A DNA stretch of 64,000 nt from Trichosphaerium sp. ATCC 40318 (taxonomy: Eukaryota; Protista; Tubulinea): contig JALMLS010000130.1 in NCBI GenBank assembly GCA_038496445.1, positions 62,001 through 126,000 of the forward strand, read 5' to 3'. Position numbers and translations under genes: made by a program. The notes under the pieces were generated by a model. It searched no databases. It saw only the letters and a list, made by a program, of their open reading frames with translations, and was not told the DNA's origin. Of this stretch, positions 1-64,000 are shown piece after piece (the first letter of the stretch is position 1; each line of letters opens with the position of its first letter).

Positions 1-158
1 ACAAGACATGTCCCGGAATCTTGTCCTAAACGCTTGTTAAACGCTAAACAAAAGGCCAAATTCAGCCTCATCATACCTGTTGGCGCGATGAACCTTGTAA
101 TGCTTAACACAGCGCCAACCAACAGAGCAACTACTAAACCTTGCAGCGCCTGTTTCAT
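1..158 (-). CDS. 5' part of a secreted protein (runs off window start)
   Basis: ATG at 158. Reads MKQALQGLVVALLVGAVLSITRFIAPT, a GT-AG intron, then GQDSGTCL. Signal peptide followed by an F-I-x-x-x-G-x-D-x-G-x-C motif typical of N-termini of beta-helix surface proteins. Confidence 0.6.
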   Translation of the reverse strand, partial: MKQALQGLVVALLVGAVLSITRFIAPTGMMRLNLAFCLAFNKRLGQDSGTCL

Positions 159-869
159 TATTGATTTTGGAGTTTTTAAACTTTTAGTTTGTAACTTAAC
201 AAATTTTTTGAAAATTTTTGCCAGTGTTGTCTAGAGGTGGGCGTTTAACGGCTGTACCCGGATAAATGTCTGCAGTAGGAACTGTTTACGTGTTTGTAAG
301 GAGAAACTGTCAGAAAGTACAAATGTGACGTGTGAGACAAGTTAGCCAAAATTCGTATTTTGGTACGAGCTACTGTTCGTAGCTGGAGCTAGATTATCTA
401 ATATTGCTATCGACATAGGCTTAAGAGTTTTATTTAACACTGTAACCCAAGTGAAATATGTACTTTCAAAAATTGCAATATTTTAAAAAGAAAAGTACCA
501 ACCTCCTCTTTTTTTATTGCTCTACAAGGAGCATAGAGTCTGAAAAAGGGTTCAAAATTTTGCTGTGCTTCTAGGCATAACCTCACGTTCCAACAATATA
601 ATCGACTATTAGAGCTAGTTAAAGGTAGAGAACTGAAACAAATAGTCAACGGTGGTGCCATTCAGTAAAGTGCAGTCAATGACTCTCGAATTCACAACAC
701 AGCGAGTCCACTGCAGGCGGTGTTGGGTCTTCTATTTTAGAAATAAAGGTTATGTAAATTTTGGGTTGAGGTGATTTTTGATTTATTTTGTACAGGTAGG
801 AGCCATAGAAGTACTTGACTAGTATGGCTTCATTTTTTTTCTTTTATGCGTTTTTACTTTCTGGTTTTT

Positions 870-3800
870 TTATGATACATCTTGTGCTAATGAAAGTGTA
901 TCATCAGATGTTTGTGTTATACTTAGACACTTCTCATTAGCAAGATGCAATAAGCATATAAAGCAATATTGTACAGAAGCATCTTTATGCTTCTTTTGCA
1001 TCTTATCACTGAATCCAGCAAGAACATTCTTAAAATCAACAGGGTTTTCATTTTCTTCATCCTCATCGCTTTCATCAGTATCTTTATCCTAAAGCAAGAA
1101 AATATTGAGAATCATTAAAAGAACAAGCAGTTTAAACGTTAAAATGTGCAACAAGAAGAAAAGGGAACTGCAGTTGTAGAAATTAAAAAAAAACCAAAAA
1201 ATAAAGACTCTCGACTTTTTTCTTCAAGCTTGTGACGGCGTTTCTATACCTGTATTGATAGCTTGGTAAAACTCTTCCATATATCGCTTTTCAAAGCTTT
1301 AACATCTACACGCTTAGCAACAGTAGCATAGCTAATTGTATTCTCTCCTTTTGGTAAATCAGCAGCCTTTGGAAATAGTTAGAAAAAAATTATCCAAAAA
1401 ACAAAAAAAAGACTTGGCTAAAGTGTCGATCCAAAAAATAATATATAACACTGTACAAAATAATAGAGAAAAATCTGTAAATAAACACCATTGATCATGT
1501 GAATGATCAAGTAAGTTACTGCATAATGCAGAACGGGATTTTTTTTGAAACAAAAAAGTGACACAAAGAACGTTTTCGCCGAAAGCTACCTCTTCAAAAG
1601 CGAGCTGTGCTGTGAAATCTACTTGTGGACCATCAACATCGTCCATATCTAATCCACCAACACCACTATCTTGTTGTACAATATCCATCCACTCTTCAGG
1701 CTCAGCATCAACAGCACCATCAGGTGCTTCAGCAGCAGCTGTTAACTTTTTTCTTTTTTTGTGAGATGATATACGCCAATTGGGCTTATTAAATAATTGT
1801 GATAGCATAGAAATATCGTATTTAACATCAGGAGGTAGTAAAAGTTTTGACGATTCTCTTTCATTTTTTTCAAGAATTGACTTTGACAAGACAGTTGAGT
1901 AATTACCAGCCTTCTGGAACATCTTCTCGAACTCCTACAAGCGGGAAAATGTGTTAAAGAGTAAACCAAACATCAATACATAGAAAGCCACAACGAAAAA
2001 AGAAAAGAAAAAAAGTGTAGAAGCAGAATGGTGAAGATGTTTTTTTTTGGTTCTCCAAGAAAAAGTACCTTATCAATTGGTTTCGAGAAATCGATCAAAA
2101 AAGCTTCCTTCTTACGCCTAGCACGTTTCTTTGGTTTCTCGTCTTCTTCATTATCACCAGCAGCAGCGTTTTCTTTATTAGCAGTACTTGGATTTTCTAA
2201 CAAGACAGATAAGTATTACAAACAACAAAGGCATAATAAATAATACAAAAAAAATAAAAGAATCAAGTTCGGTGCTTGGACGCGCCGGTGACACTTTTCA
2301 GGTTCTCTGTTTTGATAATAGGAACCTTTGGTTTTGAAGGTATACACTAATAAATCGAGAATAAAGAAGTAGCATACCTTTAGGTTTTTGAAACTTCCAA
2401 TGGTTTGGACCTGCCCAGTTTTGAAGCAACTTTGAATCAAAGTAGTTATAATCATCACCACCTTGTTTCATTAATCCAAACATGGCTTGCATATCACCTT
2501 CAACACCCTTTGTACACAAGAAAAGTAAGTTTAAACGAAAACACATAAAAGCAAGTGAAAAAAAAATCCAAAGGACTTACAGATGAATCTTTTTGTGGTG
2601 TTGCTACTAAAGGAAATACTTCACCTGCAATAGCTTCTTCAAGCTGTTGCTCAGCAACGTTTATACTTGAATCAATGTTCATATCACTATTTTGGCTAAT
2701 TGTTAGTTATACTGTTGTTACTAGGAAGTTGTTATTTACCCGAGTTCAAAGTCGATTTCTGGCATTGCTTCAAGTTGATCAAGATCTTCCATCTCTACTA
2801 TATCATCATCTGGTGCTTCACCAGTGATTTTAAAGTTATCATAAATAGAACAAAGGGTCTTATTATTTACTTCTTCAAGATCACCAAGCATATCTACAAA
2901 AGAAAGGAAAATGTAAGTACAGAAAACCAAAAAACAAAAGCACGATAAAAAAAATTGGCAAAAAAAATTTAATCAATTGGTTTAATCAACTAAACAAAAG
3001 CCGTTGAACTGACCACACAATCACTCGTTCATATGAGAAGCTATTTAGATGAAATGGAATGAATTAGGGTCATTAAAAGTAGAATAAAGGAGGTGGACAA
3101 TAGTGATTGAATTGAAAGATGTGTTTACCTATTAGCTCGCTAACATCTTGTTCAGGTACATTAGAAGCCTCTTCGTCAGCGCTAATGTCATACTGAGCAT
3201 CACTAGAATCGAATATAATTTCACATCCAGGAAAAACACAAAGTTGATTCAGAAGCAATCCTCTAGCACCACCTACAAGAAAAATAAAACAATCAGCATA
3301 AGAACTTCTTCAAATTCATTCCAGCGTTTATGTCTCGCCTTCTAAGTACCTGCATCGAAAGAAGCTGATGTTTTCCTGAACAGAGGGTCAACTGCGAAGG
3401 CTAAATGAATCTTCTTGGCGTTTATATCGGTCTCGTTCGTGACTAGTGTATTTACGGCTTTTTCGGCACGCTAAGTATAATGTCAGTGTATAAACTCGTG
3501 TAATACAAGGTTTCGTACTGGCTTTCTCGGCCTGTCAGTCGCCTGTTCAGCTTTTTTATTTTGTTTTTCTTCCTCCGCTTGGTTCATGACACCCAGCATC
3601 TATGTAGGGTTACAACGTGATGATTTTAATGGCGGGTAAACAGCCAATTTCAAAACATAAAAATGCTAACCTTGTACGCGTCAGTGTGTACAGAATCAAC
3701 TCTGTACGAGTATATTTTAATAGAGGCATCTAATGTAGCAGAAGCGACCTAATTGACATTTAAAATTTGAAATCTACAATTTTGTTATAATCGCCTCTAC

Positions 3801-4261
3801 GTGCCTGAAAGTTTGTGCCGACGCGTTCTTGGTCTTGTTCTGTAGTCTCATTCTCAATAATGTCATCGAGGTTGTCAATTAACCGCAAACTCCAAGTATT
3901 TTTTGCATTAATTTTCTAGAGGTTATAAGGCATCGCATACCACTTTTTTACGCACGTTAGCCGCTGACAGATGTACAATATCCCTGTATAGCTCAGATAA
4001 CTGAGCTTGTGATAATTTGACTTTAGGGCGCTTTGTTGGTGTCCCTGGATCGCCTTGAGATGATAGACGTCTACGAAGTGGACTTGGAAGATCAACATTT
4101 CCTGGTACTTTGAAAGTTGATTTTTTTCGTTTTTTACGCTGCCTTCGCTCTGCCTCGTCATCGTTTTGAGGTATTATTTCTTCAATTTCGTCATCAGCTG
4201 TTGCCTTTTTTTTTTGAGACCAAGTAGATAAGCGCCGTTTCTTCGATCTTTTAGACGACAT
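870..4261 (-). CDS. NCAPH: Condensin I kleisin subunit (CAP-H/Barren/Brn1), multi-exon
   Basis: Spliced motifs KINAKNTWSLRLIDNL, NFQVASATLDASIKIYSYRVDSVH, DPLFRKTSASFD, WAGPNHWKF, LLPPD, and C-terminal FICLLHLANEK. Confidence 0.95.
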
Positions 4262-4335
4262 GGCACTACAGTGCTTTAACCGCCAAGTTTTTTAAGTTTC
4301 GATCAAAAACTTAAGTTGAGCAGTCTTTAAGCCAC
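4262..4335. promoter_or_regulatory. 74-bp bidirectional promoter between condensin and the Kir-like gene
   Basis: Divergent ATGs at 4261(-) and 4336(+), with several TTAAG/CTTAA elements between them. Confidence 0.55.
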
Positions 4336-5549
4336 ATGTCCAACGTGACCTTTAAAGGAGTAAAACAGGACGCTGGAGATGTATATTACCATTTTTTAAA
4401 GTGTAATACAATTTCCGTGATTATTGCTTAAATAAACCTTCGTTTAGTGTCTTGGATTTCACTCCTCGCGTATGTGTTTGTGTTGGCGGTGTTTGTTTCA
4501 GTTTTATTTGGTATCGCTTTCTGCGTACGTACTGATTACATCAATTTAATCTTACAGCATAACAGATAGTACAAGGCGTAGATTTTCCTATTTTGGATGG
4601 CGCTGAGCCAACTACCGCAGATTACCTATTTCACAGGTAACTGTCAGCGTCACTGATCTCTACTATAACACGCCTGTAGCTTTTATATATTTTCAGCGAT
4701 GGGAAGCGATGCAACGAATGTCACCACTTCATCTAAGCTGCTAGGCAGCATAACTCATATGTTCGGTGTTGTGTTACTAGCTCTGTTAATAGGTACAACC
4801 AACTATAAGACATAAAGCCATAAGACATGTGATAGGTGTCATTTACAGCAAGTTTGCAATACCTAAAAGTAGAATTTTATTCTGTAATTACGCAATCATT
4901 TCTGGTAAAGAGAAGAGACACCTCCATTTAAGAGTTACGAATCAACGTGATAATACTATTCTGGATCCTCAGGTTAAGATATCTGTATCAATTCTTAATC
5001 GCAGTGGGGCACCAGTACGTTAAATACAAAGCCAAAGCATTTCTGACATTGCAATTTAAGGGCAAAGAAATGGTTGATTTGACACTTCTCAGAGATAGTT
5101 CGCCGATAATGCCGTTTGTTTGGACACTATCAGTAAGTTAGTTACACGGAATCTCTAAATAACTGGTCCTCATTGGCCACTCTTGATACCAAGACTAGTA
5201 TCATTGTTCTTTTGATATTTCTTTTACATTTTTTCACAGCCTCCTTAGCACCCTATCACTCCAGATAGTCCTTTTCATGATATACGAACTCCAGAGGACC
5301 TAGAAAAAACAGATTGCTTTCTTTGTGTTCTATTGACAGGTGTAGATGGAACGTACTTTGAGCAACTGTATGCTTACAAACAATATGACTCAAGTCACAT
5401 TGTATTTGACAAAGATTTTCGTAATACAGTTGAAAGAATGAACGATAACACTTGGTGCATTAATTTAGGTGCGCCTTAAATATTTTTGCATCACGTTTCA
5501 AACATACTAATCGGACACAGAGCACTTCCACCAACTCGTTGACTTGTAA
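4336..5549 (+). CDS. Inward-rectifier (Kir/KirBac-like) channel with a non-canonical filter, multi-exon
   Basis: DVYYHFL..SW slide helix, TM1, pore region HSFYIFSAMGSD, TM2 ..GVIYSKFAIPK, ILFCNYAII, LRVTNQR, WTLSHPITPDSPF, LTGVDGT. These are all Kir pore or cytoplasmic-domain motifs. Confidence 0.88.
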
Positions 5550-6094
5550 ATGAATTGACTTTTTTTGAATAAATGTGCATCTCACAAATGGTTTTTGACA
5601 TGTACTACCACAATAGTTGTGGTTGTAAACCATACGTCACCTTTTGTATCTCACTGTGTGAACTCTCCTTTTAGTTTGGCACCAACATACAACTAAGCAA
5701 CGTTTCAATTGAACCTTAATTTGTTCATGCCATGCCATGTCTTGTACTTCAAGCTCACCGCCCACATAATAGTGGTTCGTTCAATCCACAGATGTTCCAC
5801 ACCTTGAACTCTCCTTCAAGTGTTCTATTTACATAATTACATTGCACCTACATGAGTGCTCCTTTTAGATTCTCTGTTTATAATTGGAAAGAAGCTTGTT
5901 GCAAGATTGACGTTGCAGAAAACAGATAACACAATCCGTCTTTTGACAGACCCTGGGTTTTTATTTATTACAAGATTTTTTGAGGCTTTAGAGTGAACTT
6001 TTGCAAAAGTTATTGAAAGGTCACGACCAAAATAGACTCAGAAAACGCTTGAAAAAAAATCGCTTACAGCATCTTACTACGTACAGACCTGCCT

Positions 6095-7801
6095 ATGGCT
6101 GAACTCCAATCAAAGCAAGTTAATTTACAACATAAAAACTACCTGGCCGTTGGTTCAGTTCACTCCATCGCAATCGCAGACGATGGCTACGTTTATTCGT
6201 GGGGAGGAAACGGATATCACCAGTTAGGTAATACGCACAAAGAAGAGGTGTATACTGCGCGCCCAATCGAGGGTCTCCAAAATATCGCTTGTGTTGCTGC
6301 TGGTATACGCCGGAACCTTGCGGTTGATGAAAATGGATCTGTGTACACGTGGGGCGGTACTTGCATATCACTAACCCAAAGCCAACACGTGTTCTAAGTC
6401 TTACTCGAATAACGCAAGTAAGTGCTTGTATCATTTGTATGGCTTTATCCGAATCGGGTTACGTGTACTCTTGGGGAGACGGACAGTCGCCAACACTTAT
6501 TTCAAACCTTGAGAATGTTTCTAAAATTCAAACCAATCACTTTATGAGTGGAGCAGTTACAACCACAGGACATGTTTTCCTGTGGGGAACAACAACAAGT
6601 GAAGAAAAAGATAACAAATTATTCTTAAAACCAAATAAGATATCACGTGTCCCACAAATTGAAGATGCCATTGATATTGCCATTGGTACGTATCATGTAT
6701 TAGTTCTCATCAGATCAAAGAGGGTGGTTTCATTTGGATACAACGATAGTGGTTGTCTTGGGTTGGGAGAAGATAATAAGTATGGGTATGGTGTCATCAC
6801 TGAACTAAATGAGATAAAATCTATACATTGTGGTGATAAATCCTCTTTTGCCATTGACCATCAAGGATTCTTGTATGGCTGGGAGGTAGTTAACTGGATA
6901 GAACCGTTTTCAGGTTGGGGTGAAGGTAGACATCTTGATAACTTTACATCAAACAAGCCTGTAAAAATACATGGAAAGTATGTCGAGATTGCTACTAATA
7001 ATTGCCATTATATGGCTATTCGTGACGATTTTTCTCTGATCACGGGTGGCGACAATACGTTTGGAGAAGCAAATCCACAGACTTTGACATTCAAACAACT
7101 TAAGGTGCAATTGTTTGATTTCATTTGTCGTATACTTATCTATTGTTTAGTTGCCTGAACATCAATCCAACGGTGTATCAACAATTAGTAACAAAGAATT
7201 GAAAGAAGATCCAAAAGAAAAGTACTCGACCAAAGAGTTGATTGATACAGCACTTGAATACACAAAGTTTGGTGATATTCCCGAACACCTAGACATCATT
7301 CAAAGCGCACTTGAAGACTTAGAAATACCGCAAAATCAAGTTAAATACTCAAACAAGGTACATTTGCATAACAAACAGGATTCTAATCTAAATTTCATAG
7401 TCCAGTGAACAAAGAGGTGATATTCCAACTGAAGAAGGTATGTTCTTACCTCAGCAATCATGGATAACTAAGCCTAATATTTCTGTTGTCGACGCTAAGG
7501 TACACTATACTTCTAAAAGCTTTTTACTAATTTGGTTAAGCTGCAATTCTCTCAACCACGTAACAATCAATCTATTCCTTCTATCCCTGTGTTACAGCCC
7601 CAAAGCGAAGCAACCAATTGGGAGTCAATACTACGGAAAGTGGGAATTGCGAATGAACGAGCAGAAGAGCTTGGATCTTTGATGACTATGGCTGCTATTA
7701 TACCTAGTGAAATTGCTCCAGATGTTTTAAAAGAGCTTGGGTTCAATGTGATCGAACGCATTAAAGTCATCAAAGCAAAAAAAAACAAGGTATTATTATA
7801 A
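6095..7801 (+). CDS. RCC1/BLIP-II repeat protein with C-terminal SAM-like domain; one frameshift at about 6352
   Basis: Repeated GxVYxWG, HSIAI and GxN.xGxLG motifs. C-terminus LKELGFNVIERIKVI is SAM-like. The frame changes in the G4 run at 6351-6354. Confidence 0.8.
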
Positions 7802-8344
7802 CAAAAATAAATATCTGAGTTCATGCCGATACTCCCATTTTGTATCTTACAACGAGAAATCTTAAGTTCTTTCCAAGGGTACTTGCCTCAGAATATCTAC
7901 AGACTTTTGTATCGATATTTTTTTTCTTCAATTGACCATAAGAACCAAAGCCGGATGCTGGTTAATGCCGGTGAAACAGCCAGCATCAAGGAACATAGAA
8001 GCCGGCCATTCAGCCGGTAATGTGGTACAAACAATAGGTAAATGAATGTGGTGATTATACCAACTTACCAACCATTCATGAGAACAGCATGTTCTGCCCA
8101 GTACCACCCTAGCCTTCTTTAAGCCTAGAGGCATTGTACTGGTGGTATAACCAGCTTTAGATATCACCAGAGTGTGTTCAAGCAGAAATTTAACTAATTT
8201 CCTGATTAGGTTTTAAAACTCAGGCATTTCTGACTCTAATTTATTGTGCGTTTACACAGTTGTTTTAAACTTTTATACTTTTCACACTTGGTACAGTGTT
8301 AAATAAAGCGTTTAGGCCCTTGCGGAACGCTAAATAATATAGCT
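7784..8344 (+). repeat. Repeat A, copy 1 (inverted partner at 31371-31811)
   Basis: Reverse complement matches 31371-31811 (e.g. ggtataatcaccacattcatttacctattgtttgtac, aaaatgggagtatc, ctcagatatttatttttgtta). Copy 1 carries about 110 extra nt. Confidence 0.95.
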
Positions 8345-8375
8345 CTAATGAGTTTATGTGAGAATGTTTGTTGGT

Positions 8376-10604
8376 TCACAAGTTTAATGTCTTTATTGAT
8401 GATTCCGTTTTTGACTCAAGCATTGCTATTGTCTTTTCTTGCATATCTCTCTTTTTTCTTATTGCTGTGACATGCAGAAAGCTTATACAAGCAAGTTGTA
8501 GCCAAAAAGCAAACATAGTAATGATTGCAGCAGGAATAGTGTCAATTACAGTTACCAGTAAAGCTGGAATTATAGGAGATAAGGTAAATAACACACCACT
8601 TATCATCAGCTGTATAGACATCTAATAAATATGTCAAAAAAACCCCTTTAAAACATGTCAAAAAAACCTAAAAAGTAAACATAGAATGCTTTACAAAAAC
8701 GTTACCTTTGTGAGTACTCTAGTTTGCTCATTCTGTTCCTTTCGATTAACCATATATATTACAAAAAAAGATCCAGTAACTACCATATAAATACTTCCAG
8801 CCAGTGTAATAGACACAACTATGACAATAGACAGTATATTCAACAATGGTGAGTTGTAAAGTCCAGTTAAAATAGCAAGGGTCAAGTCCGTAACTACAAC
8901 TACTAAAATCACAAACGCCCATGCAATCAGAACCTTTGTAGTTAAATAATTTTTAACTCTGTATTGCCCTTTTCTAATATGGTGCAACATACCGTGCCTA
9001 CTCAAATAAACAACAAGATTGAATGAACTCAAGTAGGTGTCGTTGTTACGCACCAATACATTGAAGCAAGGATAGTGGTTGCAAACGAGAGTGAAGGCAT
9101 CCCAAATAAGAAGATATCATGAACAACATTTGGGAATATTCTTCGAGAGTACAGAGGATCAATAACAACATAAGTCCCTCGCACTGAGTTGTTGAGTTAG
9201 AAAATATGAAGTGGAAGCTATAAAACATACAAGTATTTGCAAAAACTTCAACGACAAGGCATAAGATAGGGAAAGATAACTCGAAATGCTTCTCTTCTTT
9301 GAACATATAGTACAGCTTTTGTGTACCTAGAAACACAACACCAAAACACAAACCACCAAATAGAATAGAGAAGAAAACCTATGGAGAGAAATAAGAATGA
9401 CAATATGTGAGAAGCTAGAAGTGTTCAGTTGTACTGTCACATCTTAATTGACAGTCTTAGTTCATGCAAATAGAGTTATACACGCACTAGAACGATTTCA
9501 TTTGTGATTTTCCAAGGGTTGTGATCTAAAATAAAGACATGAGAACAACCAACAAGAGTGAAGAAAAAACGTGTTGATCAAAAAAATCTGTATATTTAGT
9601 TACCATTAGGGAATAAGGTGACATCAAAAGTTAAGAAAGTTCCATTATTGTCCGGTATTAGTGTACTTCTTAATATCTCTGCAAGTTCTATTCCTGCCTC
9701 CACACTGGCAATACGTGGCATTTTTTTTACTGTGTTTAAACGCAAATAGTTTAGTGAACCATGCTCAACTATGTTACAAATGAGAAGGCAACCTTGGCGC
9801 AAAAACGAACAAGCAAGCACAATGAGCAAAATTAAATCTTTTCTATACAGGTACAAATAATACAGCAACAGTAGCATTTGAAAAAATAATTAATTAAACA
9901 GCGCCTCACGTGTCAGATTGGTACGCTAACCAGAACTGACAACAAAATATGTTCAAAGAATTGTTACGGGCTTATTTTTCACTTTTTTGCAGTACTTGTA
10001 AAATGTGCAGTTCTAATTTTGCTCTACCTACCTGTAATGCCACCCAGTAAAAAGAATACGATAGCAATGGCACCACTTTCCGCAATTTCTATAACGTTAT
10101 TTCCCCACTTCCAGTTCGCTCTCTCAACAGGCAACAACACGATCTTTCCAGAAATATTAGGATGTATGTAACCAACAAGAGTTCCTGCAACAGAAAGAGT
10201 TAGCGCCCTTGAACCTTACATGGGCTAAAATATTTAATAATTTCTGTCACATGAAAGGATACAATCTAGGCGCGCTGTTAGGCAACACCACACAATAAAA
10301 TAATAACACAAGTTCCCTTTTTTGTGGCGTTTTTTTAACGGTACGTATGTTTTAAACCACCATCACGTGATATTACGTTATATTTGTACCTGATATTGAT
10401 TCATGTTGTTTCCAAATATCTTTTGAGAGCCACGTGATATCAGGAGTGTCAAAAAAGACTAGAAACGTAGGCATGAGCGCATGTAACATATAAGATACTA
10501 AAAGAGTAATAATATCTAGTACGTTCTGTATTGTTGGCGTCAATTAAAACAAGCGCATCACAGCCAACTATAATGACAAGTACTATAGCTACTACTTGCC
10601 ACAT
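8376..10604 (-). CDS. Multi-pass (7TM, THH1/TOM1/GPR137-like) membrane protein with N-terminal PA-like ectodomain
   Basis: Signal peptide MWQVVAIVLVIIVGCDA. PA-like ISGKIVLL and AESGAIAIVF. NPW, then hydrophobic helices including RGTYVVIDPLYSR and SMYW. Introns splice in frame. Confidence 0.7.
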
Positions 10605-11369
10605 GAAGGGACCTGTGTTAGCCGTGTCTTTCAAGTCAAAACAGTTATATATAATTCGGTTTTCATTCCCTTCACGGAAACTTCAAGCCATGTTGACAAC
10701 AGAGCAAACCACAATTTGGTGTTCTAAAAACAGAGTTACTAATGAGTTTAGATTACGAATTACAAAAAAGTAAAACACTTGTTTGAGAGACTTCTTTGTA
10801 CAACCCCCAGATCTTAAATCAAGAGGATGCTTACTTTATTACGTAGTACTCATGTGAAGCCACAATTCTTTGTAAAAAAAAACAGTTGTATGAGTCTTAT
10901 TTAAAGGCCTTAAACTAACACCATTGAGCTTTTCTTCTTTGCTTGTTTACACTTTTGTTATCTCAATAGTTGTCGTTTGATACACTGAGGATGGAATTCA
11001 TTGGTTAATCTTGAAAGACTCGACCATTACCCCAAAGACATTTTTTGGAAAACTAAAAATTTGGCAGTTTTTTTATCATCATGCTGCTGTTAGTAATTTG
11101 TTATTACAATTTCTTTGGCGTGTGCGAAATAGACGACTACAAGGGTGTATAATTTGTGATTTTGAGAACAGGCAGTGTTCTTGGTGGGCTTGGTTCGTTC
11201 CATGAAGAATGTGGGGGAAATGTGTTTTATTGGACTGAAAGCGGAGCACAAAGAGCTCTACAAAAATATTTTTGAATACTATACACTATCTGATGATACA
11301 AACAAGATAGTAGTATAGCCATTACAGAATTACAATCAGGTGGCAAACATAGTTGTACTGCTGTATTGT

Positions 11370-11560
11370 TCAAAACTCGAAATTTGGCCCTTTTTGGCAG
11401 TTTGTTGTTGGTCGCCATGCCCACCTGTGTCTAGTGCGTTTACGTAGGTTAAACGGGCTCATAATGTACACTACACCATATTCACTAATTTCACCAGCTA
11501 TATCATTAGCCATATACAATATACTTTTACCACATCCGGGTGGTCCAGTAAGTAGGAGAC
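11370..11560 (-). pseudogene. Orphan P-loop NTPase exon or fragment
   Basis: After a polypyrimidine-TAG acceptor it reads GLLLTGPPGCGKSILY...GVVYI (Walker A), then stops. No upstream exon was found. Confidence 0.45.
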
Positions 11561-11629
11561 CTAAAGAAGAGCACATTTGTGAAAAAAAAAGAAAAAGAAA
11601 AGGAAGTAACCCTGGTGTTTATTGGATGT

Positions 11630-12675
11630 TTGTCCACAAGTAACGCTTATTCGAAACAAACTTGATCAATAATTATAGCCATAAACGCATACAACTCAGG
11701 CTGTTCTTCATTTGGATTAAGAATGGAGACACGGTAGTAGTCAGCAATGGAACGCAGTTTTGATATTGTGGCAATTTCTTCTTCTTTAAGAAATGTTTGA
11801 AGACTATACTTATAGGTACCTTCTTGTAAGTTGAATTCACTCTTGATACCATACTTCTGTTCTCCTATCATTACTTTCCAAGTGAAGCCTTTATCAGATT
11901 TGTAATGCATTGAAGCGACAAAGGAACCGTCCTTCTTTGTTATGTAATATTTTGAATACGCTGCCATAAATTTTTTTTCAGCTTTCAGTAATGTCTTGCC
12001 TTCAGTGTTTTGAATTTTAACATCGTTATTTAAGAACTTTCCTTCTGCTTTGTAAAGAAGCTCCTCTTCTCTTGTTTCAACCTTGTATTTTGCCGTTGAC
12101 GACCACTGCTTTTGTTTCACGTTTAATTCCATTTTCTAGTAAATTAGCCGTTGCTGTTGTTGTGTATGTCTTGTATCACGTGCGATTATGCTTTTTACTT
12201 TGTCTTCAAAAAGTCTTCACTATTCCCACAATTCTACATCTCCTAAACCACCTGAGGATGGCAACGAATGAAGCAGAAATAAAAACACGAAAATTGAAGT
12301 TCAATTTGAAAAGTTTGATTTGGGTTTTTGGCAGTACACAAAAGATTGTAGCGACTAAACACCAAATCTGCTATAAAGAATAGAAAGAATTAATGTGTAT
12401 TAACGACAACAGAGCACCTGTGTTTTAACATGAGCATGTCGGGTTCATTTTCTGCCCGACATTGTCCAAAACTTTCGTTTTAACTAGCGTTTGCTTTAGA
12501 GTTATCTATGCACGTCGGACATTTTGTCACAACAGTTCTTAGACCAAATTAAAATGTCCCAGTTTAAATCCGACAAGAAAGTACTGTTGCTATTCTTACG
12601 CTACTGTCAAATGCCGTAGCGAATAATATGACACTAGAACATCTTCGTACTGCGTTACTGCACGTGATAGTTGTA
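11630..12675 (-). repeat. Repeat B, copy 1 (LURP-one-like gene plus about 520 bp upstream; inverted partner 33765-34800)
   Basis: Continuous reverse-complement similarity over about 1.04 kb. Confidence 0.95.
11647..12132 (-). CDS. LURP-one/Tubby-C2/scramblase-like protein, intronless, paralog 1
   Basis: 161-aa ORF: KQKQWSSTAKYKV..LYKAEGKFL...C-terminal helix LYAFMAIIID. Confidence 0.75.
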   Translation of the reverse strand: MELNVKQKQWSSTAKYKVETREEELLYKAEGKFLNNDVKIQNTEGKTLLKAEKKFMAAYSKYYITKKDGSFVASMHYKSDKGFTWKVMIGEQKYGIKSEFNLQEGTYKYSLQTFLKEEEIATISKLRSIADYYRVSILNPNEEQPELYAFMAIIIDQVCFE

Positions 12676-12851
12676 AATGTTCCAACCAAAAACGATCAAG
12701 ATGATAGCAAGGGCATTGTTCCTTCAATCACTGTCACATTGATAGTTTCTTTATTTATGTGCAAGTGTTTACTCTGTTGCACCATCACAACGCAACCGGC
12801 TTTCAAATACACGTGTTACAAAGTTGTGCAAGGAGATGTTATACCAATTGT

Positions 12852-15820
12852 CTATGGTCCAGGAGGTACATATGAACTGGATATTGTGCTTAACCGTACA
12901 GTATTGTTATTATTAAGTAGTGATGTACTATTAGCACTAGCTACAACTGATTGCCTAGTACAACATTTCTTAACTCCAGCAGCATAAAGATCAATGAAGA
13001 AGCTTGCTAGCTGGTTGACAAGAATAGCAAAGTTGACAATAAGCGTCAACACAAGTAAACATGCAAATACTGCTGTTTTTGATGTGATTTGCATTGCCTC
13101 AGTCTCATGTACTATAACTGAAGCATGATTAAAAATCACATCAATCCTAGGTCGGAAACCGTTCCTTGAGTATAGAGCTTCATGTGTAACGCTATCAGAC
13201 TTTGGACCAATCAATCTTTCTTTACCTACAGACACAGCAATATATCCTTATATAACAATGAGTACTCAAAATCCTATTTGCTGTCTTTGTGCGCTTACCA
13301 TCCACTACTGGTTTACTATCTACTCTCTCTGAGGTTCTCACAACTGTCGTTGTTGTGATTGGTAGTTCTATTTTTTGAGTAGGCAGCATAGAGCTTTGTG
13401 GAGCCAGAATCCAATGAGTAGTATTAAGACCTATTTGGGAAAAAGAAAAAAGGTAAACGATAAAACCGGCATTTAAGTTCTTTCTACGTACCATGTGCTC
13501 CAGCTGATTCAATTTCTACACGTATGGCAGAGAACCATAGATTGGTTGGTTTGCCAAGCCTTTGATCCACAAAATAAAAACTACAGTTTGTTCCTTCATT
13601 GTAATTTCCGTGTATAACAGTTGTTAAGCTTAATACCAGCATTAACAAGTTGCCTCTATCCATAAGTTAAGTTGATGTCGCACCTCACATTTGTAGACTC
13701 TTTGACTAGTTCTCCACTACCAACATTGTTATCTATTACCACCCGAGGCAAAGCACTTCCAATGACTCCAATCCATGATACAGAAACAGAGATATTTGTC
13801 CTCCTGCAAAACAATCAATGAGATATACTTAACAACTTCTCTGTCAGCTACCTTTTGTTCTGAATATGAAATGCCATTTCTTCGCTATCCGAGTCAAGCA
13901 TAAGAACAGATGTCAATTGCTTTGAACGTTGTGTATTCAATGTTGATTCAGACACTGCATTCAGGTCGTATGGCGTTGGTTTATAGCTTGTGAATGTATA
14001 TCCAATTGCCGCAAGTCCCATTACCAAGAAAAGTAGCATAGCTATAGTAATAATACCACCACGGACAGTACCACGTGAAGATATTTGTGAACTTTTAATT
14101 ATTGGAGATTTATCGAGATCAATATACTTGAGCGTTTTAATCATTGTTTGGTTGATAGGTATACCCACACAATGACGTAAAACACAAAATGTGATTATCA
14201 CAATTAATGCCAATGTAAGGAGTGTAATAGAAGTAGCAAAGAAGTATATATTCTTTGGAGTAAGCACAGGAGATGTAAACACATCGTCAATGCTTGGTTG
14301 TTCAAGTGATCCAAAAGGGTAAGATATTTGCTCATTGATCATCAAATGGTAGTACATAGGTTGCACAGATCCACCTGGACAATATGTACCATTTGGACAT
14401 TTAATACAGTCACCAAGTACCTCATCGCTGTACCAACCTGCTTGGCAATATGTACATATAGTTTCTGAAGGCTCTAGACCTTTACCACATTGTGCACCGG
14501 GTTCTATGCTAATGTTGATTACTTCAACATCACCTAAGGTTGGCTTTGGAGTATGTAAGTTAGCTAGTGATAAGTTAATTGATTTGTCATACCCTTCTAA
14601 TAAACAAGGTGAATCCTGGTTGTATGCTTAAAATTATTGATGGTACACCCCTTGATACAATGGCGGTGGTAAAAATATTCGGAATGATACTTCTCTTTGT
14701 ACATTCATCACCCTCAACTTTCATCCCAATAACACTTGGGGCTCTGTTTATTTCATTGTCTAGTAAAGCATACAAACAATCTCCTTCAGACCACCTATTG
14801 TTGAATAGTTAGCTTTAACCAACAAAAATACTAAAAAAGCCACGTGCCCATATGCCGAGCACTTTCCAATAAAAAGAGACATGATAGTTTCACGGTCTAT
14901 TCTACCTATCTCTTCACCACAAGCATAGTCCATAATAACAACCTGGTCTTGTGTAAATGACACTTGATTGCGAACAGCAAGAAGGTAATCTCTACCTTCA
15001 CCAAGAACTAACATTGTTATGTAAGAAAACAACACAAAGAACAATCGATCATAAAGTATGTAATAAAATTAGCTTCTTACTTATTTTGACATCTGATGTA
15101 ACGAAACCAGAGCTATATTTAGATTTTAGACTCTTAAGTGTTCCATCAAAATACCACTCAGAAGAGACAATCCACTTATCCAATCCAGCAATTATAACCT
15201 TACCACGAACAATTTTAATATCAGTAATCTGATCAAAAAAGGGTAGACCCTTTTTAGAGAGAAGACTGAATACAAGAACAGATGTTCCTCTTTGAAGAAA
15301 AACATCAACTGAGTTTAAGGCAGTTACAATATTTCCGTCATTGTCGTTGTGTAAAACGTTACCAAACATATCTGACGTTGTATTCTCAGGTGGTACTATA
15401 TGCTGTATGTGTCTTACGGTAGTGCGATTGAAAAGAGGCGATATTTCAACAAGGAAGTCGTCTATACTGCGATCACCATCGTCATTAACAGATACAGCGA
15501 GTCTATTGCCTGATACTGAAATGCTAATGATTGTCTCAAAGTCGTACGTTATTTCAGCGCATGGTATGTCAGAATGCTCTGAAGGCGATATAACTACAGT
15601 ATCCTCACCAGCAACGAACCATAGAGTACCATTTGAATTAGATAGAAACGATTCAGGTTGCACTCCGTCTAAAGGAAGCCAATAAGTGTTGGGTACAAAC
15701 TGACGTTGTAGAAGCTACATTTGACGCACCTGGTACAAAACAGCCTTTAAAATAATTAATCTCAAACGATACCGTTGTAAGAACCAAGAGCAGACATACA
15801 GAAATATAAGCGTAGGCCAT
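12852..15820 (-). CDS. Large membrane protein: signal peptide, beta-rich ectodomain, Cys-rich CPxGxYC (ephrin-receptor-like) repeats, three TM segments
   Basis: ATG 15820 MAYAYISVCLLLVL. Contains CQAGWY...CIKCPNGTYCPGG, TM segments at FFATSITLL, IITIAMLL and LVLTLIVNF. Multi-exon, stop at 12852. Confidence 0.7.
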
Positions 15821-16390
15821 AAACGCTGTTTCAGTACACTGGTTACAAACACCTTTAAGTCAACTTAAAAAGGAATTGATCAATGATCCGAATTTCGGTA
15901 CATTCTGTTATTGGCATCTCAATGTCAGAATGTTGTAGGTCACTATGACATATATAGATTCGAATAAAAATGTACAGCCCTAGAGAACTGAGTGTATCCA
16001 TAGCAAAAATATTGAACACTGAAGCTGATTCTCATGTGCTGAAATTGAGAGCAGATAAAACAGAAATCCTGTTGAGAACGAATTTTGAAGCTGTTTACGC
16101 TTACGTTAGCAATGGTTCTCAAGGTAGAATCACTTCGCCAAAACTCACTTTGGTGTCTGAAATACAAGCTAAAACACGAGCATTTTACTGAGTTGACCTA
16201 GACCATCGACAAGTAACGAGAATTCATCACTCATGCACGCACCGTATTTTGTATGATGCCAACACGTGAATTTACATTTCGTTCTTACCACAACGCTCAT
16301 AGTGGTTAAAAGGAACATTACATTGCTAATGTGATTTTATTCTAGAATACTTTTACGATAAACACGTGAAGTTTATGAGTAACATTAAAC

Positions 16391-16843
16391 TCATTCTAAT
16401 TTAGGTTGGATCTTAGCAAACTCTGCCGACCACATTGCTCTCTTCATAGCGCTTTCAAAAGCGCCTTTACCTTCATGGCAGTATTTGGCGCATTTTTTGG
16501 CAACTTCGTATTGATTGTCTTTCCATGCCGCTCTTACAATAGCTACAGACAAAAACAATAAGCAACAGAATAGACAGAAATTGTGTTAAACAAAAACTTT
16601 ATCCTTCAGTTCAGAGACCTCAGGACCCTTTCTACACACCAAGAAGTGTTACAAATTGTTTCCAACAAACGTACTGTCACATTGTTTAGCAGAAAGGCTA
16701 ACCCTTTGTTGCGCGAGAGCTTGCTTAGCAAAGTCCTTTTGTTGTGCTTTCCAGGCCTTCTTAAAGTGGGCAAGTATCGCTTTAAGGTCAGCAGCGCTTG
16801 CTTTCCTCATGCCAGGTTCTATTTTCTTTCCTACGCGTGTCAT
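16391..16843 (-). CDS. Small helical protein, DUF4476-like, two exons
   Basis: ..VSLSAKQCD(T)IVRAAWKDNQYEVAKKCAKYC.. after a GTACGT...TAG intron. The pattern resembles DUF4476. Confidence 0.55.
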
Positions 16844-18011
16844 GTTGCTTGAGTTGTTTGATGCTGGTTGTTATGATGAAAATGAAGTTTATTCTAATGG
16901 ACAGAATTCGCGTTGACTTCTCAGCTTCTTAAAAGTTTACGGTAATGCATTCTTATCGTTAACCGACGTTGTATGCATACGCACATGTACGAACCAAACC
17001 ACTGAATCATGTGTTTGTAAATGCGGTTCAGGTGGAAGTCTTGAAAAGGAAAACTAGGGTGTGCGGTAATTATCTGAATGAAAAACAATACAGCTACTGA
17101 AAAATATTTAGCGAATCAACTTTGGCCATACCGTAGGAAGCTACACTAGCGTATATCGCATGGAAGGTACGTTTCCTTGATCAATACTGTTCGGTTCCGC
17201 TTACATATACATTCACATATTTCACGTGAAATCAACAAAAAATCACGTGAAACTACGGTACAGTTCAACACGAAAGTTATGAACTTTTTAGCGAACTACT
17301 GTAAGGAGACCAAACCTTGCCACACTTTCAGCCAAACAAATCCACAACAAATCCTAAAAACTTCTGGTTTTTTGTAGTTTTTTTCAACTTGCGGAACTAT
17401 TTGTGTGACAGTACTACCCATGGCCCATACGGAACAAGCTTCAAAATCACCAACATTACTCTGATTCCATAAACCCACCAATGACTCACTATCAAATTTT
17501 GCGTCCTACGAAAGTAGAAGTACATAATTGAGAAAGAAAAAAAAGAATAGTGCTATTACCTCTGCACACAACCACTACCCAATTCGATATCTTATAGCGA
17601 AAATTACGAAGGTAAATCCCTTGTATAGGGTCACTATTACCTGCCCCTCTGACCTTCAGCTCTGCTGCAACTTTGCAAAAAAAGTAAAGCTGCATTGCAC
17701 GTTACTTTGTAGGCTGCACTTCAGCTCTACATCACCGAAACACCTTCAACATCTACTATAGAGCCTAACAACCGACCAGACGGCGATTACATTTCTTACC
17801 GTTTCGCTAATCTCAACGTCTCGCAAGATCAGAAAGAAAGAAAACTCTAACGCTAACACAAAGTCTCATGAGGCGTTTACACAAAGTAATTCTCATTGCA
17901 AGCACGTGATCAAGTTTGTCAAATCTTGACATTGTCTGTTTAGTGGAATTCCAGCAAGGCGTACAAATAAAACAATATATTGCATCTAGAGGTTTACAAG
18001 TCGTTTTTTAT

Positions 18012-18995
18012 TTAGCATTCGAATTTCAATAATTCAGCAGCATTAGCTTTCAAACTTTTAGCGTATTCCTCACGGAGGACCTTTCTGGCCTAATAATAAT
18101 ATCGTAAGTAAACAAGCATTAAAATAATTGAAAAAAAAACGCTTCGTTCAGTCATTTCTGCACAGCAGCAAATATTTTCTTTAAACAACACCAAGTGCCG
18201 TTGAAAAAAAAAACAAGAACAAGAGGTTCTACGCGCGTTTGAAAAATACGTTTTAAAATTGATTTGGAATTTGTTCGTTTTAGTTCTTATATTCGCTTTT
18301 AACCGCGTTGGTAAATAGTATGGATTTCGTACCTTTCGTTTCACGATTTTAGACTTGAAACGATCAAAATCTGTCATAGCGGCATGTCTCTTTGCCTTGA
18401 GCATCTTTTTACCCCAAGATGTTTTGTCAAAAGCGGCTTGGATGTCCTATTACAACGTATTAGTAATTGTTAAAACAATCAATTTTGTGGTGCATACCTC
18501 GTCTTTCCAGACTTTAAGTACGTCTTCAGTAGTGGCACCACGTCCAGAGAGTTTAAAGACGAGAGGTGTGAGTTCGATCCATCTGTATGGGATACCATGA
18601 CGAACTACATCAGGGGCTACAATGACGCACTACCAACCAGTAAACAGCAAATTCCAAGTGAGAAAAGCGGGCGTTGATAAGATCAAGTTGTTTGCGTCAA
18701 AAGTCATGTAAAACAGCCTATTATTTTAGCTTGTGGTACGTACTCTGTTGTGGTCAACGATATCTACAATGATAGCGATTTTTTGTGCGTTTGGGCCAAA
18801 TGAAATCTTGACAAGGCGACCGACCTCAACTTGCTTTTGAAATAATTCTGTAGCCTATTGAGCGTAAATTACGTTTCCCGGCGCAATATTGGCATTATTT
18901 AATTTCTCAAAGGAAAAACAAAAGAAATACGCTTTTTGGCGCATTTTATCATTGTTGCCGTCAATCGTCAAAAAACAAAAGGAGATACGCACCAT
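18012..18995 (-). CDS. RPL14: 60S ribosomal protein eL14
   Basis: [42 protein letters not shown]. First exon is ATG only. Confidence 0.96.
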
Positions 18996-19092
18996 TCTGT
19001 AAAAAGTTAGTGAACTAATCCTGTTGACTTTTTGCTCGCTATTTTTTAGTGATAATATCCCACAAAACGGTTTAAATTCGTACCACTGCAAA

Positions 19093-20405
19093 ATGGCAAG
19101 CGTTGATATAGTTTTAGATAAAATCACGCGTTCTTATGAGCCTGGCGTACGTTTTGCGTTCTTTATAACATTTTGACACCTGTCAAAGGACAGCATCAAG
19201 GGTAACATCGTTGTACGTACCAAAGGGAACACGTCACACCAAGGCATCACTGTTTCGATGGTTGGGCTTGTGTCGCTTCATTTGAGTGCCAGGTCGGTTG
19301 GACTTTTTGAAGCGTTTTACAACTCAGTAAAACCAGTGACGTTGTGCGATTATACAGTAGAAATTGAGAGTCAAGGGAAAATTTCAGTACGCACAGTGCC
19401 AATTTCAACTCGCTAATGCGCTACTATACCCTCGTTGTAAGCGTCAAAATTAACAACTTTTTTTTGTAAATTGAAAGCAGAAGCTGACTTTTCATTAAGG
19501 ATGGCGTTACAGAGTACCCTTTTGAGTTCACGTTGACGGCTCTTGATGGTCAGCGTATATTAGAGACATACCATGGCGTTTACGTAAATATACAGTACGT
19601 ACTTCGCGCAGACATAACACGTGGGTTTCTCGCTGGAAAAAACCTTCAGAAAGAGCTCGAGTTCATTGTTGAGGTACCGGACGCTGTGCCTACTCTAACG
19701 CCAGAGGACTTTGTTATATCTCCTACATCTTTGGACAACGTTAAGGTGGTACGTAAAGGCGCTTGTAGTTGTAGTTTGTAACAAACTCTCAGAATGCGAA
19801 AAAAAATATTCCAGACTTCAATATAAAAGGAAAACTCGTCAGTTCTCAGTGTCTACTTGATGAACCATTTAGAGGTAGTTTACACGTGATTTACAATATT
19901 CTTCCAAGCTAGGTTTCATTGATTTAAAAGCATTTTAGGCTGGCTGATACTGGAAAAATGCGATAGTGATATTAGATCCATAGAGTTGCAGTTAGTGAGG
20001 GTACAAAATGCTCATTACAGCGAATTGCACGTGACTAATTTGACAAAATTAGGTTGAAACATGTGGCTGCGCTGACGGTTTCGCGAAGGAGGGTACGAGT
20101 CATTTATATGAAACTAGTTAACGAAGAAACAGCGACGGAAATACAAAATATACAGATGGGCGAGGGAAACATCCCAAGAAACTTAAAAGTTCCTATTCAT
20201 ATGGTATTCCCAAGGCTATTTACATGTCCTACATTGGTACAGCATTTGATTGTGTAAAGCAATGAGTTATGCTTATATTTTTGTGAAGGAAGAAAAAACA
20301 TTTAAAATCAACTTTGAAGTGAACCTTGTTGTTATGTTCACAGATGGAAGGCTTATAACCGAAAAATTCCCCATTAAATTAGCTAGAGGTCCGAAACATA
20401 TTTAG
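19093..20405 (+). CDS. VPS26C: Retriever subunit VPS26C (DSCR3)
   Basis: LSARSVGLFEAFYNSVKP, LETYHGVYVNIQY, SIELQLVRVETCGCADGFAKEATEIQNIQ, FPRLFTCPTL. Confidence 0.96.
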
Positions 20406-20540
20406 AAACGCACTTACGTCACTCCGAATGCGCTGTGCGATGGTTCGGTGCGTAGTTGTGTATCTTGCGACAAGTAATAAAAAAAATGATGCAAGCTTTG
20501 CTTGACCGGTGTGAATTTTTTTTTTATTGCTAGCTCCTTC

Positions 20541-22891
20541 AATGAGCAATTTACATGGTGCCAACGGTGACAAAGACCGTAATGGAGAGTCTGTGCGCAG
20601 AACAAGCAAAGTAGAGCCCCGAGACAGACGGAGGGCTGATCTGTCCACTCAACCTAAACAGGGTGAATCTAACGATTTAAACCAAAAGATGACTTCGATG
20701 CGCATAAGTCGTACGAGGCGATAACTTTTACTTTAAATTGTTTGTTGTTATCGTTGCTAGTTAATTCTAGTTGTACAGCGCTCTGTTAATTTATTTTTGG
20801 CGACTTTAAGGCGATCACTTTGTAAAAACGCCACTACGCTCCAATCATTCTTATTTGCACAAAATATAGTCTAAAACTCAATAACTTTACAAAATTAGCC
20901 TTCTAATTACAAATAGCTCGCTCGGGAGAAAATATGATCATTCGTGCAAACGGAACATCATACGAGTGCAACAAGGTTGTCGGTAATGGTTCTTTTGGCG
21001 TCGTTTACATGGTAAGTCTCACCAAATTTATATTTGTGCGCTAGCGCCTTCGCCTTGTTGGATGTCGCTATTTAGCATCACTTGTGCACACTGCCACTTG
21101 TCACAAAATCTTTTTAAACTAAAGGTTGCTGGTAGGCAACTGAGCTTGGAAAGGATAAAACTAACTATACTGGTGATATAGTAGCAATAAAACGTGTATT
21201 ACAAGATCGTAGATACAAGGTAGGATTTAGAAAGTTGTTCCAAAACAAAAACTGAAAGCCAGTGTGTCAGAGTTGCACACGCGATCTCCGTAGTAGATTT
21301 AGTGCAAAGACGTTTTGATAATTTTTTTTCTCACTTTGTAGCTTTTTTGCTCACATTTCGCCCTACAGAACAGAGAATTACAAATAATGCGCATGCTGTC
21401 TCACACTAACGTCGTGCAACTCATTAACAGCTTTTACGAACATGAAGGCGTACGTTAATCTTACTTTCGAATATTCCTTAGTTTTTAAAACCTTGTTGTA
21501 TTCTTGTAGTTCCTTTTTGTCTCTGTTTCTCTGCCTAATTATTTTTTTGTAGAACGACGTTTATTTGAACCTCGTATTAGAATATGTTCCTCAAACACTC
21601 TACAAATATAATAGACAACATCACCGTGCAGGTAAAAGAATTCCAATGGTTTGCATTCAGGTGCGTAAATTTGAAAAAAAAAACTTTTTGGCCCAAATAC
21701 CCTTCTGACGTCATGTAGCTTTATACTTATCAGCTCATGCGTTCATTGGGATACGTACACTCCTTGGGAATCTGCCATCGCGACATTAAGCCTCAAAACT
21801 TACTCATAAACCCTGCAACTCATGAATTAAAATTATGCGATTTTGGATCTGCAAAGATGCTCGTTAAGGTACGTTTGGCGTTAAATTGTTTTTGTGCCGT
21901 ATATTTTTTAATTAACAGAATTTAATTAGGGAGAACCTAGCGTTTCCTACATTTGCAGTAGATACTACAGAGCTCCGGAACTAATATTTAGAGCTACAAA
22001 CTATACTCAATCAATTGATGTATGGTCGACTGGTTGCGTGCTTGGAGAGATGGTGCTTGGAAGCCCAATTTTCCCTGGTGAATCTGGTATGTGGACTTTT
22101 ATTTTTTTTTTTTTTCATGCAAAAAAGCCCTTTTGAAGCGTAGTGTTCGTTTTGAAAGCACTCTATTGATACTACAAACTGATTGGGCACTATTTTATCT
22201 TATTGATAAGTTTTGCTTTTGTGTTAACTCGTGAGTAGGTGTAGACCAACTTGTAGAGATTATGAGAGTACTGGGCACACCAACAAAGGTAAGAAAATTA
22301 TTGATGCAGTGAATGTCGTCTAATACAAGGATTTAGGAGCAACTCCAAGCGATGAATCCAAATCATCAAAAATTTCAATTTCCTGAGATTACACCACATC
22401 CTTGGTATAAGGTATTTATCCCTCATGCGCCTTCATGTTATTGACGTCCTCTAAGCTATTCCCTGCCGCTTTGACAAAGCAGGAACCTCACTTTCTCGAC
22501 TTTGTTGATACGCTTTTGCGTTACACGCCGACTGAGAGATGCTCTGCCCTTGAGGCTTGCGCTCATCCATTTTTCGATACTTTGCGAAACCCTCGCACTA
22601 AGCTACCAGAAGGCGGCAACTTGCCACCCCTCTTTGACTTCTCTAAGCAAGGTACGTACTCTTCTTTGCAACTATGTCATTGTTTTCCTCCGTTTCTTTT
22701 TTTTTGGTGTTCTTTTATTTTTGCTACGCTGCTTCGTGTACCTACAAAGCGTAAGGGTCGCTCAGTGGTTTCTGGAAATTGTTTTAAATAATTTATTGGA
22801 TTTGTTTTGTTTTGACTTTTGTTCTTCTTTAGAGATTGAAGAAGCGCGTAAAATAAATGCTCTTGATAAACTGTTGGTGCCAAATTGTTAA
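20541..22891 (+). CDS. GSK3: Glycogen synthase kinase 3 / shaggy-like kinase
   Basis: [71 protein letters not shown]. Confidence 0.97.
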
Positions 22892-23881
22892 GGGAATTTA
22901 AACCTTTTCTCTCTATATGGTGTATCCCTTTGTAAAAATTTAAAGGGAGGGTAAATCCTTTATTATTGTGTTTCGTTTTTTTATAAAGTCATGCTATGCA
23001 TTTCTTTATTTAACTTGGAACACTTTATATTTACCCCTCTTTAAACGCTTGTGTACTGATTATTTGTAAATACCAAGATAAAACGTGTTTGTTTGAGCAA
23101 GTTTATTTAGTACTTGTTTGTTCTGTTGGAGTGTCATGATTTGTTGATTATATGACCTTATTGTTTTTGTTCGATAGTTACTAATACATTTCGTATTTTT
23201 TTTTATCTTGAGCAAGAATGTAGTGTTGCTTGCTTTTGTTTCTTAGCACATGTTTGCACACGTGATTGATCGTTGGTTTATATTATTGTTGGAGGTGTTT
23301 GCTACGCGAAGGTAGCAACAAAGAAGGCGTAGTTCCTTTTTGTGCTATGTTTTTCGACATGAAAATATGACGTCACTATCGGTACAGACAACTAGAAGGA
23401 TAGAACGAAATGCTACAAGATGGAGGGCGCTATTGAAGTGTAACACTTGCTAATGGAGAGCAGTTGTGGACAGCATAATAAACTGTTTACAAGTTGTGAT
23501 CACCATTCGCGTTTCAGCTTAGATATCTACGCCGCTTCATAGCTACGAATAGCGGTTTATCTCCAGAATCTCCTTGTTGGTTTTTTTGGTTAATAACTGA
23601 CTTTCACTGTTCGTTGGGTTGTTTACGCACTTGGCGTATGGAATATTAGCTATAACAGTTGTTTGCGTGAGCAGAATATAAACGAACATTTTCTGGTCAA
23701 AAGCCAAAAAAAGTTGAGCACATTACCCAAATGTGACGAAAAAAATTTACATTCTCGTGGTTCTAATATCGTTTTTTACATGTCAAAATATACCATTGGG
23801 TCATTCCCAAAGTTTTCTCTATGTCTCCAAGTCATTTATGACTTAACTTCATTAATTTTTGTTTAACACAAGAGGGAAACG

Positions 23882-26848
23882 ATGAAGCTCCTATTAATCC
23901 TTGCTGTGGTATTTGTCACTGCTTTATTGGCGTCTCCTGAAGGTACGACCATTATTTTGAGCCTCTTTAATTTTTATCACGTGATAACTGTCTTGTAATA
24001 AACTCATCACAACACGTAGATGATGACCCATGCTCAAAGTTCGCAACATGTCAACAATGTGTAGACCAGTACGCACCTGTTTTTCTCTTTTTTCTTCACT
24101 TTGTTTTTGAAAACATTTGAGAAAATTCTCCTCTCCATTCTCAGTGTTCTCTAAATAATACCCTAGGGCTTATTGCGGTACGCACGACTGCCACGTGCAA
24201 GCGATGGCACTGTTTTGAACTCCGTTTCCTTTCGAAGGAAGCAAAAAACCGTTGACGGACGCTTTTGGGTTTACTTACGCTCTACAGGTTGGTGCAGTAC
24301 CTACGTTGTCTACAACGATGGTTCAAGAGGAAAACAATGTGCTGGTTTCGACCCAGATCACCCTCACACAAGACCATGTACGTAAACGCAGTTGTCACGT
24401 TGTGAACAGACAATTTTCTAATATTGTAACTTTGGTTCCCGTTTAGAAAGTTCTAACGCTTTTTGTAGTTACATGCCACGGTCGTTACCAAACAACTGAG
24501 TGTACACCTGGATGGGTTTGCGATTAGTACGAGTTAATTTTTGGATCACGTGACTTGGGCTAACTTTTTTACAATAGTTCTAACTTGAAGTGCTTCGAAA
24601 CAGCTCCAGGTCAAGGTGACACCAAAGAAGTTTGCGAAGAGACTTGTGTCAAGCCACCACAGACTTATGTCTGTGACCAATCAAACCTCACATGTGTTGA
24701 AGCTTCACCAGGACACGGTGCTAGTCTACCAGTATGCCAACAAGGTTGTTTTGAAGGATATGCTTGCAATGCTACTTCTTTGACTTGTTTCAAGCAACGT
24801 ACGTTTTGTTTATAGCTCTCTTTTCGCTTGTGTTTATCCTATTTATTTAGTCGGTGGTGCTCCTCTTGCTGACTGTGAAAACAACTGTGGTAAAAAGAGT
24901 AACAACACTCCATCTGACTTGCTCGTACGTCTTTTCTACGAATTTCTAGCCAAACTTCGGAACTTTCTTTCTCACTTCTATGCCTAGGGTGTATGGCGTG
25001 GTCTTCAAGTAAACGGTAACTACCTCAAAGGAGAATGGCAAGCCAACTTTGGTGCTGACAGCCTTGAGCTAAGATTCCCTAAATCAGCAAAGATTCTGTA
25101 CGTTAATGTTTTTGGAGGAGACAACACGAACTCCAACCACTTTTGATCTTTTTTTTTATTGACTTTGTGGTCTTTTTTTAGACTCAAAGGTCAAGTTCAA
25201 CTCATCGAACGTCCAACAAGACAACTTTACATTACAATAAACGAAGGACCAGAAACATACAAAGATAAAGTATTGCGTGTCATTTACCAATACGTTTACG
25301 GCCCAGAAGTTCGTCTTGCTACACTTGCGATATCTGCACCTGATGGACCACTTCCATCAAGTTACGATGAAGCTATGACCACATCGGTGCGTTATTTTTT
25401 CCATTTTACTTTTTTCGAACTTGATAAACAAGAAATCACGTGATTTTTTTTCTTCTGGTGACTTGGAGTTAACGTTTTTTTGTGGTTAGGATATGACTGT
25501 CTTGGTAATGATGCAATGTCTTGACCCTACCAGATGTAAATTCAAGTTCGACGCAGCATTGGAAATGCTTTCTGCTGCTGACAAGAAACGTCTTGCTCTA
25601 CCTGAAGAACTTACTACTGTAAAACTTGATCAAAAAGAAAACCTCATGGCTGTCAACGATAGCTGCAGACCATTCTTAACATGCCCAGACTGTATCGCAC
25701 AGTACGAACACCATTGCTACAACAAACCGTTTTTTTTAACCAAGTTTTAAGGAAATTCTGCGGATGGTGTTCAACAAAGGTCGTATACAACGATTCTAGT
25801 ATCGGTGGTAACTGCGCAGGTTTCAACCCTGACAACTCCAAAGTACCTATAAAGCTAATAACAACTCATTTTTGTTTAACTCTTTAACTTCTAGAAACCA
25901 TTCGTCTGTAAGGGTACTTACTCCACCAACGAATGTCCAGCTGCACCAACAGCTCCTTCTGTACCTACAATGGCTCCACCTGTAGCACCAGTACCACCAG
26001 TACCATCTGCTCCAGTTACAAACGCACCAACATACGCTCCTTCAAAACCAAGACCAAGTTACAAATGTAACGCTACAACATACATGTGCTTTGAAGTAGG
26101 ACCAGGACAAGGTACCTTGCGTCCTTTAAACTCAAAAAACAGAGAATCGCTTTTACAGTTACAAAAAATTTTAATCGGCGATGCGTTTTGCGCACGTGCG
26201 CATCACAGTCATCAAAAGGTATTCGAACTTTTTTCTAAGCGATTGGTTAGGTTCTTCGAAAGAGGTTTGTGAACAAACTTGTCACCCTCCAAAGAACGTG
26301 ACACCAATTGCTTTAATTGGTAAATGGCGTGGTCTTGAAATCGACCAAGATTATCAAGAAGGAGAATGGACTGCAGTATTCAATAATGTTACTGTTGTAC
26401 TAACTCCACCAAACGGTGACGCGTAAGTTCTCTTAATTTGCTCCTACGACCTTTCATTATCTCTAACATCGTTTCAATAGTATCACTGGTCGCGTTGCTG
26501 GAGATTCATCTCAATTGTGGGTATACCTAGACGATGGAAGCATCCTTAGAGGTTCGAAAAAAAAACCCTTTCTACAATTTTTTTGCTTTTACGCCTTGGC
26601 GATAACGTCGCACAGTTTTCGTCACGTGATATATTTTTTAATGGAGTAAAATTATTCGTTGTGCTTATTGTATTCTTTTAGGTATCTGGCAAGTAGCTTA
26701 TGGTATCGAAACAAAGGACTTTGGATGGGCTATAGGTAAACTTAATGACAGGGCTCCGAAGAACTTTGCGGAAGCGATGAATACTGCTGGTATGGTTGAG
26801 TATGAATTTGTTTCATGCTTAAAGGACAACTGCTCCTTCAAAGCTTAG
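23882..26848 (+). CDS. Secreted Cys-rich protein with an internally duplicated PSI-like + Cys-repeat + GxWRGL module
   Basis: Signal peptide. Two C..C..C...CGWC PSI-like units, two STxVVYNDxSxGxxCAGFxPD blocks, Y/W-x-C...C.E..PGxG repeats, two G.WRGL...Y..GEW domains and a Pro-rich linker. Confidence 0.75.
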
Positions 26849-27378
26849 ACATCTTGCTCGTACTTGTTATGACCATACAAGAAAAAAACAAACAAAACAA
26901 ACCGAACCTTAAAAAATAAACATTTGAACTGGTTTAAACAACGACTTCATTCTGCTTTCTTGCTATCACATAGCGACGTTTCAAAAAATTGTTTCTCCAA
27001 TCTAATAGACACGCGACTCGTAAATATATTAAAAGTTGATAGTGTCACGTGACATTTTTTTCACGAGATCGCAACGTTCATCCTTTTGGACTTGTACTTT
27101 TTTCCTCAAAAATGGGGGCAGTCGTTTCTTTTTTATCGATAATCTGGGCCAACTCTTGTGGCCATTTTGACAAAAGAAGTGTGTTCGGCCAAAGCAGAAG
27201 TCAGCTCTGAAAATAAAGTCAAACAAAATCTGTCGTCTTTTACTTTAAACGCAACTAGAATCTCCACAACAGAAGTCCACTTCTGCTGTTGTATATAGCG
27301 AATTATTTTAATAAACAACGTACGTTACTAAGAACAAGTGTCTAAACGGCCGTCTGATGTGTTTTGTTAAGCTTTTTG

Positions 27379-28542
27379 ATGTCTGGGTTACCTCTAAACG
27401 TACTGGATATGCCACCTGAGGTTATTTCAGAGGTATTTCAATACCTCGATAAGGGTAGATATCCTTTAGCCCAAACATGCTCCTACTTCTCAGATATTAT
27501 ACATAACATCGTTGGCTATACTAGAATAGAAATTAAACAAGAAAGCGACACTACAAAGATAGGAAAATACCCTGGAATAAAAGCGAATACTCTTGTAAGC
27601 GTAGCAAATAGCATAAAGCTTCCTAGCAGTTTCAAGAATCTAGTTGGTATCCGTAACCTAAACTTGTGGGATTCACCAATACGAGATGAACATATTGCGC
27701 AGCTAGCTGGGGTCCATACAATCGATCTTGGCGGTACTAGAGTAACTGATGTTGGACTTAAAGCTCTTGCAGGAGTACACACTATACATCTAACCAATTG
27801 CGTGGATATAACTGGTGAAGGTATAAAAGAGCTTGCAGGAGTACATATGTTATCTATAAATAGTCTAAACAAAGCACAAGCTCTAAATTCATTGAAAGGA
27901 TTACATACTATTGATTTTTCAAGCCATAAACAGTTTTGTTTATTTAGTTATGCAATAAGGGATGAACATCTTAAAGTAGTATCAGGATTGGGTGTTAAAG
28001 AAGTTAATCTTGATGGTGTATATAGTTTTACGGATGAAGGGTTAAAGCATTTATCAGGAGTACACAAAATAAACTTATCTCATACAAAAACAACAGATAA
28101 AGGTTTGAAGTATCTTGCTGGTGTTCACGTGATAATCATCCGAGATGTTCGTAATATAACAGACGAAGGTATAAAGCATATTTCTGGAGTACATACATTA
28201 GATATAGCCGGATGTAAAAAAGTTACAGATGAGGGATTAAGGTCGCTTAAGGGCGTTCATAACATTAACTTATCTCGGATTTGTAATATCACTGATCGTG
28301 GTGTTAAAGCGCTCGCTGGTGTTCATACCATTCATCTAGAGGGTACACGTGTTACTAATGAAGGTATACGTGCTATTGAAGGTGTTCATACAATAGATGT
28401 TACTGGATGTAGAGTAAGCGCTGAGGTTGTTGAGGGTCTTGCTGGTGTTTGTAAGATTGTAGGGTTGAATAAGTTTAAAAGACAAGAAACAAAATCCCAG
28501 TCTAATTCTCCATTTGCTAGGTATTTAGACAACAAATACTAA
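27379..28542 (+). CDS. Intronless F-box/leucine-rich-repeat protein
   Basis: F-box LDMPPEVISEVFQYL. About 12 repeats of type (I/V)TDxGxKxLxGVHTIxL. Confidence 0.9.
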   Translation: MSGLPLNVLDMPPEVISEVFQYLDKGRYPLAQTCSYFSDIIHNIVGYTRIEIKQESDTTKIGKYPGIKANTLVSVANSIKLPSSFKNLVGIRNLNLWDSPIRDEHIAQLAGVHTIDLGGTRVTDVGLKALAGVHTIHLTNCVDITGEGIKELAGVHMLSINSLNKAQALNSLKGLHTIDFSSHKQFCLFSYAIRDEHLKVVSGLGVKEVNLDGVYSFTDEGLKHLSGVHKINLSHTKTTDKGLKYLAGVHVIIIRDVRNITDEGIKHISGVHTLDIAGCKKVTDEGLRSLKGVHNINLSRICNITDRGVKALAGVHTIHLEGTRVTNEGIRAIEGVHTIDVTGCRVSAEVVEGLAGVCKIVGLNKFKRQETKSQSNSPFARYLDNKY

Positions 28543-28724
28543 TAAACTGCTGTTATTACAAATAGAAATAATGCACGTGATGTGCCAGATGTGGCATTGT
28601 TTAATCTCTAAGCAACAAAACATGCTGATTTGTTGTTGAAGCAAAAAAGGGAGAATGGTAACAGTATTCCTGCCATTGAACAAATCACAGTACAACTATC
28701 ACTTGCTATTTTTATTGTAATGAT

Positions 28725-31290
28725 TTATATATTTACGCTTTGTACTGTAGTAAGTTCTACGGCGCCTTTTGAGTTATTAGTACTTCCAGTGCCTTCACTA
28801 TTTTTCCCTTCTGGATTTGTTATTTCAGTAGTTGTCTTCTTACTTGAAGTAGCAACGCCTATTGCCTTCTTACCCAAAGAAATGCACTCTTTGTAGAACG
28901 GTTTTATGACTAAGGAGAAATGTCAGACAAGCTGGTCATAGCGTAAAGCTTTGTAAATGAGAAGAAGATGGGACTCACTAAGGCATCCAAGGAATAATAA
29001 AAATGATCTTGAGTATACATTGAAACTTCCCCATACTGAATGCCACCAAGGTGGAATAAACTCTAAGTCTATTGAAAAGGTTAGCAACACATAACTGAAA
29101 CGTCTGTGTATCATTACCGCATTGTCCAGGTGTTCTATGCTCGCATGCTATCCAAGCAGCAAATTGCTCATTTACTGTTTGTTCAGAGAATGTAAGACGT
29201 TTGAGTCCCAGGGATATAGGTACTAAAGTGGTGTATATAAAAAGTAACATCCAAAGAATGAGTATTGCTTGGCTTCTTGCAAATCTTTTTTTTGTTGTTG
29301 TGCGTGTTTTGCTTGAAAGTTTAGTGACCTTTCTGTATTCCTAGAAAAAACTTTGTGTTGGCAGTGCGTTTGGTAATTGTTTTTTTTGGTCAGGGATTTT
29401 CACATCATGAATATCACCTTTGGGAACAGTTCTTCCACAAATAAATAGGAAACTTGCAGCAACGTGATCATATAAAGTCAAAACCTCAAATGATCACGTG
29501 CTTTAAGTAATTATTTATCGTGGTTTTAAGGCTTTTTTTTTGAACTCAATGAAAAAGTTTGAAATCAACGTACTATAGCAATGAGTGTAGCAAAAATAAT
29601 TATCCCAATTACACCCAATACTGCAGGGACGATCATATCAACAGTCCATACAATAATAAGATCGTGTTCATTCCCACGCACTATGATAAACATCAATCTT
29701 TACATTTTTTTTGTTAAGTTGTTTAGGCGTACTTGTACAATGTGTTGACACTAGAACGTTTGATCCAAAGTTTTCCTTAGCTATGAACCATATATCCACT
29801 ATAGCAATACAAACCCATGGTACAATATAGCAAGCAGCTCTAGAGCATACAAGTTTAAATAACACAGTTTTTTGAAACGGATAAAACGACAAAAGAAGGG
29901 TACGTACTTCACATACATAGATGGCTGCTTCCCCTTAACAAATGTGTATGTCATACCAAAAACCCATGCAACAAAAGCATAATGGGACATTGATTGGAAG
30001 TGGTACATCCAAAATCCTAGTCCGGACGTATTAGTTGTACAAACTCAATTTGCACACAACCAACATCTAGAAGCAGTACCTTGAAATACGCAGAACCATG
30101 AGTCTTGTGGTCTGACGTATTCTTCGTCATTCAAACAAATCACTTTCTGTGGTGTAACAATAAAGCTACCAAGGTATCCAAGAATCGATAAAAACGTGTA
30201 CCTAATGTTTGTTAAGCAAGAAAGAAAACGCCGGCAGGTTTTTTTTTCAATTCCTTTTTTTTTTTAAAGACTCCCCTCCCCGTACCATAGAACAACTGAA
30301 TGCAATGAAAGTGGAAAGCCTTGCTTCAAAGAGACACGTGTAGATACTATAACAGTGAATAGTCCAAGAACAATCGAAGCAGGTGCAAAGACCCACATGA
30401 GCTAAAAAAAAAATTAGTTATCACGTGATAAATAAAAACAAAAGGAAAAAACCCCTTAGCGTACGATACGTTCTATCCTTGGTGAGCGAGGATCAACAAA
30501 TATCCTGGGACACCCAAGAGAACAAAGCGCGTCAAAGTCATCTTCATGGTCAACATTAAACGCTGTAGGGTGAGTACAGTCTGTTGGGAGAGTGCGTATA
30601 CGCGCATCATTGCAGTCAGGTAAAGGAGCGTAATCAGGAAAAGAAACTAATTACGAGAGGTTAGAAAACGCGATCGAATACTAGGTATAGCGGTAATATA
30701 TCGGAATACGTACAAGGACCAACTGTTGTGACGCTTGAGCAATTAGGTAATATAGCAGTGGCACCAACAACGTCAAAAAGGCATGTACTTAGATCTTGAC
30801 ATACATTTAAACACGTTGGCACTGGTATTGGAATGTTTCCTAGACATCTTTAAACAATATCCTTCTTTCGAATCACTTTATCAATCGTACCTGTACACTG
30901 TCTATAGACACTTTTACATAAAAGCTCTTTTAGTAGATGGCCACAACTAAAGAATTTCAGAAGAGCGAAAGAGTTATGTGATTAATTATTTCACGTTGGG
31001 GTTTCAGGTACCCACGTGCGCGGAATCAAAAAAAATTCATGGGGTATTTGATTAAAGCCATTGCCGTACTTTTTATCCACAAAAGAGACATCCGAAATAG
31101 AATCTCTAAATGTAAATTGATAAATACCATCTAGTACAGCTGTTGTTGTATTTGGTGGTAGTATAAAAGCATAAGTTTCATCAAAACCGCATAGGTTATT
31201 TGTTGTATTTGCTGTCACACAAATCTGTCCAGAGACTGTATATACCAGTGAGAATACTATAACTACGCACTTTATAGCACTACTTATCAT
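28725..31290 (-). CDS. Frizzled/smoothened-like GPCR (Fsl-type) with CRD
   Basis: Signal peptide. CRD CGHLLKELLCKSVYRQC...PTCLNVCQ, CSLGCP, then 7TM helices (WFCVFQG, YIVPW, WIACE). Confidence 0.8.
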
Positions 31291-31370
31291 AACAGCTTTG
31301 TATGGAACAGAAACAGGACGACTTCCCCTGACGTGTAAAAAAACCGAAATTACAAATCAAGTTCTCTGAA

Positions 31371-31811
31371 AGCTATATTATGTTAGCGTTCCACATGGGC
31401 TTAAACGCTTTATTTAACACTGTACACCAAGTGTTAAAAGTATGACAGTTTAAAATACACAATAAATTAGTTTCAAAAATGCCTGAGTTTTATTGCCTAG
31501 GCAATCAGAAATTTTTGGTTGAACACACTCTGGTGATGTCTAAACCTGGTTATACCACCAGTGCAAGGGATTCAGGCTCAAAGAAGGCTAGGGTGGTAAT
31601 GGGCAGAACAAGCTGTTCTCATGAATTGGTAAGTTGGTATAATCACCACATTCATTTACCTATTGTTTGTACTACATTGCCGGCTGAAGTGTATCAATAA
31701 TCTGAGTCAATTCCCCTCGGAAAGAATTTAAGAGATTCCTCGTTGTAAAATACAAAATGGGAGTATCAGCATGTACTCAGATATTTATTTTTGTTACAAT
31801 AATACCTTGTT
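31371..31811 (-). repeat. Repeat A, copy 2 (inverted)
   Basis: See 7784-8344. Confidence 0.95.
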
Positions 31812-32487
31812 AGACCACATCCTCAATCAACCAACCTAAGACAACGAGACGATCTTTTAGGAGGAAAGGAACACATTTGCCCCTGACAGATAGTTTGAGC
31901 GCAGACTGAGCGTGTGGGATTTATTTACAAACACGATTGCAATGGCTAAAATTTGACTGTGCTGGTGATTTCTTTAAGTCTTACAAGTCATAGATGCTAA
32001 TCAATAACTGTTGCTTAACAAGGTACATCATGAAATACCACTCATCTGACATTTTAATCAAGGTTTAAAGTCAAACGACAGGATCTGTCACCTTTAGGAT
32101 AAAAGTCAAAACAAGAGGTTTGTAATTACGTTTTGATGGTTTCTATTCTGTTACCAATACTACCAAAGGCGTACTGTGGTGAGCAATTTGTTGGATGTGA
32201 ACATTGTGAAAATTCAGAGTCTGCTTGTTTAAGATACTCCGCTTACTTTGGTTGTGAAGTACACATTCCCCTTTTGGTTTAAAGGCTGTTGTTAACAAAA
32301 CTGTGGATGTCTTAAAAAATCACGTGAGAGACAAGAACAATCAACCAAGTTATAAAAGCAACCTAGATCTACGAGGTATCACTTTATCGGTGTATTTATC
32401 TTTCGATTCACCTTTACCGGGCGAACTCTGAATTCTCCGCTCTTTTGTTCAAAACATTCCTAAAACGCTAAACAACTGAAGCATCAC

Positions 32488-33519
32488 ATGTCCGTATCGC
32501 CTTTGACAGTATTTACGCTCCTTCTCGCACTGTTTTTGTCGCAACAAGCGCTTACGAATGTAAAACAGTTACTCCTGTTCAAAACTTCACGTTAGAAGCT
32601 TACCTTGGTAAATGGTACGTATAACGACAATTTTCCGCGTCGAAGGAACGTTTGTAAATTAAAACTACTTAAAGGTATGCACAAGAGCAAATGGTTGTCG
32701 AATACTTACCTGCAGATGAAAACTACTGCGTATCAGCAAACTATTCACTCGGAGACTCAGCAGGAAATGTCAATGTCTACAATTATGCTAATAAAGGCGG
32801 TGTACGACCCCGTAGTTCTTTGTTATCGCCAAGAAGAAGACTAATAGGTATTTTTAGATAAACGAAGACGCCCAAAAGGCTCATTTATGTGCTGTTGTCG
32901 ATAAGAAATTCTCCTCGAAACTTTCAGGTACTTTTTTTTTGTTTGCTCAATTATTGCATGTCTAGTCTTTCTTCTTGCCTTCTTACCAAGTTTAGTTGGT
33001 CTTTGTTGGTTACCAGAGTTTTTCTATGGACCATACTGGGTTGTAGCTGCAGGTAAAGAAGTGCAACACATTAGTTTTTTTTTACAGTTTCTGTGAATGC
33101 TATCCCAAAAAGAAAAACACCAAAAACTAAACATCACGATTGATTCTTTTTATAGGTCCAATCGAAAATGGTTTATACCAATGGGCTTTAATCGTTGGAG
33201 GTCAACCTTCCATCAATACATCCAACGGATTGTGTAAAACAGGTACTGAAATTACAATAAAAAACTGTGTACTTTTTAACTCTTTTTAACTTGGATCTAG
33301 GCGATGGTTACAATGAAAGTGGTCTCTGGATATTCTACAGGAAACCTAACGCACCATCCTCACTTGTATCTAAGATCAGAAGCATCGCTGAAGGAATGGT
33401 ACGTAGCTAGTTGGATAAGTTTTTTGTTTCTTCAATTATTCCAACTAATCCTTGTTTTGTAGGGTATTGACACAAGTGTTCTAACACCTATTGTACAAGA
33501 TAATTGTAAGTATGCCTGA
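32488..33519 (+). CDS. Lipocalin (ApoD/Blc-like); one frameshift in the signal peptide
   Basis: VQNFTLEAYLGKWY (SCR1), NYCVSANY, GPYWVV, YQWALIVGG, GLWIFYRKP. The frame slips in the T5 run at 32533-32537. Confidence 0.85.
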
Positions 33520-33764
33520 GTGCAAAAACATCGTAAAATAAAAGCATTTGCTTTCAGAAAGGTAAATTCTTCTGTTGGCTTATCCTCATGTACCTGCGCA
33601 TTGTCCTCTTCGCAATTGTTTCCAGTAGTTTGGATTTACCACACTGTGTTTTTATCTTTAGTTTCGACAAAATCACACAAGATTGCTATGCCCCGAGACG
33701 AGTTCCCTTACTATCATCTTGATCGTTTTAACTAGGATCTAAAGATGAGGTTTACCGTTAACGG

Positions 33765-34800
33765 CTACAAGTATCACGTGCAGTAACGCAGTACGATGTT
33801 CTAGTGTCATATTATTCGCTACGGCATTTGATAGTAGCGTAAGAACAGCAATAGTTCTTTTCTTGTCGGATTTTCACTGGGATATTTTTATTTGGTCTAA
33901 GAACGTTGTGATGAAATGCCCGACGCGCATAGATAACTCTAAAGCAAACGCTAGTTTTCGAAAGTTTTGGACAATGTTGGGCTGAAAATGAACCCGACAC
34001 GGCATGTTAAAACACAGGTGCTCTGTTGTTTAATACACATTAGTTCTTTCTATTCTTTATATCGGGTTTGGTGTTTCGTTACTACAATCTTGTGTGTACT
34101 GCCAAAACCCAAAACAAAATTGTCAAATTGAACTTCAATTTTCGTGTTTTTATTTCTGCCTCATTCGGTTGCTATCCCCAGGTGGTTTAGGAGATGTAGA
34201 ATTGTGGGAATAGTGAAGACTTTTTGAAGACTAAAAAGCATAATCGCACGTGATACACATACACAACAACAGCAACGGCTAATTTACTAGAAGATGGATA
34301 TATACGTTAGACAAAAAGAGTGGTCGTCAACATCAAAATACAAGGTTGAAACAAAAGAAGAGGAGCTTCTTTACAAAGCAGAAGGAAAGTTCTTAAGTAA
34401 CGATGTTAAAATTCAAAACACTGAAGGCAAGACGTTACTGAAAGCTGAAAAAACGTTTATGGCAGCGTTTTCAAAATATACCATAACAAAGAAAGATGGT
34501 TCCTTTGTCGCTTCCATGCACCACAAATCGGAGAAAGGTTTTGCATGGAGAGTAAAGATTGGCGAACAAAAGTATGGTATCAAGCGCGAATTTAAAATAC
34601 AAGAAGGGATCTACAAGTTTAGTCTTCAAACATTTCTTCAAGAAGAAGAAATCGCCAGAATATCAAAACTACCATCCACTGCTGACTACTACCGCATCTC
34701 TATTGTCAATCCAGAGGAAGAACAACCTGAGCTGTATGCGTTTATGGCTATAATTATTGATCAAGTTTGTTTCGAATTTCATAAGCGTCAGTTGGTGACA
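33765..34800 (+). repeat. Repeat B, copy 2 (inverted relative to 11630-12675)
   Basis: See 11630-12675. Confidence 0.95.
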
Positions 34801-34845
34801 CTTGCAGTAAGCATCTATTGCATCTCGTTTTATTTACAATATTAA
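34294..34845 (+). CDS. LURP-one-like protein, paralog 2, with a 22-aa hydrophobic C-terminal extension
   Basis: 183-aa ORF collinear and highly similar to 11647-12132. Confidence 0.75.
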   Translation: MDIYVRQKEWSSTSKYKVETKEEELLYKAEGKFLSNDVKIQNTEGKTLLKAEKTFMAAFSKYTITKKDGSFVASMHHKSEKGFAWRVKIGEQKYGIKREFKIQEGIYKFSLQTFLQEEEIARISKLPSTADYYRISIVNPEEEQPELYAFMAIIIDQVCFEFHKRQLVTLAVSIYCISFYLQY

Positions 34846-35580
34846 CTAGTTTTATTTTAGAATCTAGAATATGATTGCCAGTAATATTTATCCTTCTACA
34901 AGATAACTCTGTTCGAATAAAAACCGCATTTATTAGATTCCCGCGTTACATTTTCTTGGTCCGTGAAAGTACAAAAATTATTCCTATGTTTTGTCTACAT
35001 CAAATTTCACTCCAATAATAGAGGATCAATATTAAAACATTGTTTAAGAATTGTATTGCCATAGGCACACTCGGACTGTGAGAATTCTGAGGTTTCATTG
35101 TACCTTACTAAACCGTATAATCATGTCCTTGGTACTATAAACACCTCACTTGCTATCATGGTCTTGAATGAGTTCTGTTTTTGGGCTTGATTCTTTTTTA
35201 AAAGCATGGTACCAAGATATTTTCCTTCGAAACAGCTTGTTCAGTTATGCTAAAGACATTGTTTGTGAGTTTAACGCCTCTTCTATCTCAATTTGCTCTG
35301 GACGCTGTCAAACGAGGACTTTACAGGAGATAGGAGGGTGCTTACTAAATACACCTCTATTGTGCATAGAAAAATTAAAGAACCTGTGGTACCCACGCTG
35401 CCTGTCTACAGAATTGTACAATAAAACCAGTTGCATTTTTTTGCACAATAGTAACTTCATTGACACTCGCTGATACACTTGTTATGTTAGCTGTAATAGC
35501 GAGCAGTTCAATGTCAGATGGCATAGTCACGGCATTGTAACACTACCTTAATCTGATATAATTGATTTTGCAGACTGATT

Positions 35581-35877
35581 GGGGCAGCATCGCTTTTGAG
35601 ACAGTTTCGAAAATTACGACATTTTTGATTTTTGATATTTACGGCATTTCGAGAATCTTTGAGACGTTTTTACTCACCTCAGAACCGTCTTAACCAAAAA
35701 TTGTTATTATGAACATTTAACCAGTATTCTATACTTAAGTATATACATAAAAGCCATTTTGCGATTCGTTCGTGCTGTGCGGAGGAAAAGTACCGACAGT
35801 CAAAGCAATTTTTTTCAAAACAAACTTTTTCAAAAATTGTGGAATTTCTGAAACTGTCTCAAAAGCGATGCTGCCCC
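35581..35877. mobile_element. 297-bp MITE (non-autonomous DNA transposon)
   Basis: Perfect 28-bp TIR GGGGCAGCATCGCTTTTGAGACAGTTTC, imperfect to about 48 bp. Flanked on both sides by ATT. No ORF. Confidence 0.92.
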
Positions 35878-36294
35878 ATTACTGCAACTCGATTTTGAAT
35901 TATAGCAAGTTTGTTTGAAAGATAGAGCTCAATGTTGGAGGTTATTTGCAGCTCGCATGGGCTTCACCAGATCAAAGGCGTTATTTAACGTTACCAGTAG
36001 TAACATATATCTAAATAGTGCTAATTGAGGCACGTGAAAAGCGCCTGTAAGAGAATTATTGTACGAATAAATTGCTGAATCTGCTGACGTGTAATTAGTG
36101 AACAAGTACAAAACCCCTTTGAAAATGCTTGCCTGGATTGAACGGCTCACTACCTCCGTATGGTAGCGTTGCAAGTCAGTGTTAAGTTAAGTAAGTCAAT
36201 TGTTTCAGAGATTGAGTCTATTTAAGTTAAGTCAAGTTTTTTGGAGCTCAAAAACCATTACAGGTAACCAAACCGAACAATAAGTGCTCCAACC

Positions 36295-39197
36295 ATGAAC
36301 GACAACATGAAAGTAATGTATAGGACAAACCAATGGCCTTATCTATGTTTAGACGTAGGTAAGGTGAGTGGTCCTACTCTGAAGGTTATAGAAAGCCCTT
36401 GGTGTTTAGATGGTGCTTTAAAAGGCGTTTTATACCAAGAACTAACAGGAAGAGCTGTTAGGTTCATGCAAAGAGTTAATAGACCTTAAAATAGAATCAG
36501 AAGGCTTTACTTTCAATTACACAGCGACTGTCAGGAAAGATGACTACACCGTCACTTTACAAGGACGAGTTTTGCTAAGTTGTGGATTTATTCATGATGG
36601 TACATGGAAAAGTGATAAACCTATACAAGAGCTTGAAGGATTGACTAAAGGTGGATACCGTGCTTCCTATTGAAACAGAAAAAAAAGTGTAAACAAATGT
36701 TTGATTTTCAATTCCTTCTTCTGTTTTTGTCGTTTTCTCTTTTTGCTGGTATTCAGAAAAAAAAGTCTGGCCCAACGACACTGATGTTGTTATGTACAGT
36801 GCTTGAATAAAGTAATACTGGCTATTGGCTATTTAATATTGTTCTCTTGTTCATAACAGACAGACCATTGTTGTGAAAACGCACGTGATATTTGTCAATA
36901 GCAAATGTTTGATGAAGCTAGTGCCTTAATTATTTTCCTATTTTAGTTAGTATGTAACGAGAGCATGTTAATGGCCAACAATGAAGGTCTCTGCCAAATT
37001 GATACAACAACTGTACGCAAACACAAAGAGCGGCTAACTACTTTACTACAAAGCCACTGAGCGCGTTTTTAGAACGATACATGCACAATAATACAAGACA
37101 ACGAAATAGTCTACGATTCGAACGATTTAATAGGTTGTGGAGTGCATGGGAGAGTGTACAAAGGTATATTTTCTATTATTTGGGTTAAAAGAGCGCTATA
37201 GCTTTGTAGGCGTATGTAGAAACGTAGCTGTGGCTATAAAAGAGTACAACGTGAAGTTACCACCCAATAAGATCGAAGAGTTCCACAAGGAAGTGAAAAT
37301 TATTTCGTACGATAACCGTTTTTTTTTGTATTATACTTTCTAAATGAGATTACAGAGAAATTATCCATCCAAAAGTTGTCAAGATAATAGGTGCAAGTAT
37401 CAGCGATGGGATGGTCAAAATCGTTACTGAGCTATGCCACTCTGATATCCAGAAATTTGTGGACAAGGTAAAGTCTGACAACCTTGTTTTTGTATTTCGT
37501 AGTCCAACGTTCTCATCGTCTATGTAGTGTGATACCCTGTCTCTGAAAGTTCGTTTACAAATAGCCAGAGAAATAGCTCTTACTATGAAATGGCTTCATA
37601 AGAAAAATAAGATAGGACATGGGAACCTGACAGCTTCAAAAGTTCTTGTAATCATGTTCAAAGAAAACAGGAATAACTAATGTCTGTTGTCAGGTAGCTT
37701 ACGATGGAAAGATTAAGATAGCAGGATATGGTTTCAATATTGTTGAAGCAATGCTTGAAGAGGACCAAGCTAACAAGAGAGCAATACAAGGTGAAATTGA
37801 ACAGCCTGAACTTTTTTTGTATATTTCTGTTTCTTACTTGTGTTCACCTTGTAAATAGCTCCTGATCGTAGGCCTATCAAAGAGACAGACAAAATGAGAG
37901 ATGTTTATGCTTTTGGTTTTATACTATGGCAATTAGTTAGTGGTGAATCTAATTCTTGTTCTTTGTTGGATAAAGAAAAGTACGTGATAAAGTTTCAATA
38001 ATAGATTGGTGTTGTTTTGAACTCTTGTATCTAGTTCCACAAGTGTGGAGAGACTTATTATACCTGATGACACACCACCGTTACTGAGAGATTTGATTGG
38101 AATGTGTAGACAAAAACAGCATGAGCGTCGTCCATCATTTGCTTGTATAGTAGAACAACTTAAAGATCCAATAGTTGAATCAGTAATTGAAGATGAAGAC
38201 GGCAGAGCATTCTGGCGGAAATATTTTTGCGGTGACAATGAAGTACTTGGATTATTACTACACTTTTGATACAGTCTAACTTCCATTAAGGACTTTCATG
38301 CGCAATGGCAAGCAACAACACATGATGAATGGAATTTTTATGATTTATTGTCACGTGAAGTTGGCCTCACCGACGCAGAAGTCTCATCTGGTTTATCGCC
38401 TGAGTGTCTCAAACATTACTTATGTACTTAACTCCATTAACATTGACTGAATTAACAAGTTTCCACACTAAGCTAACAATAAATAATAGGCGTATCACAT
38501 GTTGCTACACTTGACAGTGTAATTAAGTCACACATAAAGAACCGTAGTTCTGGAACTTTTAGAGAAAGTCAGTTTGTCACAATGAAAAGTCTGAATTTCA
38601 CATTGAATTTCTTTGGTCCTTTTCTTTCAAAGAAATATTGTCGAGATGTACTCACAGCAATTAAGGAGCTAAATGATAAGAAGTATTCTCCTTTGCTCTT
38701 TTTTTTTGTTTGGTTACTGACGTGTAGGTATTTTCATGGAGCTATGGAATCAAGAGATGTAAAGTACCTATTGAGTGTATTAGGTGAAGGAGGCTTTATG
38801 GTTACATTTTTTCTAAAGTGAGTTCAACTTTTTGTCTTACTTGGCAAATCTTCAATCTTTCACTTCATTTACTTCATACAACCTAGCCGCCGTTATCCAT
38901 TTTTGCTGTCAGTAAATGAGGTAAGAGGTAGTTCTATTAGTGTCAAGCATTTTTGGATAAGAGGACAATTTGGCAAAGGATATTACACCAGGTACATCCT
39001 ATTCTTGTTTTAATTTCTTTAATTTCAGGAAACCATTAAGTGCTTGTAGTTCAAGCCAGCAACCTAAAATATTTGCAAGTATTCCAGAATTCATTGAAGG
39101 ATTGAGATCTCAATTTGGTCTTAAAACCACACCATACAAACCAAGTGACAATGTATACATTCCTGTCTGGGAAGAAAAACGTTGGCAAGACGCCTAA
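36295..39197 (+). CDS. SHK-type TKL (pseudo)kinase with C-terminal SH2 domain
   Basis: IGCGVHGRVYKG, VAIK, EVKII, HP, HGNLTASKVL, KIAGYG, DVYAFG.ILWQL, RRPSF, GRAFWRKYF linker, FFGPF, and SH2 YFHG...GGFMVT...PFLLS. Confidence 0.85.
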
Positions 39198-39323
39198 CAA
39201 ACAACATTTGAGATGTCTCAAGTACAAAAGTTCAAAACGTGATTAGTTTATAATGAATAAATTGATGATTAATTGAACGATACTTCATCTTATGATCAAC
39301 TAGTTTGATAAGCTGTTCGTTGT

Positions 39324-40821
39324 TTACTGTGTATCATTTGACTCATCCTTTTTAGAGCCTGAATTTTTTCCTCCTGCTAAGCCACCCATAAGAGTTACAG
39401 CACGTCCAATAACAGAATCTACAGAACCAACATCTTGAGGTAGCACAACTGTGTTTGAGGATTGTACAATCTTTTCAAAGCTCTTAAAGTACTCGGATGA
39501 CAAGTTAGCCTTCAAGGCGTTCTTTCCTTGCTCATTAACAAGAGATTTACCAACAATAGCGAGAGCTTCAGCCTTTTGAGAAACAGTGAGAAAAAATATC
39601 GATTGGTTTTTTTTTGATTTCTTTTTCTAGAACGTACTTGAGCGCTAGCTTCCATTTTTGTTGCATCTGCTTCAGCTTGAGCAAGCTGTCTTATTGTTGT
39701 TGCTTGTGCGGATGTTTCATTTAAGATACGAATCTTCATACCTTCAGATTCGTTGATATCTTTTTGTCTTTGACCTTCAGACACTTCAACCTAACATCTT
39801 TCTTAAAACGTTCATTAATAACCCTACTACAGAAAACATACCATTCCTTGTTTCTCTGCAGTAGCCTCTAGAACTTCTCCCCTTCTGTTACGCTCAGCTG
39901 CAGCTTGTCTGTCCATAGCCTTTGCGATCTACAAATTACAAGTAAGGAAAACAAAACACGTGCACAACTGTGAACTCACCAATGGATCAGGTTTTATGTC
40001 GGTGACTTCATAACGTAATACGTTACACCTCCATTTCGTACAAGCATCTTTCATACCATCCAATAAGTTTGTGTTAAGAGTCTTTCTGTTGTGGAAGAGT
40101 TCATCGAGTTCAAGCTACACGAAAAAGAAAAATGAGTTTAGAAATAAAAAACTTGCAAATCGTTTTTGTGGTCGTACTTTACCGCATTCTGCACGCATAA
40201 GCGCCTGGGCCATCATTGTTATGGAATACAATACACGACGCACTTTGTAGCTAGCGTCATGTGCATCCTCAATCTGCACGTATAGATATCCTGAGAGATA
40301 AACACTAGAATAATAATACTGGTCAGTTTTTGGCTGTTTAATAGTAAACGGTTACTATTTCAAACCTGACGTTATCCCTTGTAACGGCTAGTTGTGGTTC
40401 GATGAACAATGCCTGATGAGTTTAGACACGATTATTGCATAATATTTTATTGTACCATTTCTCTCATATCGTGTACGTATGCAACTTTATCAATAAAAGG
40501 TATCGCTAAGAACCATCCTAACATTGAGTTTAAAACAAATTTTTTTTGTTGTTAAAGGTCTTTGTACCTGACGGTTGAACGGCTAGGAACTTTCCCATGC
40601 GTTCTACTACCATATTATACCCTTGAGGCACAATATTGAGAATGGTGTTGAGTTTCGAAGGAGGATATTCAGAGACATTGATTGAGCGGCTAGTTTTCAA
40701 GGAGTAGCATCGTTTTGTTGTTTTGACGTTTGTTCTGACAGATACAGAGCGTGTTCTAGTGGAGATATTTAAAAAACCCAAGGTCAATATATACGTACGC
40801 TTGTGTGTAGGCACGTAACAT
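39324..40821 (-). CDS. STOML2: Stomatin-like protein 2 (SPFH/band 7), probably mitochondrial
   Basis: Arg/Ser/Thr-rich N-terminus, IVPQGYNMVVERMGKF, AVTRDNV, LDELFHNR, AMDRQAAAER, SEGQRQKDINESEG. Confidence 0.88.
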
Positions 40822-41202
40822 CGCTTTAGTGTTGAATTAAGTTGGATGTTTTGTAAAAAAAACTTAACAGCAAAAAATCAGCTGAACTCACTCTCCCAGT
40901 TTGCCAAAATCCACATGGATCTTGACCAACATTTTTTGTTGGTATCAATAACGTGATTACTGTTTTTATTATTACGTTGTCATACAATAAACAGTTGAGC
41001 TTACCCTAAAACTTTGCTATTGATTTGTGTTAGGCATCGCTGTTAGCTGGATATAATGTATTGGTGTTGAGTTGTTGACATATTTGCTTTCAACAAGCAC
41101 AGAGTAAACATCACACAAACCCTTCATTAAGACAGCTTATTTTTTTACAAAAAATTGAACTTGAGTTATCAAGTGAGAACCTCTGTTATCAAAATGTTAT
41201 TC

Positions 41203-42267
41203 TTATTTATTTGTACAAGGACACCCATCACTTCGCTTAACCAACTCAATTGATTCATTTGGATTTGTCAAATCCCATTCAGGATTCACTTTAACAAAAT
41301 GAGAATAAGTAGCATGAAATGACTTTCTTTCATCATCAGGAAATATAGCTGATCCAAGTTCACATAGGTTACCATCTAAAGTCACAAAGCAAAACCATTT
41401 GCAAGCAATCCTGCCCCTAAACCAAGTGAATATAAACAAGGAAAAACCAAAGTGAACTAACCTATAGTACTTCCAATAAGTATCCTAGTATTACAATTGC
41501 CATACAATAAACTTTGGAGCCATGTAGAAGAACCATGGAACTTTCCTATAACGAGCTTGAATCAAAACAAGTCTAACACACAAAAACAACAAAAGAATAC
41601 AATCGTATTGTTACCTGCATCATCGCCATGAAATCCAATACCTTTTCTCCATCCTACTGCATCTGTTAACACATACCTTTCAGGACCAAATCCTATACAC
41701 CCATGTCTAAGATAGCCTTAACTCAATCATAAAACTGGTCATCACTGTATGTACCCACTAATAATTTCCATTTCGAAATAAGCAACTTTTAAATCAAATA
41801 CGTAAGAATCCCATGGCCATTTCTGATTACAAATACCCGTCTAAAAATAAATCAGATTCTATATTAATAGTTTGGAAGCTATTTTAATTAAAAAAAAGGT
41901 ACACAAGTTGATGTATCACGTGATTAAATTTTGTTTCGTACTATGCAAACTTGTTGGCTTTCTGTTGTTACACATAATCGCCCTTCACTAGTATGTGTAG
42001 CATGTAAGCATTGGGATCTGTCATCTTTTTCGCTTCCAAAGGTAGAAGGAAATTTAAGTGCTGAATGATACTCAAATCCACGTTTTGAAACGAATTCAAA
42101 GAAAAAGAGCGACAATGTTGTTGACTTTTCGCCATGGACTGTTTCGTACTGAGCTCCTTATACACTTCGGTGTTGCTTCCTTTTACATCTATAAGTGGTA
42201 GGATATGTGTAAAATCACGTTTTAAGAGCAAATGCCATAGCCATTCTAACGTGATAATCTGAGACAT
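41203..42267 (-). CDS. SPRY-domain protein (RanBPM/Ssh4-like) with possible degenerate N-terminal F-box
   Basis: AYFEMEI, CIGFG, VGWRKGIGFHGDDAG, STIG, FVTLDG. Confidence 0.75.
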
Positions 42268-42630
42268 TTAAGCAAATAATTGTTGTCAGTGCGACTATGG
42301 GAAGCTACATACCTTCTGTAATTGGGTGTTTGATGCGAAGAGCGATACAGCGTCTTTAACGTCAAGGTGGTGAATTATTAGGCCGTATACGTCCTATTAG
42401 CTGTTTAGCGTTATTATTCTGGCTATTTGAGTGTAACTGCGTATAATGTGTCTAAAGTGAGACTACACTCCTGAGCAAGCTCCACATTATGATGCAGTGT
42501 TTTACAGCGTTTACTCATGACGATCAGAAGTTAAAATGGGGTACGTTAAGCGCCAGTTTTCTTCTGTGAAAAAGAGAGGTCGATTTTCTTTAAATTCAAG
42601 GAAAGTTTTTTTTTTCATTTATTATTCAAA

Positions 42631-45600
42631 TTACAACTCTGTTTTTGCTTCTTCTTTGTTTTCTTGTCCTTCTTCAGAAGTACTTTCTTTAGTTTCTTCA
42701 ACTGGAGGTTCAGTCCTAAACAATCGTTAAAAACGTAAGTCACACAAAACGCTGAAAGCGAACGCAGCAACAGCGGGAAAAAAAAAAGTTAAAAAAGATC
42801 GTACGTTTCTTCTACAGGCTCGGCATCAGTTTTAGGTTCAACAGGTTCAGTATTATCATCTCCAGTTGACTCTTTGGCTTCCTCAGCGCCTTCTGTTTTA
42901 TTCGCAGCCTCATCCTGATAGAATTTAATAAATAACAATAAAAGAAAGCCAGGCGTACTGTTTCCTCTACTTTTGGCTTTGGAGGCTTCTTCTTTCCACG
43001 ACGAAGCAAAGCTTTTGTCCTCCAGTGAATAGGTTGACACTCTGAATTGATAGCATCGCTCATAACAACAGGGTCTTCATGTGGTTGCTTCTCAGCTTGA
43101 GCCTCTTCCTTTTTATTCAACCAAGTCTCTACTTCATCACAAAGCTTCAAAATAGACTCAAGCTCTTCCTCAGAGATGTCCTTTACTAATGTAGCATTTG
43201 GCATAACAGAACGTGTTAGATTGATCAAAGATCTACAAGTAGAGAATGCCTCTGGTCTCTTGGTTGACTATAAAAAAAAAGTAAGAACAAAATCAGAAAA
43301 ATAATCAAGATGTAGCTTACTTCTTCAACTCTCATAAAAATAGAAGCTCCATCCTTGGTCAGGTTTTCAAGTTTTTCTTTGTAAACAACATGTCCCTCAT
43401 TAGCACCATCTAAATACTACTTAGTAAAGGTAATTCTTTTGTAGGTGAATATAGTGGCAAACCACAAGCGAAAACTCACCATTATAAATCCAATCAGCAA
43501 CTTCAGACAAAATGGATGAGAACGCCTCACGTTCTTCTTCTGTAGAGTGAAGAACAATGATATCATCATATAGGCTTTCTTTTGTTTCATAACAAAACGT
43601 TTCAAGCGCATTACGTGATTCTTCAGTCATTTGACGGTCCCTACAATACAATTAGAACAAACACATTTCAATAGAAAATAAGAAAAAAACGAGAAAATAA
43701 AACACGTGATTTGTTCCAAAAAAAAAACTTCTACGCACTTGTCCTTCTTATTGAGTGCACGAAGCTTTTCTTTGCCTTCCTTCATAAGCGTCTCGGTTAA
43801 GCCAAGATATTCATCTTTCTCGATAGTAAGCTTAACACGTCTTGTTCTCTTTACTGATTTCATAGGCACTTCTTCCTCTTTTTCTTCCTCTTTTTCTTCT
43901 TCTTTTTCTTCTTCTTTTTTTTCCTCTTCCTTTGCGTCTTCTGTTTCTTCTCCTTTAGATTCTCCTTCTTCAGTTGATTCTTGTGCATCACTATAAAAAC
44001 CATTAGACAGTACCCAACATGTGTTAAGACCTACGCTTCGTTATCTTTCTCTTCCTTTTTATCCTCTGCAGGTTCTTCGGTAGTTTTAGCATCTTCTTCT
44101 GCTGTTTTAGCGTTTTCGCCATCAGTAGATGCTTCAGTCTCTATAGTAGCGGTAGTGTTTTCTGTGGTCTTATTCACTTCTAAGTAGGACATCAGAATGA
44201 GTCATAAAGTCAATCAAACTGTATGCGAGGTTTTTTTCAAAAAACAAACAACTGTTAACGTACTAGCTTTAACCTGTACAATGACGTTGAATTCTGCTTC
44301 AGCAGAGTCAATGTAAACAATACCAGAAGGATTCAAACGGAATACAACATGGACTTTTGGTGCATCATTAGTAAAGTTATAGTCCTCCTTCTTAGGAATT
44401 CCAGTAACTTCGTATTTACCAATTAGTTTCCTTCATAAACAGTTAGACAAACAGCGTCATAAACGCCATACATTAAACTCTTAAAACGTACTGTGTTGAC
44501 TCAGGTAATACTGAAGAGTCTTCATAGGATAACTCCATAGAGAAAGGATCATTTGTGTAGAAAGAAATAGTCTTCTTTGTTCCAAGACGATTACCTTGTT
44601 TAAACAAAGTAGCAAGCTTATCCAACTTATCTTCACCAACCTAAAAGAAGCTTAGCCTTATTTTTACTAGATTGCTTATAATTATAAGAAAAATATTGTA
44701 CAGTGTTAGAGTTGATCTTTAGTTGTATTGGGTAAGGTGTTGCATCCTTAATTTTAAAAGGTTTGATGATGTGATGGGACGATAAAAACGCGGCAAAATA
44801 AGCTGCACCAAAAACAGCACCTTCAGCTGAATCTATGTGTCTATCTAATGTATCTCTAGGGTAGTAACCAAGTCAGTAAATCCACCATACGTCAAAAATA
44901 ATCAAAAAAAAAACCAACTGAAAGCAAGAAAAGAATGTTACCTGTTGAAATATGTCTTGAGCATTTCTTGTACTTTAGGAATACGGCTTGATCCACCAAA
45001 TAACTCAATATAACGAATATCACTCTTAGCAGCACCTTAATAATATAAGAACGTGTACACTTATATAGTAATACGTACCACTGTTTTGGATGGCTTTCTC
45101 GACTTGAGGCATTACACGTGCGAATAAATCTGCGTTAAGCTCTTCGAATTCTTCTCGGGTGATTTTACCTTGGAAATCATAGTCGCCAGAAAGACTTTCA
45201 AGCTGAGAAAAAAAACAAAAGTTAGAAGAAAGAAAAAAATAATAAGAATAAACTGTATAAGATGTACATTGATGACAGCTTGTTTATTGGCTGAAAGAAC
45301 TTTCTTTGTTTTCATGGCTTTCTTGAATATTTTTCCCTTGACCCTAGGGTAACTGTCAACCTCTTGAAATACATAGACAAAAGAAACAAATAATGAAAAA
45401 AAAAAAAGGTTAAAAATGATGTTAATTTTCCAAAACAAGTACTTTGCTGTCAATTTAATCTCTGGGTTATCCATCAACACACGCTGTTCAATCCAGTCAG
45501 CTAATCTGTATGTGAAGTCTCTTCCACCAATATTAGAGTCCCAGGCAGTAGATAACACCTTCATCTGACCTACAACTCGTTAATTGAATTCTCCTTAAAA

Positions 45601-46742
45601 GAGTAACCATTCGTACTGATAGTTTTATTATATTTATCAACGCTATTAGTAAAGTTGATTAGTGCTACTTCTAGGCCAGAGTGTCCAAAATCAAAAAAGA
45701 ACACTATCTCAGGTTCATCAAAAGTTCTTTCGATACCATACTTTACAGCAACTAACAAAGAAAGCTATTAGAACAGACGAAAGCCAAAAGAAAAAAAAAA
45801 ATAACAAAACAAAAATCATCACAAATGCAGCTATGATATCTAAAGCAGAAGAACGTACGTGCTGTGTGAGTGTTGATAAGAGCTAATGGGTTAAGCCCTG
45901 AAAGGCGAGCAGATTGTAAAAGGGCCTGACGCTCGAAATGCGTGTAATACGCAGGTACCTTTTTAATTTAGTAAAACTGAAGCTTAGCAAGCGTAATAAA
46001 CAATGATTACGCTGTTAAATAACGTACAGTAAGCACAACATCCTTTATGCCAATACCATCATTTGCTTTAACCATTTTGCGAATAGACATGAGTTGCATG
46101 CCTACAAGTTCCTCTGGTTTGTATGTTTCGTTACCTACGCCATAATTAGAGACTTTAGGACAAAGATGATTTAAAACTAAAAGTGACGCGTCACTTTAGA
46201 TCAAAAGTGTTCAAAAGCTGTGCGGAGATCTGTACGTACCATGTTTAATGGCCAGGTACGCATTATCGTTCTCATCTTTTAATTCAACCAAATGCTCATA
46301 ATACGGCAAGTGGTGCTTGATTTTTTGTACATAAGGGTGATCCTTTGTCTTTGCGAACAGTTGGTTGGCGAAAATAAACGTAGATTGCGGGTCCTTGCTA
46401 AGCTACGCATGGTTAGCGTTTTGGTAGTGTTTGAGGTATGTTTTGCACAAAACATGACAGAACGGCATGATTACGTGTTAAAAAATACTAGTAAGTGATA
46501 AATAGCGTCCGTACCAAGTTCCACGCTGTTGAACCAAATACACGCTGATCTCGTTTGAATCCGACAACTGACGGAGTTGCACGACCTGATTGCTCGTTTA
46601 ACACAACGGCCATTGACCCAGGCTTTAAAAGGACGCTTCTAAAGTTGTCGCTGCCATAATCAATACCAACAATAGAAAGACCAGATTGTATGTTAATAAA
46701 TACGCATAGAAGCGCTAGTAATCCAGCGCAGCCCAACGACAT
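42631..46742 (-). CDS. HYOU1: ER Hsp70-family nucleotide exchange factor Grp170/HYOU1/Lhs1
   Basis: Signal peptide, VGIDYGS, LNEQSGRATPS, GGRDF, KKVLSANK, ELFGGSSRIP, acidic insertions, RNALETF, C-terminal KTEL. Confidence 0.93.
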
Positions 46743-46819
46743 GCTGTAGCCTTGTTACAACGATTTATTTCTTAATTTTACACAACGCTTACGTGTCAAC
46801 ATGACTTAATAGACCTTAC

Positions 46820-48388
46820 TTAAACTTTCGCTTTTTGTGACGTTTCGATGACGCGTTCCGCAAGCTTAAGACCAGACATGTATGCACCGCCTACTCTAGG
46901 ACCCCCACACCAATCACCACAAACACCAATATTATCTGAATACAGAAACCTTTCTTCCAACATTTGGGATGGTATTGAGTATCTGAAGGGAAAAAAAAAT
47001 CAATATTGACACATTGTAATATATATACCTCCAGCGGTGTGCCTGTACAAAGCAAGGTTTTGTATTTACGTTAGTTAGCTAGGATAAATTAACCAAACTG
47101 TAATGACACGTGTCAAATTTACAAAATTTAGAATCTTACTTGTTCAAAAGCTTCGCGTATCTTTATTGCAGCTTTATCGAATGTAAGCTCAAGATTTGTA
47201 GTAGACCACTCAGAAGAGGCATGTAAAACCCAACAATCACGAGTATTTGGTCTTCCAGGCTAAAAAATGTGTTAGATTTACCAGTGAAACTTCTTTTTTT
47301 TTGTACCTTTGAGCTAGAGCGACATATCCACGAGAGAACAGGATTCTCATTTATAAAAGCCCCATCGAAATCTAACTTGAGTTTCTCCTCATATGCAACC
47401 ATAACAGCCCAACAAGGTTTTATCTTGACCTTAATACCGTATTAAACGCTATCAACTGTTTAACAGTTTAAACTCACTTGGGACGCTATGATATCCCTCA
47501 TTTTTGGCATTTCATCTAAAAGCAATACAGTTTGCGGAGCTGGCGCAGATACCTTTTGTAGAAAAAAGGGTTAACACTTTTGAAGAAAAGTTTTCGAAAA
47601 AAGTGAAAAACTCGTACAATAACACCATCAAAAGCGCCCAAAAGGGACTTATCCTCTGCAAAAAGTTGCCACTTATTCTCACTCGTAAGCTTTTTTATAT
47701 TTCCGACCCTGTCATCGTAAATTTAATTGATACTAGTATTTGTCCGCTCGCGGGATTTTTGAAATTACCTTTTTGAGAAATGTAGCGAGCCTGGGTTTAA
47801 TTTGCTCTCTAAATATCTACCAATAACGCTATGGTTCTAAATGTTAGCTTGTGATTGTGTGTTGGTATTTACCTGTTTCGTGGCACGCCTACAAAACGCT
47901 CTGTAGTCTGATCTTTAGGACCACTCAGTTTTGCTCCGTCATATACCTACACTTTGTTAAAAAATGGAAGAAACGCGTGTACCGACCTTTATCATTCCTT
48001 TCCAAGGTGCTACCTTGCCAGCTTCTTTCATTTCTTCTACAAACCGTTTAAATTCACCATCCCTTTAAAATTAGTTAGCTTGGGTGCGCTTCAGGTATTT
48101 CTTTGTACCTAGCCGTGAAATATTGAGCTCCATGATCAAAATGCATGTCAACGCCATCTTTATCAGTAACACGCTTAGTAGCAAGCCTGCCGCTCGGTCC
48201 TCGTGACTTTTCGTAAACTGTGACCTAAATACAATTAATAACGCTCAACATCAGATTAAATACTACCACAGGCCAACATTCAGCGCAGGGTTCAAATATT
48301 AACGTACTTTTATACCAGAAGCCTGAAGCCTAGCCGCGCATGTCAATCCGGATACTCCTGCACCAATTACTGCGAATCGAGCGGTCAT
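46820..48388 (-). CDS. Renalase-like FAD/NAD(P)-dependent oxidoreductase
   Basis: AVIGAGVSGL, EKSRGPSGRLATKR, FDHGAQYFT, FVGVP, CGDWCGGPRVGGAYMSG. Confidence 0.9.
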
Positions 48389-48606
48389 TTTGTATAAACG
48401 ATGGTTGGCGTTTACTTCTCTGAAAATAGTTGTGGTCAAACTGTCTTAAGTACACTTTGAAGTACTTCGGCGACTGTGTAAACACAAGCGCTTTACTATT
48501 GCATATCGTAACACCGTAACTTATGGATGTAAATGTCATTTGAGGTAGAAAATTACCATTAATTTACACATATCACATAACAAAGCACTCTTCCCGTATT
48601 CCTACA

Positions 48607-49580
48607 ATGAACAAGTACACAAAAAACCCTGCTGTTAAAATACTAGAAGGCCTTTACCTCGGTAAGTACAAGTTTAGTAAGTTTTTCCGTGCGTTCTAAC
48701 CAAGCTTTAGGCCGTGAATTAAAAGTACGCGAGCAAAACGTTTTGTCGGAGAATAAAATTAAAAGCATCCTACCTGGTACGGAATACAACACAGTACCTC
48801 ATCGTAAGCGTATCTAACATTAAAACCCACAGTTGGCTATGGTCTGCCTCGTAACTTCGAAAAATCTATCGTACGTCCATTTCCGCGCCACTGAGTGCCT
48901 TTTAATGAATTCTATTTTTCGTCTACTCGAAATTGTTGGCTAACACTTACTGTAGCATTACCCAGATTTCACAATACAGATAGTAGATAACGAAGAAGAG
49001 AATATCATACAGTTTTTTGACCAATGTAAGGTTCTTTACCCCAGCGAATTACTGTTTCTTAATTTGGCCTTTAGGTTGCGCCTACATTGACGAGCGATTG
49101 AAACACGGAAATGTTTACGTTCATTGTAAGGCAGGCATTTCACGATCTGCTTCTGTCGTTTTAGCGTACGTCACTTTTTTAGCGCGAAATTAGCTAAAAA
49201 CTACTAAAAAAATAACGCTATTGCGCTACCCGAGTGTATCCGAGAAGTACACAATCGCGCAACAAATTATTTTCGCTTTACTTTTTTTGTATTTTTGTTT
49301 GCTTAAACTTACGCCTTTAACTAGGTACATGATGAAAAAGGATAAAATATGTTTCGAGAGAGCGTATAAGAAACTACAAAGCTTAAAACCAAACGTCTGC
49401 CCAAATCGTGAATTTAAAGATCAGCTACGCCTTTGGGAAGACCTAGGATATACAGTTAACACTAAAGACGAACGATACATATCCTTTAGCTCAAAGATGA
49501 AGGAGCAACGGCTAAAAAAATATGAAATGATGCAAGATCTATTCGATCTTTGCCCACGCGAAGCTGTTCGCGTGCAATAG
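48607..49580 (+). CDS. Dual-specificity protein phosphatase (DUSP12/YVH1-like catalytic domain)
   Basis: ILEGLYLG, VYVHCKAGISRSASVVLAYMM, CPNREFKDQL. Confidence 0.92.
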
Positions 49581-50163
49581 CAAACCTTGTAAATCATACT
49601 AAAGAAAATTGTACATAACACTCATTAACGTTGTTTGTTTGTTTTGGTGTTGTTGGGTGTACTACCCATCTCGTAGCGACTTGCAAAATGCGAATGATGG
49701 CCAAACAGTCAGTGAAAAAAAAATTGTAGAGAAATCAAATGTTCGGGTTTAGACTGTGCACGCTCTGCTGTAAGCATTCGTGATATTACGTCGACAGTTG
49801 ACGCTAATAAACGTTTTTGTAGTTAGTGTATCAGTGTTGTACATAGCATTGCGTTAGGGCTTACGCGTTGCGTACGAGATGTAGTAAACATTACAAACAA
49901 TTCTTTCGTTGTATTTGACTTTGTCTTACTTGAATTCGCACCATTGGTAATAAAACGATTGGTGTGGAGAAACGTATGGTACGACAAAGCCTAAGGCTAC
50001 CATTAAAGGAGATAATATTATGCTGTTGCGAATTTGTTGGCTTATTTTTTTCCATTCTTTAACCCCTTCAAGAGATAGCTTTATTGGAGGGTTTTAATAT
50101 TGCTCAATTTATACGCGTCACGAATTAACTCATGCGCAGATGCTCCGCTCCAATAACGCACGA

Positions 50164-53152
50164 ATGTGCCATAAAATGGTGGTACTGTTAACATTGGCTC
50201 TATTTATTTGTAAAATGAACGCATTACAACAACACAAGAAGCTCAGCACAAAGCGCAACTTAGTCACGTTTGAGGAGTTTGGTTTTGGCGCACGTATGTA
50301 CAGGTTTACGGACAAACGTCACGCTTTTTTTTTGGGTTTCACTTTTGAAGTGAACTGCGATCGTTGGGCGCTAACCTTTCTTAGACGGTACTATTTCTCT
50401 AAATGGTACAGTACAGCCATCAACAGAGACGTCATTTGTAAAAGTTATGGTCTGTGGTCTGAAAGAGTACACTCGAATGCTAACATTGAGGTTTTCACAA
50501 AAAGACCCAGCAGTCTGTAACTGTACGAGCCTCGTAACATTTTTTTTTATTATTTCTGAGCGTTTTTTTTTTTTGTGTTATTAGCTTCCTTATAACTCAT
50601 GTATCTCTATAGCTGGCTCTCAGATTCAATCGCGGTGTCGTTTCTTTGATTTATCAACCGGTATAATATAACTTTTTGCCTATTTCTGGCTCGAACGAAT
50701 GCCGAATTTCGACAAAAAGCCGTTTGTTAGTTTGAAGAAAATATGCTTTCATGTTTTTTTTGTAAAACGTTTCGTTTTTTTCTTGTGGCCATATGAAGTG
50801 CTTCTTGTCTGTTACTTTATCTAAACTACTTTTTAGAGATGAAAGCGCCAGTAACAATAACGCATAAGGATTTATATCATTTGATACTTGTACACTGTAG
50901 CAAAGGAAGACGTATGTCAAATGTTTGATTACAATTCATAGTTTTTTTCTTTTGTTTTTTCTTTTTCTTTTTCTTCTTCTTCTTCTTCCTTTCTTCCTTC
51001 CGTGGCTTTTATCTTACAATTTGCAGCAAAGGTTCCAGTCACTGTTGATATATCGTATCAACTACTAAACCCAGGTGGCCAAGAGGTAAACAGCTCATTG
51101 TTTTTTTAATTTCATTTTTTTTCTAATCAATCATTACTAGCTTCCTCTGGGGTCTGAACCTTTACCAAAATTGTATTTTTACTTATCTCATCTATGGGTT
51201 ATGCTTATTGTATTTGGTGGAGTATTCATAATCGCTGGTAGAAAGAACAGGTACGAAAAAAAATGTTTTCTGCCTTCATCACAACTACTTTTTTTGAATT
51301 CCAAAAAAAATTCTTCCTTATCTTTGTTTGATCAAATTCAATTTTATTTAAAAACACATGAAATAGCGTATATGATAAACTGTTATCATTAACATATTAC
51401 CTGGTTTATTAAGCCTTTTGGATAAGTACTAACGATGTATGTATTACTAGGACACCTATGCACTCAATCTTTGCTACTATTGCGTTTTTAAAGCTTACTG
51501 TTGTTGTTATTGATGCTGTATATTATCGTATTTATGCTAAAGAAGGAAAACGCTATGATTCTCTATCTTATATGAGGTAAGTCAGTTTTTATTTGCGAGT
51601 GTTTTTTTTACATTTTTTTTTCATTTTTTTGGTAACCTATGTGTCCTTAGGAGCTTTGTTTATGCTGTAGCTGAAACATTATTTTTTTGTGCTATTTTAC
51701 TGATAGCAAAAGGTACTTGCGCTAGTTGTATTGAAGAATCTCTGAATTACACTCTCAGTTTTTTTTTTTTGAAAAATATTGGTTGTTGTTTTACGTGTTC
51801 GTTACTCTTCTTATTGCTTGTTACTTGTACTCTTGTTATTATTTGTTGCTTATTTTTTTATTTTATAGGATGGCGTATAACACGTGCAGGTCTACCTATG
51901 CATGAGATAAGAACAGTTGTAGTAATGGTTGTTGTATTATTATCTTTCTTGCTATTCTTCTCTTTCTATAATAGTGACTATTATTTCCTCAGTCTTATGA
52001 TTATGTACTTTTTTATGCTTCCGAAAATCTTTACTAGCATATCACGGAACAAACGGTACGTAATTGATTGCTACGGTTATCTCTTTGAGTCAAAGACTTA
52101 TCTTTTTTTTGTTAGGCTGATAGAAGCACAAATGACTCTTTTACGTGGTGCCAATGGCACAGTAGATATATCACATCTTGTAACTAAGTTAGTAATGTTT
52201 AATACACTAAGAGGATCAGTGTTGTTATACCTTGGCTCTATACTTCTTGTACGTCACTTGGTAGCTTCTTTTTGTTTTTGGAAGTATTTTTTAGCTAAAA
52301 TCTTGTTTTTTTCAGGTTAATTCCATGCGTATCATGCGTCTTTGGTATCTTAATTGGATAAGCATCTCAGCAAACGAGATTATAACTGCAGTGATGGTTT
52401 GGACTGTTTTTTATATAATCAGACCACGACTGAATGGGTATGTTTTTATTTGGCATTTTTTTTTAATTTTTTTCCAAAACGGGTGTTACCTGTCTACAGT
52501 ACAAAAAACTAGTTCTAAATTATTTTGTGTTTGTTCTAAACAAAAGAATATCTGGTTGTGTTATCAGTATTCTTTACTGTTTAGTGTTGTCGTAAGGGAT
52601 GAAAAATAGCGAGCGAGATTTTTTATAAAACAAAACTTTGCTATTTTTTTTTTGGTATTAAATTTCTTTCTTAATCAAGGGTATTCTCTGGACCAAATGA
52701 TGTTATCATGCCTTTTGATCGGTTACAGAGGTTGATGGACGTTCATAATGCTAATGACGACGAAGATCCTAATGGTAGGGTTGAACCTTATGGTACGTCT
52801 TTTTTGTCAAAATTTCTATTTCTTGTGAGTTTCCACACCCCAATAACCCACAACTTATTTTATTTTCTGTTTGTTTTTGGCCGCCTTTGTTATAATACAA
52901 AGGCTATATAGCAACGATATAAAAATTATTTTGTTTTGTGCTTTAGGAAGGCCTTTTTCTTGGATTTGTATTTTTGCTTACATTTTGTTCTTAGATATGG
53001 AGGGTACTAATTCTATTGTTGTACAATGGCCTTCTATCAAGGGTGAACCTGGATTAGTACCTATGGCTGTTTGTGTTGCAGAGACTGATAGAGTTGATGA
53101 GATACTACGTGACCACTTACAGCTTAGTAGGGTCGAGAAAGACCATCCATGA
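50164..53152 (+). CDS. GOST-family 7TM protein (GPR107/108/TMEM87-like)
   Basis: Signal peptide, FEEFGFG, NPGGQELPLGSEPLP, LIAKGWRITR, RP after the last TM. Start could also be ATG 50140. Confidence 0.78.
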
Positions 53153-53673
53153 AAATTATTATCTGAATGTATGTAAAAGTCTTAATATAAGATTTGTACC
53201 TTTAGCACTTCTTCTCTACAAATATTGTTTGTTTTGGTTACTTTTGGTTAAGATGAGTTGCAGAGGAGTCGCCATTTCTATTACCACAAACCCATTAATG
53301 GGCTCCAAAGTTGCCAATCTCGTACCTTATGCTGTCACTCTTGCTGCTAGCTTTAATGTGGATCCTGGCTACAGCCAAAAAAACCATGGTATCTTGAAAG
53401 CTGTAACAGTCACTTAAGGTGTTCAGTCATCAATTTATTTATTTGCACACGGTTATAATTCTGTTTTATGAAAGCATTTGCGATGTTTTTTTCCATTTGG
53501 CAGTAGTTCATAGTTGTCAAAAAAGCAGTTGTTTGTTAGTTGTCCTTCCTTTAAGTTTCTACAGTATCACTCGTATTTATTATACTAACAATGTATCGCT
53601 GTTAGTGATACTCTTCTATTGTCACACTTTATCAATCACGTGATGTGGTGTAAAAAAAAGGTGTTTGGTATTT

Positions 53674-56600
53674 TTATTTCAATGCAAAATCTTTACAACA
53701 TGTTATAGGAAGATCAAGATAAGATGGGTGCACATTACCCAGAAGCATAGGACGTGGATTCAAGTTATAGATTTTATCCCAATAAAGGTAAATCCTTAAA
53801 CCATCTCTTTTACATGTTTGAAGTGCGCTAGAAATAAAAAAGTCAAAAGACAATAATTGTTTAACCAAAAAAAAAAAAAAGAAGTTAAGGCTCCTTATCG
53901 TCACCCCAAACAAAAAAACTATGTGTGACACATAAAAAAATTAGTAGTAATTTATGTATTGATACGTATTTTCTTATTTGAAGGATAGGATAAGAGGTAA
54001 AGGTAAGGACGTAAAAAGGAAGAAAAACGTTCAAAAAAAAAAAGTCTCACAAAAAGAAAAAGATGTAAATGCGTTTTTGTGTACCCTTTCATCAACTCCC
54101 AGTATTTCTTTCTTCTTCTTTGCGATTGAGATATTATATGTATACTTCTAAGTGTTGGTGATTTAGTAATAAATCCATGAAGAGCATCAAAAGTAAACTC
54201 AGTTGGTTTAAAAATGACAACACGTCTCAAGCAAGACCCTAAACAAAAATATATTAGACCTACAGTGCGCTGATAATATATAATAACAAACCTTGTATAA
54301 TATTAAGAGCTTCATTCATTGCTTCATATAAACCAAGTCGAAGAAACCAAAGCCTAAGAATTTTATGAGAAAAAAAAAAGTTCCACCAAGAAAGTAGAGC
54401 ATTAGGCCGTCTGACTCCTTTAAACTAATACCAAAGCTAGTATAGTTTATGGAGTATTGAGAAATAAAGACGTGATGATGAACGTACTTGTTGTGGTCCA
54501 ATACTTCTGAGATTGAATGAGCAACAAACACAGAGTCTCCGGTGAGTCGACTTAAAAGAGTGAGTTCTTTTAAGTTTGTACTAGCACCAATAAAATCAGC
54601 AACGCCTTGAGAAGAACATTTAACAATGTTCATCAAAGATAACGATTCAAGGCCTTCTGCAAATTTACCTAAAACACCAAAGTAAGATTTAGAAAATCAC
54701 ATGTTAAAGTTCAAAAGAAATTGTCGTCCTCAAGTTAAGAACATCAGGATTTTGCAAAAGAAAGAAATCCTTCAAACATAAAAGCTCAATAGGTTGACAG
54801 TTGAATGAAGATATAAAGTCTTCACCAAAAAGAGACTGTGCAACCTAATTTTGTGGATAATAATCCACGATATTCAAAGACATGAAGAATGAAGGTAAAA
54901 AAAAAAAAAGCATTCCAAGAAGTTTCTCTTGTTTCTTACGGCTTAGTTTATCCATAGATGAGTCTGTCAATTGTGCGCAATTATTCAATCCCAGAGTAGT
55001 TATATTATTCGATCTAGAAGAGCACAATTTATCAATAAGTTCATCTGTAACAACTGCTGTATATTTAGGAAAAGCTGTTGTTCCATTTCCCCAATCTGGT
55101 AGATTATACACACTATCCATTGATGGCATGACACCAAGCTACAACTATTAGTTACTTCCTTCAATTAAAGGCACTAGATCAGCCATTAAACGGCTAATAA
55201 AATACGCTAAAAACTTACCTTCAAAGTTCTCAAATCCAATCGAATCAACAGTTCGATTAAATCAGCTTCTGTTAAAGGAGTTAGAGTCATCTACAACATA
55301 GTACACGATGACAAAAATTGATTACCGGCAATTGCCTCATTGGAAGGTTTCGTATTTACAATCATCACAAGTTCTAGGTCACGTATTGAATCTGGTAAAC
55401 TACAGTACTATTAGTACCAACCAATCACGTGAGACTTTTTTTTTCAATAAAATAGTTGTCCTGCCTTAAGGTTGTAGTTTTTGTACAAAATGAACGCTTG
55501 CCTGTTGATGAACATTGATGCATTTGTTATACCAAGCTCATTCAGAGTTAAATTCAAACGAACCAATTTAGGGAATAAAGCTAGTGTTTAGAAAAGATGG
55601 TTTAGTTTGTACTTAAGTAGGCCATAAGAAAAGAAAGTAAGTCTTACTTATGGAGCCTGATGGGCAAGATAAACCTCCCGCAATAGCTATACCATAAGGT
55701 CTGTGTTTACTGTTACCTATGAAAAAAATCAAGTTAATAAAGAGAACAGTGGACACCAAATGAAGAAAAGTACGAAGAAAAACACCCAAGAAAACGTCGG
55801 GGTGATTACAAGCCCTGCATGCAGGGTAACCCACCTGATTGAATTGTTAGATCTAGTAGGTTAGGTAAACTATCAGATAACATCTTCAAGTTTATTTTAA
55901 TAGATCCCATTGCCATTGATAAACGAGTCAAGTTCTTCATGTGCCATGAAGCCAAAAACTTCTAAAAAAAAAAAAGGTAAGAAAAAAAACAGTTAGTTTT
56001 TGTTAAATGCGTGGACGTACAGGTAGCCACCTTTTGCAAAAATTACACGCTTTCACATCATCGCCAGAAGGTAGTTCTTGTGTACCATTGATATTATAGC
56101 ATTGGTATGGAATAATGGACGTCACTGGTAGTTTAACAATATACGACTTAAAAAAAAAGTTAATCAATGTCTACAGCAACTACCTTGTGGTTCTGTTCTG
56201 GCTTACCTTTAAAGTGTTGCACTTATTTGCTTTAGAAACACTATCAAAAGCCAGAGAATACGTTGACTTTATTGTCTCCAAGTTAGGAAAACAAGTATGC
56301 AAGTCGTTCATAATAAAAGTACAATAATGTAACTCAATATGTATCACTGAAGGTATCTTTAGTGACTTCAGTAAACTCTTAGCAGCGGGTTTATAGCGAA
56401 TAGGTAAACTGTTAACATAGTAATATAAGATTAATAAAGAGTAGACACTGTAATTGAAGTAACGAACCCAAGATGTGTTAATTTGATATTCTTCTTAATC
56501 GCTCTAAAAAGAGAGGTCACATTGCCTTGCGGACCAGAGCACTCCCATCCAACAAGATCCAGATGTAATAGATTAGGACACATACTAATACACTCTATAA

Positions 56601-57468
56601 CAGTAGCTTGAGATATCCACCAGCACTCACGCAAACTATTCTAGGGTATAAGTCTCGAGAGAATCTAAGAGCAAAAAAATACCACGTGACAAAAAGAAAA
56701 CGTTTGGTTTGTTGGGAGTCCTCACGCACCTCAAGAACTCTAAAGTGTCACTGGCTGATCTAACCATTGATAATACAAGACCATCAGTTATATCCCAGCA
56801 TCTACAAGCGCAAGTGAGATGAGGAAGCGTTGATTTCTTTTAACGAAGGTGTTACCTGTAAAAGTCAAGCGTTTTACGTTTAACAATGCTAAGAGCATCG
56901 TTGAACTGTCTAGAAACAAGCTCAAGCCCGTTTCGCTCAAGTAAATGAAGGTTTTCTAGAATCTTAACCATAATCTCTAAAGGCGCCTCATTTATGACAC
57001 AGGGCTTCTTAGCATCTATTTTGGCGATCTAAAAACGTCGTTTAGAGTAATCACCTTGAAAACAAAGCAACCGGCTTTTTAGGTGTCGGAGTATTATTAC
57101 TGATTACTAAATCAACGATATAATGTGTTAAGAAGTACCTCTGCTTCAATTTGAGTTTTCCAAGTAGCAAGCTTCGGTTCAATCCCTTGAAGCTCTTCTG
57201 TCACTTCATCAAATAAGTCTATACCGCTCTAAACCCAAATAATAAGCCTGGCGCGAAAATAGGAAACAAACTGTGTTTTTTGTTGTACCTCGCCGTGTAT
57301 GACTTTCTTTTCGCTATTTAACACGTCTTGTACCTTTTTGACAAGGGAAAGAAGTTGAACGTACGAAACACCGCCTTCAATAGGCTGTTTCGCAACCTTT
57401 TTCTTCTTCTTCTTTGGTGGTATCGTTACTTTCTTCTTTCTATGTAAGTCCTTCTTCTTAGGTGGCAT
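53674..57468 (-). CDS. Multi-exon F-box/LRR protein with basic N-terminal NLS
   Basis: MPPKKK.. start, F-box INEAPLEIMVKILENL...LVSRQF, LRRs (CPNLLHLDL, ITTLGLNNCAQLTD). Confidence 0.8.
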
Positions 57469-57662
57469 TGTTGTTTGACAATTTCGCTGGATAAAATGAA
57501 GTAGAAATCTGGCAACTTTTCAGAAAACTTTTGAAAAAAGGAATTCAATTTGTTGTTTTTCATTTTCTGACTGTTTTGTAATCGCTAATACAACACTCAT
57601 CAGTGTTTACAATTATGAGGGTTGAGCATAGAATCCAGTAGTGAAAGTGTAATGGAGTTTTA

Positions 57663-58499
57663 TTAAACTAAGCTTATTGAATTAGGCGGATCAATAGGGT
57701 CATATTGCATACTGCCGCAAGTACAATTGAAATGAAAAGATAAACCATTAAATTCTTGTGGTTCAAAGTGCATTTGGTAGTCATCCCAAATATAAGTGCC
57801 TCTCAATGAACTCAGTGCTTTCCATGGGAGAGCAGTGATAGCTGTAGAATTTGCTAAAGAGTGTCAGTAAGTGTCTCAAAAAACCAATAAATGGGCTTGT
57901 CTTTTCATAGCAGTAAGCTACCATGTTGCTGAGTGAGCCGCTCCACTACAACATGTATACTACTCTATTTTAGAGTACATGCGGACTTAAACAATGTGTA
58001 ACAATGAAAGAAAAGTTGGGAGGTACCATTCTTAAGTTGGGATGTATATGGATATCCAAGAAGTCTCATCAAAGCAAAAGTTCCTTCTTGTGTATTTATT
58101 GCATCAAAAAATTTTGTATCTAATGGTATCTTGAAGTCCTGGTAGTATTCATGAAACTTGTCAGGTTCGCGAGCAGGTTCACCACTTTCTAAGAAGTTTT
58201 GAACCAGCATTACGTCAGAAGAATTATAAGTATCTTTATCTCCTAATGTATGAAATCGAATACGAGTGGCATAGAAAGGAATAGTGTACGGTTCACGGGT
58301 TACAATAATCGCCCAATCGAGGTACAGCTTACGTTGTAGTTTAGGGTATTGTACAGCTGCATTGAAGATATCTTGTGCTGTCATAGTGAACTTACAGTAG
58401 AATTGGTATCTACCGTACTGATTAGCATCTACCGTACTGATTAGCGTCTAAAGCTACAAAGAAAACAGCTATAGCCACAATTGATAACAATTTGATCAT
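57663..58499 (-). CDS. Orphan secreted protein; frame interrupted by a 19-bp tandem duplication unless a 28-nt intron is spliced
   Basis: Signal peptide MIKLLSIVAIAVFFVALDA is in frame with ORF 57965-58384 once the duplication is removed. Two further introns. Confidence 0.6.
58408..58445. repeat. Perfect 2x19-bp tandem duplication ATCTACCGTACTGATTAGC
   Basis: 58408-58426 is identical to 58427-58445. Confidence 0.97.
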
Positions 58500-58778
58500 A
58501 GCGACAAGGTGTGAACTCTTTTTGATAGAAATGGGCGTTTATGGCCTTCAGGCTTAAAGTGCTTAAGTTGCCTAAAGAATTTCCTAGGTTATTGCCTTCC
58601 TTTTCCAGTGACCTTCTACGTTTAGATGAATCACTCTTTCACAAAACATGAGTGACACTGAGTGTATTGGGATCCCTTTGATTTTCGTACTCAGTAGGCT
58701 CGTTAGTGAAATATTGCTAAAAAAACCCAAGGAACTTGCACTACACTATGGTTTATTGGCTGTTTTTTCATTAGTATT

Positions 58779-59836
58779 TCATAAGCTTGGGTTCCCAAAC
58801 ACTTTACTTAACAACCATTTAGTTCTTGACCCTCCAAACCTTTGTCTACGGCCCCTTCTATAGAAGTATCGCACACTAAATTCACCACTTGTCTTCCAAC
58901 AAAGTTCCTCTCCTTCTTTGAGATCATTCTTGTAAGTGCATTCCTTTTCTAATTGACCATTGTCAAACCACTCCTTATACTCTCCTTCCTTTTTACCGTG
59001 CTTATAAAAGTGAGTTTTATGAATCTGTCCATTTTCTCGCCACTGCCTCAGTTCGCCATGTAATCTATCATTCACAAAATAACATTTCTTTACCAATACA
59101 CCTGACTTATTCCAAAATTCTTGCTGTCCATCTTTCAATCCATTCTTAAACGACCATTTCTTGGACAATTGTCCATTACTAAACCAAGATCTAAATTCTC
59201 CATGGAAGATACCTTTTAAGTAGTTATGGTGAAGCACCAAAGTACCTTTAAAATACTCCTTGTACGCTCCATCAAGCTTGCCGTTAGAATAAAATGCCTT
59301 TGTTCTCAATTTACCATCTTTATTCCACTCCTTGTAGCTTCCTTCTCGTTTACCTTTGACATAATAACAACCTTCCTTTAACTGACCATTTTTATGCCAT
59401 GACTTGTACTCTCCTTCATACAAACCATTTTTGTAGTACACTTCTACTTGTAACTTTCCTCTCTGCCAAATCGAACACTTTCCTTCTTTTTTCCCATCTT
59501 TATACTGACACCTTTCTTTCAAAACTCTATGCTGGTACTCTCTATATTCTCCTTCTCTTTTACCATTCTTATACATACACGTCTTCCGCAAGTGTCCATT
59601 AAGATACCACATTTTGTGCTCACCGTGTTTTTCTAAATTCTTATTGAAGCGAGTGCTCGTAGCTGCTTGTTTAGATAACAGGGGCCACAACATGTATATA
59701 TCAACGCCAAAATCTATGATATCAAGTTGTAGCTCTAAGGGAAGCTGTAACAAGCGAGATAGAGTCGGTTTTTGCTCGTTGATCTAAATTGTATTGGTTA
59801 CAATGCCAAACGTAAGGTTTTTACCTTTGTTGCCAT
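58779..59836 (-). CDS. F-box-like + MORN-variant (YwqK-like) repeat protein; single 5' intron
   Basis: Exon MATK, intron 59784-59824, then LLQLPLELQLDII and about 11 repeats of GxYKxWxxNGQLxxxxxYxNGK. Confidence 0.85.
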
Positions 59837-60625
59837 TATTCTCTCTCCGGTGGTACCTTAGGCTTGAACCCTTGCAGCAGCCCTGTCCATAAGATCGTGC
59901 TTTAAGTGTTGGATAACTTAAAACCAAAAGCTTGAGTAAACCACGTGAATTTGGAGCTTGCTACATTTTTGATGGCAAAATATTGGATTGGGTCATGTGT
60001 CGGGTGTCGGGTTAACCGACCCATAGATATTATGGGTAGCCCGAGCCTTGACTCTATATTTTTGTACATCATTCCGTGAATTTAGCGACTGAGAAATTCT
60101 GCAGAGGATGAGCCATAGCAGTACGTGGCTACGTACACGTCCATACTTAACATTCAAGTGGATCATATGATAGGACTCTCAGCTACTTCATCAGTAGTAA
60201 GAGGCCGGGTCACGGCAATATTAAAAGTGTTGTACTTCACCCAACTAATTTAAACTAGCATAACTGTTCGTTGTCAAATCAACTAAGAAATCTCATTGCA
60301 ATTTGCGCTTACCATGTTCCGTGGTTCTGTTTTCTAGCTGTTTAGTTATTTGCAAGAACTGCTTATAACTGTAGATTGGAAACTCACGCATGCCACATGA
60401 CCATTGTAGCATGTAATTTAATGTCTTTGTAAAAGGCAACCAAAACTTGTTTATTACCATCTGTACATTGATAAAAGGGATTCACTGCGTTAACTGTAGC
60501 CAAAAAGAAATGTCCAGTTACATTTATTAATTTTGGCTTCTACGGTACTCGTAGAGCAACAAAAAAGTCTTGTTCCTGGAATTACATAATCTGTCTTTTG
60601 GTACCACCAATTTTGTAATTTCTAC

Positions 60626-63600
60626 TTAAACATTCTTTACAAAAAACTTGAGTGTCTCAAGTTCTCTGTATATCTAAAAATACAGTTGTCTTAGGGTCAT
60701 GGAAATACAAAAAAATGTGTATATATATAATAAAAGATGAGAACGTACTAGAGTTGCAGTATTGTTAAATCCGTGTCTTGTCTTTGGGAGTATTTTTAGG
60801 CTGTAAGGTTTTCCTTTCTGAATTAATTCAGAAATAAGCTCTGATGTATGTGCAAAGTGAACATTCTCATCAATGAGTCCATGAAAAATTAGTAACCTAT
60901 CATCTCTAATATAATAAAATAAACAAAGGTAGATATCATTCGTGGACAGCAACAGACAAAAGAAGAAAGAAAAAGAGGTTTCTTGCTCTTTTTTTTTCAC
61001 GCACTCGTCAGGGAAACCTGATACATAGTTCATTACTGATCCAAGTTTATAAGCTTCTGGGTTATTTTTAGGTAAGTTCATATATCTTTCTGTCCATGCA
61101 GAATCATAACCTTCCCATGCAGTCACTGGAGCACCAGAAACCCCAGCCTAAACGAAGAAGTCAGATTGATAAACGTGGCAAAAAGAAAGAAAAAGTAAAA
61201 CGATGTCCTTATCTACCTTGAAAAAATCTGGGCGCTGGGACATAGCTAATAGTGTATGGTAACCTCCATAAGACCATCCATAAATACCAACACGTTTCTC
61301 ATCAATACATCCTAGTAAATGACATTAATCCGACATCTTCTTTGTTTTTATACGGCTTAATAACTCAGTATTTAAGCTTTCAAACACGTACCAAGTTCCT
61401 TTATTAGATACTCTATACCTTCTACTTGATCAGAAACTTCAACTGTACCGAACTTTTCACGAAGAAGGCCTTCAAACTTAATGCCTATTTGATGTCATTT
61501 ATATTTTGTAATGGTTTTGTAACAAACCTCTTCCTTTAGAGCCACTACCATCAATCATGACTACAATATATCCTAAAGATGCATACAATTGGTGTATCAT
61601 GTTTCTACAGAAAGTAAGTAAGCACAAAGCGGTATAATGGAAGAAAGAGTACAAATTCAAAGAATGCAAAAACGCTATTTACAATTTACCTTGTTACTCG
61701 ATAATCGTTCTTGCAATACTGAACACCAGGACCGCCATAACTAGGTTAAAAATCAGATTTTTGTAGACTAATAATATCATTTGACTCACGTCTTAATAAT
61801 GACAGGGTACTTCTTATCAGATAAATCATCTTTTGGTTTCAACACTTGACCATGAAGTGTAGTGCCTTGGAAGAAAAACTGTTAGCTTCGCAGTGTGAAT
61901 CAAAGATAAGTCCCTCACCTTTTGTGTTCTTGAAAGAAAAGAACTCTGGTGTTCTTACATTAAAAGTTTTAGGAACAACATATTCTACTAGTTGCTTCAC
62001 TTCAAACTTCCTTCAACAAAAAAAGTCAGACTTGGGATTTTTTTGGTTGTTGCTAACAACGTACTTTGATGCTTTTGGTGGGTATGTAGTATGATCCAAG
62101 GTATAGTATTCAAACTTAAATGATGTGCTTAAATTAGAATAAGCTGTTATAAAGCCATCACAGCTTGCTTTTGCAATATGTGATGAACCAGCGCATGTTA
62201 ACCTACAACGTATTATTACTAAGAACTAGTTAAGGCTTTGGCCATTATAACGAACCTGTGGACTTGTGTTGGGTCTTTACAATCTATACTAGTAACATAA
62301 AGATGATTTTCTACATGACTATCCTTTGAACCATGAAAGTAGATTAAGCCACGTGCCTAGTAAAATAATCAAAAAAGTCTCAAGGGTTTTTTCAAAACTC
62401 CATACATTGTCTACCACAAGGCTTGCGTTTTGTACTTGCCAATCACCCTAAATACATGTATTTAGTTTAAAATACTTATGGTTAATATCGTACTGATGTT
62501 ATTGGTGTTTCATCATAAGTGCCACCTTTATTTGGTGTCAACAAATAAAGGTGATTGTAACCTGATTTTTCAGATGGGTATATTACTCTTCCAGACCCAT
62601 CACTGAAAAAATACAATGGTTTCACAGCGTTGGCCTGGTAAATTCAGTATTTGGGCGTATATTAATCGAACAATTTGTGGGACTACTTCAAGAATAGCAC
62701 AAAATAAACAGCTTAAAGAAATCTGTATGGAGTTGTGTACTTACATTTATCCATAAATCCGTTGTCTCATCAGCAAGAACAGTAAGGCCTGATGCTTCGG
62801 TTTTAGGATTCGTAGTGAATTCTGTTACATCAATAGACGCAAATACAAGGTGCTGTTGTAGTCTATCAACAAACCACACCCACACCCTTTGTCAACAAAG
62901 TCAGTTTATAAGTTCGAAAGGTTTGTTCATGTCACGTACTTGTCTCCGCTTGGAAACCAGCCTGCTGTTACTAAATACTCCATCCAAGGAAACCTTTCTT
63001 TTAGCGTTGGCGTCAAATTCTTTTGTGTAACTTTAGGATCTTTAGGCTACAATAAAAGTCAAAAATCAAAAAAAAACAAATAGTTGAAATAAAACAACAA
63101 CTGGATTTTACGAAATTCTATGAACTTCGTGTCAAGTTGAATTCTTGAAAATTGTTGAAATGTTAAAACCAATAAATGCTAGTGGCCAAGAAGAAGAACT
63201 AAAACGATAAAGAAGGTTGAAAATGTAAAGGTAGGGAATTTTTGTTGTACGTTTGATAAGTCTATTTCTGCCATGTGCAATGTAAAAGTGCAATTGACGT
63301 CCCCTATACTCTGGTGAGATAATGAAATAAGACTCAATATATTATTTACCAGCTAAGGGATAAGGGAAGGTGTCTACATCACCTCTAAATCCTGATTCCG
63401 GCATGGAAAATGTAGGAACATTACGTTCATCTGTTTTTACATAAAAAATTTTGTAGACATTTCCTTCCGGTTTTGGAGACCACCAATAGCCTGTGTAACG
63501 ATAGAACTCTTCCTATTATACTCGCATGAGTCTACATGAGCGTATATACAACTTGGAGCTTACCTGAGCTATATAATCGGCAGAACCAGAGTAAACTCGG

Positions 63601-64000
63601 ATGTCAGGGTCGTTCTCTAAATAACACCGTTAGAATTGCACAGAAAAGAATCAAAAGCAATATTTTAGATGTAGAGTAGACGATATGAGTGCTTTTAAAA
63701 GAAACTGACGAGCATCGTTAACGGTTTTTTTTTTCTCAAAACTTGCCTGGATTTGTTTGTGTTATGCGATATTCTGCGTTTGTAGCAACGTCGGTGATCC
63801 AAATGTCATTGTGCCTTATGAACGATATGTACTTTGTATCTGGAGAGAATTGTGGGTCCACACGAGCTCCTTTTGAAGTGGTTGGCACTTCTTTTGGCAC
63901 CTTGTCTTTCTTTTCGATTTTAACTATTAAAAATCGTAGTCTCACGCATCTGACGTACCTTGGTATTATCAACAATGAACAAACTGCCAAGCGTGTCAAG
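60626..64000 (-). CDS. Dipeptidyl peptidase IV family S9B (DPP8/9-like), 5' end outside window
   Basis: QEEFYRYTGYWWSP, YGGPGVQ, GWSYGG, DENVHF, RHG (Ser-Asp-His triad). Confidence 0.93.

Follow-up and report, generated by a model that had tools for sequence, protein, structure and literature searches.

A single-copy KirBac-like channel gene of the protist Trichosphaerium sp. reads SAMGSD in place of the K+ selectivity signature

To our knowledge, Kir channels are regarded as K+-selective throughout, and the only exceptions described are three to five bacterial proteins known as NirBac. On other channel chassis, filters such as those of NaK (TVGDG) and the CNG channels have lost the tyrosine and the second glycine of the K+ signature, which leaves a shorter, two-site filter that does not discriminate between K+ and Na+. 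The NirBac proteins are bacterial and place foreign pore loops on a full Kir chassis, with NirBac1.1 and NirBac1.2 coming from Anaeromyxobacter and NirBac2.1 from Gemmatimonas (Zubcevic et al. 2015, PMC4607889). NirBac1.1 and NirBac1.2 form tetramers that are non-selective among monovalent cations; NirBac2.1 carries the filter TTGTD, and its function is not characterised in that report (PMC4607889). Filters that depart from the K+ signature have also been described in protists, namely the TFGADG filter of kinetoplastid TcCat (PMC3369953) and the modified K+ filters of the protozoan 'GYX' proteins (PMC3283738). Reported protozoan Kir homologues, from Toxoplasma and Cryptosporidium, keep GYG, in the form GYGS. 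Indeed, in the literature that we searched on protist Kir-like channels the filters are canonical and the non-canonical ones sit on other chassis, and this search returned no described eukaryotic Kir-domain protein without the K+ signature.

Here we analyse a gene in a stretch of 64,000 nucleotides (the window) from Trichosphaerium sp. ATCC 40318, whose initial annotation, made from the letters alone, had pointed to a Kir-fold channel with an altered filter and had invoked NirBac as a precedent, which the published work shows to be real (PMC4607889). Read from the DNA, this is an intact, single-copy and intron-rich gene for a predicted KirBac-like channel subunit of 275 residues.

An eight-exon gene and the reading of its pore loop

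Direct reading of window positions 4336-5549 on the plus strand gives a gene of eight exons with 275 codons and a stop (CDS of 828 nt) in an unbroken frame (Table 1). All seven introns are GT-AG with consistent phases, six of them measuring 41-52 nt and one 116 nt, so that the earlier description of an intact Kir architecture free of frameshifts holds. The ATG of exon 1 is the first after an in-frame stop. At the other end exon 8 is tentative: it looks like the profile tail 'sRFHDVePL' by eye only, with a profile score of -2.7 bits, and as an alternative the last intron may be absent, the protein then ending ...INLGAP* at 5479.

Table 1. Features of the channel gene and its neighbours, in window coordinates
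Feature	Position	Strand	Description
Exon 1	4336..4402	+	Initiator ATG and N-terminal slide-helix region (MSNVTFKGVKQDAGDVYYHFLK, with one base of the codon that follows)
Exon 2	4448..4524	+	TM1 (SWISLLAYVFVLAVFVSVLFGIAFC)
Exon 3	4566..4636	+	Turret and first half of pore helix (IVQGVDFPILDGAEPTTADYLFH)
Exon 4	4680..4792	+	Second half of pore helix, degenerate filter, outer linker with NVT sequon, TM2 (FYIFSAMGSDATNVTTSSKLLGSITHMFGVVLLALLI)
SAMGSD	4693..4710	+	Occupies the place of the K+ selectivity filter; favoured register A-M-G-S-D on T-I-G-Y-G
Exon 5	4836..5014	+	C-linker (G-VIYSKFAIPKSRILF), then the opening beta strands of the Kir cytoplasmic domain
Exon 6	5061..5132	+	Middle strands of the cytoplasmic domain (GKEMVDLTLLRDSSPIMPFVWTLS)
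Exon 7	5249..5468	+	Core of the Kir cytoplasmic domain (HPITPDSPF...TGVDGT...)
Exon 8 (tentative)	5521..5549	+	C-terminal (E)HFHQLVDL and TAA stop, after a GT-AG intron at 5469-5520
Lysine/arginine-rich protein gene	3923-4335 region, starts 4261	-	No Pfam family; divergent, 74 nt from the channel ATG at 4336
RCC1-repeat (RLD) gene	6095-7158	+	Downstream of the channel gene
F-box/LRR protein gene	27364-28542	+	Same window
MORN-repeat protein gene	58779-59753	-	Same window

The stretch that matters most is put together from two exons. Exon 3, which among the splice choices tried is the sole open reading that joins exons 2 and 4, ends with ...GCA GAT TAC CTA TTT CAC AG at 4636; a 43-nt GT...AG intron follows at 4637-4679, and exon 4 continues from 4680 with C TTT TAT ATA TTT TCA GCG ATG GGA AGC GAT. 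The spliced product (a slash marks a splice junction or the codon that spans it) reads ...TTADYLFH/S/FYIFSAMGSDATNVTTSSKLLGSITHMFGVVLLALLI, that is, YLFH/SFYIFSAMGSD, and the context in which SAMGSD is read thus depends on the splice at 4637-4679. On direct reading of the spliced plus strand the SAMGSD codons fall exactly where they had been placed at the outset.

The surroundings of the channel gene are an ordinary compact eukaryotic neighbourhood, with an even GC content across the window (0.34-0.40), and the channel gene and the divergent lysine/arginine-rich gene probably share a very short bidirectional promoter. The seven spliceosomal-type introns and the eukaryotic neighbour genes likewise bear out the proposal that the channel gene is eukaryotic.

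Kir family identity and relatives

Homology searches were run exon by exon. Exon 7 matched positions 79-148 of Pfam IRK_C with an E-value of 0.0041, which lies under the gathering score for a single exon; apart from this match, Pfam and NCBIfam searches with single exons returned nothing genuine, the pore exons had no match, and PsbT matches on TM1 were dismissed as hydrophobic noise. A Pfam IRK search of the whole genome (70 Mb, 642 contigs) did not detect the transmembrane part of the channel gene. When exon 7 was compared by phmmer with 1.84 billion representative proteins, eight passed an E-value of 0.001. P0003, P0005, P0006, P0007 and P0008 matched with E-values from 5.9e-7 to 2.6e-4 at 33-37% identity, and all of them carry IRK_C; the remaining matches (P0001, P0002 and P0004) are long repeat proteins with 6-15 matched stretches and without IRK_C, and were rejected as compositional. 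Against all PDB chains exon 5 gave 13 matches, all of them KirBac, with KirBac1.1 (1p7b) on top (residues 145-193, E 0.018); these residues span the linker that follows TM2 and the strands with which the cytoplasmic domain begins. Exon 4 had no match in the PDB, and a match of exon 7 to a GlcNAc-1-phosphotransferase (E 0.63) was taken as chance.

The order of the parts became apparent with P0008, a KirBac of 278 aa; its relatives carry the names of cyanobacterial ion channels or inward rectifiers. In tblastn against positions 4201-5700, P0008 produced one HSP for each of exons 5, 6 and 7, the three being colinear and coinciding exactly with the exons (that on exon 6 corresponding to P0008 residues 177-198), with a summed E-value of 1e-17 in what is a very small database. 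A KirBac profile made from P0008 and 119 relatives (120 sequences; E-values per sequence, Z = 1) orders exons 1, 2, 4, 5, 6 and 7 strictly colinearly. Exon 1 falls on profile positions 22-41, colinear but weak at 1.0 bit, and its DVYYHFLK-LSW resembles DFYHRIFKISW in P0008. Exon 2 falls on positions 44-67 (3.5 bits; top 19-residue hydropathy 2.74) and the TM2 part of exon 4, residues 15-35, on positions 105-125 (0.2 bits; hydropathy peak 1.96), and two glycines of the TM2 region coincide with the conserved G119 and G128 of the profile. Exons 5, 6 and 7 follow on positions 129-182 (40.3 bits), 193-213 (9.5 bits) and 215-285 (44.2 bits), and the cytoplasmic domain encoded by these exons reaches a total of 94 bits.

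The protein thus has the full set of parts of the family, namely a slide helix, TM1, a pore helix, TM2, the basic C-linker YSKFAIPKSRILF and an Ig-like domain with HPITPDSPF. Among the features that define membership of Kir/KirBac (TC 1.A.2 IRK-C; Pfam IRK PF01007 and IRK_C PF17655), the IRK_C cytoplasmic domain is present, as are the slide helix and two transmembrane segments that flank a pore loop in the order and spacing of the family (1.0, 3.5 and 0.2 bits, colinear), and the T-x-G-Y/F-G signature is absent. That the protein has a Kir fold, as the initial annotation had it, is therefore supported by the IRK_C, PDB KirBac and profile matches, and judged by these sequences it is closer to prokaryote-type KirBac and to oomycete Kir-like proteins than to animal Kir channels.

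The relatives found with exon 7 are of different kinds. The gene calls on the contigs of P0005, P0006 and P0007 are compact and tightly spaced, and all three proteins are taken to be bacterial fragments; P0007 directly follows a separately called IRK/Ion_trans_2 ORF and looks like part of a split KirBac gene. The apparently bacterial P0005 (GCA_010027085.1, L009:2586-3137) has 183 aa with IRK_C only and no transmembrane domain, and its N-terminus (..SVFDAFFT..) resembles a pore-helix remnant fused directly to the RVANER strand, so that it may have arisen by deletion or may be a soluble Kir-domain protein. P0003, on the 1.9-Mb contig KI913959.1 of assembly GCA_000520115.1 (L008:3001-5665), is a tandem two-unit Kir whose relatives include a Phytophthora protein. 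Each unit of this 805-aa protein consists of a TM pore module and IRK_C (4TM/2P plus two Kir domains), the filters reading TIGFG and then TIGYG; P0128-P0137, one of which is named Phytophthora cinnamomi, are apparently single-unit.

Exons 5 and 7 lean towards different relatives. Exon 5 is up to 40% identical to bacterial KirBacs and scores 43 bits with bacterial versus 27 bits with oomycete proteins. In a tree made from exon 7 only (71 columns), which is weak, exon 7 is placed within the oomycete clade (rough support 80/99) on a very long branch and with a skewed composition. A direct recent transfer from bacteria is unsupported, because the gene has seven introns and a GC content like that of the host; an ancient transfer may have been its origin.

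Pore loop, filter register and a canonical paralogue

The claim that the TxGY/FG signature has given way to SAMGSD was upheld, and every relative retrieved with a pore region keeps the signature: [TS][IV]GYG is present in 120/120 KirBac relatives (P0008-P0127) and T[IV]GYG in 10/10 oomycete relatives with a pore region, except that unit 1 of the tandem P0003 has GFG. The divergence of the channel gene is restricted to the pore module, as pore loop and TM2 score about 0 bits on the KirBac profile and exons 5-7 match it well. A loop of normal length is nevertheless present, since the stretch between the TM1 and TM2 anchors comprises 62 residues, versus 60 in the profile.

Exon 3 alone had no match to the KirBac profile, and hmmalign left residues 1-13 of exon 4 unaligned; the register of the filter was scored ungapped against the match states of the profile. 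Placing A-M-G-S-D on T95-I96-G97-Y98-G99 (A6 on T95) scores +1.2 bits, with registers of exon 3 at +1.2 to +1.3 bits, whereas S-A-M-G-S on T-I-G-Y-G (S5 on T95) scores -10.5 bits and needs no deletion. The favoured register leads by about 12 bits before gap costs, at the price of one extra indel. In this register the pore-helix residues D, F and S also fall into line (ADYLFHS on LDAFFFS), and the filter, or the position directly behind it, would have lost one residue ahead of TM2 (GYGD to GS-D). Whichever register applies, the filter lacks its threonine/valine pair, its tyrosine and, at a minimum, the second glycine.

Animal Kir channels have longer turret loops than KirBac, and it is only by comparison with them that the turret is short, as it had been called; the loop lengths are otherwise ordinary for KirBac. 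Measured against the cyanobacterial KirBac consensus, the protein has about 2-3 more residues between TM1 and the filter, and as many or one fewer in the linker from the filter to TM2. Directly after the degenerate filter, the predicted extracellular linker contains an NVT sequon (window 4717-4725), where N-glycosylation at the outer pore mouth is possible.

The same genome encodes a second Kir gene, KirBac-like and with a canonical filter, found at C338:450-3710 (L004) and C83:15491-18751 (L005). These copies are 99.6% identical over 3.26 kb and are probably haplotigs; the AMGSD channel gene is found once in the assembly. The canonical paralogue has many short introns, and its pore exons read FFFSFQTISTIG/YGG; one of its introns cuts the selectivity filter itself (TIG/YGG). 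On the same profile its pore module scores 20.1 + 38.4 bits (58), versus about 0 for the AMGSD gene, and the region equivalent to exon 5 scores 4 bits in the paralogue versus 40 bits for exon 5. A recent duplication of the canonical paralogue is ruled out as the source of the AMGSD gene by the low identity of the last exon to exon 7 (23%) and by different intron positions. Searches of its own genome with exons 4, 5 and 7 returned no paralogue, second copy or second allele, and among 1.84 billion representative proteins, viral contigs and metagenome contigs no orthologue was detected. The suggestion that the gene might stand for a subfamily found no support: it is a singleton without an orthologue in the libraries searched and without a second copy in the genome.

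Alternative readings and comparison with known channels

The AMGSD subunit probably passes other cations than K+, or none. Four subunits would come together around a pore with a shortened filter that would be unable to select K+ and could pass monovalent, possibly divalent, cations, and gating would be retained through the conserved Kir cytoplasmic domain and the lipid-facing linker. We give even odds to the gene encoding such a pore, that is, a tetrameric, non-K+-selective cation pore on a Kir chassis that is gated by the Kir cytoplasmic domain; a non-selective pore is suggested because NirBac and filters of the NaK/CNG type behave in this way.

A misplaced exon boundary, with the real mRNA carrying a canonical filter by way of another exon or splice, is highly improbable. 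The start of exon 4 is pyrimidine-rich and ends in TTTTCAG (~4696), which resembles an alternative acceptor, but use of this acceptor, or skipping of exon 3, leads to stops within 15 codons, and the frame from TM1 in exon 2 to the TM2 part of exon 4 is open with one nearby GT/AG combination, the others tried meeting stops. Between 3500 and 6100 none of the frames on either strand encodes G[YFL]G in surroundings like those of a filter, which makes an alternative canonical exon very unlikely, and the spacing of the TM1 and TM2 anchors that the present model yields fits the family. More weight is due to a young pseudogene or unexpressed relic in which constraint was lost and the pore loop decayed while the frame is still unbroken, although we think this unlikely. 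A search for RNA sequencing runs listed none, which would fit such a relic but does not mean that the gene is silent. The relic would also be in keeping with a singleton without orthologues in the protein library or in viral or metagenome contigs, with the normally most conserved part being the most diverged, and with the very long branch and skewed amino-acid composition of exon 7 in its tree. Yet neutral decay that erased the pore loop would be expected to leave stops or indels elsewhere too, and 275 codons are open over eight exons with all splice sites GT-AG; the chance that 275-290 random codons stay open at the local base composition is about 2e-9, and that for the 60 pore-loop codons alone about 0.015. 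The confinement of the divergence to one module, the 40 bits of exon 5 against 4 bits in the canonical paralogue, and the retention of TM2 hydrophobicity and of both glycine positions also speak against decay.

It is also conceivable, if doubtful, that a protein is produced which conducts nothing by itself, being either a modulatory or dominant-negative subunit that co-assembles with the canonical Kir or a membrane protein that is no channel and has put the Kir cytoplasmic domain to another use. The genome does encode a Kir with TIG/YGG (C338, C83) as a potential partner, the conserved parts of the AMGSD protein (slide helix, C-linker and cytoplasmic domain) are surfaces of assembly and gating, and its filter lacks the second glycine and the tyrosine. 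However, at 23% identity (20 bits) between exon 7 and the corresponding exon of the canonical paralogue co-assembly is less likely, and NirBac channels with equally foreign pore loops conduct as homotetramers.

Extending the non-selective pore by analogy, we put forward, tentatively and at somewhat under even odds, that the AMGSD protein is the first eukaryotic counterpart of NirBac, a Kir-domain-gated and non-K+-selective channel, possibly Ca2+-binding or Ca2+-permeable by virtue of a ring of four aspartates in its filter, which evolved independently in an amoeboid protist on a chassis of the KirBac type. If this is true, replacement of the pore loop on a Kir scaffold would be a recurrent evolutionary route that extends beyond two bacterial genera. 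A eukaryotic Kir chassis with a foreign filter would then provide a second, independent natural experiment in which the selectivity module is swapped and the gating machinery kept, with a possible use in learning how selectivity depends on the length of the filter and on the G-[ST]-D motif, and it would bear on the role of Kir-domain channels in non-animal eukaryotes. The gene also carries a warning for annotation, as a full-length model would probably be labelled 'inward rectifier potassium channel'.

Among known systems, the canonical paralogue is of the same family and genome and also intron-rich, but it differs in intron positions, and identity between exon 7 and its last exon is just 23% (20 bits). 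The KirBac channels (KirBac1.1, P0008-P0127) share with the AMGSD protein the length class (275 vs 278-300 aa), the short N-terminus and turret loops, the colinear domains and 33-40% identity in exons 5 and 7, and differ in that they read [TS][IV]GYG where the AMGSD protein has an unalignable pore helix and filter. The oomycete Kir-like proteins are likewise Kir-type proteins of non-animal eukaryotes, and unit 2 of P0003 is the top single match of exon 7 (39%), but they keep TIGYG or TIGFG. NaK, CNG, TcCat and the 'GYX' proteins resemble the AMGSD filter in keeping the first glycine, in having lost the tyrosine and/or the second glycine and in bearing an acidic residue at the outer mouth, whereas they are built on other chassis without a Kir cytoplasmic domain. 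The closest likeness is to NirBac: a Kir/KirBac chassis with divergence confined to a pore loop without TxGYG, and in NirBac2.1 a filter, TTGTD, that shares the x-x-G-[ST]-D shape with AMGSD. Compared by description, the gene has the Kir architecture and the pore loop lacking TxGYG by which the NirBac type is defined (PMC4607889). The NirBac channels come from bacterial genes without introns and share overall about 35% identity with KirBac1.1, whereas the AMGSD gene is eukaryotic with seven introns, and an independent origin is likely; non-selectivity has been measured for NirBac1.1 and NirBac1.2 and is predicted, by analogy, for the AMGSD protein.
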